Source: Patescibacteria group bacterium (GTDB taxonomy: Bacteria; Patescibacteriota; Patescibacteriia; UM-FILTER-42-10). From it: DNA of 64,000 nt. Positions 1-64,000 of the stretch are shown in pieces (within the stretch, counting starts at the first letter, position 1; the number at the start of each line of letters is the position of its first letter). Under the pieces are notes generated by a model. It did no database searches, was not told the DNA's origin, and saw nothing but the letters and a program-made list of their open reading frames with translations. The position numbers and the translations under genes were made by a program. The DNA lies in NCBI GenBank assembly GCA_041664365.1, contig JBAYKW010000004.1, positions 11,013 through 75,012 on the forward strand. Reading direction: 5' to 3'.

Positions 1-762
1 TGCCAGATTATAAATCATTCCGGTGAATATTTCCGGTTTGAGACTGGAACCACCGACTAGCACACCGTGGATATTTTCGTTATCCACAAAGTCATTAATA
101 TTTTTATCATCAACACTACCGCCGTAAAGAATTCTTATTTTCTCGTCAATTGTTTTTTGCGGATACATATCTTTCAAAGTGTATTTGATCAAACCAATCG
201 CGGAATGTGCTTCGTTCGGATCTATCGCTTCTCCCCTGCCGATTACCCACACTGGTTCATAGGCAATGATCAGCTGGTTAAAACGATCAATGCCTTTTAA
301 GGCGTTGGCAATTTCATTCATAATTACTATATCTCTTTTGCCGTCCTGGCGTTCCTCATATTTCTCACCTACACAGATGATAGGAACTAAACCGTATTGC
401 AAGGCCAGTTTCACTTTCTTATTGATTTCAACATCGGTTTCGCATAAATGGATACGTCTTTCGGAATGTCCTAAGATTACATAATGACATCCCATGTCTT
501 TCAACATACGCACCGATACCTCTCCGGTATAAGAACCATCCTCTTTCCAGAACATATTTTGTGATCCGAGTGATATACTGGTTTTGGCAATCACTCTCTG
601 CACTCGTTCCATAGCCGGAAATGACGGACAAATCCCGATCTCAACCGGAAGACCTTCCGGTGGCAGACCGGCTACAACTTTTTTAGCAATTGTTTCCGAC
701 TCATAGGGAGTCAGATTCATCTTCCAGTTACCGATTACGAAAGGAAAGTTTAGTCCAGGCAT
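1..762 (-). CDS. tpiA: Triosephosphate isomerase, 3' end runs off the window edge; absent from the ORF track for that reason
   Basis: Manual reverse translation gives MPGLNFPFVIGNWKMN..AYEPVWVIGRGE..YGGSV with no stops from 762 down to 1; classic TIM motifs. Confidence 0.9.
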   Translation of the reverse strand, partial: MPGLNFPFVIGNWKMNLTPYESETIAKKVVAGLPPEGLPVEIGICPSFPAMERVQRVIAKTSISLGSQNMFWKEDGSYTGEVSVRMLKDMGCHYVILGHSERRIHLCETDVEINKKVKLALQYGLVPIICVGEKYEERQDGKRDIVIMNEIANALKGIDRFNQLIIAYEPVWVIGRGEAIDPNEAHSAIGLIKYTLKDMYPQKTIDEKIRILYGGSVDDKNINDFVDNENIHGVLVGGSSLKPEIFTGMIYNLA

Positions 763-772
763 ATAATTGTAT

Positions 773-1267
773 TTAAATTATTGATTTAGCCCCCAAACTA
801 ATAAGCGTTACTATTACTCCGGCGATCATTACACCCAGTGTAATCGAAACTATTGATTTTTTAAAAGGAATGCCGAACAGGAATGCCGCAATTGCACCGG
901 TCCAGGCGCCGGTCGCCGGTAAAGGAATTGCAACGAATATTGCCAATGCCAACAATCCCCATTTTTCGTACTTTGCAGCAAATTTTTTCCGTGTTCGTAA
1001 AAATAACCAGTCGAAAAACTTTTTGAAAAATTTGGAGTGTGCGGATAGCCAGCGGGAAAATGGTTCCAATAGCCACAGAATAAATATTACTGGAAAAATA
1101 TTACCTGCAACGCTTAAAAAATAACTTTCTAATACCGGCAGATCATATACCCCGAGTGCAATCGGGATTGATGCGCGCAGTTCTGCAATCGGCAGCATAG
1201 CGATTAAAACCGTCGCCCATTCCGGTGAAATATTGTTGAATAATCCTGCGTAATCTATGTTCAGCAT
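773..1267 (-). CDS. Small integral membrane protein, putative small multidrug export (COG2426-like)
   Basis: 164 aa, 4-5 hydrophobic helices, Ala/Gly-rich TM segments; family assignment from memory only. Confidence 0.45.
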   Translation of the reverse strand: MLNIDYAGLFNNISPEWATVLIAMLPIAELRASIPIALGVYDLPVLESYFLSVAGNIFPVIFILWLLEPFSRWLSAHSKFFKKFFDWLFLRTRKKFAAKYEKWGLLALAIFVAIPLPATGAWTGAIAAFLFGIPFKKSIVSITLGVMIAGVIVTLISLGAKSII

Positions 1268-1291
1268 ACAATAATGGTTACCTTTTGTAAA

Positions 1292-2221
1292 TTAATTTTT
1301 CCACTCAAAGTTATCAAATGCCCAAGTCGTTAATGCTTTGACTTCCTCAAATCTGGTATCACTGGATTTGCTACCAAGTACCACGACAATCACTTCATTT
1401 CCATTCTCATTTTCGGCCTGTGCCACCATGCAGTATCCGGCATCATATGTGAATCCGGTTTTCGCACCGGTTATATTCAAATAACTGTCGAGTAAAACAT
1501 TCTGAGAAATTTGCTTATGAAATTCTCTATTATCAAGTGTTATAAAAGAATGCTCCCTGCGGGTCGTTGCATCGCTGATTTTTGCTTGAGAAAAAGCCAC
1601 CTTACCCAATTTAGCCAGATCAATTACTGTCGATATATTTTTTGAATCAAGACCCGTTGGCTCAACATATAGCGTGTTATTCATACCGAGACTTTCGGCT
1701 TTTTTATTCATCTCTGCAACAAACTCCTCCCCTGTTAAACCTGTTGCATGGACCAAGGCTTGAGTGGCGTTATTCGCTGATCCGACCAGAGTAGCATAAA
1801 AAAGATCCTCCAGGGTCATGTGATCATTACTTTTTACCTGCACCCGGGATCCTTCCAGACTGTTCTCGCCCACACCGATCTGGCCGATCTGATCAAAACC
1901 GGGATTGTTTTCCAGAAAAACAAGTGTAGTCATTAGTTTGGTAACGCTAGCAATTGAGTGTTGCTGGTCCGGTTCCTTTTGAAATAATATTTTACCGGTT
2001 GCTTTATCCATTACCAACGCAGAACTTGAAGTTAAAAAAATTCCTGAACTGTCGGAAACTTTTTCCGGCACAGAATCCGCGGACGCTACCGACTCCTGAA
2101 CTTTCATCTGAACAACATTGTTTCCATCTATAACAGATGACAACTCTCCGCTCGCACCCTGAATAATCGGTGGAAACAGCTGGCCGAAAAAAACAATTCC
2201 AATTATCAGATAGTAAACCAT
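1292..2221 (-). CDS. Serine-type D-alanyl-D-alanine carboxypeptidase (PBP5/DacA-like)
   Basis: N-terminal signal/TM segment; SIASVTKLMT contains the SxxK active-site motif; overall DacA-like. Confidence 0.7.
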   Translation of the reverse strand: MVYYLIIGIVFFGQLFPPIIQGASGELSSVIDGNNVVQMKVQESVASADSVPEKVSDSSGIFLTSSSALVMDKATGKILFQKEPDQQHSIASVTKLMTTLVFLENNPGFDQIGQIGVGENSLEGSRVQVKSNDHMTLEDLFYATLVGSANNATQALVHATGLTGEEFVAEMNKKAESLGMNNTLYVEPTGLDSKNISTVIDLAKLGKVAFSQAKISDATTRREHSFITLDNREFHKQISQNVLLDSYLNITGAKTGFTYDAGYCMVAQAENENGNEVIVVVLGSKSSDTRFEEVKALTTWAFDNFEWKN

Positions 2222-2223
2222 AC

Positions 2224-2802
2224 TTATATTTGTTCTTCCTTCGCTTTTTCAACACTATCTTCTTCCCCGTCTTCATGTAAAAGGGCTTCCAGATTGTTAT
2301 CACTATTTAACTTTTCATAGTCCGGTAATTCCTTTACATCATTTATCCCAAGAAATCTCATGAAATCAAAAGTAATCCGATAATAGGTTAATTTGTTTAA
2401 ATTATTTTCCTCACCTTCAATCAAACCCTTAATCAGCAGGTTACGTAAGATAAGACTGCAATTAACCCCCCTAATCATTTCCAGCTCACCCTTTGTTACC
2501 GGCGCCCGGTAAGCAATAATGGTTAGCGTCTCAAGCGACGGTTTGGTCAGTTCGCCAGTCTGTTCGTCTTTCAAGTATTCCCGTACAACATTGGCGTTAT
2601 CGGGACTGGATACCAACTCAAATTTACTGCCGTCACGCATCAGGGCAATCCCCAGTTTCTCGCCGTTATACTTTTCCATCAGTTCCTGCAGAGCATCCTC
2701 AACCTCCTTTTTCTCTTTTTTTACAATCTCCGCCAGCTTGTTGGCAGTAAGCGGTTTGTTTGCGATGAATAATAGGCTTTCAATTTCCGAAGATAATGAC
2801 AT
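2224..2802 (-). CDS. scpB: Segregation and condensation protein B
   Basis: N-terminal IESLLFIANKPL..ANKLAEIV winged-helix ScpB signature; sits immediately downstream of scpA. Confidence 0.8.
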   Translation of the reverse strand: MSLSSEIESLLFIANKPLTANKLAEIVKKEKKEVEDALQELMEKYNGEKLGIALMRDGSKFELVSSPDNANVVREYLKDEQTGELTKPSLETLTIIAYRAPVTKGELEMIRGVNCSLILRNLLIKGLIEGEENNLNKLTYYRITFDFMRFLGINDVKELPDYEKLNSDNNLEALLHEDGEEDSVEKAKEEQI

Positions 2803-2820
2803 TCTATATAATATTAATAT

Positions 2821-3537
2821 TTATATGTCTTCTAAATTATTATTTTGTTCAATATATATTTCTTCAAACACACTTTCCTGCATAACCACCACTGAACGCT
2901 GTTTCACCAGTTCTAAAAGGGCAAGGAAAGTAACGATTACTTCTGTTTTATTTTTCGATTGGGTCAATAGATTTTTAAAACTTAATCTGGCTTCCGTTGA
3001 GATCGCTGTTTTAATCTGAGATATTTTTTCCTGGATGGAAACAGTTCTTTTAATCATCTCCTGCGGCAGTTTCACAATCGGCTCAATTCTTTCCAGCACT
3101 TCTTGGAAATAATCGCGCAGATCTTTTGCACAAATTCCTTGGGGAGGATTAAAAATCGGCTCAACCGTACGGACACGGGAAGACTCTCTGAAATATGAGA
3201 ATTTTTTTCTGCCGATCATTTTCTGGATATGTTTTGAAGCATCATAATATATCCGATATATTTTCAGTTGTTTTTCCAGATCACCGGCTTCTTCTTCACC
3301 GTCTAATTGCAGTGACGGCAATAATAATTTTGATTTGATCAGTAATAACTTAGCAGCCACTACTAAAAAATCAGCCAGATCACCGGGTGGCAGATCCTGT
3401 ACTTGCTCAATATATGCCAGATATTGTTCCGCAATATTAGCCAGTGATACTTCCGTTATATCCAGCTCTTCTTTTTCAATCAACTGCAATAATAATGGCA
3501 GTGGACCCTGGAATTGTTCTAACTCTATTTTATACAT
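2821..3537 (-). CDS. scpA: Segregation and condensation protein A
   Basis: LEQFQGPLPLLLQLIEKEELDITEVSLANIAEQYL is typical of the ScpA kleisin N-terminus. Confidence 0.8.
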   Translation of the reverse strand: MYKIELEQFQGPLPLLLQLIEKEELDITEVSLANIAEQYLAYIEQVQDLPPGDLADFLVVAAKLLLIKSKLLLPSLQLDGEEEAGDLEKQLKIYRIYYDASKHIQKMIGRKKFSYFRESSRVRTVEPIFNPPQGICAKDLRDYFQEVLERIEPIVKLPQEMIKRTVSIQEKISQIKTAISTEARLSFKNLLTQSKNKTEVIVTFLALLELVKQRSVVVMQESVFEEIYIEQNNNLEDI

Positions 3538-3588
3538 TTATGAATTTACTAAATAAAAAACGCTGCTTGCGATTCTGTTTTCTGTGAA

Positions 3589-4161
3589 TCATTTTTTCTT
3601 TTTGGTTTTTCCTTTTTTTGAATTTTTCTTTGCTACCCTCTTCTTGGCTTTCTTTTTATTTTTTGACTGTTTCGGTTTTACAATCACATCGGACATGAAC
3701 TTTTTGGCGAATACGCCCTGAATCGGATCTACAATTTTTATATAATCCTTTACCTTCATTGCAATCGACTCCTTAAAAGAACCGGAGCCGAGCAGAACCC
3801 TGATTGATTTGTTCAGCGATTTATCCATTACAACTTTTGTTTTATGGATAAAGCCAAACGGAGTGATTGCCCCCGGTTTTACCTTGAATATTTTCTGCAT
3901 CACATTCTCTTTGGCAATGGAAATCTTTTTGGCATTCAGTATTTTTTTCAGTTTGGCGAGATCCAGACGGTAATGCGCCGGCAGAACAACCAGGTAATAT
4001 TCTTTATCAGTTTTAACCAGTAGTGTCTTGGCAATTTCACTTAATTTCAGCTTCAGAGTATTGGCCAAATCAAAAGCGGTATAAACTTTTTTATGTTCTA
4101 CAATTTCGTAATTTATTTTATCCTGATCGAGATACCCCAGCAGTTTTTTTGGAATTGGCAT
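3589..4161 (-). CDS. YbaK/ProX-like aminoacyl-tRNA deacylase domain protein with a poly-Lys C-terminal tail
   Basis: YbaK-like core (..LPAHYRLDLAKLKKILNAKKISIA..GAITPFGF..); last about 35 aa are almost all K. Confidence 0.5.
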   Translation of the reverse strand: MPIPKKLLGYLDQDKINYEIVEHKKVYTAFDLANTLKLKLSEIAKTLLVKTDKEYYLVVLPAHYRLDLAKLKKILNAKKISIAKENVMQKIFKVKPGAITPFGFIHKTKVVMDKSLNKSIRVLLGSGSFKESIAMKVKDYIKIVDPIQGVFAKKFMSDVIVKPKQSKNKKKAKKRVAKKNSKKGKTKKKK

Positions 4162-4176
4162 ATTTTTTGGTTATTA

Positions 4177-4488
4177 TTATTTTTGATCTTCCACCAGATT
4201 AATATCAATTACAATCCCCTTTTGATGTTCAGCAATCCAGTTATAGATAAAAGCAATAACAAATCCGGAAATCATTCCCATTACATAGGACATTAGGATT
4301 AGTCCTAGGATCCCCCCAATTCCTAAAAGTATCCATGAAGATCCTGCGTCCATATAACCGAATCCGCCGGAGAAAAGAATCATCATACCGGTATATGGCA
4401 GGCTGATTACAATCGAAAGAGCGACTGTGATCAAGCTCGTCATCCTGGCCAGCGACCAGGGATTAATTTTTGATACTTCGTATTTCAT
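4177..4488 (-). CDS. Hypothetical small membrane protein
   Basis: 103 aa, three predicted TM helices; no recognisable motif. Confidence 0.4.
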   Translation of the reverse strand: MKYEVSKINPWSLARMTSLITVALSIVISLPYTGMMILFSGGFGYMDAGSSWILLGIGGILGLILMSYVMGMISGFVIAFIYNWIAEHQKGIVIDINLVEDQK

Positions 4489-4499
4489 AAGGAATCAGA

Positions 4500-5093
4500 T
4501 TATAAATTATTCTTGTTAACTACCTTCTTCTGCATAAATACAGTAAGGGCGGTAAATATTACGGCCAGAATTGCAAGAATAATATAGATGGCACCATTCG
4601 GGAATTGGTAGCTGATGACAACCATGATTTCGATTAATAAATGAAACAGCATCCAGAACGCAAATACCATATATCCGTATGTCACTACGAACCAGTTTGG
4701 TTGTCTTTTTTTCACGTTGAACATGTAGTACATCAGGAAGGTAAGTAGAAATATTGGTATGATGAATGCGGAGTGTATTAGTAACTTATACATAATGTAG
4801 TCCGCTTTTTGAGTTGTCGGATAATAAATTCTCGCCTGAGAAAGTCCGGATTTTTCATAAGATAGCCCAGCACTGTAGTAATTTGATCCACTGGAACTAT
4901 TGGAATATTCAGAAACAATCGGGTTAGCAGCTTTGTTTAAATCAAATATTATCCTTTCGCCAAGCAAAATGATTACTATTGCCATGATAATTGTAAATAC
5001 CACTCCTAACGCTGAAACTGATTTTTGTTTTTTTTGCTTACCATTTACCGCCTTCGGTTGGGCAGTTTCTTTTAGTATGTCTTTTTGAGCCAT
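4500..5093 (-). CDS. Hypothetical membrane protein
   Basis: 197 aa with an N-terminal TM and 3-4 C-terminal TM segments. Confidence 0.4.
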   Translation of the reverse strand: MAQKDILKETAQPKAVNGKQKKQKSVSALGVVFTIIMAIVIILLGERIIFDLNKAANPIVSEYSNSSSGSNYYSAGLSYEKSGLSQARIYYPTTQKADYIMYKLLIHSAFIIPIFLLTFLMYYMFNVKKRQPNWFVVTYGYMVFAFWMLFHLLIEIMVVISYQFPNGAIYIILAILAVIFTALTVFMQKKVVNKNNL

Positions 5094-5114
5094 ATATTTC
5101 TAACTAATTATTAG

Positions 5115-6860
5115 TTATTTTTTATCTTTTGACTGATGATTTAATAAAAATAAAATTGCAAAAGTCAGGATTACACCAAATGAAATTACAATATAAAAGA
5201 TTAATTTATTGCCGTCATCCTCTGTGCCCGGTGCGTTGACTGGAGTATTGTTTTCAGCATCCCTTAAAAATAGGTCCTCAGTCATTTCGCTATAAGCCAT
5301 GGACCTGCTCATCTTTGTCAAAAAATATTTTCCTTCCGCCGGTTTAATCCAAGGATTGCCCTGATCATTTACTGCTAACTGCTCAATTTCAGATTTTTTT
5401 ATCCAGCCGGCATACTCTGTTGTAAAGTTAGACAACTCCTTCTTATTTTTATCAAAGACATACAGGACAATAGATGCCGTATTACTATAATACGGTCTAA
5501 TTTGTGAAATATTTGAACTGACATATACCAGTTCATTCCCGGATACCTCCTCTAATAATGACGAGTTAAAGTGAGCGAGAAAAACCATATCATTATTTAA
5601 CACTAGTGCTTCACCTAGATTAACCTTATTATAATCATCCTTTATTGCATCAGCAGAACGGACAGCATCATAAATTACATATTCATCTACTGTAGCATTA
5701 ATAGAACGACTGTCATATGCACCCGAACCGATATAAAGAGTGTCATTTACATATGGACTGCTATCAATCAAGTCCTGACTTACAGCAGTAAGTGGCACAT
5801 AAGTTCCATTAAGGTAAAAGGAAGGGGTAGCACCTTTTTCCCAAGATAATGCCACCTGTTGCCAGTTGTTTAGATCTAATTCAAAATCAGCAGATGTCCA
5901 TAAATTTGTTTCATTCGTAACATCATTATGTGTTGTTAGGGTATAAGAATAATTATCTGCCGAATTTGCGGGATTTAAATCTAAACGAAAAGGCAAGGCC
6001 CCATCATCATTACTCCTGACAGTCGCAATATTGGCTATTTTATATTCTCCCGCCGTCCAATTAGGCTTAAACCAAGTTTCAATAGTGCCGGCCTCACTCT
6101 TAATTGCATTTTCCGCCGGTATAGTTAGCTTATCATTATTACCAATCCTGATTCCTTTATCAACCTTTCCTGAAGGATATTTATTGCCGATGCTATTTTC
6201 TAAAGATCCGGTTACGGAAGATATCTTCATCGGATAAACCAAGTTCTCTGTTTCAAAAGAAATAGCAACTGGTACGGCATGACCCGTTTTTAATTGCTGT
6301 GAAACGCTGTCCCAAGCTAAACTCTCCGTATTGATTTTCATCGCTACAAAAAACCATCCGTTTTCAATATAGCTGTTTAGTATGAAGCTTGCAGCTTCCG
6401 GATAAGAATAACCATTATCATTTAGCCACGTGGTTAGCGCATCTTTATCAGTTGCAGAAAGCGTCGTTACTTCATAATATTCAATCTGTTTTGTTTCTAT
6501 TACCGTAACTGAATTCTGTTCAGTACCGCTTAATGGCATAACATCATAAACCATATTGTCTTCTAATCTGTAGTTGATTCTGGTCAATTCCTCCAGAGAA
6601 GTAAACAATTCGTCGGACCCTTTGGCAATAGTCGGTTTTGCAGGAGTCGGTATCACCCAGCCGAATTTTTCCGCGTCACCCTGAAAAGTAATCGAAACTA
6701 CCATTGTCTCCACCCCGCCGTCATAAAAAATAACCGCTTTCTGGGCAGTTTCCTGTACCCAATAATCGGGCGGCGGCATGATCATTCCGTCTGCCATTGT
6801 TATTTGAGGTAAGAGCAAAGACATTAGAGCTATCGTATATATTATTTTTTTTGGTGACAT
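5115..6860 (-). CDS. Hypothetical exported protein with a C-terminal TM anchor and a LamG/concanavalin-like region
   Basis: Signal peptide MSPKKIIYTIALMSLLLPQITMA, C-terminal hydrophobic anchor, internal ..WQQVALSWEKGATPSFYLNG.. lectin-like stretch. Confidence 0.4.
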   Translation of the reverse strand: MSPKKIIYTIALMSLLLPQITMADGMIMPPPDYWVQETAQKAVIFYDGGVETMVVSITFQGDAEKFGWVIPTPAKPTIAKGSDELFTSLEELTRINYRLEDNMVYDVMPLSGTEQNSVTVIETKQIEYYEVTTLSATDKDALTTWLNDNGYSYPEAASFILNSYIENGWFFVAMKINTESLAWDSVSQQLKTGHAVPVAISFETENLVYPMKISSVTGSLENSIGNKYPSGKVDKGIRIGNNDKLTIPAENAIKSEAGTIETWFKPNWTAGEYKIANIATVRSNDDGALPFRLDLNPANSADNYSYTLTTHNDVTNETNLWTSADFELDLNNWQQVALSWEKGATPSFYLNGTYVPLTAVSQDLIDSSPYVNDTLYIGSGAYDSRSINATVDEYVIYDAVRSADAIKDDYNKVNLGEALVLNNDMVFLAHFNSSLLEEVSGNELVYVSSNISQIRPYYSNTASIVLYVFDKNKKELSNFTTEYAGWIKKSEIEQLAVNDQGNPWIKPAEGKYFLTKMSRSMAYSEMTEDLFLRDAENNTPVNAPGTEDDGNKLIFYIVISFGVILTFAILFLLNHQSKDKK

Positions 6861-6874
6861 TTTTTTATAGTAAA

Positions 6875-7180
6875 TTATTTACTTTTATTGAATGGTAACA
6901 ATTGTTGCTCACCCAAAAGCTTCATTGTTTCCTTCCGGCCTTTTCTGGTCAACTGCACTTCTTCAATAAACCACTTCTTTGGCGTCCTTCGTCCATACCC
7001 GATCATTAAACCTTTATCTATCAGACGCTCTATGCTTTTTGTAATAATCCCCTGCTGATCAGCAGACTTCGGAGCATTTTTTTTCTTTTCATAAAACTTC
7101 AAGAGCTGCTTTCGTTTACTTCTTCCCTTACTTTGTAAAAGATTAAGCAGAATATACTTTTGGAGCTGCGATACTCTCAT
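6875..7180 (-). CDS. Small basic protein, possible winged-helix DNA-binding
   Basis: 101 aa, Lys/Arg-rich; no confident motif. Confidence 0.3.
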   Translation of the reverse strand: MRVSQLQKYILLNLLQSKGRSKRKQLLKFYEKKKNAPKSADQQGIITKSIERLIDKGLMIGYGRRTPKKWFIEEVQLTRKGRKETMKLLGEQQLLPFNKSK

Positions 7181-7183
7181 TGA

Positions 7184-8584
7184 TCACTTTTTTAAATTCA
7201 ATTTAATATGCAGATCATCCAACTGCTGTTCGCTGACCGCTGATGGCGAATTCATGAGCAGATCGCGGTTGTCGCCCGTCTTCGGAAATGCCACAACCTC
7301 TCGGACATTGGTTCGGTTAAGCAATATCATTAACAGCCGGTCAATTCCCGGCGCGATTCCGCCATGTGGCGGAACGCCGTATTGAAAAGCTTCCAGCAAG
7401 TGCCCGAATTGTTCGTGTGCCTCTTCTTTGGAAATACCAACTAATTCCAAAATCTTTTCCTGTATTTTATGATCATAAATCCTTAAACTGCCCCCACCGA
7501 CTTCATATCCGTTTAACACTAAGTCATGCTGCCAAGAACGGGCCTTGAGCGGTTCATATTCCAGTAACGGCAAATCCTCAGTGCGCGGAGCGGTAAAGAT
7601 ATGATGAAACGGCACATGCTTTCCGTCTTTCAGTTCCGGTTCAAAATATGGCCAGTCAACGATAAAGCAAAATGCCAGCTCGTTCGGATCATTTTTATTC
7701 ATCCGGATATCCGGTTTATCATTTCCATATTTTTCCATCGCTTCCTGATACGTGATACGGGGCCATGGAGAAAAGGTAATCTTTTTTTCCGGAAATAATT
7801 CCGTAACCAGCTTAGTGAACATTCTTTCCGTCAGATTCAGTATCTCATCCTGGCTCATAAATGACATTTCCATATCCAACTGATAGAACTGGTCCGGTGC
7901 ACGGTCAGAACGGGAATCTTCATCTCTAAAACACGGTGCAATCTGAAAATATTTTTCAAATCCAGCCACCATTAACAGCTGTTTATACTGCTGTGGTGAT
8001 TGTGGCAGGGCATAAAATTTACCCGGGTATACTCGGGAAGGAACCAGATAATCCCTTGCACCTTCAGGAGTAGATTTACCCATAATCGGTGTCTCTATTT
8101 CAATAAACCCTTCCGTATGTAAAAAATCCCTGATGTACTTATTAAATTTGGAGCGCATAATTACCATCTTTTTATTTGAATCTCTGCGCAGATCCAAGTA
8201 CCGGTATTTATAACGAATCTCTTCCGCCACTTCTTCTTTATCATTTTCCACTATTTCAAATGGAGGAGTCTTAGACTCGGTAAGAATGTTTAATTCCAGC
8301 GCTTCTATTTCAACATTACCGGTCGCCATGTTTTTGTTGACCAGTTTCTCCGGGCGTTCATTAACCTGCCCGATAATTTCCACCACAAATTCCGGTCGAA
8401 GTTCCTTCGCTTTGTTTACCAATTCTTCATTGCCCGGTAGAAAAACCACCTGCACGATTCCCGATACGTCGCGCAAATCTACAAAGACCATTTTACCCAT
8501 TCGGCGCGCAGACTGAACCCAACCGTTAAGTTTTACTTTCTTGCTGATATGACCGGCGGTTTCAGTAATTAAAATGCGTTTCAT
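7184..8584 (-). CDS. aspS: Aspartyl-tRNA synthetase, short form without the GAD insertion
   Basis: Class II motifs: QSPQQYKQLLMVAGFEKYFQIAPCFRDEDSRSDRAPDQFYQLDME and GGGSLRI..GIAPGIDRL; N-terminal OB fold. Confidence 0.85.
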   Translation of the reverse strand: MKRILITETAGHISKKVKLNGWVQSARRMGKMVFVDLRDVSGIVQVVFLPGNEELVNKAKELRPEFVVEIIGQVNERPEKLVNKNMATGNVEIEALELNILTESKTPPFEIVENDKEEVAEEIRYKYRYLDLRRDSNKKMVIMRSKFNKYIRDFLHTEGFIEIETPIMGKSTPEGARDYLVPSRVYPGKFYALPQSPQQYKQLLMVAGFEKYFQIAPCFRDEDSRSDRAPDQFYQLDMEMSFMSQDEILNLTERMFTKLVTELFPEKKITFSPWPRITYQEAMEKYGNDKPDIRMNKNDPNELAFCFIVDWPYFEPELKDGKHVPFHHIFTAPRTEDLPLLEYEPLKARSWQHDLVLNGYEVGGGSLRIYDHKIQEKILELVGISKEEAHEQFGHLLEAFQYGVPPHGGIAPGIDRLLMILLNRTNVREVVAFPKTGDNRDLLMNSPSAVSEQQLDDLHIKLNLKK

Positions 8585-8587
8585 TTT

Positions 8588-9880
8588 TTATGGTTTAAGT
8601 CTGTTTAATAACCTCGGGAAAGGAATGGTCTCACGGACATGGTCCAGCCCGCAGATCCAGGCAACGGTCCGCTCCAAACCAATGCCAAAACCGGCATGCG
8701 GTACAGAACCATAGCGGCGCAGATCTACATACCATTCAAAATCTTTTTGAGACAGTTTATGTTCTTTAATCCTTTGTTCCAATAATTTAAGATCCCAGAT
8801 TCTTTCCGAACCGCCGATAATCTCACCATACCCTTCCGGAGCCAGCATGTCGTCACATAGCACAACATCCGGATCTTCCGGATCCGGTTGCATATAAAAT
8901 GCTTTGATCTTGGTCGGATAATGGGTGACAAAAACCGGCGTATCGAATTGTTTCATCAGCATTGTTTCATCATCCGCTCCCAGATCCTCCCCCGCTTTAA
9001 TATCTGAACCCAATTCATGAAGTTTCTTCACCACGTCCGAATAACGCATCCGAGGGAAAGGCGCTTTAACTTTTTCCAGAAATTTTATATCCCTTTCTAA
9101 AAGTGCTAATTCAGTTTTCATCGATTTAAGAATATTGGATACCACGTAAGAAACTAGTTTTTCCTGTACTTTCAAATTTTCTTCGTGTTGCATGAAAGCA
9201 GCCTCGGCATCCAGCATCCAGAATTCCATCATATGCCTGCGGGTTTTGGATTTTTCCGCGCGGAATGTCGGACCAAAATCATAAACCTTGCCCAGCGACA
9301 TAGCCATCGCTTCCAAATACAGCTGGCCGGATTGGGAAAGATAAGCCGTCTCTTCAAAATACTGGGTTGAGAAAAGTGTAGTGGTTCCTTCACATGCTGT
9401 TGGAGTCAGTATCGGGCTGTCGGTCAGAGTAAATCCTTCATTTCTGAAAAATTCCCGCATCAGCCAGATTATTTCATTACGTACTTTCATGATTGCCACT
9501 TGCCTTTCGGATCGCAGCCACAAATGACGGTTATCCAGAAGAAAATCAACCCCGTGTTCTTTCTTGGAAATTGGATATTCTAAAGCCACTTGCAGTATTT
9601 TAATGTCTTTCACCTGCATCTCGTACCCGTATGGTGAACGTTTATCTTCATTGACCACCCCGGTTACTGTTACGCTGGATTCCATGGTTATTTTTTCGCA
9701 GACTTCCCATACTTCTTCCGAAACCTCATTTTTGCTGATAACCGCCTGGATTCTCCCCGTTCCGTCCCTCAGCTGTAGGAAGAATATCTTGCCGGAAGAG
9801 CGGAAATTAAAAACCCAGGACTGTAATTGTACATCCTGACCCAAGTTCTTTGAAACTTCTGATATGCTGATTTTTTCCAT
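8588..9880 (-). CDS. asnS: Asparaginyl-tRNA synthetase
   Basis: 430 aa class IIb; C-terminus [27 protein letters not shown] matches the AsnRS end. Confidence 0.8.
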
Positions 9881-9978
9881 AATTCAGTCCCTACTATAGC
9901 ATTTTTATTGCACAATTGCAAACATATAGTAATAAAATACGGGGCATATAACCCCGTATCCATAAAACAGCATAATAT

Positions 9979-10560
9979 CTATTGTTTTTTCCTTTTCAAC
10001 ATCCAATTACCGACCAGAACAACCAATAATGGACCCAATGTATCATAGGCCAAATCTGAAGATGTATCATACCGCGCGCCAACCCTCTGCATTTCAAACA
10101 TTAAATCACCATAAAATTCTGTTAATTCATATAATACTGTAACCAACACTGCTACCGATAAAACATAAGCTGAAAAATGGAAATTTGAAAGATTGATGTG
10201 TCCCCTTTTTTTCAGAATAAGAAAAATATTATAGACTATCACCGCTACCGACAATGACCCGGAAAAATGCGCCAAATCATCCCACCAGGAATATTTAGTA
10301 TATAAATACATAAAATTACCGATAGCGTCTAACCATACGCTTAATGCAATTACAAATATCACAAACCAAGGCAGAGAGACTTGAAATTTTTTCTTAACAT
10401 AACTATCAGCAACTACGAATGCCCCTCCGGCGAATATCGCGGTAAGCGCTAAGGCAATTCTTCGATCAAAAGCATCATAATTAACAATCAGCTCAATGCC
10501 GACCAGAACGATGAAGCTAAGTAACAAAATATTTACTAATATTTTATTTTTTTCATTCAT
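9979..10560 (-). CDS. Hypothetical polytopic membrane protein
   Basis: 193 aa, 5-6 hydrophobic helices. Confidence 0.4.
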   Translation of the reverse strand: MNEKNKILVNILLLSFIVLVGIELIVNYDAFDRRIALALTAIFAGGAFVVADSYVKKKFQVSLPWFVIFVIALSVWLDAIGNFMYLYTKYSWWDDLAHFSGSLSVAVIVYNIFLILKKRGHINLSNFHFSAYVLSVAVLVTVLYELTEFYGDLMFEMQRVGARYDTSSDLAYDTLGPLLVVLVGNWMLKRKKQ

Positions 10561-10577
10561 AAATTTATTTGATTTGG

Positions 10578-11216
10578 CTACTGCAGTAAATCAATCCCCT
10601 GTTCCAAACCCTCCGTCGCTTTTTCTTTAATAATATTCATCGTTGACTCGTAACTGTTCTGCGATGATTTCTTCGTCTGGTCAATAATTGCTTTCGCATC
10701 ATCCGGGATTATATTATTCAGCTGGCTAAATGTAATTTGGTGCTTTACCCGGTTCTCTTCCAGCAAACGATAAACATTCTCCAAATCTTTTCCCTTTATC
10801 TTTGCTTTTTCTATATAGTAATTTGCTTTAGACATCTGTTCGTTAAACCGAATAGTTGTTTCGCCGATAACTTCCGTTTTTTGCTTTTGGGCCAGCACTT
10901 CTATTTCTTCCAATCTGCGGTTAGCCAATTGTATCCTATATTCCGCTTTTTTTACAACATCAATCATAAACCATCCCCGAGCAGTCTCCCACCATGTTTT
11001 CAAAAAATAAAGCGGGCTCGATGGAACCCATTTAAGATCCGGCAGATCAACATCTACACTGACAATCGTTACATTATTTCCGTTGGTATTTGTATTGGTT
11101 TCAGGTACTGTAATCACTTCCTCATTCGTGTTTTCAGACACTGGGCGCAGCATTGCCTCCGCCTGCGTAGAATAAGGGATTACCAGTAATATGATTGCCA
11201 GGATTATTGTTTTCAT
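10578..11216 (-). CDS. Hypothetical secreted protein
   Basis: Signal peptide MKTIILAIILLVIPYSTQA followed by a coiled-coil-like charged region. Confidence 0.4.
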   Translation of the reverse strand: MKTIILAIILLVIPYSTQAEAMLRPVSENTNEEVITVPETNTNTNGNNVTIVSVDVDLPDLKWVPSSPLYFLKTWWETARGWFMIDVVKKAEYRIQLANRRLEEIEVLAQKQKTEVIGETTIRFNEQMSKANYYIEKAKIKGKDLENVYRLLEENRVKHQITFSQLNNIIPDDAKAIIDQTKKSSQNSYESTMNIIKEKATEGLEQGIDLLQ

Positions 11217-11313
11217 TATTTTCTCGTTAGTCAGTAGCTTCAGTATATCAGATATATGTGAAAATAAAAAAACCGCCGTTTGATTCCGAGGAACCGCGGG
11301 CGGAACGAAAGAG

Positions 11314-13326
11314 CTACTTGATTACGACCAGTTTCCTGATCAGATAGGAGCCATTGGTTGACCTAGCCACCGCGAAGTAGACTCCACTGGGCACCTTTCT
11401 GCCGTCCGGAGCAGTACCGCACCAGGTAACCGTTGTTTGTCCTGCTGAAGGACTGGTGTTCCAGATTGTACGCCCGGCCACGTCGACGATACTGATTTCG
11501 CTCAGTGCGAGACTCGTAGCCCAAGTCATTTGCACCACGGAACTAGTGACGCTCGGCGAAAGTCTGAACCAGACACCGCTATCCAGATCGTCTTCCGGCA
11601 CCGCAACTGCGCTGCCGACGTTGAAGTAAAGGTTGCCAGTGTAAATCAGTCCTGTGTAGTCGCCGTATCCACCGGCTGTCGTGAGTTTGACTCTGATAAC
11701 ACAGGGTGCCACTCCGATGCTGTTGACCGGGATCGTCAATGCTGTGGTATTACCATTCAATGTGTAAACCGTACTGTCACGGCTCGTTTCGGTGAGATGA
11801 TACACCATTGCCTGGGTGAATTCACCAAACTCCCCGTTCGACTGGCCAAACAGACGGATTACTCCCCCGTCCAAAACGGAGTTGGTACTGCCGAAAGTGG
11901 TTTCGAGCGTTCCATTACCGTCCTGATCGACGCCGAACCGACATCCCGGACCATTGCTGATGTAGCACTGGCCGAACCCCAACGCGTTCAAGTAGTCCTC
12001 CTCGGTGAGATGCGGCATTTCCACAACGGTGAAGAGCTTGCCGAGCGCGTTGTTGTTGGCAACGATCTGCAGAGCCTGGTTGTATTCCAGAGTGTAGGAA
12101 TACGCACCGTGGTTGTCCGTCCCGGCATAAGCATTTACCCTGCGGAACGGGTTCAGGTTCTGCTGTTGGACCAGGTCAAGCCTCGCCATGTTTAAATCGT
12201 GCCGGCCGAAGATGGTCAGATCCGCAATCCAGTAAGGATACGGGTTGATGTTGTCCTGATTCACTACCAGGTCACCTGTGGTTGTCAGCTTGTTGAGCAC
12301 CTGGAAACCCAGGAAGTCTTGATCCGACAGAGCCAGATCAATGTTGGTGGAATTCCACTGAACCACCTGGTCATTCTGCGGAACGAAAGTCGGGCTGAAA
12401 GGATGAGAGGCAATACGGACTCCTCCTCGGGCTGAGACACTATCCGCGAACTGCTGATGCGTCCAAAGCTGGAAGCTCTGGTTCTCGCTGGCAATCTGCG
12501 AAGGCGTTCTCAAACACCGGTTGGTGATGTGGTGGATTTCGTTGTCCACCGCATTGTTGACCGTATTATCATCCGTCGACCCTTCACTGCCGGCGATCAC
12601 CAGCAATTCACTATCCGACATGTCCGCCGCACGTTCTGCCATGAATCCGCATTCAAAGTCAGAGAACTCATAGCCGTGATCCGTCCACCAGTAGATGTCC
12701 AGATCCACCGCCTTTGAAGCCGAGGGAATCAGACCCCAGGAACCACCCCACTCGCCGACACTATCCGTGAAGAAAGAGTGGGCGTGGGTATTCGACGAGA
12801 ACTGGTTCGAGTACAGCGGCAGCTGTTCACCCAGAATCACCTGGAAGAACTGGTTCTTCTGAACCAAATGCAAGCAGAGTTCATCCCGGAACCGTACGTA
12901 CCAGCGGAACTCCATCCGGTCACCGATTGTAAATCCGGCAAAGCGCGGATCGTTCAGGTTGATCAAGGAATGCGCTTCATAAATATCATCGGTGATTTCG
13001 AACGCGCACGACGACCAAACCGGGGTCTGGTCATAGACGAACCAAACACCCGCACTGTTACGGGCGTAAAGGATCATCTCTTCCAGCCACAGCCGGTTGA
13101 TGGCACCCTGGTCCTTGAACACGTAGACCGTGTGGATAATGTTATTGATCGCGGTGCGATCACGAACGATCCAGGGCATATCCCCCGCCTGGTCCTTACC
13201 GGATGTGTTGGGATGTTTCAGTCCCGAGTCAAAAGGAGTGTACTCCTTCACCTCCACCAGTTCGATTGCCTGCAGATTGGCACTCCAGAATAAGAATGCC
13301 ACGAGAATCAGAATAATGCGCTTCAT
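11314..13326 (-). CDS. Large secreted protein with a T9SS/FlgD-Ig-like C-terminal sorting domain; GC-rich, probably foreign
   Basis: SD AGGGGA lies before the second ATG (MKRIILILVAFLFWSANLQA signal peptide). The last about 60 aa (ISIVDVAGRTIWN..TVTWCGTAPDGRKVPSGVYFAVARS..KLVVIK) match the T9SS CTD pattern. The gene is about 55% GC in a 35-40% GC contig. Confidence 0.6.
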   Translation of the reverse strand: MKRIILILVAFLFWSANLQAIELVEVKEYTPFDSGLKHPNTSGKDQAGDMPWIVRDRTAINNIIHTVYVFKDQGAINRLWLEEMILYARNSAGVWFVYDQTPVWSSCAFEITDDIYEAHSLINLNDPRFAGFTIGDRMEFRWYVRFRDELCLHLVQKNQFFQVILGEQLPLYSNQFSSNTHAHSFFTDSVGEWGGSWGLIPSASKAVDLDIYWWTDHGYEFSDFECGFMAERAADMSDSELLVIAGSEGSTDDNTVNNAVDNEIHHITNRCLRTPSQIASENQSFQLWTHQQFADSVSARGGVRIASHPFSPTFVPQNDQVVQWNSTNIDLALSDQDFLGFQVLNKLTTTGDLVVNQDNINPYPYWIADLTIFGRHDLNMARLDLVQQQNLNPFRRVNAYAGTDNHGAYSYTLEYNQALQIVANNNALGKLFTVVEMPHLTEEDYLNALGFGQCYISNGPGCRFGVDQDGNGTLETTFGSTNSVLDGGVIRLFGQSNGEFGEFTQAMVYHLTETSRDSTVYTLNGNTTALTIPVNSIGVAPCVIRVKLTTAGGYGDYTGLIYTGNLYFNVGSAVAVPEDDLDSGVWFRLSPSVTSSVVQMTWATSLALSEISIVDVAGRTIWNTSPSAGQTTVTWCGTAPDGRKVPSGVYFAVARSTNGSYLIRKLVVIK

Positions 13327-13415
13327 TTCGCTACTTCCCCTCATTTTGGGCGTTTTGTCAATGACCGTGACTCAAATCTGAGTAACCTTAGTATGTCAAA
13401 CAGAGATTTATTGTC

Positions 13416-13444
13416 AAACAAAAAACCACCAATTTATGGTGGCC
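13416..13444 (-). terminator. Rho-independent terminator downstream of the acidic protein gene
   Basis: ccacca-attta-tggtgg hairpin followed by a T-run on the minus strand. Confidence 0.5.
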
Positions 13445-13459
13445 ATTTTGCTTTGATTT

Positions 13460-13777
13460 CTACTCTCCGACTGATAATCTTCCTTCAATACTTGCTAATA
13501 CTTTGTCTAAAGCCGTGAGAGTTTCAGCATCCAAATCATCTCTCATATCTTCAAATAGCAGTTTAAATTCACTAAATTTATCCAGATCAAAATCATTTTC
13601 TCCCGAGATCTGCTGATCACATTTATCTAAGCATTTAATTGCCCCCGCATAATCACCGTCGGATAAAGCACTAATTGCTAAGCCCAGTTCATAGTTAACA
13701 TCCGAGATTTCGAACTGTCCGTCACCGAACTGATCATCTGGCCCTGACACATCTGGCATTGTTGGATCACCCATCAT
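13460..13777 (-). CDS. Small acidic hypothetical protein
   Basis: 105 aa, Asp/Glu-rich, no motif. Confidence 0.35.
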   Translation of the reverse strand: MMGDPTMPDVSGPDDQFGDGQFEISDVNYELGLAISALSDGDYAGAIKCLDKCDQQISGENDFDLDKFSEFKLLFEDMRDDLDAETLTALDKVLASIEGRLSVGE

Positions 13778-13820
13778 GGAATTGTATAATCAATATTTAA
13801 TTCTATCGATATACTTTTTA

Positions 13821-13896
13821 TGGTGCGCCGTGAGGGATTCGGACCCCCGACCATCAGCTTAAAAGGCTGCTGCTCTACCAACTGAGCTAACGGCGC
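13821..13896 (-). tRNA. tRNA-Lys (anticodon UUU)
   Basis: Manual cloverleaf: perfect 7-bp acceptor gcgccgt/acggcgc, D arm gctc-agttggta-gagc, anticodon loop cTTTtaa, T arm ggggg-tccgaat-ccctc, encoded CCA. Confidence 0.85.
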
Positions 13897-14149
13897 GTAT
13901 TGGTAAACAAATAATACTATGTATTCAATTTGTCAGCGGATTCACCAACTGCCTGTCCGCCATAGCATCGCTGGAAGCGATGCGTAGGAGGAAGCTAACG
14001 GCGCATGAATAACTACCTGATATTAGCAAAAAGCGCTTTAAAAAGCAAGGCTTTAAGACTAGGTTAATAAAAGGTGGAAAAAATGTAGAAAAAGAGGCTT
14101 GTTTACGCAGGATTATAGTGATAAGATGATATGGCTAAATCAAACAAAT

Positions 14150-15565
14150 ATGGCTAAACAAAACGCAGAATTAACTGAAAAAATCCCCCCACAAAACCTT
14201 GAGGCGGAGAAGGCGGTTTTGGGTTCAATGCTGATTGATAAGGATGCCATTATTAAAATTGCTGACATAATTAATCCTGATGATTTTTACCAGGACAGTC
14301 ATCGTCTCATTTTTGATACCATGCTGGAGCTGTACAACCAGCGCGAGCCGATCGATATCTTAAACCTTGCCAATAGATTGAAAGAAAAGAAGCAATTGGA
14401 ATCAATCGGAGGCAGGGCAAGTTTGATGAACCTAGCAAATGCTGTGCCGACCGCCAGTAACGTGGTGAATTATGCAAATATTGTCCAGAAAAAAGCGACT
14501 TTAAGAAGACTGATACAAACCGCGTCAGATATCACTAGTATGGGCTATCAGGAGACCGAAGATGTAAGCAGTGTTCTGGATAAAGCGGAACAGTCTCTTT
14601 TCAAAGTATCTCAAAAGCATCTAAGAACAAATTTTGTCCCGATCCGCAGCGCCTTAACCGAAGCATTTGATCGAATTGACGAATTACACAGAGAAGGCGG
14701 AAAACTAAAAGGGATTCCGACCGGTTTCACCCAATTGGATAATAAACTGGCCGGACTACAGAAATCCGATCTGATAATCATTGCCGCCCGACCGAGCGTC
14801 GGAAAAACTTCCTTAGCACTTGATATTGCCAGACAAGTGGCAACAAAAGCAAAAGTCGCCGTAGGCGTATTCAGTTTGGAAATGAGCAAGGAACAGCTGG
14901 TTGACCGTATGTTGTGCGCGGAAGCCAATGTTGATTTGTGGAAAATGCGTACCGGCAATCTTTCTGACCGTGAAGAAGACGACGACTTTCCGAAGATCGG
15001 TAATGCTATGGGTGTGCTTTCTGAGGCGCCGATATTTATAGATGACTCGGCAACCGCCAATGTTATGGAAATCCGAACCAAAGCACGCCGTCTGCAGTCA
15101 GAACATAACCTCGGTCTACTAGTTATCGATTACCTCCAACTTATGGAAGGAACATCTCATTCGGAAAATAGGGTCCAGGAAATATCTGAGATTACACGTT
15201 CACTAAAAGCAATCGCCCGCGAATTAAATATACCGGTTATCGCACTGTCCCAACTTTCCCGGGCAACAGAAATGCAGACCGGCGCATCTATCCCCCGCCT
15301 GGCTCATCTCAGGGAATCCGGTTCAATAGAACAAGACGCGGATGTTGTAATGTTTATTTACAGAGAAGTGATGGATAAAAACTCCGGTGCCGACATGGAA
15401 GATGATCGAAAAAATATTGCACAAGTAATCATCGCTAAACATCGAAACGGTCCGACCGGCGTGATTGAACTGTACTTTGAGGAAGAAAAAGCAAGTTTCA
15501 GAAATTTGGACAAATCATACGACAAGACCGATGCGCCAATAGAAAAAGAAACAACACCATTTTAA
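14150..15565 (+). CDS. dnaB: Replicative DNA helicase
   Basis: N-terminus PPQNLEAEKAVLGSMLID; Walker A GKTSLAL; RecA-like motifs (IDYLQLM, SQLSR). Start chosen at MAKQ; the track ORF begins at an upstream TTG. Confidence 0.85.
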   Translation: MAKQNAELTEKIPPQNLEAEKAVLGSMLIDKDAIIKIADIINPDDFYQDSHRLIFDTMLELYNQREPIDILNLANRLKEKKQLESIGGRASLMNLANAVPTASNVVNYANIVQKKATLRRLIQTASDITSMGYQETEDVSSVLDKAEQSLFKVSQKHLRTNFVPIRSALTEAFDRIDELHREGGKLKGIPTGFTQLDNKLAGLQKSDLIIIAARPSVGKTSLALDIARQVATKAKVAVGVFSLEMSKEQLVDRMLCAEANVDLWKMRTGNLSDREEDDDFPKIGNAMGVLSEAPIFIDDSATANVMEIRTKARRLQSEHNLGLLVIDYLQLMEGTSHSENRVQEISEITRSLKAIARELNIPVIALSQLSRATEMQTGASIPRLAHLRESGSIEQDADVVMFIYREVMDKNSGADMEDDRKNIAQVIIAKHRNGPTGVIELYFEEEKASFRNLDKSYDKTDAPIEKETTPF

Positions 15566-15583
15566 TCAGTAACAAGAAAATAT

Positions 15584-15886
15584 ATGTCAATGTTTAATAA
15601 ATTAAAAGAAGTCAAAGACCTTCGTGATCAGGCTAAACAACTGCAAAACCAGCTATCCCAGGAATCAGTAATGGCATCCGCGGAAAACGGAAAAATAAAT
15701 TTGGTCATGGACGGCAATCAGACTGTTGTGTCACTTGATATCAGCCCTGATCTGCTGTCACCGGATAAAAAAGGAGATTTGGAAAAAGGACTACGTAATG
15801 CTTTTAATGATGCGATAAAAAAGATACAGAGAATAGTTGCCCAGAAAATGCAGTCAGGAAATTTCAAAATGCCCAATTTAGGATAA
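15584..15886 (+). CDS. ybaB: Nucleoid-associated protein YbaB/EbfC
   Basis: 100 aa, MSMFNKLKE..LQNQLSQE..; conserved ybaB-recR pairing. Confidence 0.8.
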   Translation: MSMFNKLKEVKDLRDQAKQLQNQLSQESVMASAENGKINLVMDGNQTVVSLDISPDLLSPDKKGDLEKGLRNAFNDAIKKIQRIVAQKMQSGNFKMPNLG

Positions 15887-15889
15887 AAC

Positions 15890-16492
15890 ATGGGAACCCT
15901 TCCACCATCAATCCAAAATCTGATCAGTGAGTTTAACAAACTGCCGGGTATCGGACCGAAAACATCGGAACGGTTTATTTTTCATCTGCTGAAAAGACCA
16001 AAGAGCGATCTAGAACAAATGGCAAATGGTCTGAGGGATTTGAAAGATAAAATTGCCGTGTGCTCCAGCTGTTATGATTATACGGAAACATCACCCTGCA
16101 ATATTTGCTCCAACCCGCAAAGAGATAAAACCACTATTTGTGTCGTTGCGGAAAGTCCCGATCTGATGGCAATTGAAAAGTCCGCTACTTACAAAGGCAT
16201 CTACCATGTTTTGGGTGGTGTGATCAATCAAATAGAAGGGATTGGGCCGGATCAGCTGAAAATATCTGAACTGCAGGAAAGAATCAAAAAGAACGGCATC
16301 AAAGAAATAATTTTAGCGACAAATCCGGATATGGAAGGTGAATCAACAGCGCTATTTCTGATTCGAGTTTTAAAACCTTTGGGAATCAAAATAACCAGAA
16401 TTGGTAAGGGTCTGCCGATGGGCAGCAATATTGAATACGCCGATGAAGTAACCCTGGCCAATGCAATGGAAGGAAGAGGCGAAGTAAAATAA
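15890..16492 (+). CDS. recR: Recombination protein RecR
   Basis: HhH LPGIGPKTSER, C4 zinc finger CSSC..CNIC, Toprim domain. Confidence 0.85.
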   Translation: MGTLPPSIQNLISEFNKLPGIGPKTSERFIFHLLKRPKSDLEQMANGLRDLKDKIAVCSSCYDYTETSPCNICSNPQRDKTTICVVAESPDLMAIEKSATYKGIYHVLGGVINQIEGIGPDQLKISELQERIKKNGIKEIILATNPDMEGESTALFLIRVLKPLGIKITRIGKGLPMGSNIEYADEVTLANAMEGRGEVK

Positions 16493-16502
16493 TATCATAA
16501 AA

Positions 16503-16530
16503 CAAAAAAGCGCCCGTGAGCGCTTTTTTT
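16503..16530. terminator. Bidirectional rho-independent terminator between convergent recR and rplU
   Basis: aaaaagcgc-ccgtga-gcgcttttttt: GC hairpin flanked by an A-run and a T-run. Confidence 0.6.
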
Positions 16531-16544
16531 AATTTCTTATTATA

Positions 16545-16862
16545 CTATGCGGTGATTTTCTGAATCTGTAATTTAGTATACCACTGACGATGACCCTTAG
16601 TTCTGTGATAACGGGTCTTGGATTTATACTTTACTACCATCACTTTCTTCGCCTGCTTCTCTTCCAGAACTTTGCATACAACTTGCGCTCCTTTTACGTT
16701 TGGGGTTCCTAATGATATTTTCTTTCCTTCGTCATCAGAAACAAGCAACACATCTTTAAGCGTCACTTCGTCACCTTCTTTTTTGCCGAGCTTTTCGACT
16801 TTAAGAATGTCTTTTTCCTTAACTTTGTACTGTTTTCCCCCGGTTTTGATTACTGCGATCAT
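16545..16862 (-). CDS. rplU: Ribosomal protein L21
   Basis: MIAVIKTGGKQYKVKEKDILKVEKL. Confidence 0.85.
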   Translation of the reverse strand: MIAVIKTGGKQYKVKEKDILKVEKLGKKEGDEVTLKDVLLVSDDEGKKISLGTPNVKGAQVVCKVLEEKQAKKVMVVKYKSKTRYHRTKGHRQWYTKLQIQKITA

Positions 16863-16916
16863 ATTTTTTTCTTTAATTAAAAATCCTCATAAGTGTAAGC
16901 TTTTCGATAGCTTCTG

Positions 16917-18023
16917 TCAAGACACCCGACGGCTCTTCTTTTTATAGAAAACTACCAAAGTTAAGCCCAAAATAACCATTGCAATAACCAGTACAATCAG
17001 TGAAATCAGCTTCCCTTTTGTTGATAAAAACAGGGATGTAGCCCCGAAAACACCGGTCACTATGTATAAAAAGATGACGGCCTGTCTGTGTGAAAGACCG
17101 ATGTCTAAAAGCCGGAAATGTAGGTGTTTTTTGTCCCCCCAAAACGGTGAATGTTTTTCTTTGAATATTCTTCTAAAAATTACCCAGGCAACATCCAATA
17201 GTGGAAGACCCATGATCAAAAGTGCGGTGGCAATTTTTGCTCCGCTGATGATTGCTAAAACACCCAATACAAACCCGATAAAAGTAGAACCACCCTCCCC
17301 CAAAAATATGCGCGCGGGATGGAAACTGTAAACCAGAAAACCGGCTAACGCCCCGGCAAAGATTATTGAAAGCAAAGCGGTCTCCGGCTGGGCAACATCG
17401 CTAGTTAGACTGAGTGCAAATATTACAACTGCACCGATTGTGCCGATCCCTGGTACCAGTCCGTCCAGTCCGTCTAAAAATTTTGTGGTATAGACCATTA
17501 CCATCAACCAAATAAATGCGATCAGATCCGCCCAAAGTGTAATTGAATAAGGAGTATCGCCGATTCTAAAAACTTCCAGTCTAATCGTATCAAGCTGTAG
17601 AGTTCCGCCGAATGGACTGGAAATATACGGAATACCGATTCCCACCGCGATCACTACCAATCCAGCCAGTACCGGCCAAATCAATTGCTGGTAGGGTTTC
17701 AGTCTGTATTTGTCGTCTAAATATCCCCCGATCATTAATAATGTTCCGGCTGTCAGAATTCCGATGATGTGTTTCTGCAACATATAACCGCCAAGTATCT
17801 GATCCGTAAAAAAAGTATAATACAGCAAAACAACCGCAAATCCGATGAATACAGCTATGCCCCCTAAAAGTGGCACGGGAGATTTTTGAATCTTTCTTTC
17901 GGGATCCGCTTCAGGATTATCTAAAATATTTTTTTTGACAGCAAAATTTCTGACGAGCGGTGTGAATAACACCACAGCCAGAAATGATAATATAAACGGA
18001 ATTATATATGAAGTATAATTCAT
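16917..18023 (-). CDS. GT4 (MraY/WecA superfamily) polyprenyl-phosphate N-acetylhexosamine-1-phosphate transferase, WecA/TagO-like
   Basis: 10-11 TM helices; DDKYRLKP, FLDGLDGL, and ..SPVPLLGGIAVF (WecA-type, not the MraY PTMGG motif). Confidence 0.6.
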   Translation of the reverse strand: MNYTSYIIPFILSFLAVVLFTPLVRNFAVKKNILDNPEADPERKIQKSPVPLLGGIAVFIGFAVVLLYYTFFTDQILGGYMLQKHIIGILTAGTLLMIGGYLDDKYRLKPYQQLIWPVLAGLVVIAVGIGIPYISSPFGGTLQLDTIRLEVFRIGDTPYSITLWADLIAFIWLMVMVYTTKFLDGLDGLVPGIGTIGAVVIFALSLTSDVAQPETALLSIIFAGALAGFLVYSFHPARIFLGEGGSTFIGFVLGVLAIISGAKIATALLIMGLPLLDVAWVIFRRIFKEKHSPFWGDKKHLHFRLLDIGLSHRQAVIFLYIVTGVFGATSLFLSTKGKLISLIVLVIAMVILGLTLVVFYKKKSRRVS

Positions 18024-18427
18024 TTTTTATTTTTTCCCATGTAACTTTCTAATATCAAAATAGCCGCCTGACGGTCAATATTACCTTTCTGTTTCCTTCT
18101 ACCCGGTATATCTTTCAATAAACGCTCTGCGAATTGACTGGTTAAACGTTCATCTTCCAAAACAACAGGTATGCTAATTTTTGTCATGAGTGCGTCTGCA
18201 AATCTTTTTATCTTATCAGATTGCGCATTTTCTACTCCGCTCATATTAACCGGAAAACCAATAACCACAGTTTCAATATTTTCTTTTTCAATCAAATCGC
18301 AAATACCTTGGAGGACTCCGGGGGAATTTTCCATCGTATCGCCCGGGAATATGTAATCCTGCTGCTCATCAGAAGTAGCAATACCTATTCTTTTATCGCC
18401 ATAATCAATTCCCAACAGTTTTCCCAT
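18020..18427 (-). CDS. ruvX: Holliday junction resolvase-like RuvX (YqgF)
   Basis: MGKLLGIDYGDKRIGIATSD RNase H-like start; the internal M is taken as the start. Confidence 0.8.
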   Translation of the reverse strand: MGKLLGIDYGDKRIGIATSDEQQDYIFPGDTMENSPGVLQGICDLIEKENIETVVIGFPVNMSGVENAQSDKIKRFADALMTKISIPVVLEDERLTSQFAERLLKDIPGRRKQKGNIDRQAAILILESYMGKNKK

Positions 18428-18429
18428 AT

Positions 18430-19200
18430 TTATTCCTCGGTTATGATCGTGCAACCTTTTCTAGTCACCTCTACTGTATGTTCAAAATGTGCGGAAAGAC
18501 TTTTATCAACAGTTGAAATCGTCCAGCGATCCTCATCCGTCTGTACTAGCTCTTCTCCGACATTCACCATCGGCTCAATAGCAATTGTCATTCCTTCTTC
18601 CAGTACAATGCCCGTTTTTGCCTTACCATAATTCGGGATTCTTGGATCCTCATGTATTTCTTTGCCCACTCCATGGCCGACCAGCTGTTTCACAACTGAA
18701 AATCCCTCACCCTCTACATACTGCTGGATAGCTGATCCGATATCACCAACTTTAGCTCCGCTTTTTACCTGCGCAATTCCTTTCCGTAATGCTTTTGCGG
18801 TGACATCCAATAATCTTTGCTTATCTTCGGAGATTTTACCCACTCCTACCGTAACAGCCGTATCAGTACACATTCCTTTATAAAACATCCCAATATCCAG
18901 TCCGATAATATCCCCTTCTTTTAGTATTGTATTCTTACTGGGAATGCCGTGCACTACTTCATTATTGATTGAGGTGCAGAGTGTTGCGGGAAACGGATTA
19001 TCTTCATCCCCTTCTACTGCATAATTCAAAAAGGCCGGTTCACCGCCGGCATCACGGATAAGCTTTTCCGCCAGACTGTCCAGTTCTAAAGTTGAAATTC
19101 CGGGTTTTGTGGCAGTGGCAACTTTATTTAATATACCAGCCAGTATCTTACCGCATTCTTTCATTATTACTATTTCTTCCGGGGTTTTGATAATAATCAT
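18430..19200 (-). CDS. map: Methionine aminopeptidase type I
   Basis: Pita-bread fold metal ligands: D..D (GDIIGLDIG), H, E, E. Confidence 0.85.
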   Translation of the reverse strand: MIIIKTPEEIVIMKECGKILAGILNKVATATKPGISTLELDSLAEKLIRDAGGEPAFLNYAVEGDEDNPFPATLCTSINNEVVHGIPSKNTILKEGDIIGLDIGMFYKGMCTDTAVTVGVGKISEDKQRLLDVTAKALRKGIAQVKSGAKVGDIGSAIQQYVEGEGFSVVKQLVGHGVGKEIHEDPRIPNYGKAKTGIVLEEGMTIAIEPMVNVGEELVQTDEDRWTISTVDKSLSAHFEHTVEVTRKGCTIITEE

Positions 19201-19865
19201 TGTTTTGTAAATTCGCTGTTATTTAATTTAGATACTATTTCATCTGCTACATCCTTAATTCGTTGTTCACCGTTAATCCTGATCAGCACTCCTTGATTCA
19301 GATACATATTCAGCACCGGCTCCGTATCATGATGATATATTGCTAGCCTTTCTTTTATTACCCGCTCAGTATCATCTTCACGGTGAATCAGCTGTTTTCC
19401 GCATTTATCACAGATTCCTTCTTTTTTTGGCGGATTGTATTCTACATGATAGGTCATTCCGCATGCGCAAATCCAGCGCCCGCTTATTCTTCTGACCGCT
19501 TCCGCATCAGATATAGTAATTTCCAACGCAACATCAATACTAACAATCTCATTTAGAAATTCTGCCTGCACGATATTACGGGGATAACCGTCAAAAACAA
19601 ATCCAGATCGAGCATCAAGCTCCATCAGGCGTTCTGCCACCAGTTTATTGGTAATATCATCCGGCACCAGCTTTCCTTCCTTAATAAATTGCTCTACTAT
19701 TTTACCCAAGTCTGTTCTTCTCTGAATATGCTGGCGATAAATATTGCCGGTGGAAATCCATGGTAAGCGAAGACCCTCGGCGATTATTTCAGCCTGCGTG
19801 CCTTTGCCTGAACCCTGAGGTCCAAATACGACGATTCTTTTTATTGTATTATTCGACAGTATCAT
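19197..19865 (-). CDS. adk: Adenylate kinase with a Cys4 LID zinc knuckle
   Basis: P-loop GPQGSGKGTQ; CACG..CDKCG; start taken at the internal M (MILSNNTIKRIVVFGPQG). Confidence 0.85.
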   Translation of the reverse strand: MILSNNTIKRIVVFGPQGSGKGTQAEIIAEGLRLPWISTGNIYRQHIQRRTDLGKIVEQFIKEGKLVPDDITNKLVAERLMELDARSGFVFDGYPRNIVQAEFLNEIVSIDVALEITISDAEAVRRISGRWICACGMTYHVEYNPPKKEGICDKCGKQLIHREDDTERVIKERLAIYHHDTEPVLNMYLNQGVLIRINGEQRIKDVADEIVSKLNNSEFTKQ

Positions 19866-19947
19866 GTACTTATTATAGATTCTCTGCACAAAAAAGAAAA
19901 CCCGAGGCTATTCCTCGGTACTTTTCTTGTATCAATGCGAATCTTTA

Positions 19948-21252
19948 TTAAAATCCTTCATAATCACGCATTACGAGTTTCGATTCTATCTGTTTAACAG
20001 TCTCCAGAACAACACTCACAACGATTAAGAGACTGGTTCCGCCAAGCACTAATGACTGTATGCCGGTTGCAGCCTGGACAACAAACGGTAAGACTGCGAT
20101 CGCGCCGAGAAATAATGCACCGGTCAAGAGTATTCGATTTGAAACATACCCTAAGTATTCGGTCGTCGGTCTTCCTGGACGAATACCTGGAACAAAGCCG
20201 CCCTGCTTCTGCAGATTTTCCGATATTTGATCCGGATGGAAAATTACCGCAGTATAAAAATAAGTAAATGCCACTACAAATGTAAAATAGGTAATCCCGT
20301 AGAAAAGCTGATTGTTAAATATATTTACAACCCACTGCGCAAAATTCGCAATCCACGCGGTATCAGACCCGATAAAATACTGCGCGATTATTGGCGGAAT
20401 TAATACAATGGAAATTGCAAAAATGATCGGAATAACCCCGGCCTGATTTACACGCAACGGCAGATGAGTATTAACTCCACCATATACTTTATTACCCCTG
20501 ATTCGCCTAGCGTATGATACCGGGATGTTTCTCTGCCCCTCGGTAATGATAACTACACCGGTTATAGTTATTATACCAATGATTATAAATGCTAAATATG
20601 TAAATATCTGACTCGGGTCAAACACGGCAAAAGTCTGTTGAATTGACCTCGGCAAAGCGGCAATAATACCGGCAAAAATCAATACGGAAATTCCGTTTCC
20701 AATCCCCTTTTCAGTGATTAATTCTCCCAGCCACATTAACAGCATACTGCCAGCGGTAATCATAATAATCGCTGAAGCCCATTGGAATGAGGTTAAATTA
20801 CCGATTATACCCTGTGCCGTAGCGCCAGCCGCTGATCCGCCTGTTCTCTGTAGTATCGTAATCGTGCTGTAAGCCTGTAAAGCAGCGAGTGGCACGGCAA
20901 GCAACCTTTGATACTGGTTTATTTTTGCCCTTCCAGCTTCTCCGTCTTTCTGCATTTCCTGCAGACGAGGGACGATCATTACCAGCAATTGGAAAATAAT
21001 TGAGGCAGTGATATAAGGCCCTAGCCCAAGCATTACTACAGAAAAATTCTCCAGCGCTCCGCCGGAAAACATGTTCAATAGTCCCAACACCTGATTGGAG
21101 TTAAAAAAGTTTTTCAGATTCTCTACATCCACTCCTGGTACCGGTACATGTGCAGCAATCCTGAAAACTAAAAGAAGGCCTAAAACATATAGGATTTTAT
21201 TCCGAATGTCTTTTACCTTCCATAATTGGAGCACTTTTGAAAATGCGGACAT
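19948..21252 (-). CDS. secY: Preprotein translocase SecY
   Basis: 10 TM helices, conserved SecY segments; canonical position after rplO. Confidence 0.9.
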   Translation of the reverse strand: MSAFSKVLQLWKVKDIRNKILYVLGLLLVFRIAAHVPVPGVDVENLKNFFNSNQVLGLLNMFSGGALENFSVVMLGLGPYITASIIFQLLVMIVPRLQEMQKDGEAGRAKINQYQRLLAVPLAALQAYSTITILQRTGGSAAGATAQGIIGNLTSFQWASAIIMITAGSMLLMWLGELITEKGIGNGISVLIFAGIIAALPRSIQQTFAVFDPSQIFTYLAFIIIGIITITGVVIITEGQRNIPVSYARRIRGNKVYGGVNTHLPLRVNQAGVIPIIFAISIVLIPPIIAQYFIGSDTAWIANFAQWVVNIFNNQLFYGITYFTFVVAFTYFYTAVIFHPDQISENLQKQGGFVPGIRPGRPTTEYLGYVSNRILLTGALFLGAIAVLPFVVQAATGIQSLVLGGTSLLIVVSVVLETVKQIESKLVMRDYEGF

Positions 21253-21255
21253 GCC

Positions 21256-21768
21256 TTATTTTCCTTTTTCTTTTTTTTCTTTTCTTTCTTGCTCTATTTT
21301 TTGTTGACGAGAAGGTTGTCGTTCAATCACGATTACATTACCTCCTGCTTTTTTTATAGCATCTTCAGCAGATTTTGAAAAGCGATGTGCGGAAACTGTA
21401 ATTTTCTTTTTGATTGATCCGTTACTCAGTATTTTAATGCCGGGATATATTTCCGGTACCAGTTTTGCTTTCAATATCTTCGCTGGAGTAATATTTGCAC
21501 CTTCTTCAAATGCGGCATTTAACTGATTCAAATTCACAATATGCATTTGCAGTTTAAAACTCTTGAATCCTCTGGTTTTAGCAACTTGTCTGATAAATGA
21601 AGGTGCTTTTTTACCATGATGAACCGCTTTGCGTCTCCCGCCTGAGCGTGATCGTTGCCCCTTCAATCCTCTACCGCCGTATGTTCCACCTTTACCAGAA
21701 TCACCACGCGCTATTCTGTTGCGTTTCTTTCTGTTGGATGTTTTTAAATTTGATAATTTTAATGTCAT
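21256..21768 (-). CDS. rplO: Ribosomal protein L15 with an extended basic C-terminus
   Basis: N-terminal Gly/Arg-rich L15 signature KGGTYGGRGLKGQRSRSGG. Confidence 0.85.
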   Translation of the reverse strand: MTLKLSNLKTSNRKKRNRIARGDSGKGGTYGGRGLKGQRSRSGGRRKAVHHGKKAPSFIRQVAKTRGFKSFKLQMHIVNLNQLNAAFEEGANITPAKILKAKLVPEIYPGIKILSNGSIKKKITVSAHRFSKSAEDAIKKAGGNVIVIERQPSRQQKIEQERKEKKEKGK

Positions 21769-21774
21769 AATATA

Positions 21775-22281
21775 TTAAGATCTTTTTAGTTGTTCAATTT
21801 CCTCTTTTGTTCTCATTTTCTTCAATGCCTGAATAGTCGCACGAACATTACTGATCTTATTCTTAGAAGCAAGCATTTTACTGACAACGTTTTTAATTCC
21901 GGACAGCTCTAATACCGCTCTTACCGGTCCGCCGGCAATAATTCCCCTACCTTGTGTCGCAGGCTTTAATAATACCTGCGCTCCGCAGTTTTTTTCTAAC
22001 ATCATATGCGGAATGGAATCTTTCACTATTTTTACAGTAAATATTTCTTTCTTTGCCGAGGCAATCGCTTTATTTACAGCAGACGCGACATCCGCCCCCT
22101 TACTGACACCCATACCGACTTTTCCTTTGCGATCACCAATAACAACACATGCCCGAAAGCGCATTCTTTTTCCGCCGGCTTGTACCCTTGTTACGCGAGT
22201 GATTTCGATGACCTTTTGGTCAAATTCATCTTTTTCGCGATCGTCTTTTTTTGGAAATCTCTTTGATGTATTTTGTGCCAT
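21775..22281 (-). CDS. rpsE: Ribosomal protein S5
   Basis: RVTRVQAGGKRMRFRACVVIGDRKGKVGMG. Confidence 0.9.
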   Translation of the reverse strand: MAQNTSKRFPKKDDREKDEFDQKVIEITRVTRVQAGGKRMRFRACVVIGDRKGKVGMGVSKGADVASAVNKAIASAKKEIFTVKIVKDSIPHMMLEKNCGAQVLLKPATQGRGIIAGGPVRAVLELSGIKNVVSKMLASKNKISNVRATIQALKKMRTKEEIEQLKRS

Positions 22282-22295
22282 TTACATGTATTTTA

Positions 22296-22661
22296 TTAGA
22301 ATTTAAGTCCGCCTTCTCGGGCACCTTCCGCCACTGCTTTTATCCTACCATGATATCTGACTCCAGCTCTATCGAATACAATCTCTGTGACCTTCTTTGC
22401 TTTTGCAAGTTCAGCAATCGATTTACCGACTTCGCGGGCTACCTCAACCTTGGTCCCAGTTTGTTTATCTTTCGCAAGTTTTTGATCATCAATGCTGACG
22501 ATTGTTACTCCGGCATCATCATTTATTATCTGAACATAAATATGTTTAAGACTTCTGTGCACAGCTAAACGAGGCCGTGTTGCACTACCATGAATTTTAG
22601 CTCTGGTTCGGGCTTTTCTTCTTTTTCGCGTTATTCTCTTTTGGATCAATATTTTTTTCAT
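22296..22661 (-). CDS. rplR: Ribosomal protein L18
   Basis: RPRLAVHRSLKHIYVQIIND. Confidence 0.85.
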   Translation of the reverse strand: MKKILIQKRITRKRRKARTRAKIHGSATRPRLAVHRSLKHIYVQIINDDAGVTIVSIDDQKLAKDKQTGTKVEVAREVGKSIAELAKAKKVTEIVFDRAGVRYHGRIKAVAEGAREGGLKF

Positions 22662-22691
22662 GATTCTCTAAACAATTAATATTCCTAATTA

Positions 22692-23240
22692 TTATTTCTC
22701 TGAACTTTTAACCACTTTGCCCGCTTTACGGCGGATTTTCTCATCAACATACTTCATACCTTTACCTTTATAGGGTTCCGGTTTTTTTATGTCTCTGATT
22801 TCTGCCGCAGTCTGGCCAACTTTTTGCTTATCAATTCCAGAGATAGTGATTACATTTTTAACAATTTTTCCTTCAATACCTTCCGGCAGATCATAATTAA
22901 CCGGGTGAGAAAAACCAACATTTAAAAGTAACTTATTCCCGGCTAGTTCCATTTTAAATCCTACTCCGTTTAACTCAAGCTGCTTCTCAAATCCATCAGT
23001 TACACCCTTTACCATGTTTGCAATCAACATTCTGTATAATCCCCAATATGCTCTGTCAGTTTTATTATCAGGATTTTTTACTGTAACTAAAATATTATTC
23101 TCCACTTTTTCAATTCTGACTCTGGAATCAACATCCTGTGTTAACTCCCCCTTCGGTCCTTTGATAGTTACTAACTTGTCTTCAAAACTGAAAGTAACAT
23201 TTTCCGGGAGATTGATTGGTTGTTTACCTATTCTTGACAT
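22692..23240 (-). CDS. rplF: Ribosomal protein L6
   Basis: MSRIGKQPINLPENV..KGPKGEL. Confidence 0.9.
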   Translation of the reverse strand: MSRIGKQPINLPENVTFSFEDKLVTIKGPKGELTQDVDSRVRIEKVENNILVTVKNPDNKTDRAYWGLYRMLIANMVKGVTDGFEKQLELNGVGFKMELAGNKLLLNVGFSHPVNYDLPEGIEGKIVKNVITISGIDKQKVGQTAAEIRDIKKPEPYKGKGMKYVDEKIRRKAGKVVKSSEK

Positions 23241-23248
23241 AATCTTGT

Positions 23249-23644
23249 TTAATAAATTTCACAAATTACCTCTCCGCCGATTTTTTTCTTTTTTGCGTCT
23301 ATATTCGTCATTAACCCTGCAGATGTAGACAGGATAGCAATTCCTAAACCGTTCAGAACATTTGGTATCTGCTGATATTCAACATAAACACGTCGGCCGG
23401 GCTTACTTACCCTAATCAGGCTTTTAATGATTGATTCCTGGTCTGGCGTATATTTCAGCTCAATATTGATATTAGCAAAATTATCGTCAGATTTCTCAAC
23501 CTTTTTTACATAACCTTCTTTTTCCAGAATTTTTGCTATCTCAAACTTAATCTTAGAAAAAGGAATTACGACTTTTTCTTTCTTTAACGGAACTGTATTC
23601 CGGATCCGTGTTAACATATCTGCAATTGGATCTGTGGTTGTCAT
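23249..23644 (-). CDS. rpsH: Ribosomal protein S8
   Basis: TDPIADMLTRIRN. Confidence 0.9.
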   Translation of the reverse strand: MTTTDPIADMLTRIRNTVPLKKEKVVIPFSKIKFEIAKILEKEGYVKKVEKSDDNFANINIELKYTPDQESIIKSLIRVSKPGRRVYVEYQQIPNVLNGLGIAILSTSAGLMTNIDAKKKKIGGEVICEIY

Positions 23645-23680
23645 AGAATACTAAATAATAATTACTGTTTAAATCAAATA

Positions 23681-23875
23681 TTACCAGCTTGATTTTGTTA
23701 TACCAGGGATCTCGCCTTTATTCGCTAGTTCCCGAAAACAAATTCTGCAAAGGTCGAATTTTCGCATGTAACCATGCTGTCTTCCACAACGCCAACATCT
23801 GCTTACTTTTCTAGTTGAATACTTTGGATTTACTAGAGACCTTTTGGATTTTGCAATTTGTGATTTTTTTGCCAT
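23681..23875 (-). CDS. rpsN: Ribosomal protein S14, type Z (zinc-binding, 64 aa)
   Basis: [23 protein letters not shown]. Confidence 0.85.
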
Positions 23876-23877
23876 AC

Positions 23878-24420
23878 TTATTCCTCTTGAAAAGGTAAAC
23901 CTAATAAGGTAAATAGAGCCAATCCTTCTTCTTTTGTTTTTGCTGTTGTTGAAATATTTACTTCCAGACCATGAATGGCTTCTATTTCATCTGGATGAAT
24001 CTCTGGAAAAACTGTGTGTTCTACAAAGCCGATACTTAAATTTCCTTTATCACTTACTGACTTCTTTGATATTCCCCTGAAATCTCTGACACGAGGCAGA
24101 CTAATGCTGATTAATTTGGTCAGAAAATCATACATTCTATCCCCTCTCAATGTCACCATAACACCGACTGTCATTCCTGCTCTGATTTTAAAATTGGAAA
24201 TTGATTTTTTTGATTTTGTTAACACAGGCTTTTGCCCTGTTATACGCTCCAGTGTATTTTTAACAACATCTAAAAATTTGGCGTCATTGATTGCCCTACC
24301 AACTCCGACATTGAGTGTCACTTTGTCAATTCTCGGAACTGCCATTGCATTTTTGTATCCTAACTCTTCCATCAAAACTGGAACTATTTCTTTCTTATAT
24401 TTTTCCTTTAAGCTGTTCAT
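23878..24420 (-). CDS. rplE: Ribosomal protein L5
   Basis: Operon position and L5 consensus (..[10 protein letters not shown]..). Confidence 0.9.
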
Positions 24421-24427
24421 ATTTCTA

Positions 24428-24733
24428 CTATATTACTTCGTTACACTTTTTGCAGATTCTATTTTTTTTCTTTTCAATAAATTTATGACCTATTCTTGTC
24501 AGTTTGCTGCATTTCGGACATATTAACATTACATTTTCTTCCCGCATAGGAGCACTGAACTGTACCTTTTCACCTTTTTGACCTTCTTTCTTTGGCCTAG
24601 CATGTTTAATGCGCAGATTCAAACCTTCCACTACAACAAAACCTTCTTTAGGAAAAACCTGCATAACCTTGCCCTTTTTTGCCCGGTCTTTACCTTTTAC
24701 AATTTTTACTTGATCGCCTTTTTTTACTTTCAT
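24428..24733 (-). CDS. rplX: Ribosomal protein L24 (KOW) with an unusual C-terminal Cys4 ribbon
   Basis: MKVKKGDQVKIVKGKDRAKKGKV.. KOW domain; C-terminus CPKCSKLTRIGHKF..RICKKCNEVI. Confidence 0.85.
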   Translation of the reverse strand: MKVKKGDQVKIVKGKDRAKKGKVMQVFPKEGFVVVEGLNLRIKHARPKKEGQKGEKVQFSAPMREENVMLICPKCSKLTRIGHKFIEKKKNRICKKCNEVI

Positions 24734-24742
24734 ATATTTAGT

Positions 24743-25114
24743 TTAAATTGTTTCCGGTGCCAATGATACTATTTTATCAAAACCTCTTGTTTTTAACTCT
24801 CTGGCCACCGGTCCAAAAATTCTGGTCCCCTTCGGCTCTTTATTGGCTTTATCTACAATTACCGCAGCATTTTCATCAAATCTTATGTATGATCCGTCTT
24901 TTCTTCTCAGTTCTTTGGCCTGACGGACGATTACTGCCTGCAGTACTTCTCCTTTTTTCACCATACCGTATGGGGTAGCAACTTTTACAGCGACAGTAAT
25001 TATATCACCAATATATGCATACCGCCTCTGATTACCGCCAAGTACACGAATACACTGCAAAACTTTTGCTCCGGTATTGTCTGCTACTTTTAATCTTGTT
25101 CCAACTTGAATCAT
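24743..25114 (-). CDS. rplN: Ribosomal protein L14
   Basis: [17 protein letters not shown]. Confidence 0.9.
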
Positions 25115-25122
25115 ATTCTTAT

Positions 25123-25190
25123 TTTGTAATCGGTAATTGGTAGTTCGTAATTATTTATTTTATTAATTACCAATTACGAGTTACTAATTA
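25123..25190. repeat. Heptad-repeat palindromic intergenic element (copy A), between rpsQ and rplN
   Basis: ggTAATTGgtagttcGTAATTA...TAATTACcAATTACgagttacTAATTAC: inverted arrays of the GTAATT heptad. Confidence 0.6.
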
Positions 25191-25475
25191 CTTATTCTTA
25201 TTAACCACTCTCCATCTTTTGTCCTTTGAAATGGGACGGCATTCAATAAATTCCACAGTATCACCCTTCTTGTATTCGTTTTTTTCGTCATGAACTTTAT
25301 ATTTTCTGGATACAGTGTATTGTTTCTGATATTTTTCATGCGTTTTAACCCGGTCAACACGAACAACGACTGTTTTATCCATGGCATCGCTAACAACAAC
25401 CCCGACAAAATTTCTTTTGCTCGGAAGAGATTTGTTTGTTTCAACCAGTTCTTTTGTTGTAATTTCTTCGTTCAT
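25188..25475 (-). CDS. rpsQ: Ribosomal protein S17
   Basis: [31 protein letters not shown]; the overlapping 25184..25444 ORF is a spurious alternate frame. Confidence 0.85.
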
Positions 25476-25483
25476 ACGTGTGT

Positions 25484-25693
25484 TTATTTATCAGAAGTCT
25501 TAGCTTTCATTTGTTTTTGTTTGATCAAGGTCATGATATTTGAAATATTCTTTCTTTCAGTTCTGATTTCACGAACATTTTTCAATTGATCATTATTCGT
25601 TTTAAATCGCAATTCCCTCAAATGCTCTCTTGAATCTGATAAAAGCTTTTGAAGTTCGCTGTCGTTCTTTTCCTGTAATTCTTTCCATTTCAT
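25484..25693 (-). CDS. rpmC: Ribosomal protein L29
   Basis: 69 aa helical protein; position between rplP and rpsQ. Confidence 0.8.
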
Positions 25694-25695
25694 GG

Positions 25696-26109
25696 CTATA
25701 TTCCTTCCTTAACAAGTATCTTGGTTTTTACCGGGAGTTTATGCGAAGCCAGTCTGAATGCTTCACGAGCGATTTCTTCTGTTACACCATCCATTTCAAA
25801 CAATATAGTACCGCTTCTGACGGATGAAACATATCTCTGCACTGCTCCCTTGCCACCGCCCATACCGACTTCCCCGCCTTTCCCGGTTATAGGGTTGTGT
25901 GGAAATACTCTGGTCCATATTTTTCCACCGCGTTTTACTGAACGGGTCATGGCTCTTCTTGCCGATTCAATTTGTCTGTCAGAAATCCAGGAATTCTCAA
26001 GAGATTTTAAACCGTAACTCCCAAAGGCTAATTCAATTTTTCTGGAAGCCTTTCCTTTTGGATTTGGTTTATATGGTTTTCTGTATTTTAATTTCTTTGG
26101 AGTCAGCAT
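25696..26109 (-). CDS. rplP: Ribosomal protein L16
   Basis: MLTPKKLKYRKPYK.. Confidence 0.9.
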   Translation of the reverse strand: MLTPKKLKYRKPYKPNPKGKASRKIELAFGSYGLKSLENSWISDRQIESARRAMTRSVKRGGKIWTRVFPHNPITGKGGEVGMGGGKGAVQRYVSSVRSGTILFEMDGVTEEIAREAFRLASHKLPVKTKILVKEGI

Positions 26110-26124
26110 AATTTTACTGTTCTT

Positions 26125-26793
26125 CTATTTAGATTCTTTATTACTATTTTTATCTTTTTCAAAAATTTCGCCTCTGTAGATCCATACTTTGATTCCGATT
26201 GCTCCGTATGTAGTTCTGGCAGTTCCTCTGGAGTAGTCAACATCCGCGCGTAAAGTATGCAGCGGTACCTTTCCTTCTGAAAGAGTCTCAGTTCTGGCTA
26301 TTTCTGCACCATTTAATCTTCCGGCCATTACAATCTTTACACCTTCCGCTCCGGCACGCATAACCTGCTCTATTCCTCTCTTCATAACTCTTCTAAACGG
26401 AAGTCGTTTTTCAATTTGTGTTATTAAACCCTGCAATATCAGTTCAGCTACAATATCCGGCTTGTTAACTTCCACAATATTTATGTTCAAAGATATTTTT
26501 TGACTGCCTAAAAATTTTTGTTTGATAATTTTTTTCAAATCCTCTATTCCTGCTCCGCCTCTGCCGATTACAACACCCGGCCTGCTGGTCTGAATAATAA
26601 TAGTTAATGTGCCAGATGAGCGCTCTATCTCAATTCGAGCAACACCCGCTTCACGCAATTTTTTTCTTATAAAATCCCGAATCTGGACATCTTCCTTCAA
26701 ATAAACGCTATAATTCTTCTGCGCAAACCATTTTGAGCAAGACTCATTAATTATACCGATTCGAAATATTCTTGGATTAACTTTTCGTCCCAT
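26125..26793 (-). CDS. rpsC: Ribosomal protein S3
   Basis: MGRKVNPRIFRIGI; KH domain. Confidence 0.9.
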   Translation of the reverse strand: MGRKVNPRIFRIGIINESCSKWFAQKNYSVYLKEDVQIRDFIRKKLREAGVARIEIERSSGTLTIIIQTSRPGVVIGRGGAGIEDLKKIIKQKFLGSQKISLNINIVEVNKPDIVAELILQGLITQIEKRLPFRRVMKRGIEQVMRAGAEGVKIVMAGRLNGAEIARTETLSEGKVPLHTLRADVDYSRGTARTTYGAIGIKVWIYRGEIFEKDKNSNKESK

Positions 26794-26795
26794 GG

Positions 26796-27341
26796 TTATT
26801 TATCTCCTGAATGAATAAGCATACTCTTTTTGCCCTTAAAACGGCCGCTGAACCTTTTATCTTTCCCGTCTCCTTTTTCATCCTTGTCTTTAGTATCCTG
26901 CGTTTCTTTCCTCAGTTCTTTTGCATCCACAATTTTCAAATCCTCTTTTGGAGATTTCTTATCTTTCTTCTTAAGATCAGCAGAAGCCTGTTTAGTTTTC
27001 TTTACTTCTTCTAAAACGATTAATATATGAGAAGATCTTTTTAATACTTCTGTTGCCCTGCCAAATGCTCTTGGTTTCCAGCGTTTAAGTACCGGTCCGT
27101 CGTTTACTGTAATCTCTTTAATAAACAAATTGCTTTTGTCTAATTTGAAGTTGTTTACAGCATTTGCCACAGCAGATTTCAGCAGTTTAAGCACTGGCAA
27201 TGCGGATCCCTTTTGCATAAATTGAAGCTGGTGCTCCGCTTTTTCCACATCCATACCTCTTAGGACATCAACAACAAGACGCACTTTTCTTGGTGCTATT
27301 CTTAATCTGCTTAATTTTGCTCTTACTTCCATTTTCTTCAA
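26796..27341 (-). CDS. rplV: Ribosomal protein L22 with a Lys-rich C-terminal extension of about 65 aa
   Basis: MEVRAKLSRLRIAPRKVRLV..; the tail KKTKQASADLKKKDKK.. is non-canonical. Confidence 0.85.
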   Translation of the reverse strand: MKKMEVRAKLSRLRIAPRKVRLVVDVLRGMDVEKAEHQLQFMQKGSALPVLKLLKSAVANAVNNFKLDKSNLFIKEITVNDGPVLKRWKPRAFGRATEVLKRSSHILIVLEEVKKTKQASADLKKKDKKSPKEDLKIVDAKELRKETQDTKDKDEKGDGKDKRFSGRFKGKKSMLIHSGDK

Positions 27342-27356
27342 ATTTACTTATATATT

Positions 27357-27692
27357 TTATTTCTCTGAACCTTTGTCTGCAGGCTGTGACTCCATCTTCT
27401 TGCTTGCTGCAGCTGCCGCTTCTTGTTCTTTCTGCATTCTACCGCCATGTCTGTGGAAAGTCCTGGTTGGGGAAAATTCACCCAGCTTATGACCGACCAT
27501 ATTTTCAACAACATAGACTGATTTGTGTTCTCTGCCATTATGCACACCGATCGTGAAACCAACCATTTCAGGAGTGATTGTTGATGAACGGGACCATGTT
27601 TTAATAATTGTTTTATCGCCCTGCCTTAAGTTTGAAAGCTTTTTTAACAGCTTCGGGTCGGTAAATGGTCCTTTTTTTAGTGATCTTGTCAT
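27357..27692 (-). CDS. rpsS: Ribosomal protein S19
   Basis: [12 protein letters not shown]. Confidence 0.9.
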
Positions 27693-28526
27693 TTATTTGG
27701 TTCTCCGTTTGATAATATGCTTATCAGATTTCTTTCCTTTTCTTCTTGTTTTCTTCCCGAGTGCCGGCTTACCCCATGGGGTCTTTGGCCGTTTCAGACC
27801 GATCGGATTACGACCCTCACCACCACCGTGTGGATGATCTACCGGATTCATTACTTTTCCTCTCACAGTTGGCCGGATTCCTCTTCTTCTGGTTCTGCCC
27901 GCCTTACCCCATCGAATATGTCTGTGATCAGGGTTGGAAACCTGCCCAATAGTAGCCATACATTTGATTGAAACCAGCCTTATTTCGCCAGATGGCATTT
28001 TTAGCTGTGCTTTATCACCTTCAATCGACTGTACCATAATACCATTACCAGCGGATCTTGCTAACTCCCCTCCCTTACCAGGGGCAAGTTCAACATTACA
28101 TACCATGACTCCCGGAGGAATATTTTCAATTGTGGAGCGGTTACCTACTTTCACTTCAACTTTATTTTTTGACGAAATTATTTTTGCTCCTGGTTTTAAA
28201 CCTGCTGGTGCAAGAAAATAACATTTTTCACCGTCTTCGTATTGTACCAGCGCAATTCTGGCATTTCGATTTGGATCATATTCAATTGCCAAAACTTCTG
28301 CATAAACATCAAACTTTTGTCTTTTAAAATCAACTATCCGAATAAATCTTTTATTGCCGCCACCAATGTGTCTGACGGTAATTCTGCCGTGCGCATTACG
28401 TCCGCCGGACTTCTTTTTTATAATTGTCAGCTTTTTTTCTGGTTTATATTTGGTAATATCAGAAAACGAATCAACAGACGATCCCCTTCTTCCAGCACTA
28501 TTAGCTTTGTATTTAGTAATTCCCAT
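27693..28526 (-). CDS. rplB: Ribosomal protein L2
   Basis: ..HIGGGNKR..; Gly/Arg-rich C-terminus. Confidence 0.9.
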   Translation of the reverse strand: MGITKYKANSAGRRGSSVDSFSDITKYKPEKKLTIIKKKSGGRNAHGRITVRHIGGGNKRFIRIVDFKRQKFDVYAEVLAIEYDPNRNARIALVQYEDGEKCYFLAPAGLKPGAKIISSKNKVEVKVGNRSTIENIPPGVMVCNVELAPGKGGELARSAGNGIMVQSIEGDKAQLKMPSGEIRLVSIKCMATIGQVSNPDHRHIRWGKAGRTRRRGIRPTVRGKVMNPVDHPHGGGEGRNPIGLKRPKTPWGKPALGKKTRRKGKKSDKHIIKRRTK

Positions 28527-28535
28527 ATTTTTTTA

Positions 28536-29063
28536 TTAAACTCCTTCGAATATTTCTATTTTCTCGCCTGCTTTTAAACTGACAACTGCTTTTTTCCAAT
28601 ATTTTGTTGTTCCGGAATGACGACCATATTGAACCTGTCTGCCTCGTATATTGATTATTCGTACATTAATTGCGTTAACTCCGTACAGTGCTTTGATCGC
28701 TTTTCTAATTTCTACTTTATTGGCACTTGGATAAACTTCAAATACATACTGACCGAGTACACCTAGACTATTTGCTTTTTCAGTTATAATTGGTCTTACT
28801 AATACCCGATATGCATCTTTGGTATCATTACTTTTTAGTTTCTTTGGAGTACCCTTTACTGCTTCTTTTTCTTTTGCTGAAGTTTCTTTTTTTTGTTCAG
28901 ATTCTTTTCCAACTGACGGCACTAACGAAGGGTCAAATGACCTTGTTTCCGGTTTTTTATTCTTTACATTAGCAACCTTACCTTTCGTTTCAGGCTTTTT
29001 CTCCAGTTTCTTTTCGGGTTTATTTTCTTCACCCTGCTTTTTGAATCGATCAAGTAATCCCAT
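28536..29063 (-). CDS. rplW: Ribosomal protein L23 with a Lys/Glu-rich N-terminal extension of about 80 aa
   Basis: L23 core ..YRVLVRPIITEKA.. starts around residue 84 of 175. Confidence 0.8.
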   Translation of the reverse strand: MGLLDRFKKQGEENKPEKKLEKKPETKGKVANVKNKKPETRSFDPSLVPSVGKESEQKKETSAKEKEAVKGTPKKLKSNDTKDAYRVLVRPIITEKANSLGVLGQYVFEVYPSANKVEIRKAIKALYGVNAINVRIINIRGRQVQYGRHSGTTKYWKKAVVSLKAGEKIEIFEGV

Positions 29064-29067
29064 AATA

Positions 29068-29718
29068 TTATTTCTTTACCTCATCTTTTTTGAAATATGT
29101 CTTTTGCATCTTTGCAATACTATCTTTGGCAATCAATAAATACTCGGCATTCAAAACCTGCATTATGTTTAGATTATCCGCCTGACAGGTTTCAACCATT
29201 GGCAGATTATTTGCAGATTTTGTGATTACCTTATCAGTTTCCGGTACAATTACAAGCGTCTTGTTGTTCTTCACCGGAAGTTTATTCATAATTCCAACTA
29301 AAACCTTTGTCTTTATCTCAGAAAGCTTAAGCGTATCAATCACAACCACTTTTTCATCCTGCGCTCGGTCAGATAGCACCATGAGCAGAGCTTTCTTCTT
29401 TGCCTTGCGATTCATTAGTTTTGAAAAATTCCGATCATTAGTAGGACCGAAGGTAACCCCTCCACCAATCCATAACGGTGAACGGATCGAACCATGTCTT
29501 GCTCTGCCGGTACCTTTTTGAGCCCATGGTTTACGACCTCCACCGCGGACATCACTACGTCCCTTTGTATGGGCCAGAACCTGTCTTTTATTTGCTTGCT
29601 GTCTGATTACTGCTTGCTGGACCAGTTCAGGACTAATCTTAACACCAAAAATTTGGGCTGGTAATTCAATCTCCCCGACACTATTTCCTTCTTGATTATA
29701 AACAGTTACTTTTTTCAT
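29068..29718 (-). CDS. rplD: Ribosomal protein L4
   Basis: Operon position; ..GGGRKPWAQKGTGRAR. Confidence 0.9.
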   Translation of the reverse strand: MKKVTVYNQEGNSVGEIELPAQIFGVKISPELVQQAVIRQQANKRQVLAHTKGRSDVRGGGRKPWAQKGTGRARHGSIRSPLWIGGGVTFGPTNDRNFSKLMNRKAKKKALLMVLSDRAQDEKVVVIDTLKLSEIKTKVLVGIMNKLPVKNNKTLVIVPETDKVITKSANNLPMVETCQADNLNIMQVLNAEYLLIAKDSIAKMQKTYFKKDEVKK

Positions 29719-30497
29719 TTCTTTTCTTCTTCTGTATTATTTTGGTTCTCGTTATCCATATTCTGGATCGGTTCCGCCTTATCAACCACAGCCTCTACAG
29801 TTTCCGGGCCTTTGACCACATCTTTTGCTTCCACATTTTCAACAACTTCTTTTTTATTCACTTCTTTTATTTCCGGCTGTTTCAAAACCATATCACCATT
29901 GCCATAGATCAAAACCAGATTATTGGTTGCTCCAGGAATTCCGCCCTTTATCGCCAACTGGTTTTTTTCTAAATCCACTGAAACAATCTCCAAATTGCTC
30001 ATTGTTGCTCTTTGGTTACCCATCTGACCGGCCATTCTTTTTCCCTTCAAAACGTGTTCAGGATAGGAGCCGCCGATTGATCCAGGCATGCGCAATTGAT
30101 CTTTATGACCGTGTGTTGCCTGACTGCCATGAAAACCATGCCGTTTAACTCCACCCTGGAATCCCTTACCGATTGAGATTCCTGTAACTTTTATTACATC
30201 CCCTTCCACAAATACATCCGCTAAAATCTGATTACCTCTTTTAAAATTTTCAGTATTATCCACTCTGAATTCACGCAAATGACGAAACATATCCAGATCC
30301 TTACAGTGCCCGATTTCCGGCTTTATTACATTTTTTTTCTTACCAAAACCAACCTGGACTGCATTATAACCGTCTTTCTTTTCCGTTTTGACCTGAACAA
30401 CTGTGCAAGGGCCAGCTTCAACTATGGTAACAGGAATAACCGTTCCATCCTCATGGAATTTTCTCGACATTCCTATTTTTCTTCCAAGTATAAATTT
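29715..30497 (-). CDS. rplC: Ribosomal protein L3 with an acidic C-terminal extension
   Basis: MKFILGRKIGMS.. canonical L3 start; the track ORF extends 19 codons upstream to 30554. Confidence 0.85.
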   Translation of the reverse strand, partial: KFILGRKIGMSRKFHEDGTVIPVTIVEAGPCTVVQVKTEKKDGYNAVQVGFGKKKNVIKPEIGHCKDLDMFRHLREFRVDNTENFKRGNQILADVFVEGDVIKVTGISIGKGFQGGVKRHGFHGSQATHGHKDQLRMPGSIGGSYPEHVLKGKRMAGQMGNQRATMSNLEIVSVDLEKNQLAIKGGIPGATNNLVLIYGNGDMVLKQPEIKEVNKKEVVENVEAKDVVKGPETVEAVVDKAEPIQNMDNENQNNTEEEKK

Positions 30498-30719
30498 CAT
30501 ATTTTTAATAAAAAATCGCGACTTATTAGCCACAATTCGATCACTAGCATCCAAGGCTACGCAATGTGCCCTGATATTCTATATTCTAGTTTTTTTGTGA
30601 TGAATTATGACTCCGTAATAACTTTTTTGAATCTTCAATCGATATCCATGGATCTGTGCCCAGGATCATTACTGACACCCAAACAAGTTATGATTTGTTT
30701 ATTTTAAAGAATTTTTGTT

Positions 30720-31094
30720 TTACATTTTTATTTCTACATCGACACCGGCAGGAAGATTCAAACTCATCAACGTATCGATTGTCTTTGCGGTCGGATCAAT
30801 AATATCGATCAACCGCTTGTGGACTCTCATTTCATATTGTTCACGTGATGTTTTGTGAACAAATGACGATCGATTTACCGTATATTTACTCTTTTCGGTC
30901 GGTAAAGGTACAGGTCCGGATATTTTTGCCCCAGATCTTTCAGCGGTTTCAATTATCGTTCGCGTAGACTGGTCAATAATTTTGCTGTCATACGCTTTGA
31001 TCTTGATTCGAATCCGCTGGACAACCTTGGTTTCGGTATCCTCGCTTGCATCTATTGGATCGTTGTTTTCTGATGTCTTCCGTTCAGTTACCAT
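30720..31094 (-). CDS. rpsJ: Ribosomal protein S10 with an acidic N-terminal extension of about 25 aa
   Basis: ..[17 protein letters not shown].. S10 core. Confidence 0.85.
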
Positions 31095-31168
31095 GTGAAA
31101 TATTGTATATTTTAAATTTGCTTTTTAAGACAGATAAAGAGGCCCTCCTTTTACAAGGGCCCCGTTAC

Positions 31169-32359
31169 CTATTTATTTATTTTAGTTACTACTCCAGAAG
31201 CTACAGTATGACCGCCTTCTCGTACTGCAAAGCGTTGTTTTTCCTGCAGTGCGATAGGAACAATCAGTTTGACTCCCAAAGATACTGTATCGCCCGGCAT
31301 AACCATTTCAGTTCCTTCTGGGAATAGTAATTCACCAGTAACATCTGTGGTTCTAATGTAGAATTGCGGTTTGTATCCTTTTGCAAATGGAGTATGACGA
31401 CCACCTTCTTCTTTGCTTAGAACATAAATCTCTGCATCAAATTCAGTATGAGGAGTAATCGTACCTGGTTTAGCCAGTACCTGACCTCTTTCAACATCAT
31501 CTTTCTTGGTTCCACGGAGTAAAATTCCTGCATTATCACCAGCCTGACCCTCATCAAGTTGCTTATTGAACATTTCAATCCCAGTAACCACCGTCTTTGC
31601 TGTATCATGAATTCCGACAATTTCTACTTCATCGTTCAGATTAACCTTTCCTTTTTCAATTCTACCTGTAACTACTGTTCCTCTTCCTTCGATTGAGAAA
31701 ATGTCTTCAATAGGCATAATGAAATCCTGATCGATTGCGCGTTCTGGATTTGGAATATAGCTATCAACGGCATCCAGCAATTCCTGGATTGGTTTGTTTG
31801 CTTCCGCATCATCCGGATTTTCCAGTGCTTTCAGTGCTGAACCCTTGATAATCGGGGTTGCATCACCAGGAAAATCATATTTCTTGAGCAAATCCTTGAT
31901 TTCTTCTTCAACTAAATCGATGAGTTCTTTGTCATCAACTTGGTCAGTTTTATTTAAAAATACAACAATATAAGGCACACCTACCTGCCTGGCAAGTAGA
32001 ATATGCTCACGTGTCTGAGGCATCGGTCCATCAGCGGCAGAAACAACCAAAATTGCACCATCCATCTGAGCTGCACCAGTAATCATATTTTTAATATAAT
32101 CAGCATGTCCCGGACAATCTACGTGCGCATAGTGACGTTTGTCAGTTTCATACTCAACGTGTGATGTTGCAATGGTAATACCACGCGCCTTTTCTTCAGG
32201 TGCGTTATCAATTTGATCTACAGACTTATTTTGAGCAGTTTTTCCCTGCGAAATCAGATATTTCAAAATTGCTGCTGTAAGTGTTGTTTTTCCGTGATCG
32301 ACATGTCCTATTGTACCAATATTGACATGCGGTTTTGATCTATCAAATTTTTCTGCCAT
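31169..32359 (-). CDS. tuf: Elongation factor Tu
   Basis: [22 protein letters not shown] GTPase motifs. Confidence 0.95.
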
Positions 32360-32442
32360 GTTCTTCGTAATTTAGTTAATTCTTATTTATTTATTATTTA
32401 GCTAAAATTAGTGCTTTTAAACTCTAATCAAAGTAGTCATGA

Positions 32443-32470
32443 TTATATCAGGCAAAAAATATTTTGGCAA
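32443..32470 (-). promoter_or_regulatory. Sigma70-like promoter for tuf
   Basis: Minus strand TTGCCA, 16-nt spacer, TG-n-TATAAT extended -10; about 80 nt upstream of the tuf ATG. Confidence 0.5.
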
Positions 32471-32512
32471 GTCCTGATACGACTTATAAAATATTTTTGC
32501 TTATCTTAGCCA

Positions 32513-32863
32513 TTATTCCAGCACAATCGGTTCTAACTTGAAATTTACCTCAGTAGTTCTCAAAGTCTTAACAATTATCTCCTGTTCAGCCGGCTTATAC
32601 CCTTCTGCAATTACACTGATTGTATAAATATCTGGGGCTACTTTCAGCATTAATGGCGTAGTATTACCGACTTCTTCGCCGTCCAAATAGATAACCGCGT
32701 CAACATCATCTGGCTCTACCGAAATCGCAACAACTATTCTCCCGCGCACAATTACTTCATAAAATGATGATTCCTCAACCGTATTTACCTTATAGATCCA
32801 GATAATCATTACACAAAGCACCGAGGAAGCTACCACTAAGAACCATTTGAAGGCATTGGACAT
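32513..32863 (-). CDS. Small membrane-anchored PEGA-domain protein inserted between fusA and tuf
   Basis: N-terminal TM; ..VIYLDGEEVGNTTP..ISVIAEGYKPAEQEIIV matches the PEGA fold pattern. Confidence 0.5.
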   Translation of the reverse strand: MSNAFKWFLVVASSVLCVMIIWIYKVNTVEESSFYEVIVRGRIVVAISVEPDDVDAVIYLDGEEVGNTTPLMLKVAPDIYTISVIAEGYKPAEQEIIVKTLRTTEVNFKLEPIVLE

Positions 32864-32899
32864 GAAATATGTGCCAAAATAATTAACTATACCCTTATT

Positions 32900-34981
32900 C
32901 TACTTCCTTTCTAAAGAATCTTCAATGATTGTGTTGGCAACATTCTTTGGTACTTCGGAAAAATGGGATAATTCCATTGAATAACTGGCTCTTCCCTGTG
33001 TCGCGGATCTTAAGGTAGTTGCATAACCAAACATTTCAGCTAAAGGCACGTCTGCATCAATAATTTTGATATTCTTCCGATCACGCATTTCCTTGATACT
33101 GGCCCGTTTCGAATTTAAATCTCCGATCACATCACCCATAAAATCTTCCGGTGTAATTACTTCTACTTTCATGATCGGCTCCAGCAATACAGGGTTGGCT
33201 TTTTTTATCGCATCCCGAAGACCCATAGAACCGGCTATTTTAAATGCCGCTTCCGAAGAGTCAACCTCATGATAACTCCCGTCTGTAACAGTTGCACGGA
33301 TATCAACAAGCGGGTAACCGGCTAAAACGCCGTTATCCATCGCCTCTTTCATTCCTTTTTCAATCGCTGGGATATATTCAGAAGGGATGTTTCCGCCTTT
33401 TACCTTATCAACAAATTCAAATCCTTTTCCAGTTTCTAATGGCTCGACTGTCAGTACGCAATGTCCATATTGACCACGACCGCCGGACTGACGAACAAAT
33501 TTTCCTTCACCATTAGCAGTGCTTTTAATAGTTTCCTTGTATGCAACCAAAGGCTTACCAACATTTGCTTCCACTTTAAACTCTCTGCGCATACGATCCA
33601 CAATAACCTCCAGATGCAACTCACCCATTCCGGATATTAATGTCTGGCCGGTTTCTTCTTCCGTTTTAACGCGGAATGTTGGATCTTCTTCTGACAGACT
33701 GGCTAAGGCATGACCCAATTTATCCTGGTCAGCTTTGGTTTTCGGTTCAATCGCTACAGCAATAACCGGTTCCGGGAATACAATTCTCTCCAATATCACA
33801 GGGTTATCAATATCGCATAATGTATCTCCGGTTGTAGTATCTTTTAATCCAACCGCAGCGGCAATATCACCGCTATAGACATCTTTTACTTCTTCTCTGT
33901 TATTTGCGTGCAGTCTGATAATACGGCTGATACGTTCTTTTCTGCCTGTTGTTTGATTCATTACATATGATCCCGACTCTATTTTACCGGAATATACACG
34001 GAAAAAGGTCAGCTTGCCGACAAACGGATCAGATGCAACCTTGAAAGCCAGGGCGGCAAAAGGACCGTCATCATTTGCTCCTCTTGGTATTTGTTCTTCT
34101 GTAACCGGATCTTCTCCCATTACCGGTGGCACATCCAAAGGCGACGGCAGATAATCTACAACCGCATCCAGCAAGAACTGGACGCCTTTATTTTTCAAAG
34201 CCGATCCGACAAAAATAGGCACGATTGCGTTGGCAATTGTTCCTTTCCTTAAAGCTTTTTTCAAATCATCTACTGGAATCTCCTTACCTTCAAGATATAA
34301 ACCCATCAATACATCATCATTTTCAACTATTGCTTCCACTAATTTATTTCGGAACTCCAAAGACTTTTCTTTCATATCATCAGAAATCTCAGTTTCTTCC
34401 CACTCTTTGCCCATATCATCTTTGTAAATGATCGCCTTCATTGTCAGCAGATCGATGATTCCCTTAAAATTTGATTCGGCGCCAATGGGTAATTGGGCCG
34501 GATAGGCATTTTTAGTCAAACGTTCGTGGATTGATGCCAGATCCGAATAAAAGTCAGCGCCGGTTCGATCCATTTTATTAATAAAAGCAATTCTTGGCAC
34601 ATTATATTTATCTGCCTGGTGCCAAACTGTTTCTGACTGCGGTTCTACTCCCGCTACACCGTCGAATACTACTACTCCCCCGTCCAGTACGCGCAGCGAT
34701 CTTTGTACTTCAACGGTAAAATCAATATGACCTGGGGTATCAATAATGTTAATTTGATTTTCCTTCCAAAAACAGGTTGTTGCTGCTGCCGTGATCGTGA
34801 TTCCTCTTTCCTTTTCCTGTTCCATCCAATCCATCTCAGCTTCACCTTCATGGACCTCACCAATTTTATGTTTTTTACCCGTATAATAAAGAATTCGCTC
34901 AGATACGGTAGTTTTTCCGGCATCGATATGAGCGATAATCCCAATATTTCTTGTTTTCTCCAGACTATATTCTCTCGGCAT
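32900..34981 (-). CDS. fusA: Elongation factor G
   Basis: [21 protein letters not shown]; 693 aa. Confidence 0.95.
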
Positions 34982-34987
34982 GTTTTG

Positions 34988-35068
34988 TTAGTAATTAGTT
35001 ATTGGTAACTGGTAAATGGTAATTCATACTCGTTTACTTATTACAATTTACAAATTACGAGTTAATAA
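34988..35068. repeat. Heptad-repeat palindromic intergenic element (copy B), between rpsG and fusA
   Basis: GTAATTAgttattgGTAACTGGTAAATGGTAATTC...ACAAATTACgagtta. Confidence 0.6.
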
Positions 35069-35072
35069 ATCA

Positions 35073-35537
35073 TTAGGCAAAATGGGCAAAAGCTCGATTG
35101 GCATCAGCCATTCTGTGCACATCTTCTTTCTTCTTAATGGCAGTGCCCTGATTTTCCGATGCTTCCATCAATTCCTGAGCCAGTTTTTCTCGCATCGGTT
35201 TGCCTTTGCGGGACTGTGCTGCACCGATTATCCAGCGGAATGCCAGTGCTTGTCGCCTGTCCCCTTTTACTTCGATCGGGATTTGATAATTAGCACCGCC
35301 GATTCTGCGGGATTTGACCTCAACTACCGGAGAAACATTTTTCATTGCCAGATTAAATATTTCCAGCGGGTCTTTTTTTGTTTTCTCGGCAATTATATCA
35401 AAACAATCATATAAAACACGTTCAGCAACTGATTTTTTACCGCGGGTCATTATCAAATTAATAAATTTAGCAATAACAATACTATTATACTTGAGATCTG
35501 GTTGGATTACGCGTTTTGGTGCTTGCTTGCCTCTCAT
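35073..35537 (-). CDS. rpsG: Ribosomal protein S7
   Basis: Operon position; S7 consensus. Confidence 0.9.
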   Translation of the reverse strand: MRGKQAPKRVIQPDLKYNSIVIAKFINLIMTRGKKSVAERVLYDCFDIIAEKTKKDPLEIFNLAMKNVSPVVEVKSRRIGGANYQIPIEVKGDRRQALAFRWIIGAAQSRKGKPMREKLAQELMEASENQGTAIKKKEDVHRMADANRAFAHFA

Positions 35538-35565
35538 TTCAAATTTATTTTAAATATTTTAAAAT

Positions 35566-35991
35566 TTACTTGGTTTTCTTCTCTTTTTTTGCTCCATACA
35601 TACTGCGTCCCTGTTTGCGTCCGTCTACACCCTGAGTGTCATATACTCCTCTGACTACGTGATACCGGACACCGGAAAGGTCTTTTACTCTACCACCCCT
35701 GATCATGACGATGGAGTGTTCCTGAAGATTATGGCCAATTCCCGGTATATATGCTGTCACTTCCATTCCGTTGGAAAGCCTTACCCTGGCAATTTTACGT
35801 AATGCCGAGTTTGGTTTCTTTGGCGTCATCGTAGTAACTTTGATACATATTCCCTGTTTAAAGGGAGAACCTTTACGCAATTCTGTTTTTTTCCTTTTAA
35901 TCGGATTCAAAGTAGTCCCTAACGCAGGGGTTTTTGACTTCTTGGTATGTGATTTTCTAGGTTTTCTAATTAACTGGTTTATTGTCGGCAT
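35566..35991 (-). CDS. rpsL: Ribosomal protein S12
   Basis: [21 protein letters not shown]. Confidence 0.9.
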
Positions 35992-36039
35992 TGTTGAATA
36001 AAAAAAAATAATCTAACTATATGCTATGCCACACGGCTG

Positions 36040-36104
36040 AGTGTAACAAATATATATATGTAAGTCAACTCCGTTAGAGTATATTAATAACCGGGCATGG
36101 TCAA
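36040..36104 (-). promoter_or_regulatory. Candidate promoter(s) upstream of rpsL
   Basis: Minus strand: TTGACC-15-TATACT and TTGACT-17-TACACT. Confidence 0.3.
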
Positions 36105-36134
36105 CCCCTTAAATAATAAGCCCAATATTAGCGA

Positions 36135-36776
36135 TTATGATCCGATGATATTGAAAACCCAATCAGAAATTCCCCCAAAAAGAGAGGAAAATATTGAAAA
36201 ACCGAAGAAATTATCAAATATTATTAATCCCAAAAGAATCATTGGCCCATAGCGCTCAAGCGATTGTTTAAAATTGTCTGCGGAAGGTTTCAGCATCGCG
36301 AATAGCAAATGAGAGCCATCCAACGGCGGGATTGGGATCAGGTTAAAAAGCCCTAAAATCAGGTTGATTTGCACTAAAGCGGCTAAAAATATTACCAATA
36401 GATTATCTTCACTCAGGAATCCGTTAATTATTATTACCCTCAATGCGATACCAAAAAAGATAACTGCGATAAAGTTAACAAAAGGTCCTGCCAGTGAAAT
36501 TAAAGCCGGGCCATATTTCTTGTATTTAAGATTATTCGGGTTAAATCCTACCGGTTTTCCCCATCCAAACCCGGCAACCAGCAACACAATAAACCCGATA
36601 AAATCCAGGTGCGACAAAGGATTAAGGGTTAATCGACCATCATATTTAGGGGTCCGATCACCTTGCAGGGTTGCCGCAAGAGCATGTGAAAACTCATGAA
36701 TTGTGATGCCGAAGATTATCGCCAAAATCCAAGCTAAAAAGAGGGCGGGATTGCTGAAAAGGAGGTTTAAAATCAT
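36135..36776 (-). CDS. Site-2 protease family (M50) membrane metalloprotease
   Basis: HEFSHALAA (HExxH) and NLIPIPPLDGSHLL (LDG motif); multi-TM. Confidence 0.7.
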   Translation of the reverse strand: MILNLLFSNPALFLAWILAIIFGITIHEFSHALAATLQGDRTPKYDGRLTLNPLSHLDFIGFIVLLVAGFGWGKPVGFNPNNLKYKKYGPALISLAGPFVNFIAVIFFGIALRVIIINGFLSEDNLLVIFLAALVQINLILGLFNLIPIPPLDGSHLLFAMLKPSADNFKQSLERYGPMILLGLIIFDNFFGFSIFSSLFGGISDWVFNIIGS

Positions 36777-36853
36777 TTGTATTTGCGTTTATATAACAAT
36801 TATGCTAATCTTGAACGGAAATTTTATATTACTAATTATAACATTATAACCGT

Positions 36854-37030
36854 ATGGCGAAAATCTGTGAAATCTGTGGAAGAGGCGCGCTCACCGCTGC
36901 ATCAAGAAGTCATTCCAATATCTCAACGAAACAAACAAGGTTTTTAAATTTACAGAATGCTGTATATAAAGGTAAAAAAGTGAGAGCCTGCACGCGCTGT
37001 ATAAAAACTCAATCTAAAGTAAAAAGATAG
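36854..37030 (+). CDS. rpmB: Ribosomal protein L28, Cys4 zinc-ribbon form; not in the ORF track (58 aa)
   Basis: Manual translation MAKICEICGRGALTAASRSHSNISTKQTRFLNLQNAVYKGKKVRACTRCIKTQSKVKR; followed by a terminator. Confidence 0.75.
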   Translation: MAKICEICGRGALTAASRSHSNISTKQTRFLNLQNAVYKGKKVRACTRCIKTQSKVKR

Positions 37031-37055
37031 ACTGCGTCATTATCGAATCAAGTAT

Positions 37056-37079
37056 CCCCAAGTAAACTGGGGATTTTTG
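37056..37079 (+). terminator. Rho-independent terminator after rpmB
   Basis: cccca-gtaaac-tgggg then attttt. Confidence 0.6.
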
Positions 37080-37086
37080 ATTTGCT

Positions 37087-39798
37087 CTAAACCGATGTCT
37101 GATTCCGGTTTTTCCGGTTAAAATAAGCTTTTGTCGCTTCAATCAGAATGATTATTACAATACTGGCAATGGCAACCACACCCCAGTCGGACCAGTTTAG
37201 CGGTACAGTTTGCATAATTTTTTGGAAAGGTCCAAAGTAAACGGCGATTAACTGTAAAATAAACCCGACTCCCACGGCAAGCAATAATGACTTATTCGAA
37301 AAAATATTCACACTGAATATCGAACGGCGAGTAGATCGGATACTGAACACATACAGCAATGTACTGATTGCAAATATGGTGAATATTAATGTGCGCGCAT
37401 GCATTACATCCCAGTTATGATCCAGCAAGTACCAGAAAAAAATCAGATTGCCGATACCGGTAATGACACTGATGATTGTCGTAAGAATCTTCATCTCAAA
37501 AGTAAACAGGTTTTGCTTCTTACCAGCCGGCAGATCCTCCATTACTTCTTTTCCTCCCGGCTCCATAGTTAAAGCAATACTAGGAAAACTGTCAGTCACT
37601 AAATTTATCCAAAGAATCTGTGAAGCAACTAATGGCAGAGGAAAATTATCAACAAAGAAAGAGCTGACCGCAATTGATCCTAAAATCAGTAAGATCCCCG
37701 AAAAACTATCTGAAATAAGATAGAGAATAACTTTTTTGATATTATCAAAAATTATTCTCCCCTGCTCTACGGCTGAAACAATTGTCTTAAAGTTATCATC
37801 CAGGATTACCAAATCAGCAGTTTCTTTTGAAACATCAGATCCGGAACCCAGTGCGATTCCAATATCCGCTGCTTTAAGCGCCGGAGCATCGTTTACGCCA
37901 TCACCGGTCATCGCCACCACTTCTCCCCGCTCCTGCCACGCATCGACAATCTGCAATTTGTCTTTTGGTGTCACTCTGGCATATACCGAAATATACTGAA
38001 CTCTTTTCGCCAGCTGCTCGGGACTTATTTTTGCCAGTTCCGATCCTTCCATAATATTTTCCGGATTGCTTCTCAGACCCAGCTCTTTCGCAATGGCCTG
38101 CGCGGTAAGTTTATGATCACCCGTGATCATAACAATTTTAATTCCTGCCTTTTTGCAGAGTTTAATCGTTTCTTTGGCTTCGGGACGCAACGGATCTTTA
38201 ATTCCGACAAAGCCCACAAACACAAACTGGTCCAGATATTTTTTAACCTGCCGGTCATTGTCCAAGTCCTTGATATCATCCGGGACTATAAGATAACCAA
38301 ACGCTAAGATACGCAATCCCTTGCTGCTCATCTCCTCAAATTTCTCTTCAAACTGCTGTTGCAACTCTTCCGTCATTGGTTTAATTAACGGACCACTCTG
38401 GACTTTAGCGCACATTTTGATAATTTTTTCCGGAGCGCCTTTAAGATAAATAATGTTTTTATTTTTATTCTTGTTCTTATGCAACGTCATCATATATTTC
38501 TTGTCAGAATCAAAAGGTATTTCATCCAGGCGTGGTTCATCCTTTTCCAGATATTCGCGATAAAAATCTAGCCGTGCTCCTATCGATAGCAGAGCTTGTT
38601 CGGTCGGATTACCGATCATCTTCCACATTGAAAACTCATCTTCCGGATTTTGTATCACCGCATCGTTGCACAATGTTCCAATTTGAAATAAATATGAAAG
38701 TTCGGCCTGTTCTTTAATATTCCAGTGACTGATATTCTGATGTTCCGCTTCGAGGTCATGATTGAGCGTCACTAATTTGGAAACCCTCATATCCCCCATG
38801 GTCAGCGTGCCGGTTTTATCCGTACAGATAACTGTGGTTGAGCCGAGCGTTTCGGCGGCCACCAGTTTTTTTACTAAAGCTTTTTCTTTTAATATTCTCT
38901 GCATGCCAATTGCCAGTATTGCGGTAACGGCAATCACCAGACCCTCAGGGATAGCTGATACAGCGATTGCTACCGCTGTAGTAAAGATCTGAATAAACGG
39001 TATGCCTTCAAAGTATCCAATAATTATAATGATAACGGCAATTACAGGTACAACCGAACCGACCAGTCGGCTGAATTTATCCATTTTCTTTTGAAACGGG
39101 GTACGCTCTTCCACCGTATCCTTAATCAGCGATGCAATCTTACCAATTTCTGTTTTTATTCCCGTATGCTTGACTACTATTTCCGCCGTTCCCTGGGCTG
39201 CTATCGTACCCAGAAAAACCATATTTTTCTGCTCACCCAGCACTGCCTCTTTTTCTATTGCTTCTGTCTCCTTTTTCACCGAAACCGATTCGCCGGTCAG
39301 ACTCGCCTCATTGGTATAAAAATCTTTTTCAAATATTATCCTTCCGTCTGCGGGGATTTTATCTCCGGATTTAAGTAAAACAATATCACCGGGCACCAGC
39401 TCTTCCGCTTTAACCTCCTTTTCCTGGTTTCCCCTTCTTACCCTGGCATAGAATGTAATCACCTTTTTCAGTTTTTCCATCGCCTTATTTGCTTTGTATT
39501 CCTGTACATACCCGACAACAACATTTACCAGCACTGCCGCCAGAATTACATACATGTCTACAAAATCTTTCAGGAAAAAACTAATCAGGGCTGCGCCTAA
39601 CAGGACATAGACCAGTGAATTTCTAAACTGGGACAAAAATAAAAATATCCGAGAAGCTTTTTTCTCTTCGGGTAGTTTATTTAAACCATTATCACGTAAT
39701 CGATCTTGAGCATCAGTATTTGATAAACCATTTTTGGTTGTCGTCAGTGATACTAAAGCATCTTCGACGGACAAATTGTAAATCTTTTGATCAGCCAT
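37087..39798 (-). CDS. P-type ATPase, type II (Ca2+-ATPase-like)
   Basis: CTDKTGTLT, PEGL, MITGDHKLTA, TGDGVNDAPALK; 903 aa, 10 TM. Confidence 0.8.
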   Translation of the reverse strand: MADQKIYNLSVEDALVSLTTTKNGLSNTDAQDRLRDNGLNKLPEEKKASRIFLFLSQFRNSLVYVLLGAALISFFLKDFVDMYVILAAVLVNVVVGYVQEYKANKAMEKLKKVITFYARVRRGNQEKEVKAEELVPGDIVLLKSGDKIPADGRIIFEKDFYTNEASLTGESVSVKKETEAIEKEAVLGEQKNMVFLGTIAAQGTAEIVVKHTGIKTEIGKIASLIKDTVEERTPFQKKMDKFSRLVGSVVPVIAVIIIIIGYFEGIPFIQIFTTAVAIAVSAIPEGLVIAVTAILAIGMQRILKEKALVKKLVAAETLGSTTVICTDKTGTLTMGDMRVSKLVTLNHDLEAEHQNISHWNIKEQAELSYLFQIGTLCNDAVIQNPEDEFSMWKMIGNPTEQALLSIGARLDFYREYLEKDEPRLDEIPFDSDKKYMMTLHKNKNKNKNIIYLKGAPEKIIKMCAKVQSGPLIKPMTEELQQQFEEKFEEMSSKGLRILAFGYLIVPDDIKDLDNDRQVKKYLDQFVFVGFVGIKDPLRPEAKETIKLCKKAGIKIVMITGDHKLTAQAIAKELGLRSNPENIMEGSELAKISPEQLAKRVQYISVYARVTPKDKLQIVDAWQERGEVVAMTGDGVNDAPALKAADIGIALGSGSDVSKETADLVILDDNFKTIVSAVEQGRIIFDNIKKVILYLISDSFSGILLILGSIAVSSFFVDNFPLPLVASQILWINLVTDSFPSIALTMEPGGKEVMEDLPAGKKQNLFTFEMKILTTIISVITGIGNLIFFWYLLDHNWDVMHARTLIFTIFAISTLLYVFSIRSTRRSIFSVNIFSNKSLLLAVGVGFILQLIAVYFGPFQKIMQTVPLNWSDWGVVAIASIVIIILIEATKAYFNRKNRNQTSV

Positions 39799-39864
39799 AA
39801 TGTTCTTATATCTTTAAATCAACTGGGGTTCTTCTCGTATTATACTTAAGAAACTTTTCTGTTA

Positions 39865-40239
39865 TTAATCAATTTTTTCTTTAACTTTCTTTACTACATC
39901 ATTCAAACGCCAACTTGCTTTGACTAAATATTCACAGTTCGGATCATCTTGCAGCTCGCGCTTTTTCTCTTCATAATCCAGGTTAGTTAAAATTATGACA
40001 GGAACATTTTTTCCCCATTCATCTTTACGTATTTTATCCAATACTTTCAGACCCATTACTTTTGGCATTAATAAATCAAGCAGTATGATATCCGGGCGTT
40101 CTTTAAATGCCAGATCAATCCCCTCCTGACCGTCTTTTGCCGGAATTGCAATATAGCCGGCCTTGATCATTTCTCTGCATAAAATATTCCGCAAATTTTC
40201 TTCATCTTCAACCACAAGCACTTTTTTATTTTCGTTCAT
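39865..40239 (-). CDS. Single-domain response regulator (REC only), paralog 1 of a tandem triplet
   Basis: VLVVEDEE..DLLMPKVMG..; phospho-acceptor Asp in ILLDL; shares the ..DEWGKN.P.IILTNLD.. block with its neighbours. Confidence 0.75.
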   Translation of the reverse strand: MNENKKVLVVEDEENLRNILCREMIKAGYIAIPAKDGQEGIDLAFKERPDIILLDLLMPKVMGLKVLDKIRKDEWGKNVPVIILTNLDYEEKKRELQDDPNCEYLVKASWRLNDVVKKVKEKID

Positions 40240-40243
40240 AGAT

Positions 40244-40624
40244 TTAAATATTAATAATGGTTTTAACTATTTGAACTACATCTTCTAGCTTATGATTAGA
40301 TTTGACCAGATATTCGTCAACTTTTAAATTTACTAATTCATCTTTTTCAGTTTTACTGTCAAGATTAGTCAAGACAATAATATGGGCATTTTTCCCCCAT
40401 GCATCTGCGCGCAATTCCTTACATACTTGTTGTCCGGCCATCTTTGGCATTATCAAATCAAGTATTATCAGATCCGGGTGTCTACTGAGTGCCAAATCCA
40501 GCCCTTGCTTTCCGTCTTTGGCTTCCATTACTTCGCATTTTAAATCATGTACCGCGTTTACAATTACTTTTCTAACTGACTCTTCATCTTCAATGACGAG
40601 TATTTTTTTAAAATTATTTGGCAT
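40244..40624 (-). CDS. Single-domain response regulator (REC only), paralog 2
   Basis: ILVIEDEE..DLIILDLIMPKMAG..DAWGKNAHIIVLTNLD. Confidence 0.75.
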   Translation of the reverse strand: MPNNFKKILVIEDEESVRKVIVNAVHDLKCEVMEAKDGKQGLDLALSRHPDLIILDLIMPKMAGQQVCKELRADAWGKNAHIIVLTNLDSKTEKDELVNLKVDEYLVKSNHKLEDVVQIVKTIINI

Positions 40625-40627
40625 TAT

Positions 40628-41041
40628 TTATGAATTTAATTCATCTTTAATTTTATTCACAACATCCTCTAACTTCCAGTCAGATTTGACTAAAATATCA
40701 TACACGCCTCGATCAATTGCTTCTGCCGTCTTTTCTGCATCACTTAAATTTGTGAGTATTATTGCCTTAGCACCACTTCCCCATTCGTCTTTCCTTAACT
40801 TCTTGATCATAGTCATCCCATCCATTATCGGCATAACAATATCGACAAGCATCAGGTTCGGATGTTCCTTAAGCGCAATCTCTAAACCTTCTTTACCGTC
40901 CTGAGCCTGGAAAACCTGATAACCCTCGGCGATTAGCTTATTACCTAGGGCAAAACGCAGGGAAGTATCATCTTCTACAATCAGAATGCTTTCTTTTGGA
41001 TCGTCCTCAATTCTCATAGTTTTTTGCGTCATTTTATTCAA
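40628..41041 (-). CDS. Single-domain response regulator (REC only), paralog 3
   Basis: ILIVEDDT..LMLVDIVMPIMDG..DEWGSGAKAIILTNLS. Confidence 0.75.
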   Translation of the reverse strand: MNKMTQKTMRIEDDPKESILIVEDDTSLRFALGNKLIAEGYQVFQAQDGKEGLEIALKEHPNLMLVDIVMPIMDGMTMIKKLRKDEWGSGAKAIILTNLSDAEKTAEAIDRGVYDILVKSDWKLEDVVNKIKDELNS

Positions 41042-41156
41042 TTTAATAATTATATTACCATTATAGCTTTGATTACTATTTTCTCAAAAACAGGTAACTA
41101 TCTTTAAAGTAATACACCGTTTTCTTGCCGATTAACATGAATTTAATATTAAAGTA

Positions 41157-42671
41157 TTAACTTATTTCTTTGGTTCCCTTTTTTTTCTTCATTCCTTCAA
41201 ATGGTAGCGTGACATAAAACTTGGTTCCTTTTTTCTCCTCTGACTCAAACCAGGTTTTGCCGCCGGAATGATCAACAATTGATTTAACAATATATAAGCC
41301 GAGACCTGTGCCCTCCGTATCTTTCTCTTTCACATTATCTGCTCTGAATAATTTGGTGAATATCTTATCCTGCTGGTGTTTTGGAATTCCCATTCCATTA
41401 TCCAAAATAGAAATTAGTATTTCTTTTTTCTTCCTTTTTTGACTTATACTAATACCGACTGTTCCGTTCTTCTTTGTATATTTTACAGCATTCGATAAAA
41501 TATTCTGAATCACCATACGAATCAGTTTTTTATCCAACATCATTTCCGGAATTGTTTCATCATATTTCTGTGTGAATTTTATTTTTTTTGCTTCAATTTG
41601 CGGTTTCATTTCATTTGTCACACTTTTAGCAATATTAATAATCCTTGTTTTCTCCGGATCAACAGCAAAAGTACCTAATTCCAGTCTGGAGACATTTAGC
41701 AGCGCATTAACCAGTTCCACCATCCTCTGACTGCCTTTATATACTTCCATTTGATACTCTCTCTGCCCTTTATTGAGTTCACCCACATCACCATCCAATA
41801 GCATTTCGGAATACCAATTGATAGCAGAAAGCGGCGTACGCAGTTGGTGTGATGCTAAAGAAACAAATTCTGTTTTTGCCAGGTCAATTTCTTTTTCTTT
41901 GCTGATATCATGCTCAATACCAACATAAAAAATTATGTTTCGCTTGCTATCAAAAATCGGCGAAATACTCGCCAAAGCTGTATATTGCTTGCCGTCCTTT
42001 CTCCTATTTTTTATTTCACCATAAAATACTTTCTTTCTAATTTTAATGGTATTCCAAAGTTTTTTATAATACTCCACTGGCATTAATCCACCCCACAGAT
42101 CCTTTGCACCAGCTTTTTTTCCGATAATTTCTTTTGAATGAAAACCAGTAATATGCTCCGCGGCTTTGTTGACATAGACAATTGTTCCATCGGGATCAGT
42201 AATTACAATGTGGTCTGAAGCACCATCTACTGCAAGTTGGAATTTATGTAAATCTCTCTCCACCTGGCGCTGTTTCGTAACTTCTGAGACCATGATTAAA
42301 TCCGCAATAATTTTTCCTTCATTACTCCGGATTACTGCGGAAGATACTTGTCCAATATGCATATTGCCTTTTTTATCCAAAAAATAAAGGTCGTATGGTT
42401 TTATTCCTTTTCCATGCATTCTTTGAACAAATTTTTTCATCATCTCGATCTTACTGCCGCGGGTCAAAAAAGGTATTTTCCTGACATTACTTCCGATTAT
42501 TTCCTTCGGTTTGTAGCCTAGCCAGTCATAAAGCCTGTTGTTAACATCAATTATTATTCCGCTTTTATCAATAATGATTGTTGCCACAGGTGATAATTCA
42601 AAAATTGTCCGATACATATTATCAATTTGTTGCTTTATTTCTTGCTCTATTTTTTTGTTTTTGTTCTTCAT
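41157..42671 (-). CDS. Sensor histidine kinase with two PAS domains, HisKA and HATPase_c
   Basis: H-box SHQLRTPLSAINWYSEML; N and G boxes (NAVKYT.., DNGMGIP, GTGLGLYIVK). Confidence 0.8.
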   Translation of the reverse strand: MKNKNKKIEQEIKQQIDNMYRTIFELSPVATIIIDKSGIIIDVNNRLYDWLGYKPKEIIGSNVRKIPFLTRGSKIEMMKKFVQRMHGKGIKPYDLYFLDKKGNMHIGQVSSAVIRSNEGKIIADLIMVSEVTKQRQVERDLHKFQLAVDGASDHIVITDPDGTIVYVNKAAEHITGFHSKEIIGKKAGAKDLWGGLMPVEYYKKLWNTIKIRKKVFYGEIKNRRKDGKQYTALASISPIFDSKRNIIFYVGIEHDISKEKEIDLAKTEFVSLASHQLRTPLSAINWYSEMLLDGDVGELNKGQREYQMEVYKGSQRMVELVNALLNVSRLELGTFAVDPEKTRIINIAKSVTNEMKPQIEAKKIKFTQKYDETIPEMMLDKKLIRMVIQNILSNAVKYTKKNGTVGISISQKRKKKEILISILDNGMGIPKHQQDKIFTKLFRADNVKEKDTEGTGLGLYIVKSIVDHSGGKTWFESEEKKGTKFYVTLPFEGMKKKKGTKEIS

Positions 42672-42771
42672 ACTACTAAATTAAAAACCAGCGAGTCCGA
42701 CTCGTTGGATAATAATAAATCCTTAACTTTTCTTGTTTCATCAATGTATGTATTTTTGTTTTAGTATTCTT

Positions 42772-42800
42772 ATTGTACACTATTTTTCAATAAATGTCAA
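42772..42800 (-). promoter_or_regulatory. Sigma70-like promoter for the histidine kinase operon
   Basis: Minus strand TTGACA, 17 nt, TACAAT; the -35 lies within the palindrome ATGTCAA-N8-TTGACAT (42794-42815). Confidence 0.45.
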
Positions 42801-42921
42801 CCTAATAATTGACATAAAATTTAACATATGATAACTTACCATCAAATGAAATCTACCTATTCAACAATTAATTGGTGGAATTTGAATCGCCTCTAGAAAG
42901 CTGATATATTTCTGTTTATTA

Positions 42922-42948
42922 TCCGCTTTCACAGGCGGTTTTTTAATT
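42922..42948 (+). terminator. Orphan terminator-like hairpin in the trpB2 leader
   Basis: ccgc-tttcacag-gcgg followed by tttttt; no upstream plus-strand gene, so candidate attenuator or sRNA terminator. Confidence 0.35.
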
Positions 42949-43042
42949 ATATAAATATGCTTCATTATTTCAAAAATTTAGGAACATTATTCTGGCGTAA
43001 ATCAATTTGCCACGGAGATTAATTAATATTAATAAAATTACT

Positions 43043-44338
43043 ATGGAAAAAATATCATTGTTGGAAAAGGAAATACCAACCCACTACTATAATATCCTGG
43101 CGGATCTTCCTGAACCACCTTCCCCTCCTCTGAACCCGGAGACTAATGAACCGATCGGTCCGGAAATGCTGGAACCATTATTTCCCAAAGCGCTGATAGA
43201 ACAGGAGGTAAGCCGGGAAAAAAGAATCGAGATTCCTGATGAAGTAATGGAGATATACAAAAAATACCGCGCCACACCGCTTTATCGGGCAAGCAGGCTG
43301 GAAAAAATACTGGGAACACCCGCTAAAATCTATTATAAATACGAGGGTGCTTCCCTGACCGGTAGTCATAAGTTGAATACCGCGCTGCCGCAGGCTTATT
43401 ACAATAAGCAGGAGGGCATCAAAACACTCACAACAGAAACCGGAGCCGGTCAATGGGGAATGGCGCTCTCGCTGGCTGCAAAGTTCTTTGACCTGAAATG
43501 CCTAATCTTCTATGTCCGCCTGCATTACCAGCAAAAACCTTACCGAGTCAGTTTTATGAGAATGTTTGACGCGGAAGTATTACCCTCTCCCAGTAATCAA
43601 ACTATGGTCGGCAGAAAATTCCTGGCAGAAGACCCAAATCACCCCGGCAGTCTCGGCATTGCGATCAGTGAGGCTATGGAAAAGGTTACGGACGGATCAA
43701 TCAAATATTCTCTGGGTAGTGTATTGAATCATGTACTCCTCCATCAGACAATCATCGGACAGGAGGCAAAACTACAGCTGGAAAAAGACGATGCATACCC
43801 CGATGTGATCTACAGCTGTTTCGGCGGAGGAAGTAACTTGGCCGGAATCAGTTTTCCTTTTCTAGAAGATGTGCTAACCGGAAAGAAAAAAGTCAGGGTC
43901 GTTGCCGTAGAACCGGATACCTGCCCTTCACTGACCAAAGGAGAATACAAGTATGACTTCGGCGATACTGCAAAAACTACTCCTCTGTTTAAAATGTATT
44001 CCTTGGGGGCGGACTTCATACCGCCGAAAATACAGGCGGGCGGTCTGCGATACCACGGTGCCTCACCGCTGGTCAGTCATCTAGTCGACAAGGGGTATAT
44101 CGAAACGATATCCGCAAATCAAACTGATGTAATGGAAGCAGCTAAACTGTTCACCCAAACCGAAGGCATCCTTCCCGCCCCTGAATCCGCGCACGCGATT
44201 AAAGGAGCGATTGATGAAGCAATTCGATGTAAGAAAGAAGGGATTAAAGAAACAATTCTGATCAATATCAGCGGACACGGATTCCTAGATCTAGGAGGAT
44301 ATGAGGAATTCCTGGATGGCAAGCTGGAGGTTAGGTAA
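43043..44338 (+). CDS. trpB: TrpB2-type tryptophan synthase beta-like PLP enzyme
   Basis: PLP-lysine motif ASLTGSHKLNTAL; about 430 aa, TrpB2-type length; no trpA or other trp genes adjacent. Confidence 0.7.
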   Translation: MEKISLLEKEIPTHYYNILADLPEPPSPPLNPETNEPIGPEMLEPLFPKALIEQEVSREKRIEIPDEVMEIYKKYRATPLYRASRLEKILGTPAKIYYKYEGASLTGSHKLNTALPQAYYNKQEGIKTLTTETGAGQWGMALSLAAKFFDLKCLIFYVRLHYQQKPYRVSFMRMFDAEVLPSPSNQTMVGRKFLAEDPNHPGSLGIAISEAMEKVTDGSIKYSLGSVLNHVLLHQTIIGQEAKLQLEKDDAYPDVIYSCFGGGSNLAGISFPFLEDVLTGKKKVRVVAVEPDTCPSLTKGEYKYDFGDTAKTTPLFKMYSLGADFIPPKIQAGGLRYHGASPLVSHLVDKGYIETISANQTDVMEAAKLFTQTEGILPAPESAHAIKGAIDEAIRCKKEGIKETILINISGHGFLDLGGYEEFLDGKLEVR

Positions 44339-44345
44339 TTTCAGC

Positions 44346-44380
44346 AAAAAGAGAAGGCGGACTCGCCTTCTCTTTATTAT
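44346..44380. terminator. Bidirectional rho-independent terminator between trpB2 and the mgtA-like gene
   Basis: aaaaa-gagaaggcg-gact-cgccttctc-tttatt. Confidence 0.5.
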
Positions 44381-44403
44381 TGATAAAATTTGGTATAAAA
44401 CGA

Positions 44404-46914
44404 TTAAATCAACTTAGCTGCTATTTTTTTATATAAAAATCTTTTTGCTGTTTCAACTACCAAGAGATAGCCAAGCAAAATTGCAAAAATAGATGTAAAT
44501 ATTGGGAAACTGATCGGAACAAAATCAAAGAATTTGCCAATTGGAGAAAATGGAATAATCCAGGCAACAGTAAGTAACAAAAGCGTATTAATAATAAGAA
44601 TTTTCGATGGCTTGCTTTTGAAAAATGGGGTTTTCTTTGTCCGGATTAAATATATCACCAAAATTTGCGTTGCCAATGATTCCAGAAACCAGCCGGTCTG
44701 GAACTGATGCTCAGTTAAACTAAAGCCAAAATATAAAATACCAAAAGTAGCAAAATCAAAAATAGAACTGATCGGACCAAAAATTAATATATATTTTCTC
44801 AATAGTTTGATATTCCAGCGTGGTGGTTTTTTTACATCCTCAGCATCAACATTATCTGTTGGTAAAGAAATCTGCGACATATCATAGATAAAGTTGTTCA
44901 ATAGTATCTGTTTGGGTAGCATCGGCAGAAAAGGTAAAAAGGCGGATGCGCCCATCATAGAAAACATGTTACCAAAATTTGAAGAAAGACCCATGGTCAC
45001 ATATTTTAAGGTATTTTGAAATGTTTTTCTCCCTTCAATTACACCATCATGAAGCACTTCCAGTTTTTTATCCATCAGAATAATATCAGCCGTATCTTTA
45101 GCGACCTCAACCGCATTATTTACGGAAATACCGACATCCGCCGCCTTCAGTGCCGGAGCGTCATTAATACCGTCACCTAAATATCCGACTGCGTTACCAG
45201 ATTTTCTTAATGAAGAAATTATCCTCTCTTTCTGCTCCGGAGTTATGCGCCCAAAAATTGTCGTTTGCTTTACTACAGCCCGCAACTGACCGTCGGACAT
45301 CCCGGCGATCTGACTGCCAATCAGTGTGCCTTTGACCTGCAGATTTATATCACGGCAAATTTTCTGAGTAAGCAATTCACTATCCCCGGTCAGAATCTTT
45401 ATTTCAATTCCGGAATCCTCGAGTTGCCCAATGGCATGAATTACACCTTCCTTTGGTGGATCAAGAAAAGCCATAAAACCCATAAAAATCATATTTTGTT
45501 CGTCAGCAACATTATAGATTATGTCATCACGGTCCAATTCTTTGATCGCCAAGGCGAGTACACGAAATCCGTCATTACTAAGTGCTTCGTATTGGTCTGA
45601 CAGTGTTTTTACCGTATCACTTTTAAAAGCAAAGCTACCTTTTTCATCGTGACAACTTTTACATACTTGAAAAATGCTTTCCGGAGCCCCCTTTGTTATC
45701 AGTATTTTTTTCCCAGCATCATCCACAACAATCGAATCCCGGCGGCGCGTAAAATCAAATGGTACTTCATCAATTTTTTTAAATCTGGAAATATCCAGTT
45801 TTTTGTACTCAGCAATAGCATTATCCATCGGGTTCACAACACCGGTATGCAGACTGCTGTTGATATACGAATAAAGATAAACCGCATCGGACTCATTGCC
45901 GTGAAAATCCACATGTTTAACCAGTGTAATTTTATTCTGGGTCAGAGTTCCTGTTTTGTCTGTACATAGAATATTCATACTGCCAAAATCCTGTATTGCA
46001 GAAAGGTTTTTTACAATAACATGTTTCTTGGCCATTTTTATCGACCCGCGGGAAAGTGATACCGAAAGAATCACCGGCAATAATTCCGGCGTGAGCCCGA
46101 TGGCAATAGCAATAGCAAAAAGGAATGAGTTAAAAATTCCGCGTCCCATCAGTGTATTAATAATCAGCACCAAACCGACTAATACAAAATTCACCTTCAT
46201 TACAAAATAGCTGAATTGCCGGATCCCCTTTTCAAACTCCGTGTCGTCGGACCTATCGCTCAATTGTTTGATGATTTTTCCGTACTCGGTATTGTGACCT
46301 GTTCGCAATACTTCTACCGTACCATAACCGGTTACGGTATTGGTACCCATGAAAATTATATTTTTATTTTCTGGAGTAAAATTGATTTTGTCATAGTCAA
46401 AACTTTCGGTTACAAACTTTTCTACAGGAAATGACTCCCCTGTTAGTGCCGATTGATTGATGAAAAAATCTTTAGCTTCCAGGACGACTGAGTCAGCCGG
46501 AGTTACATCACCGGCAGTTAGACAGATTATGTCTCCGGGAACGATATTTTTAAAAGATACTTCAACTTTTTTTCCGTCACGAATAGCGGTAACTGTAGTC
46601 AATACTTTTTGTACTAGCTTTTCTACTGCTTTTTCCGATCGATAGGAATTGGCAAAATCAAGTATAGCAGATAGAAAAACCATAAAGATGATGATTATGG
46701 CATTGGTTCTCTGTCCAAGGAAAAAAGAAATTATCGAAACAACAATTAGAATTATTAATAACGGGCTGTTGAATTTTTTTAAAAAAACCACAAAGGGACC
46801 AATTTTCTTTTTCCCGTTGATGGCATTTTCTCCAAATTCCCCTAATCTTCTCTCCGCCTCAACTGAGGTTAACCCTAATAATTTATCAGTTTTTATAACT
46901 TTTTCCATAGTCAT
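44404..46914 (-). CDS. P-type ATPase, MgtA-like (Mg2+ importing, type IIIB)
   Basis: TPELLPVILSVSLSRGSIKMAKKHVIVKNLSAIQDFGSMNILCTDKTGTLTQNKI closely matches the MgtA pattern; LGDGINDAPALK. Confidence 0.7.
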   Translation of the reverse strand: MTMEKVIKTDKLLGLTSVEAERRLGEFGENAINGKKKIGPFVVFLKKFNSPLLIILIVVSIISFFLGQRTNAIIIIFMVFLSAILDFANSYRSEKAVEKLVQKVLTTVTAIRDGKKVEVSFKNIVPGDIICLTAGDVTPADSVVLEAKDFFINQSALTGESFPVEKFVTESFDYDKINFTPENKNIIFMGTNTVTGYGTVEVLRTGHNTEYGKIIKQLSDRSDDTEFEKGIRQFSYFVMKVNFVLVGLVLIINTLMGRGIFNSFLFAIAIAIGLTPELLPVILSVSLSRGSIKMAKKHVIVKNLSAIQDFGSMNILCTDKTGTLTQNKITLVKHVDFHGNESDAVYLYSYINSSLHTGVVNPMDNAIAEYKKLDISRFKKIDEVPFDFTRRRDSIVVDDAGKKILITKGAPESIFQVCKSCHDEKGSFAFKSDTVKTLSDQYEALSNDGFRVLALAIKELDRDDIIYNVADEQNMIFMGFMAFLDPPKEGVIHAIGQLEDSGIEIKILTGDSELLTQKICRDINLQVKGTLIGSQIAGMSDGQLRAVVKQTTIFGRITPEQKERIISSLRKSGNAVGYLGDGINDAPALKAADVGISVNNAVEVAKDTADIILMDKKLEVLHDGVIEGRKTFQNTLKYVTMGLSSNFGNMFSMMGASAFLPFLPMLPKQILLNNFIYDMSQISLPTDNVDAEDVKKPPRWNIKLLRKYILIFGPISSIFDFATFGILYFGFSLTEHQFQTGWFLESLATQILVIYLIRTKKTPFFKSKPSKILIINTLLLLTVAWIIPFSPIGKFFDFVPISFPIFTSIFAILLGYLLVVETAKRFLYKKIAAKLI

Positions 46915-46952
46915 ATTTTATCACACTAAAAACTATATTAACAATAATACTA

Positions 46953-46980
46953 AACAAAAAAACCGGGATTAATCCGGCCT
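46953..46980 (-). terminator. Rho-independent terminator ending the tRNA-Pro / structured-RNA transcript
   Basis: Minus strand ggccggattaatcccgg followed by ttttttt; a second weak cgc-ttc-gcg + U-run lies just upstream. Confidence 0.5.
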
Positions 46981-47269
46981 TACAGGGCCCCCAAAAAATC
47001 GCGAAGCGGTTTTTGGGAAAGCATCAAACATTGGAAAATATTACCGAGCAAATCAGGAGCACACCCGGGCAGTTGCGTAGCAACTGCATCGGGGAGCACG
47101 GATTTGCGAGGAAAGGGGCACAGACCCGAAACCAAAAACAACCAAGCTTGCTTGGTTGTGACAAGTGAAGGGTCTGATGACCCGTGGTCGGGGTGAGAGG
47201 ATTTGCCCGCCCAAGGCGGGTCCGCCTCTGGCGGAAACCTCAAGAGTGTTTTCTCTTCAAAAATCTTAC
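46981..47269 (-). ncRNA. GC-rich structured non-coding block downstream of tRNA-Pro; identity unresolved
   Basis: About 55% GC, multiple stable hairpins (e.g. cagttgc-gta-gcaactg), no credible ORF (the 155-aa track ORF is low-complexity Pro/Ser/Gly), bounded by a terminator. Confidence 0.3.
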
Positions 47270-47346
47270 TGGTCGGGGTGGGGAGATTTGAACTCCCGAT
47301 CTCATGCACCCCGTGCATGCGCCTTAAGCCACTAGGCCACACCCCG
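47270..47346 (-). tRNA. tRNA-Pro (anticodon GGG) with an unusual C33
   Basis: Manual cloverleaf: acceptor cggggtg/caccccg, D arm gcct-agtggctta-aggc, anticodon stem catgc/gcatg with loop aCGGGGt, T arm gggag-ttcaaat-ctccc, encoded CCA. Confidence 0.6.
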
Positions 47347-47573
47347 TTAGAAATTATTAATATTAACAAAACAGAAGCCCTACCCTTAGGACTAGATAAT
47401 CGCACTGGCTCCGGATAGGAACGTGGGTACCCGCAACTATATTCCACGGAACATAGCGATCTAGGGTTCCCGATGCGATAATCCTGTAGAACCGGATTAA
47501 ACTAGAACCTAATAGTAGAGCAATTTAAGTATACTTTTTGAAATGTGCTTTGGCAAGTCAAAAATATGTTGTA

Positions 47574-47609
47574 ATAAAAAAAGGCCCGTTGCGTTTGCAA
47601 ACGAGGCCT
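47574..47609 (-). terminator. Rho-independent terminator ending the small-ORF island transcript
   Basis: Minus strand aggcctcgtttgcaaacgcaacgggcct followed by ttttttt; 5 nt after the stop of the 65-aa ORF. Confidence 0.5.
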
Positions 47610-47613
47610 TAAG

Positions 47614-47811
47614 TTAGGTCAAATTGGTGCTGTGGTTTTCCCATTCAATTTTGAGGAAGACCATCCCGCATCCCGTATCAGCCAGTTCATACCGGCAATG
47701 ATTCGGTTCCGGATTCACACCCAAAGAACGATCTGTGTCACCAACCACCCTGGTGCTGATTTCCTGTCCGGAGCTTCCGTCCGGAATAGGTTCAGTGCTG
47801 TTGCTTGTCAC
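47614..47811 (-). CDS. Small hypothetical protein (65 aa, GTG start) in the GC-rich island
   Basis: Strong SD AAGGAGG 7 nt before GTG; product VTSNSTEPIPDGSSGQEISTRVVGDTDRSLGVNPEPNHCRYELADTGCGMVFLKIEWENHSTNLT. Confidence 0.45.
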   Translation of the reverse strand: MTSNSTEPIPDGSSGQEISTRVVGDTDRSLGVNPEPNHCRYELADTGCGMVFLKIEWENHSTNLT

Positions 47812-47833
47812 AAAACACCTCCTTGGAAAGAAA

Positions 47834-48019
47834 TCAGTCTTCTTTCTCCTGCTCGTCCTCCGTAGGAGTGTTCGGCAAGCCGGGAATCCCGACAAAATAA
47901 GGCCGATACTTTCTCCTTGGAGTGCTGGTTACAGAGCCATGAAAAGTGGGTTTGATTTCTGCTTGCTTATCGCGGAAATCCGACTCATTCCCATTAGAGG
48001 CATCTTTGTTCTTCGGCAT
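47834..48019 (-). CDS. Small hypothetical Pro/charged-rich protein (61 aa) in the GC-rich island
   Basis: SD GGAGG 8 nt before ATG; MPKNKDASNGNESDFRDKQAEIKPTFHGSVTSTPRRKYRPYFVGIPGLPNTPTEDEQEKED. Confidence 0.5.
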   Translation of the reverse strand: MPKNKDASNGNESDFRDKQAEIKPTFHGSVTSTPRRKYRPYFVGIPGLPNTPTEDEQEKED

Positions 48020-48290
48020 TTCTTACTCCTCCACTTGGTTTAGGGTTGACCGCTAGTGACCCGGGTATAATGTACAATAATCAAAAAAACCATCTTGCCG
48101 ATGGTCTGGATAAATATATTTTAGAAATACACTAATCAGCCATCAGCTCAATGGGTAAAATAACCAAAAAAGAAACTCCAATTGCTGGAAGCAACGGTTT
48201 TTCGGTTATCTGAGCTGAGGTTAATTGAATATTTCATGGGATTATTGGTATGAATAATAACATATCGATTTTTTGTGTCAAATATGGCTG

Positions 48291-48378
48291 AGTAATCCGT
48301 AACTGGTAGACTCGTAATTCGTAAACTGAACTCAGAACTTATTATTTATTACAAATTACTATTTACCAATTACCAAAT
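48291..48378. repeat. Heptad-repeat palindromic intergenic element (copy C)
   Basis: Minus strand GGTAATTGGTAAATAGTAATTTGTAATAA....TTTACGAATTACGAGTCTACCAGTTACGGATTAC. Confidence 0.55.
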
Positions 48379-48433
48379 AAAAAAAGCCCTTGATTACAAG
48401 AATCTCAGGCTGAAAGAGCGATTTGGAAACGGA

Positions 48434-48847
48434 CTACATGTCCATGTGTCCGCCGGGATGATAATCGGGAGTCGCATACTGGACATCACCGATTTCCACA
48501 AAATAGACAATGGGTTTGTCGGGGCAACAGCAGGTGTAGGGGGTCAGCTCGCAGTCAACACACCGAGACTCGCCGTCATTAATGGTCACACCATTGAGGC
48601 AAACCAGCCCAGTGCGCAGTTCTCTCGCCGGACCCCAATTGGGCTCCACCGTGTATCCCCCGCCGGTCATGTCGAACTCGCCAGCGAACTCGATCACATA
48701 AACCTCTGGCATATCCGGGCAACAGCAGTTATTGGGATGCAGACCGCATCCCGCGCACTGGTACTGACCGGTCTCGGTCAGTATAACGCCGTCCGGACAC
48801 CGGATGTCCTGTACCTGGTCAAAGACAGTGGCAGCTTGCGAATCCAT
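48434..48847 (-). CDS. Cys-rich small protein (137 aa) with two tandem copies of a novel C-x2-C-x6-CCC-PD module
   Basis: SD GGAAAGGA before ATG (MDSQ..); modules ..YQCAGCGLHPNNCCCPDMPEVYVIEF.. and ..SRCVDCELTPYTCCCPDKPIVYFVEI..; 11 Cys. Confidence 0.6.
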   Translation of the reverse strand: MDSQAATVFDQVQDIRCPDGVILTETGQYQCAGCGLHPNNCCCPDMPEVYVIEFAGEFDMTGGGYTVEPNWGPARELRTGLVCLNGVTINDGESRCVDCELTPYTCCCPDKPIVYFVEIGDVQYATPDYHPGGHMDM

Positions 48848-48896
48848 GCTGTTCCTTTCCGGTTTGAAACGGTTCTTGTGGTTACATAACGGCAAC

Positions 48897-49064
48897 CTAG
48901 GCAAACAGATCGTTCAGAGTGTCAATACCCGGACAGTGGCAGACGCATAAATCGATCCGCGTCCGGCAGTCCACACAGCGGTACACGCCGTCATCCTCAA
49001 GACGGGCACGACCCTGGCTTCCGTCCTTCTTCTGGAAATCAATTTCCGGCAACTTCTGAGTCAT
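48897..49064 (-). CDS. Cys-rich small protein (55 aa) with a C-x2-C-x6-C-x-C-x-C module
   Basis: SD GGAGG 7 nt before ATG; ATGA stop-start overlap with the upstream ORF; MTQKLPEIDFQKKDGSQGRARLEDDGVYRCVDCRTRIDLCVCHCPGIDTLNDLFA. Confidence 0.55.
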   Translation of the reverse strand: MTQKLPEIDFQKKDGSQGRARLEDDGVYRCVDCRTRIDLCVCHCPGIDTLNDLFA

Positions 49065-49276
49065 CACACATCCTCCATGGAGTTACCAACATCATCTTGG
49101 CTGGTGATTCTCTGACGGGAATCGACTCGACAAACGCAATTGGTCAGAGAGAGTTTGCAGTGTTTACACCTCCATCTCTGGGTGGCAGGATCGAAGTAAG
49201 CCCCAAACGGCGCGTCTGGCTGATGCCCTCCGCTAGAAGCAGAGGGCACGAGGTAATTATGTCCTCTGTAGACCAT
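49064..49276 (-). CDS. Cys-rich small protein (70 aa from the internal ATG) with a C-x2-C-x6-C-x-C module
   Basis: SD-like GGGAAAAGGA before ATG (MVYRGHNY..); ..TQRWRCKHCKLSLTNCVCRVDS..; the track ORF starts at an upstream GTG (49303). Confidence 0.5.
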   Translation of the reverse strand: MVYRGHNYLVPSASSGGHQPDAPFGAYFDPATQRWRCKHCKLSLTNCVCRVDSRQRITSQDDVGNSMEDV

Positions 49277-49540
49277 TCCTTTTCCCTTCAGGTTGAAGTT
49301 CACATCCTGAACTGCGGATATTGTGAATATTGCATCGGGAAATCATTATTCCCATTATCTTAATGTACAAAATCGAGTTTTATGGCTCGTAAAGATACTT
49401 AATAAGCACCCTTACCAACCATCAAACAAAGAACCGGCGAGATGAGGCCGGTTGTAAAATTTTAATACCAAACCTCTCATCAATGGCAGATGATAATCGT
49501 AATCAGTTTAATAATTAGGTTTGATTTGTAGTTCATGGAT

Positions 49541-49567
49541 TTTAAAAAACTAGCCTCTCGGCTAGTT
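49541..49567 (-). terminator. Rho-independent terminator downstream of ndk
   Basis: Minus strand aaactagcc-gaga-ggctagttt followed by tttttt. Confidence 0.5.
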
Positions 49568-49688
49568 TAATTAATGTGAATTAATGCAAAACTAGCCAGA
49601 GATTCTGGTAATAATCAGGTTAATAATGGAAATTGTTTTTTGCATATTGTTGATTGGAATATTATGCCAGTATGAATCTGCTGTCAAG

Positions 49689-50168
49689 CTATTTTTCCAT
49701 TTCTTTCAGTTCATCGTCATCATAGATCGCCGAAAAATCCAGTTTCTTGTAGTTAAATAATTCGTCCTCATTGAAAAAACGATAAACTTCTTTACTGGCT
49801 GATTCAGGCGAGTCCGAGGCGTGGATAATATTATGGCCTTTGCTCATTGAAAGGTCACCTCGAATGCTTCCTGCATCCGCTTCTCTTCCGGAAGTCGGTC
49901 CGACGATCAAACGGATGGCATTAATTGCACCGAAGCCCTCCAGCACCATCACAACTACGGGGGAAGACTGCATAAATTTTTTTAAATCTTCAAAAAAAGG
50001 TTTGTCTTGGTGATGTTCATAGTGAACTGCGATCAAAGCATCATCTATTGAGATCATTTTCATTCCAACAATTTTTAATCCTTTTCTCTCAAAACGTGTA
50101 ACAACCTCTCCTAGCAGATTCCTTTGCAGGGTATCAGGTTTTATGATAATTAGCGATCTTTGTTTCAT
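49689..50168 (-). CDS. ndk: Nucleoside diphosphate kinase with an acidic C-terminal tail
   Basis: NIIHASD active-site His motif; GDLSMSKG; 4-nt overlap with the upstream REC gene. Confidence 0.85.
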   Translation of the reverse strand: MKQRSLIIIKPDTLQRNLLGEVVTRFERKGLKIVGMKMISIDDALIAVHYEHHQDKPFFEDLKKFMQSSPVVVMVLEGFGAINAIRLIVGPTSGREADAGSIRGDLSMSKGHNIIHASDSPESASKEVYRFFNEDELFNYKKLDFSAIYDDDELKEMEK

Positions 50169-50557
50169 TGTTGAATATTCCCTTTTTTCTTAAGTAAGTC
50201 TTGAACCTTTTCGACTATTTCTGTCGGTGTATGGTTTGCTTTTACAAAATAGTCATCCGCTCCCAGATCTTTTCCTTTTTGGATATCCTGGTCCTGGCCG
50301 AGATTTGTTAACAAAATAACCGGAACATCTTTAATATTTTCGTCTTTGCGAATCTCCTTTAAAGTAGCAAATCCGTCCAGTTTCGGCATGATAATGTCCA
50401 GTAATATCATATCCGGTTTTGCATTTCGCGCAGCTTTCAGTCCGTCAGAACCGTTTTCCGCAGTTTCTATTTCAAACCCTTCTCTGGTAAATTTTGCGGT
50501 ATACATCTCCAGTAACATTTTATCGTCTTCAATTAGGAGGATTTTTTGCTTGCTCAT
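50165..50557 (-). CDS. Single-domain response regulator (REC only), fourth paralog of the 39.8-41.0 kb triplet
   Basis: ILLIEDDK..MILLDIIMPKLDG..DENIKDVPVILLTNLG. Confidence 0.75.
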   Translation of the reverse strand: MSKQKILLIEDDKMLLEMYTAKFTREGFEIETAENGSDGLKAARNAKPDMILLDIIMPKLDGFATLKEIRKDENIKDVPVILLTNLGQDQDIQKGKDLGADDYFVKANHTPTEIVEKVQDLLKKKGNIQQ

Positions 50558-50644
50558 AATGTTATTTGGATTGTGATTATTAGTTTTATTAATTATCTCC
50601 CTCTCTTACCTATAACACAAATATATAAAATCTGCAATATACTG

Positions 50645-52114
50645 TTAAAATTCCGCCCATTTTTTATACCAATCATTATTTTTTTCATAATTATGGGCAA
50701 CCTGGAAAAGTATGCTTTCTGCGAATGGTTTTGCCATAAATTGCAGACCGATTGGCAGGCCGCCTGCAAATCCGCAAGGTACGGATATGGCCGGGATACC
50801 GCTGATATTTGCCGATACGGTAAATATGTCAGAGAGGTACATTGTTAATGGATCATTTACCATTTCACCTATACCAAAAGCAGTTGTGGGAGTAGTTGGA
50901 GTAACCAGAACATCAACTTCATTAAACACTTCAGCAAAGTCATTTTTTACCAGTTCACGTATTTTCTGGGCACGGCGGTAGTATGCATCATAGAACCCGC
51001 TGGAAAGACTAAAGGTACCGATCATTATTCTGCGTTTGACTTCATCACCGAATCCATTGGCCCGGGATTTGCTGTAAACTGAAAATAAATCTTTTACGTT
51101 TTTATCATCCTGGATGATTGAATATCCATAACGGATGCCGTCATACCGTGACAAGTTGGAACTGGCTTCGGCCGGAAGAATAATATAATAAACCGCCAAT
51201 GCAAAATCGGTATAGGGAAGGCTCACCTCTTTGATGCTGGCTCCCATTTCTTCTAGCTGTTTTATTGAATCACGAACACCTTTTTCTACATCCTGATTAA
51301 TCCCCCCGACAAAATATTCTTTCGGGATGCCGATTCTTAAACCTTTAATATCTTTTGAAAGGTATTTTGTAAAATCTTCATATGGAACGTGAGCAGTCGT
51401 AGAATCATGCGGATCTTGTCCGGCAATTGCATTTAAAACTATTGCTGAATCTTCTACCGTCCTTGTAATCGGCCCGATCTGATCTAAAGACGAGGCTAAA
51501 GCAATCAACCCGTAGCGTGATACTCTCCCGTAGGTCGGTTTTAATCCCACCACACCGCAAAACGCCGCCGGCTGTCTGGTTGATCCGCCGGTATCCGAAC
51601 CCAATGCATAGACACACTCCTTCGCTGCCACAGCAGCAGCCGAGCCGCCGGATGAACCTCCCGGAACTTTTTCCAAATTCCATGGATTTTTTGTGATTTG
51701 AAATGCCGAATTTTCCGTTGAAGAACCCATAGCGAACTCATCCAAATTTGTTTTACCTAAAAGTACCATGCCGGCTTTATTTAACTTTGCTGCCACAGTA
51801 GAATCATACATGGACTGGTATTTTTTCAGAATTTTTGATCCGGCTGTAGCTCGCGTTCCGACCGCTAGCATATTATCTTTCAGTGCCGCCGGTATGCCTA
51901 AAAGCGGAGAGTCATATTGTTTATCTTTTATTTTTTTATCTGCCAGATTTGAGCTTTTTATTGCCAGATCTCTTGTCACTTCAAGATATGCTGATATTTT
52001 CGGTTCTGCTTTTTCAATATTTCCCAGATATTCCTGTGTTAACTCAAAAGAAGAAATCTTCCGATCTCGAATTTTTTCAGATACCTCTTTCAGTGACAAA
52101 TCAGATAGTTTCAT
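50645..52114 (-). CDS. gatA: Glu/Asp-tRNA amidotransferase subunit A (amidase signature)
   Basis: GGSSGGSAAAVA amidase signature; Ser-cisSer-Lys triad context; followed by gatC. Confidence 0.9.
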   Translation of the reverse strand: MKLSDLSLKEVSEKIRDRKISSFELTQEYLGNIEKAEPKISAYLEVTRDLAIKSSNLADKKIKDKQYDSPLLGIPAALKDNMLAVGTRATAGSKILKKYQSMYDSTVAAKLNKAGMVLLGKTNLDEFAMGSSTENSAFQITKNPWNLEKVPGGSSGGSAAAVAAKECVYALGSDTGGSTRQPAAFCGVVGLKPTYGRVSRYGLIALASSLDQIGPITRTVEDSAIVLNAIAGQDPHDSTTAHVPYEDFTKYLSKDIKGLRIGIPKEYFVGGINQDVEKGVRDSIKQLEEMGASIKEVSLPYTDFALAVYYIILPAEASSNLSRYDGIRYGYSIIQDDKNVKDLFSVYSKSRANGFGDEVKRRIMIGTFSLSSGFYDAYYRRAQKIRELVKNDFAEVFNEVDVLVTPTTPTTAFGIGEMVNDPLTMYLSDIFTVSANISGIPAISVPCGFAGGLPIGLQFMAKPFAESILFQVAHNYEKNNDWYKKWAEF

Positions 52115-52400
52115 TTTTGTTCAGTATTGTCTTAACCTTGATGTGGCCGTTTTTTTGATCCGGCGCCTGCCCGATTAACGCTTCCTGATTTTTTGACTCT
52201 ACCACAATATCATTTCTTAAAATATTTTCATTGTCCGATATTACGATCTTCTCGCCCTTTTCAACCGTAACCTTATTCAATATATTTATATAATCTAAAA
52301 TTGAGGTGATTTGTTTTTGAAATCTACTCACCTCTTCGGCAGTCAAATCGATCCGAGCAAGCTTTGCTAAATGTTCAACTTCTTCTTTTGTCAGATTCAT
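52101..52400 (-). CDS. gatC: Glu/Asp-tRNA amidotransferase subunit C
   Basis: MNLTKEEVEHLAKLARIDLTAEEVSRFQKQITSILDY. Confidence 0.8.
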   Translation of the reverse strand: MNLTKEEVEHLAKLARIDLTAEEVSRFQKQITSILDYINILNKVTVEKGEKIVISDNENILRNDIVVESKNQEALIGQAPDQKNGHIKVKTILNKNETI

Positions 52401-52422
52401 AATTTTTTTATTTTATCACTAT

Positions 52423-56716
<4,294 letters not shown>

Positions 56717-57469
56717 TTATCTTCGGAAAATCATTGAAGTTACAGTAGTTTGAAGATTTACCTCTTCCCCCTCTATCCCCTCACCCACTTTACTGTTCAT
56801 AACAATTGTTACCATCGGCTGGACGTCCGGTATTGCACACAGATTATCAGTACAAATTTCCGGATAACAATCAGAATCAACCGAACAACCCGTTGGTATT
56901 GAAAAAGGGTCGGAATGCGGAAAGATGTACAAAGATAACAATGAAATTCTGACTTTTTCCGGAGTAACCACTTGCCAGTTAATTTCCGCTGAACAACGAT
57001 TTCGGTAAAAAGAACTGTTGGAACAAACTTCTATTTCTTCACTAGCTGAATCATACCGATAAATCACTTGCTTATTCTCCTGATCCTTTGTGGCCAATAT
57101 ATTTACAGGTCCGGCAGATATATCAATGTTTATGCACTCGCCAAATACCCCATTGCAATCTGCATCGCTAATACAAGAAGTATAGTTAATTCCCTCTTCG
57201 TCAGTTCCCCCCTCGCAATGGCCCCGATAAAAATCATAATCAATAGTGCCTACCTGCGCCTCCCGGGCAATTGACTCCATAACAAATCTGGCATCACTCT
57301 GTACTACCTGGAGATTGCGCACTTGCCTCTGAACATTCGTAACGGTCACAAATAAATCAACAGCCATCAGTGCTGTCATTGAAAACACAGCTAAAACCAC
57401 CACCATTTCCATCAAAGAAAATCCCGGCGCGGATTGATTCAGTATTTTTCTAGCAATCTTTTTGATCAT
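56717..57469 (-). CDS. Type IV pilin-like (pseudopilin) protein
   Basis: Class III signal APGFSLMEMVVVLAVFS (G|FSLMEM prepilin cleavage motif). Confidence 0.55.
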   Translation of the reverse strand: MIKKIARKILNQSAPGFSLMEMVVVLAVFSMTALMAVDLFVTVTNVQRQVRNLQVVQSDARFVMESIAREAQVGTIDYDFYRGHCEGGTDEEGINYTSCISDADCNGVFGECINIDISAGPVNILATKDQENKQVIYRYDSASEEIEVCSNSSFYRNRCSAEINWQVVTPEKVRISLLSLYIFPHSDPFSIPTGCSVDSDCYPEICTDNLCAIPDVQPMVTIVMNSKVGEGIEGEEVNLQTTVTSMIFRR

Positions 57470-57475
57470 CCTGAT

Positions 57476-57524
57476 TAATCTATTATTGCCAATTACCTAT
57501 TACAAATTACCAATTACTTATATA
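57476..57524. repeat. Heptad-repeat palindromic intergenic element (copy D), between two pilin genes
   Basis: Minus strand GTAATTGGTAATTTGTAATAGGTAATTGG: four perfect-period 7-nt repeats. Confidence 0.55.
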
Positions 57525-58190
57525 CTACTTCCAATTATACAAATGATCCTCAAGAGTTACACTGTTAGTTGTATTAGTTGATCCTCTTTCTTGCCACACA
57601 ACGTTTATTAACACCTGCACGCCAACTTTTATTTCATCAGCAAGGCAAACTGCTTCTTCTCGATAATTTTCTACTGCTCCATCTGACTTCTGACATATTG
57701 ATTTTATTATAATCGTCCTAGAAAAAGGTGTTGCTAGAGTTACATCAATCGTTTCCCCTGATAACTTGTGCCGGTATATTCCATTTTCCAGATAAATTCG
57801 GCATCTTTCACTAGTGATACACGGGTCCGCGGTCGTATCTTCACCGTTGGAGTCCAAACTCCAGGACGCCGGTGTCACATTGGGATTGAATCTGGCCAAA
57901 TAAACATAACTTGGAGTTACATCATTTAAACCAGTGTCCCAAGCCGTAAAATCTAATGAATTAGATTCAATTTTTAACCAGTTGTTGTACCTTTGTTGCT
58001 TGACTACTTCCATACCTTCGCGGGCAAGATTACCGGCGATCGTCTGCATTTCGCTCGCTGTACCTCCCCTGATCGTAGCCATGGTCAGAACCAGTGTGCT
58101 GATTACCCCAACTAGAATGATACTGATGGCAACCACCAGTTCTATCAGACTCTGTCCCTTATTATTTTTTGTGATTCGTTTGATAATCAT
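57525..58190 (-). CDS. Type IV pilin-like protein
   Basis: KGQSLIELVVAISIILVG prepilin signal (G|QSLIEL). Confidence 0.55.
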   Translation of the reverse strand: MIIKRITKNNKGQSLIELVVAISIILVGVISTLVLTMATIRGGTASEMQTIAGNLAREGMEVVKQQRYNNWLKIESNSLDFTAWDTGLNDVTPSYVYLARFNPNVTPASWSLDSNGEDTTADPCITSERCRIYLENGIYRHKLSGETIDVTLATPFSRTIIIKSICQKSDGAVENYREEAVCLADEIKVGVQVLINVVWQERGSTNTTNSVTLEDHLYNWK

Positions 58191-58193
58191 ATA

Positions 58194-58970
58194 TTACAGA
58201 TTCTGTAATAAACACCCAGGGTTTGCTGACTCACTTACCTCACCTGAAACACCATTAATCATAACCATACGACATTTGTGGGTAGTTTTGTGCTCAAGCA
58301 ATATTTTTATTGTTTGTTCATAATAAATTACCGGATCATCTATATGTAAAACAAAAAATGGTGTTGGTTTTGGGGGACGGAAAGAAACATCAATTCCATT
58401 AAAATCAGCATCGGGACATAGTGAATCCCCGGGAGAATTTATCCAGGAACACTTTATTAGATAGTCTTTTATCCTAACGTTATTGGGTAAAGAGTAATTT
58501 TCTTTTCCATCCAATGGAATATCAGTCCCTGCATTAAACTTTCCCGTTATACCTCCGATATCAGCAAAAAGTGTATAAGTTGTCGGACACTCCATTAATG
58601 TTGATTCATGACATCTGGCAGAACTATCATCAACAAGCTTGTCTAATACTATACCAAACCCCCCGATCGGAACCAAACCGCAAGTTCCATTTGGAGGGAT
58701 TAAACTTTCGCATTCAGTATCATTCGTACAGGACAGTAAATTTCGATCTCCGCCTTTGCAGACTTTTACTACCTGACCGGACATTCCCAAATTCTGGACT
58801 TCACGAAAATTATTAACCAATTCCACCGCACCGGTTCTTAAGTCATCCATTTTCTGACCTTGTCGGAAGTTGTTCACCACCACCACGGAGATGATTACAA
58901 AAATTGATATGGAAATCAGTAATTCCAGTAATGTGTAACCGTTTCTTTTTTTCAGACTGAAATACTTCAT
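58194..58970 (-). CDS. Type IV pilin-like protein
   Basis: NGYTLLELLISISIFVI prepilin signal (G|YTLLEL). Confidence 0.55.
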   Translation of the reverse strand: MKYFSLKKRNGYTLLELLISISIFVIISVVVVNNFRQGQKMDDLRTGAVELVNNFREVQNLGMSGQVVKVCKGGDRNLLSCTNDTECESLIPPNGTCGLVPIGGFGIVLDKLVDDSSARCHESTLMECPTTYTLFADIGGITGKFNAGTDIPLDGKENYSLPNNVRIKDYLIKCSWINSPGDSLCPDADFNGIDVSFRPPKPTPFFVLHIDDPVIYYEQTIKILLEHKTTHKCRMVMINGVSGEVSESANPGCLLQNL

Positions 58971-58978
58971 CGTATTTT

Positions 58979-59719
58979 TTAGTAAATAGTATACCAGTCA
59001 ATAATCTGATCCCCAAACAACAACACTATGAGCGTTGCTAATGTTAGGAATATTCCCAAGGGCACAGAGTCCTGCCATTTCTTTTTTTTGGATGCCAGCA
59101 ACCCAACAGATATGATTGCACCGCTGATATATGTTATGACAAGTAGAGGTAGAATTTTGGGCCACCCCACCATGAACCCGCACATCAATCCCAGTCTTAA
59201 ATCCCCCCCACCGATCCATTTTCCCTTGGAAATTACGAACTGCAGTAGGAAAAAACTCAACCCTATTATACCACCAATCAGGATATTCGTCAGTGAAAAT
59301 CCAAGCATTAATGATCCGATAAACCCAATAATAATCGCTGGGATTGAAACAGAATCCAGTATCAGATAGTAGAGCAAATCGTAAACAAATATAATAATCA
59401 GAAATACAGAATACAGCGCATATAGAAAAAATTCCAAGGTCAGACCGAATTTTAGATACAGCACAAGAAATACCAATCCAGTCGCAAGCTCAACCAAAGG
59501 ATACTGCTTGGAAATGCTTTTTTTGCAATAACGGCATTTCCCGCGCAAAAACACAAAACTGAAAACAGGGACCAGATCCAAAACTGATAATGATTTTTTA
59601 CAATGCGTACAAAAAGACCTTCCTTTCAGAAAGCTTTTTTTGTGTTTCATCCGATAGATCACGACATTTAAAAAACTGCCAATGATCAGACCGAAAACTA
59701 ATGCAATTACTTCGAACAT
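58979..59719 (-). CDS. pilD: Prepilin peptidase (A24 family)
   Basis: N-terminal CxxC..CxxC (CTHC..CRYC) zinc motif plus polytopic membrane domain with catalytic Asp context. Confidence 0.8.
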   Translation of the reverse strand: MFEVIALVFGLIIGSFLNVVIYRMKHKKSFLKGRSFCTHCKKSLSVLDLVPVFSFVFLRGKCRYCKKSISKQYPLVELATGLVFLVLYLKFGLTLEFFLYALYSVFLIIIFVYDLLYYLILDSVSIPAIIIGFIGSLMLGFSLTNILIGGIIGLSFFLLQFVISKGKWIGGGDLRLGLMCGFMVGWPKILPLLVITYISGAIISVGLLASKKKKWQDSVPLGIFLTLATLIVLLFGDQIIDWYTIY

Positions 59720-60411
59720 TATTTTTTATTTACAGTTTGAAATTTTTTATTTATCCCGGGGTCATTTTTAGGATTTCGGATAAGCTTCGGGAAAATGCCA
59801 CTTAAAGCCATCTGAGCAGTTCTGACAATGATTTCAAAATCAGTCACCAGTGAAAAATTCTCAACATATTTTTCATCCAATTCCAACATATTAGCAAATG
59901 AATGATCGCCGGGGTTCACCTGCCATAATCCGGTAATCCCCGGCCTGGCTTTCATACGTATTTCCCATTTTTGATAGAGGTCCGGTTGAACCTGTAATTT
60001 ACTGAAATCAACATCACTAGTTGGCAGCGGGCGAGGGCCGACCAAACTCATCTCCCCTTTTAAAACATTAAATATTTGTGGAATTTCATCTAACCCGGTA
60101 CCTCGGAGTGATCGTCCGACATTAGTTTGCCGAGGATCTGTTGCCATTTTAAACAAAAAACCGGACGCTTCATTTTTGGATTGCAATGCGGTTTGTTGCT
60201 TGTCAGCACCCACGATCATCGTTCTGAATTTATACATCATAAACGGCTTGTTATTTCTGCCATACCTCTTCTGTCTGTAAAACACGGGCCCTTTAGAATC
60301 AAATTTAATTATCATCCCTATTACAATACTAAAAAGCACCGCTGGTATAAGCAACATCAGAGCAACAACAAGATCAAAAATGTATTTTAACAGGTTGCGA
60401 AAGAATTGCAT
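59719..60411 (-). CDS. Bacterial sugar transferase (undecaprenyl-phosphate hexose-1-phosphate transferase; WbaP/CpsE C-terminal domain type)
   Basis: ..EIPQIFNVLKGEMSLVGPRPL.. Confidence 0.75.
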   Translation of the reverse strand: MQFFRNLLKYIFDLVVALMLLIPAVLFSIVIGMIIKFDSKGPVFYRQKRYGRNNKPFMMYKFRTMIVGADKQQTALQSKNEASGFLFKMATDPRQTNVGRSLRGTGLDEIPQIFNVLKGEMSLVGPRPLPTSDVDFSKLQVQPDLYQKWEIRMKARPGITGLWQVNPGDHSFANMLELDEKYVENFSLVTDFEIIVRTAQMALSGIFPKLIRNPKNDPGINKKFQTVNKK

Positions 60412-60602
60412 GAAAAATAAAATTAACCTTTATTTTAAGCCCAGTTTCTGGTATAATAATACCATTATTCCAGTTAAATGTAAATTATTTTTATGGGTAG
60501 ATTAGTCATAAATACATTATTTGTTGGCGGTAGGCAAACGCTTACAAAATAATCTTCTTTTTTCTGTCTCGATAATAACACACATGATTTTAACTAAAAA
60601 AT

Positions 60603-61721
60603 ATGAAAATTCTTTTAAACAGTAGGGCCGACCTAAACAGTAAACCGGGCGGTGATACCCTGCAAATAAATAAAACTGCAGAATATCTGAGAAAGCTGGA
60701 TGTGGCTGTTGATATTTCAACGGAAATGCAGCCGGATTTGTCGAAATACGATATTGTGCATCTTTTTAATATTACCCGACCGCATGAAACGTATGCCCAG
60801 TTTCAAAATGCTCAAAATCAAAATAAGCCGGTTGTACTTACTCCCCTCTATCAAAATTTTGACGAGTGGGACCGTAAAGGCAGATATGGATTACAAAGTA
60901 TTTTCATGAAGTTAATTCCGGATAAAAATAGTAAAGAACTATTTAAGCTATCATTGAGAGCAATAACAAATATTCATTTATATCAACAATACTTCTATCA
61001 ACTTATCAATGGTTATGTACAGCAACAGCAAAAAGTACTGAATAATGTTAATGCCCTGCTTCTAAACTCCACACTGGAAATGAATCTACTGGAAAATGAT
61101 TTAGGAATACATAATAAATATTTTATTGTACCAAATGGAATTGACGCGGATTTTGCAGATGTTAATCCGGATTTATTCAGACAAAAATATGGTATTCAAG
61201 ATTTTGTGCTCTGTGTTGCCAACTTCTCCAGCATTAAGAACCATATTAAATCACTCAAAGCATTAAAAAATACCGGCATAAAATTAGTACTGATTGGAAA
61301 ACCACAGAAAAATCACAGAAAATATTTTCGACATATTAATAAAACAGCAAACAATAATTCAAATATTTTACTGATTACCGATGCTTCAAAAGATTTGATA
61401 AAATCAGCCTATGCATCCGCCAAGGTGCATGTATTACCCAGCTGGTTCGAAACATGCGGATTAGTCAGTTTAGAAGCGGGGCTGGCAGGTTGTAATGTTG
61501 TAAGCACTGACCGGGGTTACGCAAAAGAGTATTTAGGCAATTTCGCAAAATACTGTGATCCGGCAGATGTTAGCTCAATAAAAAACTCCGTGCTTGATGC
61601 ATTAAAATCTCCAAAATCAGATAATCTAAAGAATCATATATTAGCAAACTTCTCCTGGGGAAAAACCGCTCAAAAAACACTGGTGGTTTATCAAAACATT
61701 ATCAATGCAACTGGTAAATAA
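60603..61721 (+). CDS. Glycosyltransferase family 1 (GT4-type)
   Basis: C-terminal ..SWFETCGLVSLEAGLAGCNVVSTD.. EX7E-like donor-binding motif. Confidence 0.7.
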   Translation: MKILLNSRADLNSKPGGDTLQINKTAEYLRKLDVAVDISTEMQPDLSKYDIVHLFNITRPHETYAQFQNAQNQNKPVVLTPLYQNFDEWDRKGRYGLQSIFMKLIPDKNSKELFKLSLRAITNIHLYQQYFYQLINGYVQQQQKVLNNVNALLLNSTLEMNLLENDLGIHNKYFIVPNGIDADFADVNPDLFRQKYGIQDFVLCVANFSSIKNHIKSLKALKNTGIKLVLIGKPQKNHRKYFRHINKTANNNSNILLITDASKDLIKSAYASAKVHVLPSWFETCGLVSLEAGLAGCNVVSTDRGYAKEYLGNFAKYCDPADVSSIKNSVLDALKSPKSDNLKNHILANFSWGKTAQKTLVVYQNIINATGK

Positions 61722-63564
61722 AAACTCATATACAATTTTGTTTGGCATTAGTGCAATAATCGCAGTTACTCTTTTAGGCTGGTCCAGCCGTGCTGTATGG
61801 GGTTTGGCGATTATTGAAATAATTATACTTTCAGTTTTTTTACTAACCATTTCCCGTACAAAAAGTGAAAAGGTTAAACTTCCAATAACCCTGAGTGCAT
61901 TTATTTTTTTCCTTGTCCTCTCAACTGTTTTTTCCGTCTATAAGTACAATAGCATTTTGGATTTGGTAATGTACACGCTGTTCATTGTTGCATTTTGGCT
62001 GGTTGCAAAATTTATCAGGAATGGCAATCAGATTAAAATTATTATAACTGTGCTATCATCGGTAGCACTTATTTCTGCGATCAGCGGAATTGTAAATTTC
62101 TTTCAGCTTCGTGATATCAGCCTGGGCGTTGCTTCTTTTTTCGGGTGGCGTAATATTTTTGCCGGATTTATCTTGCTTACTCTGCCAATTACATTAACCC
62201 AATTCCTTGTTGAAAAAGGAAAAAGTAAAAATATTTTTTTTGGTGTAGCCACAATCTTATTAACTGTCAATTTGTATTTCACATTTTCCCAGGCCAGTTG
62301 GATTGCAATGGCGTTTGTTCTCCTCATGCTAATTTGGTTTTTAAGAAAATTGCCGGCCAAACAACTTATTATCAGACTTTCCGTCGTAATTTTAATTTCA
62401 GTAATTTTAGTGACAGCTCTATTACAGCTCCATGCTCCTTTAAGCAGTGAATCCATTCAGGATGCAAATGTAATCCAGTCTGTTGCAGTCGGTAATCGGA
62501 TTGATTATTGGAGAACCAGCTTGGAGATGTTTACTAACTATCCATGGGCAGGCGTTGGAATCGGCAATTTTGAAACCATCTATACCCACTACCAGCAGAA
62601 CGTTTGGTCCTTCTCAGTTTCCCCGCATAATAGTCTGCTACTTTTCCTGACCGAACTGGGAGTATTTGGACTAATTGCATTCCTTGCTTTCCTTTTTGCT
62701 GTTGCTCGAAAAGCAAAGATATTGCTCAAAAATTACAGACCTGATGATAAGTCAATATATTATTATGCCGTTGGGATATTTGGAGGAATTGTCGCATCTT
62801 TTGGGCACAGCTTAACTGATGTTGACTGGGAAGTTCCTTCATTATTGTTACTTTGGTTTATTGAGGCTGGATTGATCTATGCTTTAGCGAATACTTCTTT
62901 CGGAAAAGATATAGAGCCATCTGAAGACAGGAAAGGCAATGTAAAAACGCAGATATTATTTTTTATCTCCTCACTTGTTTTCGGTTATCTGATTATTGTG
63001 CCGACAATAACTGATTTATGGAACAAAAAAGTCGATATTGCACAAAATGAATTTGGCGATAATATTAATTCGATCGCAATGTTGAAAAAAGCAATTGCCA
63101 TCAACCCAATTAATGCAGATTTATACAAAAATCTTGCTGAAAGTTACCAAATCAGTTTACTGGATCATAGAGGTATACGAGAAGAAAATCAATACAACAT
63201 TATTAAATATGCTAGAGAAGCAGTCAGACTTGACCCGCTCTCCGCAAAAAGACATGAAGCATTGGGTTATGCATTAAATTTCGTGAGTTCCGGTGAAGAT
63301 GAAGAAATTATGGAAGCGGAAATTGAATTACAAAAAGCTATGGTCTATGACCCCAATACAATATACCAATACCAACTGCTTGGATTTATACTTCAGCGTC
63401 AGAAAAAATATAATCAAGCTATTGAAATCTTGGATGTCGCACTAAAACTTTATAATGATGAAACTGTGATTAAAATGCATGCTGATCAGAATCAGCTACT
63501 AGGACAGATAGAGTCTATTAGAAAACTGCGTGAAACAATTGTCACACAGCAAGTAGTAGAATAG
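61705..63564 (+). CDS. O-antigen ligase/polymerase-like (Wzy_C) membrane protein with a C-terminal TPR-like domain
   Basis: About 12 TM helices with a large periplasmic-loop pattern (..NRIDYWRTSLEMF..PWAGVGIGNF..SPHNSLL..), then a soluble helical-repeat domain. Confidence 0.55.
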   Translation: MQLVNKNSYTILFGISAIIAVTLLGWSSRAVWGLAIIEIIILSVFLLTISRTKSEKVKLPITLSAFIFFLVLSTVFSVYKYNSILDLVMYTLFIVAFWLVAKFIRNGNQIKIIITVLSSVALISAISGIVNFFQLRDISLGVASFFGWRNIFAGFILLTLPITLTQFLVEKGKSKNIFFGVATILLTVNLYFTFSQASWIAMAFVLLMLIWFLRKLPAKQLIIRLSVVILISVILVTALLQLHAPLSSESIQDANVIQSVAVGNRIDYWRTSLEMFTNYPWAGVGIGNFETIYTHYQQNVWSFSVSPHNSLLLFLTELGVFGLIAFLAFLFAVARKAKILLKNYRPDDKSIYYYAVGIFGGIVASFGHSLTDVDWEVPSLLLLWFIEAGLIYALANTSFGKDIEPSEDRKGNVKTQILFFISSLVFGYLIIVPTITDLWNKKVDIAQNEFGDNINSIAMLKKAIAINPINADLYKNLAESYQISLLDHRGIREENQYNIIKYAREAVRLDPLSAKRHEALGYALNFVSSGEDEEIMEAEIELQKAMVYDPNTIYQYQLLGFILQRQKKYNQAIEILDVALKLYNDETVIKMHADQNQLLGQIESIRKLRETIVTQQVVE

Positions 63565-63582
63565 TTTATTCTAAAATCTATT

Positions 63583-63942
63583 CTATAAATATGGAGCAAT
63601 CAGCTCCTGATTTTTTTTATAATATTTATCCGCAAAATCCGTGTTCCCAAGAGAATTCTCAACTTCCGATAACCTATAATAAACATCTGCAATCGATAGT
63701 GTTAAATACCTTTTTACATCAAATGTAATACCAAAAGTGTTCGGATCGGCAAACAATTCTATCGCTTTTAAATATTTTAATTTTGCTTCAGGCACGTTGC
63801 CCGCCGTCTCCAAGCCCATACCCCAGAAAAAATAAGCCGATGCATAATTGGGACTTTTTATGGTTGCTTGCCGAAAGGATTGATCCATAATCTCGAACTT
63901 GTTGGCATCGATCATCCCCCACTCCCGCATCAACTCACCCAT
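63583..63942 (-). CDS. Hypothetical TPR-like protein
   Basis: 119 aa helical-repeat sequence (..AYFFWGMGLETAGNVPEAKLKYLKAIELF..). Confidence 0.3.
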   Translation of the reverse strand: MGELMREWGMIDANKFEIMDQSFRQATIKSPNYASAYFFWGMGLETAGNVPEAKLKYLKAIELFADPNTFGITFDVKRYLTLSIADVYYRLSEVENSLGNTDFADKYYKKNQELIAPYL

Positions 63943-64000
63943 TTTATAATCATAATTAGTGCTGACCGGATTTTTTTGTTTGATTATATTTAACTCCGCT

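What the first reader, a model, noticed from the sequence alone, without database searches (positions are those of the whole stretch)
11280..13380. GC-rich (about 55%) islet with a T9SS/FlgD-Ig-type sorting-domain protein in an AT-rich genome
The 11314-13326 gene is about 15-20 points higher in GC than everything around it, which is why the plus strand shows many antisense ORFs. Its last about 60 aa match the T9SS C-terminal sorting domain pattern. Its N-terminus is a classic signal peptide. It lies on the 3' side of tRNA-Lys, separated by one small acidic gene and a terminator. The composition and a domain tied to an outer-membrane secretion system not expected here argue for horizontal acquisition or a chimeric contig.
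Basis: partly seen in the sequence, partly recalled or inferred. Interest (0 to 1): 0.6.

Follow-up and report, generated by a model that had tools for sequence, protein, structure and literature searches.

The report
Acquired secreted-hydrolase gene in a Patescibacterium
A 2.2-kb GC-rich stretch in an AT-rich candidate-phyla-radiation (Patescibacteria) genome is a real, horizontally acquired single-gene cassette for an exported metal-dependent hydrolase with a type IX-secretion-style tail; it is a clean case of gene transfer, not an assembly error and not a new kind of system.

Summary
The gene at 11314-13326 (-) has 53.7% GC and 66.8% GC3. The rest of the window has 39.4% GC and a mean GC3 of 37.5%. 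The GC steps fall at the gene ends, and its tetranucleotide signature is the strongest outlier in the window.

It is not a chimera. An 83%-identical ortholog sits at the same place in a collinear, separately assembled Patescibacteria contig. Two close relatives (L015, L014) have the same neighbours but lack the gene. This defines a cassette of about 2.15 kb with its own promoter and terminator, inserted at an intergenic terminator.

The protein has five parts: a Sec signal peptide, a beta-sandwich, a PHP-type metallohydrolase core (CehA/McbA-like, all metal ligands invariant), a second beta-sandwich, and a C-terminal domain (CTD). The CTD scores below every curated cut-off in this protein. Homology supports it as a T9SS type A / FlgD-Ig domain: homologs pass the cut-offs, and family profiles hit solved T9SS CTDs.

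The closest relatives that carry a label are on Patescibacteria contigs, and wherever the flanks could be measured the host is GC-rich (56-61%) and the gene matches it. The donor was therefore probably another CPR bacterium, not a Bacteroidota. Purifying selection (dN/dS 0.15) shows the gene is in use. The substrate is unknown, and T9SS absence in the host could not be tested. Interest is modest.

The parts
11314..13326 (-). CDS of 670 aa (stop codon 11314-11316): exported multidomain hydrolase, the only gene in the GC-rich islet
   Evidence: ORF. 100% identical to NCBI protein WCW66_03400, 670 aa. GC 0.537 and GC3 0.668. dN/dS 0.146 against the ortholog.
13267..13326 (-). Sec-type signal peptide, aa 1-20 (MKRIILILVAFLFWSANLQA)
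   Evidence: Direct reading of the sequence. An N-terminal helix in the AF2 model. No signal-peptide predictor was available.
12829..13209 (-). N-terminal beta-sandwich domain (aa ~40-166), specific to the close subfamily
   Evidence: AF2 model with all-beta elements at 45-166 and pLDDT 75-98. Conserved motifs YPNT..GDMPW and FRWY.RFRD.
11947..12819 (-). PHP-type (CehA/McbA-like) metallohydrolase core, aa ~170-460, with ligands H181 H183 H217 E248 H265 H308 D404 H406
   Evidence: These residues are invariant across 30 homologs. The family profile hits the PHP proteins TM0559 (2anu, 1.2e-8), YcdX (1m65, 5.8e-6) and PolX PHP (2w9m, 1.5e-3). NF038032 is hit by 30 of 30 members, but this protein scores 37.8 bits, below the cut-off of 80.
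11602..11946 (-). Second beta-sandwich domain, aa ~461-575
   Evidence: AF2 model with beta strands at 461-568 and pLDDT >90.
11317..11574 (-). C-terminal T9SS type A / FlgD-Ig-like domain, aa ~585-670. The GxY and K-x4-K motifs are kept. The PNP motif has degenerated to SPSV.
   Evidence: Sub-threshold HMM hits. Homologs are above threshold. CTD profile A3 hits solved T9SS CTDs: 8glk 7.8e-7, mirolase 1.1e-5, PorZ 1.2e-5, RgpB 7e-5. Seven beta strands in the model. dN/dS 0.22.
13390..13417 (-). The gene's own sigma-70-type promoter (TTGACA, 16 nt, TG-CATACT)
   Evidence: 10 of 12 consensus matches. Conserved in the ortholog. Homologs in other genomes also have a TTGAC-type promoter directly after an upstream terminator.
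11266..11303 (-). Terminator-like hairpin plus T7 run that closes the cassette
   Evidence: Read from the sequence and conserved in the ortholog. The scanning tool did not list it because its loop is longer than 8 nt.
13424..13444 (-). Terminator of the upstream acidic ORF. It marks the left edge of the insertion and corresponds to the single terminator of the empty site.
11267..13437 (.). Inserted cassette bounded by an imperfect 18-nt direct repeat (11267-11284 and 13420-13437, 14 of 18 matches, start-to-start spacing 2153 bp)
   Evidence: Repeat D10. Alignment of filled sites (window, L013) against the empty site (L015).
13460..13896 (-). Context: tRNA-Lys(UUU) at 13821-13896 and the 105-aa acidic ORF at 13460-13777, both host DNA shared with relatives that lack the cassette

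Best explanation
The islet is a horizontally acquired, self-contained transcription unit of one gene: promoter, Shine-Dalgarno sequence, coding sequence and terminator, about 2.15 kb in all. It was inserted at an intergenic terminator between a small acidic ORF (downstream of tRNA-Lys) and a DUF5667 gene. The host is an AT-rich Patescibacteria (CPR) lineage.

The donor was most likely a GC-rich Patescibacterium of the Kerfeldbacteria type. The family is native-looking there.

The product is exported by the Sec pathway (inferred from the signal peptide). Outside the cell it acts as a metal-dependent hydrolase, most likely a phosphoesterase. Catalysis would use a PHP-type trinuclear metal site flanked by two beta-sandwich domains. 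This is inferred from the fully conserved ligand set; the substrate is unknown. A plausible role is scavenging phosphate or nucleotides, or processing host or environmental polymers, for an organism with little biosynthetic capacity.

The C-terminal domain is homologous to T9SS type A sorting domains. In a cell that presumably has no outer membrane or T9SS, it most likely serves as a surface-binding or stabilising Ig-like module rather than as a secretion signal (inferred).
For: Composition. GC, GC3 and tetranucleotide signature are outliers confined to the gene.

The junctions are real. A syntenic ortholog with 83% amino-acid identity lies in a collinear contig of a different organism and shows the same GC jump.

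Empty sites. L015 (AsnRS 96% identical) and L014 (89%) keep DnaB, DUF5667, DUF2238 and AsnRS but lack the gene. L015 has one terminator where the filled sites have two. Five further contigs, from four more distant relatives (L018 and L019 look like the same sequence), also lack it.

Direction of transfer. In GC-rich hosts the homolog matches its flanks: GC3 z-scores are 0.6-1.3 and tetranucleotide correlations 0.79-0.90. In the window and L001 the z-scores are about 4-5 and the correlation is about 0. In a neighbour-joining tree the window clade is nested among Kerfeldbacteria-type sequences.

The host is a CPR bacterium. NCBI labels say so. There is a DUF5667 neighbour. S5 and L15 are adjacent with no L30 gene between them.

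The gene is in use. dN/dS is 0.146 overall, 0.10 in the PHP core and 0.22 in the CTD, with no indels over 2013 nt.

PHP core. Eight metal-ligand positions are invariant in 30 homologs. The family profile hits TM0559, YcdX and PolX. NF038032 is hit by 30 of 30 members.

CTD.

Autonomous unit. The promoter and terminators are shown.
Against: No integrase, transposase or clear target-site duplication was found. The 18-nt flanking repeat is only 78% identical, and it consists of terminator 3' halves that could resemble each other by convergence.

By flanking genes L013 groups with L015, which lacks the gene. One gain therefore needs either a later precise loss in L015 or exchange of the cassette by homologous recombination.

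Synonymous divergence of the gene (dS 0.64) is lower than that of its neighbours (0.96-1.40). This is unexplained.

The closest sampled relative outside the clade is only 44% identical, so the donor is not identified.

The curated thresholds of both NF038032 and TIGR04183 are missed by this protein.

Enzyme activity, localisation and the absence of T9SS in the host were not tested.
Confidence: 0.78

Rival explanations
1. Assembly chimera: a GC-rich fragment from another organism was joined into an AT-rich contig.
For: There is an abrupt compositional change at both ends. Metagenome assemblies can be chimeric.
Against: The same gene with the same two junctions occurs in a second organism at about 80% DNA identity. 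That contig is collinear over about 20 kb and comes from a different assembly. The boundaries fall at a promoter and a terminator rather than inside genes. The gene has diverged in step with its flanks.
Confidence: 0.02
2. The gene is native and ancestral. Its high GC is kept by gene-specific selection, for example on codon usage or mRNA structure, and the empty sites are deletions.
For: The family exceeds host GC in every locus examined, including the 42%-GC host of L007. Its synonymous divergence is lower than its neighbours', which could reflect constraint on synonymous sites. The flanking direct repeats could mediate precise deletion.
Against: The outgroup L014 and five further contigs from four more distant relatives lack it. 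The tetranucleotide signature correlates at about 0 with the host, not only GC3. The L007 copy sits in an unrelated context. In GC-rich hosts the gene lies within the host's GC3 range.
Confidence: 0.07
3. The gene came directly from a T9SS-bearing diderm (the Fibrobacterota-Chlorobiota-Bacteroidota group or an allied candidate phylum), and the CTD is a decaying relic.
For: The CTD is homologous to true T9SS CTDs. More distant family members have PKD, Laminin_G_3 or Big_5 domains plus strong Por_Secre_tail hits, which is typical of T9SS cargo. The PNP motif has degenerated in the window protein.
Against: Every close relative that carries a taxonomic label is on a Patescibacteria contig, some of them 90-235 kb long. 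The single 'Gammaproteobacteria' label belongs to a contig about 98% identical to a Kerfeldbacteria contig. The window clade is nested among these sequences. The CTD is under purifying selection, dN/dS 0.22.
Confidence: 0.1
4. The host does have a T9SS-like export route, and the CTD is a working secretion or anchoring signal.
For: The CTD is conserved under purifying selection across CPR members.
Against: No T9SS component appears among the genes called around any homolog. No second CTD-bearing ORF was found in the window or in any fetched flank. By established knowledge, T9SS is confined to the Bacteroidota/FCB group and CPR cells lack an outer membrane.
Confidence: 0.03

Closest known systems
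CehA/McbA family metallohydrolase domain (NCBIfam NF038032), a branch of the PHP (polymerase and histidinol phosphatase) superfamily; solved relatives are TM0559 (2anu) and YcdX (1m65)
   Same: The full set of metal ligands is present and invariant: HxH, H, E, H, H and DxH. The profile matches PHP proteins, and all 30 homologs hit NF038032.
   Different: This protein scores 37.8 bits against a cut-off of 80. No Pfam PHP hit appears at E<=1e-3. The core is flanked by two beta-sandwich domains and a CTD, and the protein is exported. The substrate is unknown. Named family members are carbaryl (carbamate ester) hydrolases, and most PHP enzymes are phosphoesterases (from my own knowledge).
T9SS type A C-terminal sorting domain (TIGR04183 / PF18962), e.g. 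the CTDs of RgpB, PorZ, mirolase and F. johnsoniae cargo
   Same: It sits at the extreme C-terminus, is about 85 aa long and has seven beta strands. It keeps the D.GR, GxY and K-x4-K/R motifs. Profile matches to solved CTDs have E-values of 1e-5 to 1e-7. NCBI already names the homologs P0009 and P0010 'T9SS type A sorting domain-containing protein'.
   Different: This protein is below the curated cut-offs. Its PNP motif has been replaced by SPSV. The host phylum is not known to have a T9SS or an outer membrane, so a sorting function is doubtful.
FlgD Ig-like domain (PF13860)
   Same: It is the best single Pfam hit (24.3 bits), and the profile matches FlgD structures at E about 1e-5.
   Different: The score is below the cut-off of 27. 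There is no flagellar context. PF13860 often cross-hits T9SS CTDs.
Small genomic islets or single-gene insertions acquired by horizontal transfer near tRNA genes
   Same: There is a compositional anomaly, presence/absence polymorphism among close relatives, and a location in a variable stretch downstream of tRNA-Lys.
   Different: The insertion is not in the tRNA. No integrase or att duplication of the tRNA 3' end is present. The insertion point is a terminator about 0.4 kb from the tRNA. No phage or plasmid relatives were found.

Membership tests
T9SS type A CTD (TIGR04183 / PF18962) | HMM score at or above the curated cut-off | tested here: not met
   TIGR04183 scores 17.7 against a cut-off of 23. 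PF18962 scores 15.4 against 27. Homologs do pass: P0010 30.5, P0012 27.4, P0021 38.5, P0026 32.2.
T9SS type A CTD (TIGR04183 / PF18962) | Homology to experimentally defined CTDs | tested here: met
   CTD profile A3 against the PDB: 8glk 7.8e-7, mirolase 8qb1 1.1e-5, PorZ 5m11 1.2e-5, 8glj 2.2e-5, RgpB 5hfs 7e-5, PorU 6za2 1.6e-3. All 14 database hits of the profile carry PF18962, PF13860 or both.
T9SS type A CTD (TIGR04183 / PF18962) | Extreme C-terminal beta-sandwich of about 70-100 aa with conserved motifs (PNP; GxY; terminal K-x4-K/R) | tested here: inconclusive
   Position, length and seven strands fit. The GVY and K-LVVI-K motifs are present. PNP has been replaced by SPSV here, although it is present in most relatives.
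T9SS type A CTD (TIGR04183 / PF18962) | N-terminal Sec signal peptide on the same protein | tested here: met
   MKRIILILVAFLFWSANLQA has a basic n-region, a hydrophobic core and an A-x-A-like c-region. This is a direct reading. The AF2 model shows an N-terminal helix. No dedicated predictor was run.
T9SS type A CTD (TIGR04183 / PF18962) | Host encodes the T9SS machinery (SprA/Sov, PorK/L/M/N, PorU, PorV) | not testable with these tools
   Only 64 kb of the genome is available. No such gene appears among the called genes around any homolog. Absence from CPR bacteria is general knowledge and was not tested here.
PHP superfamily / CehA-McbA metallohydrolase (NF038032) | Complete set of metal-binding residues (HxH, H, E, H, H, DxH) | tested here: met
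   H181, H183, H217, E248, H265, H308, D404 and H406 are invariant in 30 homologs. T187 and E192 are at least 90% conserved; D188 is invariant only in the 7-sequence alignment A1.
PHP superfamily / CehA-McbA metallohydrolase (NF038032) | HMM score at or above the curated cut-off | tested here: not met
   NF038032 scores 37.8 bits (E 1.5e-9) against a cut-off of 80. All 30 members hit it at E<=0.01, with a best E-value of 5.9e-22.
PHP superfamily / CehA-McbA metallohydrolase (NF038032) | Sequence homology to solved PHP-fold proteins | tested here: met
   Family profile A2 hits TM0559 (2anu) at 1.2e-8, YcdX (1m65) at 5.8e-6 and PolX PHP (2w9m) at 1.5e-3. The HxH, TDH and GxE motifs are aligned.
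PHP superfamily / CehA-McbA metallohydrolase (NF038032) | Distorted (beta/alpha)7 barrel fold | tested here: inconclusive
PHP superfamily / CehA-McbA metallohydrolase (NF038032) | Metal-dependent (phospho)esterase activity | not testable with these tools
   This needs biochemistry.
Horizontally acquired genomic islet | Atypical composition confined to the element | tested here: met
Horizontally acquired genomic islet | Presence/absence polymorphism at a conserved site in close relatives | tested here: met
   Present in the window and in L013 (the same contig as L001 and L006). Absent in L015 and L014, which have identical neighbours.
Horizontally acquired genomic islet | Mobility genes or clear att/target-site duplication | tested here: not met
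   No integrase or transposase lies in or beside the cassette. There is only an imperfect 18-nt repeat made of terminator halves. No relatives were found in viral, phage or plasmid collections.

The most novel reading that the evidence does not exclude
Patescibacteria keep a T9SS-type C-terminal domain under purifying selection although they have no T9SS or outer membrane. The domain would then have a T9SS-independent job in these cells, for example tethering the enzyme to the CPR cell surface or S-layer, or to the host cell. The enzyme would be an episymbiont scavenging or attack factor that moves between CPR lineages as a self-contained cassette bounded by terminators, recombining at terminator hairpins.
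Probability: 0.2. Interest if true: 0.6.

Novelty: new member of a known kind. Interest (0 to 1): 0.33.

Why it matters
- **Clean HGT example in CPR.** It documents recent gene transfer between CPR lineages of very different base composition, with filled and empty sites both in hand. Such cases are useful for calibrating HGT and amelioration in these poorly studied genomes, and as a warning against discarding such islets as chimeras.
- **An uncharacterised exported enzyme family.** It flags a small family of PHP-type hydrolases found mostly in Patescibacteria. These organisms depend on external nutrients, so the family is a candidate for experimental work.
- **T9SS-type CTDs outside T9SS phyla.** It shows that CTDs of the T9SS type occur and are conserved in a phylum not thought to have the T9SS. 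This bears on how far CTD hits can be read as evidence for that secretion system.

Tried and rejected
- **Exact-protein look-up with the 676-aa form.** It found nothing because the true start is 13326.
- **First AF2 run with 7 sequences.** The catalytic core had pLDDT below 50. A second run with 30 sequences gave pLDDT 87.8.
- **Word-indexed searches.** Searches with the 30-sequence alignment and with the CTD alignment added little taxonomic information.
- **Other CTD-bearing ORFs.** An HMM built from the family's CTDs found none in the window or in the loci fetched up to that point (L001-L012).
- **Synteny of the L007 copy with the window.** There is none.
- **Phage or plasmid vector.** No relatives were found in IMG/VR, INPHARED phages or PLSDB plasmids.
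- **Literature.** No paper in the library links Patescibacteria or CPR bacteria with T9SS CTDs.
- **tRNA-targeted integration.** The junction is at a terminator, not in tRNA-Lys. A 12-nt repeat of the tRNA 5' end (13885-13896 and 13993-14004) is within what chance would give.
- **Rfam families in the other GC-rich patches near tRNA-Pro.** None were found.
Full report
**1. Observation**

The minus-strand ORF at 11314-13344 is the only long ORF in the stretch that has homologs. The true start is ATG 13326. The ortholog has no upstream ATG, and in the window the upstream ATG overlaps the Shine-Dalgarno sequence GGGGAAG. This gives a 670-aa product identical to NCBI protein WCW66_03400.

The gene has 53.7% GC, against 39.4% for the rest of the window. 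Its codon-position values are GC1 0.529, GC2 0.414 and GC3 0.668. The 57 other long ORFs have a mean GC3 of 0.375 with sd 0.077. In 200-bp windows, GC rises from about 0.42-0.44 to 0.55 at about 11300 and falls from about 0.53 to 0.38 at about 13300, that is, at the gene ends.

The tetranucleotide profile of the gene correlates at -0.03 with the window background. The median 2-kb window correlates at 0.92. The islet is the strongest outlier in 64 kb.

The plus-strand "ORFs" inside the gene are the usual artefact of GC-rich DNA.

**2. Not a chimera, but an insertion**

The host is a Patescibacterium. Three lines point to this:
- The NCBI labels of the identical protein and of its ortholog.
- A DUF5667 neighbour.
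- S5 and L15 genes that are adjacent with no L30 gene between them. This is a CPR hallmark by general knowledge.

A second organism (L001, the same contig as L006 and L013) is collinear with the window over about 20 kb at about 80% DNA identity. Its housekeeping proteins are 92-98% identical to the window's. It carries an 83%-identical ortholog at the same position with the same GC jump, 0.541 against 0.405. Two independent occurrences of both junctions exclude misassembly.

I then searched metagenomes with the neighbouring AsnRS and found relatives with the same gene order but without the gene:
- L015 has AsnRS 96% and DnaB 93% identical to the window.
- L014 has AsnRS 89% identical.
- Five more distant contigs that span DnaB to AsnRS (L048, L018, L019, L022, L027; L018 and L019 look like the same sequence) also lack it.

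At the same spot L015 has a single terminator, CCGCCATATCCGGCGGTTTTTTTATTTTCAC. L013 and the window have about 2.15-2.19 kb there, bounded by a terminator-like hairpin on each side. In the window the bounding sequences form an imperfect 18-nt direct repeat at 11267-11284 and 13420-13437, with 14 of 18 matches and a spacing of 2153 bp.

The insert holds four things: a sigma-70-type promoter (TTGACA, 16 nt, TG-CATACT; 13417-13390), a leader with a Shine-Dalgarno sequence, the gene, and its terminator. It is therefore a self-contained transcription unit.

**3. Direction and source of the transfer**

The family is small. The 5.8-billion-protein index holds 8 members. GTDB species representatives give 3 loci. 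An exhaustive HMM search of 1.84 billion cluster representatives gives 34 proteins at E<=1e-30 and 252 at E<=1e-10.

The labelled close relatives are all Patescibacteria:
- Two Kerfeldbacteria proteins, P0006 and P0009. P0009 is on a 90-kb contig.
- Several "Patescibacteria group" proteins, on contigs of up to 235 kb.
- The single "Gammaproteobacteria" label belongs to a contig that is about 98% identical to the Kerfeldbacteria contig, so one of the two labels is wrong.

In the GC-rich hosts (56-61% GC) the homolog looks native. Its GC3 z-scores are 0.6-1.3 for L003, L005, L009 and L011, and its tetranucleotide correlation with its own flanks is 0.79-0.90 across the five GC-rich loci (L002 included). 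L002 has too few flanking ORFs (n=3) for a meaningful z-score. In the window and L001 the z-scores are about 4-5 and the correlation is about 0. The islet correlates at 0.44-0.53 with the flanks of those GC-rich Patescibacteria, best with the Kerfeldbacteria contig L009.

In a neighbour-joining tree the window-plus-ortholog clade is nested among P0004, P0005, P0006 and P0009. Support for the exact sister is weak. A copy in another fairly AT-rich Patescibacterium (L007, 42% GC; gene 52%) lies in an unrelated context, between a holin-like and TSP3-repeat gene on one side and LexA and DinB on the other. This fits repeated movement within the phylum.

No relatives occur in IMG/VR, phage or plasmid collections. 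No mobility gene is nearby.

One complication remains. By the DnaB-side genes L013 groups with L015, while on the AsnRS side the three genomes are about equidistant. The locus is therefore mosaic. A single gain must have been followed either by a precise loss in L015, which the flanking repeats could mediate, or by exchange of the cassette through homologous recombination. The gene's synonymous divergence (dS 0.64; 4-fold JC 0.47) is lower than its neighbours' (dS 0.96-1.40; 4-fold JC 0.6-1.5). That fits later exchange or constraint on GC-rich codons. I could not separate the two.

**4. The protein**

Purifying selection acts on the whole gene. dN/dS is 0.146 overall, 0.10 in the core and 0.22 in the CTD, with no indels over 2013 nt.

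The AF2 model built with 30 homologs has pLDDT 87.8 and pTM 0.79. It shows these parts:
- An N-terminal helix, the signal peptide.
- A beta-sandwich at about residues 45-166.
- An alpha/beta core at about 175-460.
- A second beta-sandwich at 461-570.
- A seven-stranded C-terminal domain at 586-668.

Across the 30 homologs the invariant residues include H181, H183, H217, E248, H265, H308, D404 and H406. This is the PHP-superfamily ligand set (HxH ... H ... E ... H ... H ... DxH) as known from YcdX. That comparison is from my own knowledge. The family profile hits three PHP proteins: TM0559 (2anu, E 1.2e-8), YcdX (1m65, 5.8e-6) and a PolX PHP domain (2w9m, 1.5e-3). The HxH, TDH and GxE motifs align.

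All 30 members hit NCBIfam NF038032, "CehA/McbA family metallohydrolase". The window protein scores 37.8 bits, below the cut-off of 80. No Pfam family covers the core at E<=1e-3. I therefore read the core as a divergent PHP-type metal-dependent hydrolase, most probably a phosphoesterase. The substrate is unknown.

**5. The C-terminal domain**

In the window protein every relevant HMM is below its curated threshold: FlgD_ig 24.3 against 27, PF18962 15.4 against 27, and TIGR04183 17.7 against 23. Homology settles it:
- Relatives pass the thresholds: P0010 30.5, P0012 27.4, P0014 31.4, P0021 38.5, P0022 35.0, P0026 32.2.
- 19 of 30 members hit TIGR04183.
- NCBI already names P0009 and P0010 "T9SS type A sorting domain-containing protein".
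- A profile of 18 family CTDs hits solved T9SS CTDs: F. johnsoniae cargo 8glk 7.8e-7, mirolase 1.1e-5, PorZ 1.2e-5, RgpB 7e-5 and PorU 1.6e-3. It also hits FlgD at about 1e-5.
- All 14 database hits of that profile carry PF18962, PF13860 or both.

The family consensus shows the PNP, D.GR.V, GVY and K-x4-R motifs. The window protein keeps the last three but has SPSV in place of PNP.

No other CTD-bearing ORF was found in the window or in the loci fetched by then. No T9SS gene appears among the genes called around any homolog. Whether the host genome lacks T9SS could not be tested. By general knowledge, CPR cells have no outer membrane and T9SS is confined to Bacteroidota and their allies.

**6. 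How it most likely works**

Shown:
- It is an autonomous cassette of foreign composition inserted at a terminator.
- It is kept under purifying selection in two lineages.
- It encodes a protein with an intact PHP ligand set and a CTD of the T9SS type.

Inferred:
- The protein is exported by Sec.
- It hydrolyses an extracellular phosphoester or ester substrate at a tri-metal site. A plausible purpose is scavenging phosphate or nucleotides, or acting on host polymers.
- The CTD acts as a surface-binding or stabilising Ig-like module rather than as a T9SS signal.

**7. Comparison and novelty**

Functionally the protein works like a secreted PHP/CehA-McbA-type hydrolase with T9SS-cargo architecture. 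By curated thresholds it is not a member of NF038032 or TIGR04183, although it is clearly homologous to both. As a genomic feature it is an ordinary small horizontally acquired islet without mobility genes.

The literature searches found no paper that links CPR bacteria with T9SS CTDs, but the annotation pipelines already label the homologs. I rate it a new member of known kinds.

**8. Verdict**

Horizontal transfer is right and a chimera is wrong. The CTD is real by homology but weak in this protein. The donor was probably a GC-rich CPR bacterium rather than a T9SS-bearing phylum. Interest is about 0.33.

Noticed in passing
window 48400-49300: A second GC-rich islet (GC 0.52-0.60 against 0.39) with three tandem small Cys-rich ORFs on the minus strand: 48434-48904 (156 aa, GC3 0.656), 48897-49067 (56 aa) and 49064-49303 (79 aa). 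They carry CxxC and CCCP motifs and have no Pfam hit. In tetranucleotide terms the 2-kb windows from 47001 to 49500 that cover this islet and the patches in the next item are the second-strongest outlier in the window. This suggests repeated uptake of GC-rich DNA.
   Followed up: partly
window 47000-47200 and 47600-47900: Patches of GC about 0.50-0.55 that look non-coding and flank tRNA-Pro(GGG) at 47270-47346 (-). No Rfam family matches at the gathering threshold or at E<=1, so these may be unannotated structured RNAs.
   Followed up: partly
L002 1-5450 vs L008 4987-10107: A contig labelled Candidatus Kerfeldbacteria (JACQPX010000082) and a contig labelled uncultured Gammaproteobacteria (CAZCGY010000029) are about 97-99% identical over more than 5 kb. 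Both carry tRNA-Ile(UAU). One taxonomic label must be wrong.
   Followed up: partly
L013 5864-6336 / L015 ~7990-8456 vs window ~13426-13448: The relatives L013 and L015 have an extra ORF of about 117 aa (about 470 bp) between the acidic ORF and the insertion point. The window lacks it, so this intergenic stretch is variable beyond the cassette itself.
   Followed up: no
L048 1360-8819: A more distant relative (AsnRS 78% identical) has about 7.4 kb of other genes between DnaB and DUF5667, including a 542-aa ORF with raised GC (about 0.48-0.50). The stretch downstream of DnaB and tRNA-Lys looks like a hot spot for variable cargo.
   Followed up: no
window 13885-13896 and 13993-14004: An exact 12-nt repeat of the 5' end of tRNA-Lys lies 108 bp upstream of the tRNA, next to a 17-nt palindrome-like hairpin at 13956-13992. 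It may be a chance match or a remnant of a tRNA fragment.
   Followed up: no
window 11314-13326 vs L013 6458-8470: The acquired gene has lower synonymous divergence between the two lineages (dS 0.64) than the housekeeping genes around it (0.96-1.40), although its amino-acid divergence is higher. The cause is unexplained: later exchange by recombination or constraint on GC-rich codons.
   Followed up: partly
window 5115-6860: A 581-aa protein with DUF2330 and Laminin_G_3 domains is only 64% identical to its ortholog in the sister genome, while housekeeping genes are 92-98% identical. It appears to be a fast-evolving, likely surface protein.
   Followed up: no

Follow-up and report, generated by a model that had tools for sequence, protein, structure and literature searches.

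Cyanobacteria reportedly carry short tandemly repeated repetitive (STRR) heptanucleotides, and stem-loops built from heptamers are said to occur in their nif intergenic regions. The REP/BIME sequences of enterobacteria are imperfect palindromes found in operons, between cistrons and in 3' regions; they are transcribed, and they can stabilise the part of the mRNA upstream of them. REPs are near-identical copies with a consensus of ~35 nt and a conserved 5' tetranucleotide, and they are mobilised by RAYT transposases. Among RNA-binding proteins, HutP reads (UAGNNNN)x3 and TRAP reads spaced (G/U)AG triplets.

Direct repeats of the heptamer TAACTGA are known from marine Beggiatoaceae and from some Cyanobacteria and Bacteroidetes (MacGregor 2015, PMC4679880). 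They stand no more than a few nt upstream of start codons that have no ribosome-binding site, including those of fusA, L3, S4 and S1, in sets of 2-6 copies often with related variant units between them; almost all are intergenic, and the translational role proposed for them was not demonstrated (PMC4679880). BOGUAY holds 169 direct TAACTGA sets and one inverted set, and Patescibacteria were not reported in the survey (PMC4679880). Xanthomonas has heterogeneous heptamers of the type (GGGANTN)n or GGGAATC, and Nostoc has GGGGA(C/T)T (Rehm et al. 2015, PMC4692102). The Xanthomonas heptamers have conserved core positions, the others being variable; the commonest array has about four units, and the arrays are mostly intergenic and mostly transcribed, with 70-75 convergent pairs on opposite strands per genome that are capable of forming a stem-loop (PMC4692102). 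GGGANTN repeats are G-rich and quadruplex-forming, in a high-GC host (PMC4692102). In Nostoc, heptamer repeats are found near start codons and promoters (bioRxiv 10.1101/2022.06.06.494920).

Here we describe heptamer arrays in a window of 64,000 nt, the whole stretch analysed, on contig JBAYKW010000004.1 of a Patescibacteria group bacterium with a streamlined genome of the ~1-Mb class. We hold, with about even confidence, that they are lineage-specific, heterogeneous arrays of a heptanucleotide that expanded where they stand, that they are transcribed with the operons around them and that they probably serve as intercistronic cis elements, in a genome poor in Shine-Dalgarno sites.

Heptamer arrays at four intergenic sites

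TTAC or GTAA cores at an exact spacing of 7 nt occur at four sites of the window (A, B, C and D; Table 1) and at no others, with the unit consensus GTAA-Y/W-W-N, which reads N-W-W/R-TTAC on the opposite strand. A pattern of four TTAC cores at period 7, with at most one mismatch, gave 11 overlapping matches, all inside sites A-D, and 0 matches in 100 dinucleotide-preserving shuffles; further scans of the window yielded 4 sites against 0-0.35 expected. TTAC-to-TTAC distances comprise 17 pairs at 7 nt and 13 at 14 nt, with 1-3 pairs at each other distance from 4 to 13 nt, and TRF called period 7 at all four sites. Head-to-tail repetition of a 7-nt unit in at least 2-3 copies, far above chance, is what defines intergenic heptanucleotide arrays, and the four sites show it. 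The arrays are non-random.

Both the sequences and the coordinates that a previous, sequence-only reading had given for GTAATTN-type arrays at four intergenic sites are borne out, as are the flanking genes that it had named, namely those for S17 and L14, S7 and EF-G, and N-methyl pilin-like proteins. Nor is the motif simply the commonest AT-rich k-mer, the finding that would have spoken against that reading: the hexamer GTAATT/AATTAC ranks about 99th, with 80 occurrences for ~61 expected, 14 of the 80 within arrays. The same reading had pointed to a sequence shared by copies A and B; the 12-mer AATTACGAGTTA is indeed common to these two sites, but it is not conserved in their orthologues. As for the palindromic hairpins that it had proposed, they hold for sites A, B and C, where they are imperfect and AU-rich, and fail at site D, which has one arm without an inverted partner and a fold with z = +0.2 to +0.8.

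A relaxed scan of the window found no further copies beyond the four, and the 19 kb of the source contig beyond the window contain zero copies; the density is ~1 array per 20 kb across 83 kb of contig. We gathered 47 + 41 units via the GTA/TAC triplet, a procedure that fixes positions 1-3; an A stands at position 4 in 42/47 units, positions 5-7 are variable, and neighbouring units within an array are seldom identical. At sites A, B and C, but not at D, a GTAA array and a TTAC array form a convergent inverted pair. The copies measure 35-83 nt, differ in unit order and loop, and have the heptamer core alone in common. At sites A, B and D, the array begins 0-14 nt past the upstream stop codon and runs up to 9-13 nt from the start codon that follows. 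Note that three GTAA units at period 7 put TAA in all three frames of each arm, which means that the arrays cannot be coding; their intergenic location is therefore automatic and does not count as independent evidence.

Table 1. Coordinates of the arrays and of the signals flanking site C (positions in the window)
Feature	Position	Strand	Sequence	Context
Site A, promoter-distal arm	25126..25153	-	+ strand GTAATCG GTAATTG GTAGTTC GTAATTA	3' arm in mRNA (...TAATTAC GAACTAC CAATTAC CGATTAC); ends 11 nt before rplN ATG (25114)
Site A, loop	25154..25163	-	TTTATTTTAT on + strand	
Site A, second arm	25164..25191	-	+ strand TAATTAC CAATTAC GAGTTAC TAATTAC	5' arm in mRNA (GTAATTA GTAACTC GTAATTG GTAATTA); first unit holds rpsQ stop codon (25188-25190)
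Site B, fusA-side arm	34991..35025	-	+ strand GTAATTA GTTATTG GTAACTG GTAAATG GTAATTC	3' arm in mRNA; end 9 nt from fusA ATG (34981)
Site B, rpsG-side arm	35031..35065	-	+ strand CGTTTAC TTATTAC AATTTAC AAATTAC GAGTTAA	5' arm in mRNA; begins 7 nt past rpsG stop codon (35073-35075)
Site C, promoter-like element	48254..48281	-	TTGACA-16-TG-TATTAT	11/12 matches; conserved in L306
Site C, arm	48292..48327	-	+ strand GTAATCC GTAACTG GTAGACTC GTAATTC GTAAACT; one 8-nt unit	Immediately upstream of promoter-like site on - strand
Site C, arm	48346..48373	-	+ strand TTATTAC AAATTAC TATTTAC CAATTAC	On - strand, directly after canonical terminator
Site C, intrinsic-terminator-like hairpin + U run	48379..48410	-	GCCTGAGATTCTTGTAATCAAGGGCTTTTTTT	3' of Cys-rich gene 48434-48904; near-unchanged in L306 (fuzzy match)
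Site D, single-arm array	57483..57517	-	mRNA sense GTAATTG GTAATTT GTAATAG GTAATTG GCAATAA; + strand CAATTAC CTATTAC AAATTAC CAATTAC (57490-57517)	Begins 7 nt past TAG of upstream pilin-like gene; ends 13 nt before next ATG (57469)

Site A separates rpsQ (S17) from rplN (L14, by Pfam). At site B, between the S7 and EF-G genes, five GTAA-type units stand opposite five TTAC-type units, and the segment AATAACTAATTACTAACAAAAC-ATG is kept in sister species. Site C is the only one of the four to be flanked by a credible-looking terminator and promoter; 3' of its promoter-like element come a 29-aa ORF (48237-48148) and then a terminator (48107-48087). Given this position between terminator and promoter, site C may be barely transcribed. 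The genes on either side of site D are both of the N-methyl pilin-like type.

Folding, transcription and translation signals

Transcripts of sites A, B and C, from either strand, give a weak AU-rich stem in which blocks of 4-6 bp are broken about every 7 nt. The fold of site A reaches -14.4 kcal/mol in the sense direction (z -3.9) and -22.3 kcal/mol in the antisense direction (z -6.1), that of site C -28.3 kcal/mol on the - strand (z -3.7), and that of site B is weaker; the orthologous copies fold too, with z from -2 to -4. When both strands were compared for wobble pairs, the folds displayed no consistent strand preference, A and B being more stable in antisense. Since the mRNA-sense fold is not consistently stabler than the antisense fold, this argues against selection for a stable mRNA stem. 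RNAalifold run on five site A orthologues returned 2/13 pairs with double changes and a covariation term of +0.64, values that are uninformative, coming as they do from too few sequences in an ambiguous periodic alignment.

Scanning for promoters and terminators returned none at site A and none overlapping the array at site B; at site D, it returned weak 9/12 promoter-like matches and one terminator match ~100 nt off, inside the downstream gene. No GC-rich stem with a U tract overlaps the array at A, B or D, and canonical terminators of this kind, with a GC stem and a U run, are present elsewhere in the window, one of them adjoining site C. Any Shine-Dalgarno-like motif was found for only 14/68 genes, which marks the genome as poor in Shine-Dalgarno sites overall. 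The covariance models of Rfam 15, at the gathering threshold and at E <= 1, matched nothing at the elements, their matches in the window being two tRNAs only.

Comparison with sister species

Sites A, B and C lie at orthologous positions in sister species, where unit number, unit sequence and loop differ and the GTAA/TTAC cores persist. Site A is present in the window and in relatives L092, L094 and L097, degenerate in L004 and absent from L100, whose spacer is 11 nt long; it has 4+4 units in the window versus 5+5 in L094, the number shifting jointly in both arms. Site B occurs in the window, in L092 and in L094/L003, the loops (~10, 34 and 43 nt) being unrelated; L097 retains a remnant of the 3' arm alone, and in L100 and L004 the spacer is 29 nt long and contains a (TAATCAN)x2 seed. 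The orthologue of site C in L306 contains 6+4 units versus 4+5 in the window and another loop, and its flanking terminator and promoter are near-identical. The site D array is species-specific, being absent from four related genomes. Where an array is missing in a relative, its absence has no visible consequence.

The four-fold degenerate sites of fusA show an identity of 0.38-0.42 between the window and the relatives, which is near saturation. GTAA/TTAC cores match at 174/176 aligned positions versus 123/170 for the other arm positions, a core figure inflated by the tendency of periodic arrays to align core to core, so that we use it qualitatively only. The heptamer spacers as such are less conserved than neighbouring spacers in the same genome pairs (identity 0.48-0.76 versus 0.76-0.93). 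Within species, the element spacers are identical between 2-3 independent samples for each of four array-bearing species; hence no unit-number polymorphism of the kind expected of a phase-variable SSR was seen between samples of the same species in these four, and the variation in repeat number that the sequence-only reading had suggested looking for was not seen between these samples.

Comparing filled with empty orthologous spacers (L100, L004 and L097) revealed no target-site duplication and no clean boundary of an excision or insertion, the latter spacers containing seeds and remnants instead. When the loop sequences were searched by blastn-short against ~250 kb of clade sequence, none had a second copy. 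Sites A, B and C, which are orthologously placed, look grown in place from short seeds.

Occurrence in metagenomes and viral contigs

Pattern scans recovered a like architecture in at least 120 metagenome stretches and 9 viral-contig stretches, on contigs of 22-70% GC, with various cores and with 8-nt units also. In the typical case, the element starts at the stop codon of the gene before it, or overlaps that codon, and leaves 5-30 nt to the start of the following gene; among the 66 with a gene on both sides, 41 lie between co-directional, 20 between convergent and 5 between divergent genes. None of 73 metagenome elements falls inside a long open frame, versus 88% of random segments. Among viral contigs, the cores GATA and TGAA gave 10 and 72 matches versus 9 for GTAA. 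The reverse arrangement, TTAC...GTAA, was matched 2 times versus 9 for GTAA...TTAC, counts too small to interpret. Units of 8 nt were also matched (7 matches), so that period seven is not unique, and 6-nt units gave 2 matches that are coding in appearance. To call such repeats unexpected, as had been done from the sequence, was thus an overstatement: the architecture is common in metagenomes and has been published for other phyla.

Origin and possible role of the arrays

If the arrays did grow in place, short heptamer seeds in a leader would have been their starting point, units being duplicated or lost through slipped-strand mispairing and copied between arms by hairpin-templated repair, an origin other than the insertion of a mobile element. 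The arrays are probably transcribed as part of polycistronic mRNAs, where their role between cistrons would most likely be that of a structure that ribosomes can melt or of a repeated single-stranded motif, with a possible output in the tuning of processing, of segmental stability or of initiation at the next, Shine-Dalgarno-less cistron, in line with the proposal made for the TAACTGA repeats of Beggiatoaceae. It is the position of the arrays, together with analogy, that suggests this functional part of the explanation. Against the explanation stand the low conservation of the heptamer spacers, the absence of arrays from some relatives, the antisense folds, the position of site C and the hairpin-less site D.

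The arrays could instead be a selectively neutral by-product, in which 7-8-nt units arise by replication slippage and hairpin-templated template switching, survive where they are harmless and have no function. We consider this rather unlikely. In its favour, the arrays are necessarily non-coding, as are their metagenome counterparts, judging from their absence from long open frames; the heptamer spacers are the most variable ones of the operon; presence and absence vary among sister species, site D being unique to this one; the architecture is tied neither to particular cores nor to any range of GC content; and polymerase slippage has previously been held responsible for heptamer over-representation, according to work cited in PMC4692102. 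However, units uniform at positions 1-4 and heterogeneous at positions 5-7 are not expected from unselected slippage and decay, no variation in unit number is seen between samples of one species, the arrays at A and B persist across lineages that are near saturation at four-fold sites, and both arms of site A change unit number together. The position-specific conservation (A at position 4, variable positions 5-7) would be accounted for by a protein-binding platform, in which GTAA/UUAC every 7 nt is read on RNA or duplex DNA by a putative ring-shaped or multi-domain binder that controls downstream initiation or processing, the hairpin being secondary. Consistent with such a platform, which we regard as unlikely, the cores are retained between species for which ~60% of four-fold degenerate sites differ, the rarity of identical adjacent units indicates that recent slippage is not the cause of the regularity, site D is a clean hairpin-less array of 4-5 units situated 13 nt upstream of a start codon, and a heptamer-binding factor was postulated both by MacGregor 2015 (PMC4679880) and in the Nostoc preprint (bioRxiv 10.1101/2022.06.06.494920). 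Yet the analysis named no candidate protein, core conservation would equally follow from pairing in which the two arms may shift register, the many cores and the 8-nt units on unrelated contigs make one dedicated binder per core improbable, and the arrays are dispensable in close relatives. A bolder version, to which we give little credence, has the GUAA/UUAC cores per 7 nt as the recognition code of a dedicated putative factor (a ring-shaped or multi-domain RNA binder, or the ribosome/S1) that organises termination-reinitiation or mRNA processing in Shine-Dalgarno-poor lineages; if it were true, the widespread 7-8-nt inverted arrays abutting stop codons would amount to a general, undescribed form of intercistronic control and not to slippage debris. 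The suggestion made from the sequence, an RNA element or a protein-binding array, survives in both its forms as a functional option.

Transcription terminators or attenuators inside operons would explain why hairpins directly follow stop codons and why the metagenome elements favour convergent over divergent gene pairs (20 versus 5), but we consider this very unlikely: the stems are AU-rich, with periodic mismatches and without a U tract, the terminator scan was empty at A and B, canonical terminators exist in the same window, and A and B stand a short way before rplN and fusA, within ribosomal-protein operons that are essential. A REP- or MITE-like mobile palindrome, served by a transposase acting in trans, is scarcely credible. 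This was the suggestion of the sequence-only reading, and inverted arms, dispersed intergenic sites and the 12-mer common to A and B speak for it. However, length, loop and unit order vary from copy to copy, and neither shared termini nor a target duplication unites the copies, the heptamer unit being all that they share; their loops have no second copy in the clade sequence, the 12-mer is not conserved in orthologues, sites A, B and C have orthologues in other species with gradual growth from seeds, and Pfam tables for ~60 kb of this contig list no transposase and no RAYT-type (REP-associated tyrosine transposase) domain. The two classes were also rejected as such, REP/BIME (many near-identical ~35-nt palindromes with conserved termini) on the ground that only the heptamer core is common, and MITE (terminal inverted repeats and target-site duplication) on the ground that orthologous spacers show seeds and remnants.

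Were the arrays functional, adjacent genes of long operons would have in them a compact cis element by which their expression relative to each other is set; such elements would weigh most in organisms largely without Shine-Dalgarno sites, and would offer a handle on the long-noted, unexplained excess of heptanucleotides in bacterial intergenic DNA. Its practical value is chiefly that of a warning and a signpost: annotation of the arrays as mobile DNA of the REP or MITE kind is to be avoided, and the clade provides a small, tractable comparison set for studies of function, in which one spacer holds 5+5 units, 4+4 units, a remnant or nothing, depending on the species.

Comparison with known heptanucleotide repeats

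The window arrays share with TAACTGA repeats (i) a 7-nt unit with TAA, which places stops in all sense frames in both systems; (ii) a copy number per set in the 2-6 range and an intergenic location, inside ribosomal-protein operons and upstream of fusA among other places; and (iii) units such as (G)TAACTG, (G)TAATTG and the sense-strand TAACTAA/TTACTAA, which match TAACTGA at 5-6 of 7 positions. They differ from them in that the units are GTAATTN, GTAACTN or GTAAWWN and none is exactly TAACTGA (the best phases, TAACTGG and TAACTAA, match 6/7), in that three of the four sites are hairpin-forming convergent pairs, whereas the BOGUAY sets are nearly all direct, and in that at A and B the arm nearer the start codon runs in reverse (TTAC). 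At site D, a sense GTAATTN array does end 13 nt before an ATG with no clear Shine-Dalgarno sequence, so that the sites are divided over the arrangement of forward repeats close to a start codon.

Like GGGANTN repeats, the arrays consist of core-conserved heptamers and form convergent inverted pairs, at three of the four sites, but their unit is AT-rich, has no G4 potential and is specific in its stop-codon content. The likeness to cyanobacterial STRR sequences lies in tandem 7-nt units in operon spacers, described there as 'highly variable but structured', near start codons and promoters and with a suspected binding factor; the unit sequences and the phylum are other ones, and cyanobacterial genomes are large and repeat-rich. 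The stabilisation of upstream mRNA by REP/BIME sequences would be a plausible mode of action here as well, although the window arrays, with 7-nt units as their building blocks, lack a consensus over their full length and give no sign of mobility. HutP and TRAP provide an analogy of mechanism only: in the mRNA leaders that they bind, too, a short core recurs at a constant small interval, 7 nt in the case of HutP, and the bases between cores are unconstrained. The core here is GUAA/UUAC and not UAG, and no gene of HutP or TRAP type was identified. With tandem heptamers, a conserved core, a conserved context in sister species and inverted pairs, the arrays have the features of the STRR/TAACTGA/GGGANTN class; they are an example of the little-understood repeat type known from cyanobacteria, Xanthomonas and Beggiatoa, and not a new kind of mobile element.

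Heptanucleotide arrays at four sites

The 7-nt arrays are real: the sequences that the sequence-only reading had described at sites A (rpsQ–rplN spacer), B (rpsG–fusA spacer), C (beside a group of Cys-rich genes) and D (between pilin-like genes) are present as described. With up to one mismatch, the pattern (TTACNNN)x4 gives 11 overlapping matches in the window, every one within these four sites, and none in 100 dinucleotide-preserving shuffles of the window. Strict and relaxed scans of the window likewise return only sites A–D, versus 0–1.2 expected; the spacing between successive TTAC motifs shows sharp peaks at 7 and 14 nt, and TRF calls a period of 7 at each site. The hexamer GTAATT/AATTAC itself is unremarkable (about 99th in rank, 80 observed versus ~61 expected), so that the arrays do not simply reflect the commonest AT-rich k-mer. 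At A, B and C two arrays converge, one of GTAA type opposite one of TTAC type; site D has a lone array, with four clean units and another that is degenerate. The unit profile reads G-T-A, then A (42 of 47 units), T>C,A, T>A and N, the G-T-A triplet being fixed by construction since it served to select the units. The arrays are identical across independent assemblies from different samples and are thus not assembly artefacts.

The window is a portion of a 99.7-kb metagenome contig (ENA ERZ27249449, k141_918918) from a Patescibacteria (CPR) bacterium with a GC content of ~40%, whose nearest named relatives by L2 are 'Patescibacteria group' MAGs (91% and 85% identity) and whose NDK is 80% identical in a Candidatus Kerfeldbacteria MAG. 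Gene packing is tight, with long ORFs covering ~89% of the window and the majority of genes on the - strand, and the 19–36 kb region is a single long str–S10–spc ribosomal-protein gene run. Gene leaders are A/T-rich and Shine–Dalgarno (SD) usage is very low, only 14 of 68 longer ORFs having an SD-like motif of any kind in the 20 nt before the start. Note that the L30 gene is absent between S5 and L15, where the spacer is 6 nt (21769–21774), and that a 116-aa PEGA-domain ORF (32513–32863, - strand) lies between fusA and tuf within the str operon, a position kept in all relatives examined.

Placement and folding of the elements

The arrays fill the stop-to-start spacers in which they lie. At site A, the rpsQ stop codon falls inside the first mRNA-sense unit, and 11 nt separate the last unit from the rplN ATG; the gaps are 7 nt to the rpsG stop codon and 9 nt to the fusA ATG at site B, and 7 nt to the stop codon of one pilin-like gene and 13 nt to the ATG of the gene after it at site D. 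The arrays at A and B are free of overlapping promoter- or terminator-like sites, and at D the only overlap is with weak promoter-like matches (9/12). Unlike these three, site C is bounded on the - strand by a canonical terminator (GC stem and U run) located 3' of a Cys-rich gene on one side and, on the other, by a strong promoter-like sequence (TTGACA-16-TG-TATTAT) predicted to drive a 29-aa ORF.

Positions and predicted folding of the elements and of associated features (kcal/mol, z-score in brackets; arm coordinates for sites A–D)
Feature	Position	mRNA (- strand) fold	+ strand fold	Remark
Site A	25126–25191	-14.4 (z -3.9)	-22.3 (z -6.1)	hairpin
Site B	34991–35065	-13.6 (z -1.3)	-21.1 (z -2.6)	weak hairpin
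Site C	48292–48373	-28.3 (z -3.7)	-18.5 (z -2.6)	hairpin
Site D	57483–57517	-4.3 (z +0.6)	0 (z +0.8)	no structure
Compact unit by site C	48087–48281, - strand			promoter-like site, 29-aa ORF (MKYSINLSS...), own terminator
GTAA-type hairpins, unrelated or distant lineages	L196 7194–7255 and 10702–10768			
GTAA-type hairpin, unrelated or distant lineages	L211 2107–2171			
GTAA-type hairpin, unrelated or distant lineages	L200 2054–2106			

Of the palindromic element described at four sites, a hairpin is predicted for A, C and, weakly, B, and no structure for D. Stems consist of 4–7-bp blocks with a mismatch at about each seventh position, and hairpin potential is retained in orthologous copies (z -2 to -4). 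Among the orthologue folds the mRNA strand is not consistently favoured, and RNAalifold on five orthologues gave no useful covariation signal.

The surroundings of site C hold further small ORFs. The compact promoter–ORF–terminator unit is nearly base-for-base the same in a sister species (L306), while the heptamer element directly upstream has diverged. Small ORFs rich in Cys, bearing CxxC and CCCP motifs, are clustered at 48434–49303 (- strand); one of them, of 156 aa, has a 74% identical homologue in the sister species (L306 11106–11519) and no Pfam family. A GC-richer stretch (47560–48090, - strand), without Rfam match, carries ORFs of 61 aa (48019–47834) and ~65 aa (GTG start near 47813), both with strong SD sites upstream (GGAGGAG, AAGGAGGTG) whereas most genes of the genome have none, and closes with a canonical terminator near 47600–47565.

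Since 7 is not a multiple of 3, three period-7 GTAA units give TAA in all three frames; the TTAC arm does likewise on the opposite strand, and a hairpin element thus has stop codons in all six frames. The arrays are therefore excluded from coding sequence, so that their intergenic position at four of four sites is not independent evidence. Consistent with this, among the matches listed for the metagenome set (described below), 0 of 73 elements lie within a long open frame, versus 88% of length-matched random segments.

Comparison across related species

The comparison covered the regions around rpsQ and ndk in about six related species, whose fusA proteins are 90–95% identical to that of the window. 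Identity at fusA four-fold degenerate sites is only 38–42%, indicating that neutral sites are near saturation. The site A array is found in the window and in L092, L094 and L097, with differing unit sequences and one extra unit per arm in L094 and L097 (5+5 versus 4+4); the GTAACTA...AGTTAC hairpin of L004 is degenerate, and the spacer of L100 is 11 nt long and lacks the element. Site B is complete in the window, L092 and L094/L003, with unrelated loops of ~10, 34 and 43 nt; only the start-proximal units remain in L097, and the 29-nt spacer of L100 and L004 contains ATAATCA TTAATCA, which resembles a seed of two units. Every species with the element retains the start-proximal AATAACTAATTACTAACAAAAC-ATG. 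The more distant Ca. Kerfeldbacteria CG08 (L311 18113–18235) has another heptamer, (ATAATTT)x5, between S7 and fusA, and a partial GTAATCA GTAACTA...GTTACTT hairpin comes after it; across the wider clade, this spacer thus draws arrays whose heptamer units differ in type. Separately, in L092, L094 (100–175) and L003 a tandem duplication of the final ~24 nt of rpsG lies directly upstream of the array (CGTGCCTTCGCTCACTTCGCTTGA ... CGTGCCTTCGCTCACTTTGCATAA), and the spacer measures 172–174 nt versus 91 nt in the window. Site C is orthologous in L306, with nearly identical terminator, promoter and small ORF, 6+4 units versus 4+5 and a different loop. None of the four relatives examined has site D.

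Array position is thus conserved despite fast turnover of units and loops, and the cores persist. Heptamer spacers are more variable (identity 0.48–0.76) than the operon's remaining spacers (0.76–0.93); GTAA/TTAC cores are retained at 174 of 176 aligned core positions versus 123 of 170 others, a count inflated by core-to-core periodic alignment. Within species the copies are stable: they are identical between two or three independent samples, and the anticipated strain-to-strain variation in repeat number was not seen, which leaves phase-variable contingency repeats unsupported.

The likeness to REP elements or small MITEs suggested by the sequence-only reading did not survive the comparison. 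The copies share no full-length consensus, termini or length; filled and empty sites reveal no target duplication; the loops have no second copy in ~250 kb of clade sequence; and three of the four sites have orthologous positions, showing gradual growth from seeds. No transposase was found among the Pfam-annotated parts of the contig. Intrinsic terminators are ruled out by sequence and context, and no Rfam family matches the arrays.

Distribution of the architecture

The pattern (GTAANNN)x3-N5-35-(NNNTTAC)x3, with 24 specified bases, matches 9 stretches in IMG/VR and at least 120 in the JGI metagenome collection (contig GC 22–70%); among the matches listed, most are evident full heptamer arrays, e.g. 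GTAAATG x4 facing CATTTAC x4. In viral contigs, alternative cores are comparable to or above the 9 of GTAA (GATA 10, TGAA 72). The reversed arrangement TTAC...GTAA gave 2 matches, and 6-nt units 2, both coding-looking; 8-nt-unit inverted pairs gave 7 in IMG/VR, a frequency similar to that of 7-nt units (contigs L316–L322, e.g. GTAATTTG x3 facing CAAATTAC x3). Among the metagenome matches listed, 66 elements are flanked by genes on both sides (41 co-directional, 20 convergent, 5 divergent), and an element typically starts at or overlaps the upstream stop codon and ends 5–30 nt before the next start. Unrelated lineages also have GTAA-type heptamer hairpins within their ribosomal-protein operons (L24|L5, L15|secY, S5|L15), and a more distantly related CPR bacterium has one in its dnaB|recR spacer.

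Possible role and relation to known repeats

We propose that the arrays would grow in place by unit duplication and loss, with copying between the two arms of an element, and would be transcribed as part of operon mRNAs. There they may act in cis between neighbouring cistrons, on transcript processing, on the stability of mRNA segments or on initiation where the start codon lacks an SD site. Less probable, at about even weight, are a specific protein that would read the repeated GUAA/UUAC cores and plain neutrality of the arrays; the data fit both.

The elements belong to the class of heptanucleotide arrays, itself known but poorly understood; new within it are the AT-rich unit GTAAYWN and the phylum. 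TAACTGA repeats of marine Beggiatoaceae, which occur also in Cyanobacteria and Bacteroidetes, are mostly found close 5' of start codons that lack a ribosome-binding site, among them those of fusA, L3, S4 and S1; the stop codons of their forward orientation were pointed out, and translational regulation was proposed via a candidate binder, S1, Csp or CsrA (MacGregor 2015, PMC4679880). Nostoc heptamer repeats near start codons and promoters are reported to have effects, and a binding partner was postulated (bioRxiv 10.1101/2022.06.06.494920). According to an earlier finding as cited in PMC4692102, heptanucleotide SSRs are over-represented in bacteria, possibly by polymerase slippage. In Xanthomonas, heterogeneous (GGGANTN)n arrays most commonly have about four units, and each genome holds 70–75 inverted pairs of convergent arrays (Rehm et al. 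2015, PMC4692102); inverted pairs predominate in the window as well.

Follow-up and report, generated by a model that had tools for sequence, protein, structure and literature searches.

The present analysis reveals that three adjacent minus-strand genes in the genome of an uncultured bacterium of the Patescibacteria (CPR), here called A, B, and C, are real and mutually related, and that a conserved leader/antiterminator/terminator architecture stands ahead of them. Their products are probably cytoplasmic Cys4 knuckle proteins, predicted to bind a metal, most likely zinc, and the operon appears, judging from its leader peptides, to be switched on by isoleucine shortage. Whether the whole reading holds, namely that these are paralogous cytoplasmic candidate metal-binding mini-proteins, which would be gated by attenuators responding to Ile scarcity and would bind a partner during amino-acid limitation, is in our judgment an even call. 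The genes and the terminator-like element that follows them are as follows.

49064-49276, minus strand: gene A, 70 aa from ATG, with one module (WRCKHCKLSLTNCVC) and exactly 4 Cys
48897-49064, minus strand: gene B, 55 aa, one unit (DDGVYRCVDCRTRIDLCVCHC) whose five Cys and single His are all invariant
48434-48847, minus strand: gene C, 137 aa, pI about 4, two tandem units
48378-48412, minus strand: terminator-like hairpin and T-run 3′ of C, read from the sequence and nearly invariant in 6 loci

The ORFs and coordinates of these small genes are as the original prediction gave them, and the Cys module on which it centred, C-x2-C-x6-C-x-C, is present in the four copies that it had claimed. A regular expression for this spacing, run in six frames over the window (the whole 64-kb stretch of DNA analysed), gave exactly 4 matches, all within A, B, and C, and 1998 of 2000 shuffles of the 870-nt A-B-C region contained none. 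The four modules are CKHCKLSLTNCVC, CVDCRTRIDLCVC(HC), CAGCGLHPNNCCC(PD), and CVDCELTPYTCCC(PD). That of gene A carries the invariant motif APFGAYFD on its N-terminal side. Each unit of gene C reads C-x13-C-x2-C-x6-CCC-P, with the invariant linker GEFDMTGGGY between the units and PGGHMD[IM] at the end of the protein. The tandem duplication proposed for gene C is borne out by its halves, which are 41% identical over 41 aa (E = 4e-10, BLASTP). Furthermore, hhalign placed the modules of A, B, and C in register (E about 1e-4), and the alignment of gene B with one C unit spans B end to end. The module and the duplication are far beyond chance. All three genes had also been described as translationally coupled; this stands for A and B, where the start of B overlaps the stop of A (TGATG, base 49064 being common to both), but not for C, which lies 49 nt from B and has its own Shine-Dalgarno sequence.

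In about six Patescibacteria genomes, A-B-C lies at one site, with ndk on one side and tRNA-Pro on the other. Each gene is under purifying selection (dN/dS 0.16-0.35 for A, 0.07-0.14 for B, and 0.085-0.21 for C, hence 0.07-0.35 overall), which extends over the full length, linker and termini included. Substitutions show a third-position excess and clear codon periodicity in all three genes, and every Cys of A, B, and C is invariant in the orthologues compared, including 12 of 12 in gene C across 6 orthologues. The concern that the ORFs might be unconserved or devoid of a coding signature is therefore dispelled. Gene A is deleted in L004 and gene B in L001 and L010; as single modules, A and B look partly interchangeable. 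Two other accounts of this region were rejected: a non-coding RNA in place of genes (no Rfam match, a fold z-score of only -1.87 for the 931-nt A-B-C transcript, and codon periodicity), and the antisense ORF at 48446-48889 on the plus strand as the true gene, on the strength of the same codon periodicity.

An HMM search had been proposed as a check, and it returned the family itself. When the profile was run exhaustively with HMMER against 1.84 billion representative proteins, it recovered only its own family and two spurious repetitive proteins. Word-index searches with C, B, and A returned orthologues alone, and scans of genome and of metagenome contigs each recovered the same 3 loci. There were no relatives of C, B, or A in viral contigs, and tblastn of phage records gave no match. 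Scans of A-E and 16 single units against Pfam, NCBIfam, PHROGs, and PADLOC gave sub-threshold noise alone: Pox_vIL-18BP, DTW, and IS-transposase zinc knuckles (E = 0.004-0.06 over 11-17 residues), and phrog_34842 (best E = 0.0024 with full-length C; 3 of 16 unit sequences match, best E = 0.0098), a match regarded as driven by Cys composition. With PADLOC, no profile matched at E up to 1. PDB searches yielded nothing significant for A, B, or C, and our literature searches found no paper for the motif spelling or for Cys-rich small proteins in Patescibacteria/CPR. As originally supposed, the module matches no curated family and no solved structure in these databases. A, B, and C are true orphans, restricted to their lineage.

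Upstream of gene A lie a promoter-like site and two attenuator units.

49659-49687, minus strand: promoter-like P1, TTGACA-17-TAATAT, directly 3′ of the ndk stop, 10/12 match
49544-49645, minus strand: attenuator 1, with leader ORF 1 MQKTISIINLIITRISG at 49592-49645
49424-49536, minus strand: attenuator 2, with leader ORF 2 MNYKSNLIIKLITIIICH at 49480-49536

The -35 hexamer of P1 is invariant in 6 loci, and P1 would yield a near-leaderless transcript for leader ORF 1; the stretches from the terminators to genes A and D showed no further promoter-like site. In attenuator 1, the UAG stop of leader ORF 1 falls inside segment 1, GGCUAGUUU; segment 2 is AAACUAGCC, and the terminator is AAACUAGCC-GAGA-GGCUAGUUUUUU (49544-49568). 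Its three mutually exclusive stems have energies, across all loci, of -8 to -13 kcal/mol (0:1), -12 to -14 kcal/mol (antiterminator, 1:2), and -13 to -14 kcal/mol (terminator, 2:3). In attenuator 2, the antiterminator 5′ arm GAGAGGUUUGGU (49467-49478) immediately follows the leader stop codon, the antiterminator has -14 to -18 kcal/mol, L005 and L010 showing compensatory changes in it, and the terminator, AACCGGC..GCCGGUU followed by a U-tract, occupies 49424-49453. Leader ORF 1 is kept in 6 of 6 loci with 5-8 Ile per 17 residues, the III run of leader ORF 2 is invariant, and Ile makes up 5-8 of 15-19 residues in the two leaders. A-B-C would form one transcription unit, running from the promoter just past ndk through two tandem ribosome-mediated attenuators. 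Because these leaders are rich in Ile, a shortage of Ile-tRNA would allow transcription to continue into the operon. The proteins themselves are Ile-poor (1.4-5.5% in A-C versus a comparison value of 8.9%). A Fur/Zur-like box upstream of A, a 14/19 resemblance noted by eye, was discarded, as it is not conserved in L005 or L007.

Beyond the 3′ end of C lies a second pair of small genes, D and E.

48083-48281, minus strand: attenuator 3, before D-E, with promoter P3 at 48254-48281 and terminator at 48083-48107
47834-48019, minus strand: gene D, 61 aa orphan with conserved YRPYFVG.PGLP, dN/dS 0.18-0.61
47614-47811, minus strand: gene E, about 65 aa, GTG start, orphan with conserved A.TGCGMVF, dN/dS 0.34-0.95
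47576-47610: terminator after gene E

Attenuator 3 contains leader ORF F, MKYSINLSSDNRKTVASSNWSFFFGYFTH (48148-48237), in which FFFGYF is invariant, and the antiterminator arm GCUGAUGGCUG (48137-48147); its antiterminator has -15 to -20.5 kcal/mol and carries compensatory changes in L010. The D-E pair would be gated by this Phe-rich attenuator. Gene D has no match in Pfam or PADLOC, and the motif of gene E is retained in the divergent locus L010.

All three attenuator units occur in 6 of 6 genomes with the III or FFF run of the leader ORF kept, and in each the leader stop lies in or beside the antiterminator 5′ arm, the antiterminator 3′ arm being the terminator 5′ arm. In other words, a short conserved ORF enriched in one amino acid stands upstream of the operon, and across six loci and three units antiterminator and terminator exclude each other, with the stop at a point where a ribosome terminating there would block the antiterminator. 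This layout suggests a candidate attenuation mechanism with a putative role in starvation. Several features speak against it, however. The leader ORFs have no Shine-Dalgarno sequences, ORF F has no third-position excess of substitutions, and most stems are invariant, so that covariation is limited to a few pairs and its support is thin. Furthermore, leader-peptide attenuation normally controls biosynthetic or tRNA-synthetase genes, unlike the orphans A-E. Rfam gave no match for the attenuators, and our literature searches found no paper on attenuation in Patescibacteria/CPR. The cluster had been called system-like, an impression justified by the conserved leader-peptide attenuators ahead of the operon and by the second, similarly controlled orphan pair. 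As a side remark, neither the attenuators nor D-E had figured in the original prediction.

Three roles had been suggested for the proteins: small metal-binding proteins, disulfide-rich secreted peptides, and mobile-element cargo. Predicted metal binding fits best, because a beta-hairpin is followed by four invariant Cys within 13 residues, in proteins that are probably cytoplasmic. In an AF2 model of one unit (pLDDT 61; 70-76 over residues 11-30), the beta-hairpin immediately precedes C-x2-C. The second half-site, 6 residues past C-x2-C, is C-x-C in A, C-x-C-H-C in B, and C-C-C-P in C. The module would thus consist of a beta-hairpin, its second strand entering a rubredoxin/zinc-ribbon-type knuckle [YWR]-x-C-x2-C, followed by a non-canonical half-site; knuckle and half-site together would make a tetrathiolate site, most likely for structural Zn(II). 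In B and in each C unit, two extra invariant ligands could accommodate a second metal or a binuclear site. The gene C protein would be an acidic pseudo-dimer of two modules, with A and B as single modules, and the likeliest mode of action for all three would be to bind a protein or nucleic-acid partner when amino acids are limiting; an enzymatic or secreted-peptide role is not favoured. Against this reading, the second half-site departs from the standard knuckle, the structure models of the family are weak (pLDDT 38 for full-length C) and give no fold match, and an Fe-S or a polynuclear Cu/Zn thiolate site would also be compatible with the six ligands of each unit in B and C.

The proteins might instead be redox or iron-sulfur proteins, serving as electron carriers or as redox/oxygen sensors. 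They would hold Fe(Cys)4, as in rubredoxin and desulforedoxin, or a [2Fe-2S]/[4Fe-4S] cluster that might span both units of C or link C to A or B. The six invariant ligands per unit in B and C agree with this. The CCC-P sequence recalls two motifs, the Cys-Pro of ferredoxins and the adjacent Cys-Cys of desulforedoxin. A PDB sequence match to the ferredoxin-type Fe-S protein PscB aligns C-x2-C...C-P, but at E = 0.77 it is weak and not significant. Moreover, the 4Fe-4S spacing C-x2-C-x2-C-x3-C-P is replaced here by C-x2-C-x6-C-C-C-P, the gene A protein has four Cys only, no Pfam Fe-S family (Fer4 included) is matched, and redox partner genes are absent nearby. We therefore hold an iron-sulfur role to be unlikely.

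Another possibility is that of metallothionein-like Zn(II)/Cu(I) buffers or chaperones, in which the CCC and CVCHC runs would be the seat of polynuclear thiolate clusters and the acidic C would store or hand over metal, perhaps in connection with a nearby P-type ATPase. Metallothioneins and Cu(I) sites of the CopY or Mac1 type typically have C-x-C and C-C runs, and the likeness to bacterial metallothioneins (SmtA/BmtA, MymT), to the C-x-C sites of CopY, and to desulforedoxin (C-x2-C...C-C) lies in such C-x-C or adjacent Cys and in small size. Cys accounts for 5.7-9.1% of the residues of A, B, and C versus 0.6% in native proteins, and the ATPase lies about 1.5 kb downstream in 4 of 6 distinct genomes. 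This Cys content is, however, well under the level of metallothioneins, conserved beta-strands occur in the units along with many non-Cys residues that do not vary, and no metallothionein family HMM is matched. The ATPase, with Cation_ATPase_N and Cation_ATPase_C, is of the Ca/Mg type and not a heavy-metal P1B pump. It is missing from the site in L005 and L010, and a link between it and A-B-C was dropped for that reason. Metal buffering of this kind thus seems quite improbable.

The suggestion of disulfide-rich secreted peptides is not supported. Small, Cys-rich, repeated proteins from clustered genes could be precursors of RiPPs or of disulfide-rich exported peptides, but A, B, and C have no hydrophobic signal- or leader-like segment at the N-terminus: the signal-peptide check by Kyte-Doolittle found none, the 11-residue maximum over the first 40 residues being ≤1.2 for each. 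The neighbours of the island are ligA, gatC, gatA, a receiver-domain protein, ndk, tRNA-Pro, a P-type ATPase, and a PALP enzyme, with PAS kinases also present (from precomputed Pfam annotations at 5 loci). Within about 6 kb, neither the window nor the syntenic loci contain a radical-SAM, lanthipeptide, MNIO, or other maturase gene, or a gene for a protease or ABC exporter, in line with the original remark that no modifying enzyme is adjacent. RiPP precursors (SCIFF/ranthipeptide, lanthipeptide, bufferin-type) differ in having a maturase next to them and usually an exporter or protease. Finally, purifying selection covers the linker and termini as well. Secretion or RiPP maturation is therefore very improbable, and the lack of a signal peptide and of a maturase or transporter gene nearby is the reason for favouring cytoplasmic Cys4 proteins.

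The island differs in composition from its surroundings. The GC content of its context is 0.52-0.60 versus 0.40 for the window, and in all orthologues the island genes have a GC3 of 0.55-0.66, versus 0.22-0.47 (about 0.35) in native genes, and avoid codons ending in A. The GC-rich foreign context described at the outset is therefore real, but it does not reflect a recent insertion in this genome, since every related genome found carries the island at this site. In non-sister pairs, identity at four-fold sites is 0.31-0.63 (mostly ≥0.42) for gene C versus 0.19-0.48 for ndk/gatA, and the sister pair L001-L004 is not the closest for gene C. The island gene tree conflicts with the host tree, the alleles are mosaic, and the sister genomes differ in their loss of A or B. 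Composition and gene-tree incongruence point to foreign origin or to exchange between lineages. These features would suit foreign accessory cargo that spreads among related Patescibacteria by recombination, for example a module for anti-defence, addiction, or competition, in which the small acidic proteins (that of gene C is very acidic) would target the machinery of a phage or another organism; such a role is compatible with metal binding. Cargo of this sort is nevertheless doubtful. Integrase, transposase, and repeat boundary are all absent, the chromosomal site is identical in every genome, IMG/VR, INPHARED, and PADLOC hold no relatives, and the low synonymous divergence may instead reflect selection on codon choice. 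Of the proposed mobile-element cargo, composition and incongruent trees thus remain, but the fixed position and the lack of mobility genes and of phage or viral relatives do not fit.

Patescibacteria genomes are tiny and rich in unannotated small genes, and to our knowledge almost nothing is known about how Patescibacteria episymbionts sense starvation. We tentatively propose, as an idea with only a small chance of being correct, that the 2.1-kb islet is an amino-acid-starvation module in an organism whose amino-acid supply may depend on its host, with A-B-C and D-E gated by attenuators that would sense Ile-tRNA and Phe-tRNA. Its genes, written in host-rare codons (A-ending codons avoided, Ile and Lys depleted), would be translatable when common tRNAs are uncharged, and the Cys-knuckle effectors might bind RNA polymerase or the ribosome in a DksA-like or hibernation-like manner. 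If true, the starvation link would give a functional handle on opaque small proteins; if false, these are lineage-specific hypothetical proteins of very narrow range (about six genomes in public data). In addition, the module is a new, cleanly defined Cys4/Cys6 mini-domain whose spacing was not found in Pfam, NCBIfam, PDB, or the searchable literature. The locus offers what we believe is a rare, testable case of putative classical ribosome-mediated attenuation over non-biosynthetic orphan genes in CPR. It is also a clear example of a gene islet with foreign codon style at a fixed chromosomal site in several diverged genomes.

The candidate attenuators resemble ilvL/ivbL, pheL/pheM, and trpL of Enterobacteria in having a short leader ORF with a run of the sensed residue near its end, a stop at the antiterminator arm, and mutual exclusion of antiterminator and intrinsic terminator. 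They differ in their Patescibacteria host, orphan small-protein targets, near-leaderless leaders devoid of Shine-Dalgarno sequences, and lack of an Rfam family. For the proteins, the fungal copper-fist (C-x2-C-x8-C-x-H after a beta-hairpin) is alike in pattern only, sharing the hairpin, C-x2-C, a short spacer, and C-x-[CH]; the GAL4-type Zn2Cys6 domain, likewise in pattern only, shares C-x2-C-x6-C in its first half and six ligands, as in the B and C units. Both families are eukaryotic and DNA-binding, with basic, helical domains, in contrast to the acidic gene C protein, and neither appeared in the Pfam scan of A, B, C, and 16 units at E up to 10. Zinc ribbon and rubredoxin-like families gave no significant profile or fold match, and a zinc ribbon has two CxxC(H) knuckles on two hairpins sharing one metal, whereas each module of A, B, and C has one CxxC. 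What resemblance A, B, and C do show in sequence or structure stays below threshold and is confined to this type: by sequence to eL34, and by Foldseek to TFIIB-type or zinc-ribbon viral proteins (matches of 16-20 residues at 0.4-1.4 Å, non-significant). The closest likeness is to the zinc-ribbon and rubredoxin-type knuckles of TFIIB, eL34, and small C(P)xCG proteins of archaea or bacteria, which are likewise small, cytoplasmic, four-Cys domains with a hairpin leading into an [aromatic]-x-C-x2-C-[G] knuckle.

Translation of the full 64 kb in six frames yields the C-x2-C-x6-C-x-C module four times, in each case inside one of the three adjacent small genes A, B and C that the original prediction singled out. 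Moreover, 1998 of 2000 shuffles of the A-B-C region contained no match. Together with a neighbouring orphan pair, D and E, these genes form an island in a window of low GC (0.40) that also carries ribosomal-protein, EF-Tu, gatCA and ligA genes.

Genes of the island and its flanks
49689-50168, minus strand: ndk, one flank of A-B-C
49064-49276, minus strand: gene A, 70 aa
48897-49064, minus strand: gene B, 55 aa
48434-48847, minus strand: gene C, 137 aa
47834-48019, minus strand: gene D, 61 aa, orphan, motif YRPYFVG.PGLP
47614-47811, minus strand: gene E, about 65 aa, orphan, motif TGCGMVF
47270-47346, minus strand: tRNA-Pro(GGG), other flank of the island

A and B overlap by a single base, the last of A's stop codon and the first of B's start codon (TGATG), and 49 nt separate B from C; translational coupling by overlap, proposed for all three genes, therefore applies to A and B and not to B and C. 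A Shine-Dalgarno-like sequence precedes each gene, and a GTG at 49303, a possible longer start of A, is not conserved among loci. The tandem duplication claimed within C is borne out by its halves, which are 41% identical over 41 residues (E = 4e-10). One of these approximately 60-aa units aligns to B over the entire length of B, and profile-profile comparison of A, B and C places the modules in register (E about 1e-4, probability 30-54%). By sequence comparison, this end-to-end alignment and shared register make the three genes paralogues, although for A the statistical support is modest. In most genomes A escaped the gene callers, and the public NCBI record of the window genome gives C as 92 aa (P0004, 100% identical over 67% of C); thus, public annotation of the islet is incomplete.

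The module has no match to a described domain family, in agreement with the original prediction. Pfam, NCBIfam, PHROGs and PADLOC gave no meaningful match. A PDB sequence search with C returned nothing at E up to 10, and the unit profile only matches at E >= 0.16 (eL34 zinc knuckle and a ferredoxin-type protein). With the C profile as query, an exhaustive HMMER search of 1.84 billion representative proteins recovered the family itself only; B and A as queries recovered orthologues only, and the viral and phage collections gave no relative of the three. The motif spelling was not found in searchable literature.

Orthologues of A-C come from about six separate genomes of Patescibacteria, in metagenomes of groundwater, a marine biofilm and elsewhere; the gene order is constant, ligA-gatC-gatA-receiver-ndk-[A][B][C]-[D][E]. 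ARAGORN placed a tRNA-Pro after the island in L001, L004 and L005, the syntenic loci with enough flanking sequence. Pairwise dN/dS values were 0.16-0.35 for A, 0.07-0.14 for B and 0.085-0.21 for C, and substitutions were in strong excess at third codon positions; the ORFs are thus conserved and bear coding signatures. Invariant among orthologues are all 12 Cys of C, five Cys and one His of B, four Cys of A and the C linker GEFDMTGGGY, as is the C-terminus of C, PGGHMD[IM], save in the most divergent genome. An antisense ORF and a pure-RNA reading were considered and rejected (no Rfam match, fold z-score -1.87).

The four invariant Cys form a compact set after a beta-hairpin, and an aromatic residue sits two positions ahead of the first of them. 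Such a layout is the structural metal-site signature of zinc-ribbon and rubredoxin knuckles, and the default metal at such a site in a cytoplasmic protein is Zn(II). By this analogy, A, B and C are likely cytoplasmic structural metal-site proteins, most likely for Zn(II), which favours the suggested role of small metal-binding proteins. The AF2 model of the unit, for which B and both units were pooled in one alignment, had a pLDDT of 61 (70-76 in hairpin and knuckle) and a predicted order of strand, hairpin, Cys loop and strand; that of C had a pLDDT of 38. There was no PDB fold match, and the best viral-library structure matches, all non-significant, were zinc-ribbon knuckles over 16-20 residues. 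The second half-site is unusual (C-x-C, CCC-P or C-x-C-H-C), and B and each C unit have six putative ligands, so a binuclear or an Fe-S site may instead be formed there. Disulfide-rich secreted peptides, also suggested earlier, or modified peptides are unlikely, because A, B and C have no hydrophobic N-terminus and no locus contains a maturase, protease or exporter gene; the modifying enzyme whose absence next to the genes was reported earlier is missing from every locus. Direct DNA binding by C is disfavoured by its very acidic nature (pI about 4, net charge -9 to -16). On these likenesses, A-C probably belong with the small Cys-knuckle metal-binding proteins, as a new orphan variant of very narrow distribution.

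Judged by flanking genes, which are 85-95% identical at the nucleotide level, L001 and L004 are sisters. B is gone from the former and A from the latter, both by clean deletion, and B is also absent in L010. Since every genome retains C and at least one single-module protein, A and B would appear to be partly redundant partners of C. In L001, E and tRNA-Pro are separated by an inserted 83-aa GIY-YIG-like ORF (7553-7804, plus strand; MYFTYVLLSKKDNKFYTGY...), evidence of local gene turnover at the island site.

The GC-rich context noted in the original prediction is evident at third positions, GC3 of B and C being 0.55-0.66 in every genome versus 0.22-0.47 for native genes, including those for ribosomal proteins and EF-Tu. 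A-ending codons are nearly absent from island genes (GCA, ACA and TCA = 0), the share of GAA among Glu codons is 0.25 versus 0.74 in native genes, and Ile and Lys are scarce in A-C. At four-fold sites, C is less diverged (non-sister identity 0.31-0.63, mostly >= 0.42) than ndk (0.19-0.40) and gatA (0.32-0.48), two genes that are saturated or nearly so in most non-sister pairs; the closest pair for C is not the sister pair L001-L004. Alleles are mosaic: ahead of A the window's locus clusters with L001 and L004, but its D-E alleles go with those of L005 and L007. The islet may be foreign in origin, with recombination in its conserved flanks having passed it from lineage to lineage. Mobile-element cargo, as proposed earlier, remains unproven; foreign-looking GC3 and mosaic alleles speak for it, and the same chromosomal order in all loci against it. 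Alternatively, the codon style may be held by selection; theory has starvation-expressed genes favour codons of isoacceptors that stay charged. Of the 17 Pro codons in A-C, 9 are CCC or CCU, the two read by the syntenic tRNA-Pro(GGG), as against 27% for native genes; CCA is used twice in A-C of the window, and all five other C orthologues lack it. This tRNA may be linked to the island codon style.

D and E share the high GC and are conserved at every locus, the divergent L010 among them; selection on them is weaker (dN/dS 0.2-0.9), and their alleles form two deep groups. Further features are as follows.

Other conserved or GC-rich features
47380-47560, minus strand: conserved non-coding block upstream of tRNA-Pro; promoter-like site 47528-47556, terminator-like hairpin 47376-47393
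46960-47270, minus strand: GC-rich block directly downstream of tRNA-Pro; predicted hairpins, terminator-like ends 47138-47159 and 46959-46981
11314-13344, minus strand: gene for a 676-aa protein; GC 0.54, GC3 0.67, the window's only other strongly GC-rich gene

Neither block has an Rfam match. The upstream one carries the same pseudo-peptide, EYSCGYPRSYPEPVRLSSPKGRASVL, in the window's locus, L004, L005 and L007. The downstream one, more conserved than coding genes, has a core of about 150 nt that is near-identical in the window's locus, L004 and L005, and of which L001 has a part; the block may represent a new ncRNA or else the leader of the P-type ATPase gene. The 676-aa protein has an N-terminal signal-like segment and weak C-terminal matches to FlgD-Ig, CHU_C and Por_Secre_tail (type IX secretion sorting domain), and its gene looks horizontally acquired.

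The AT-rich spacers of the islet are more strongly conserved than its genes and contain three units of leader ORF, antiterminator and terminator.

Predicted leader units
49424-49687, minus strand: two units, Ile-rich, before A-B-C
48083-48281, minus strand: one unit, Phe-rich, before D-E

The two units upstream of A come after a promoter-like site located at the stop codon of ndk, and both have a short ORF containing Ile runs (MQKTISIINLIITRISG and MNYKSNLIIKLITIIICH). The leader stop codon falls within, or just ahead of, a stretch able to base-pair with the next intrinsic terminator, at its 5′ arm. Upstream of D, a strong predicted promoter and a leader ORF ending in FFFGYFTH precede the same arrangement. 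Antiterminator stems (-12 to -20 kcal/mol) and terminator stems (-8 to -14 kcal/mol) are mutually exclusive in all six genomes. The stems are mostly invariant and so show little covariation, with a few compensatory changes (in L005, L007 and L010). The leader ORFs have no Shine-Dalgarno sequences, third-position excess is weak in the two upstream of A and absent in that upstream of D, and the units belong to no Rfam family. By architecture, the three units look like classical ribosome-mediated attenuators; A-B-C would be read through when Ile-tRNA is short, and D-E when Phe-tRNA is short. Such control is the best-supported clue to the function of A-C. The ilv and phe leader-peptide attenuators share this architecture, pairing, like the islet units, a leader ORF with mutually exclusive antiterminator and terminator stems.
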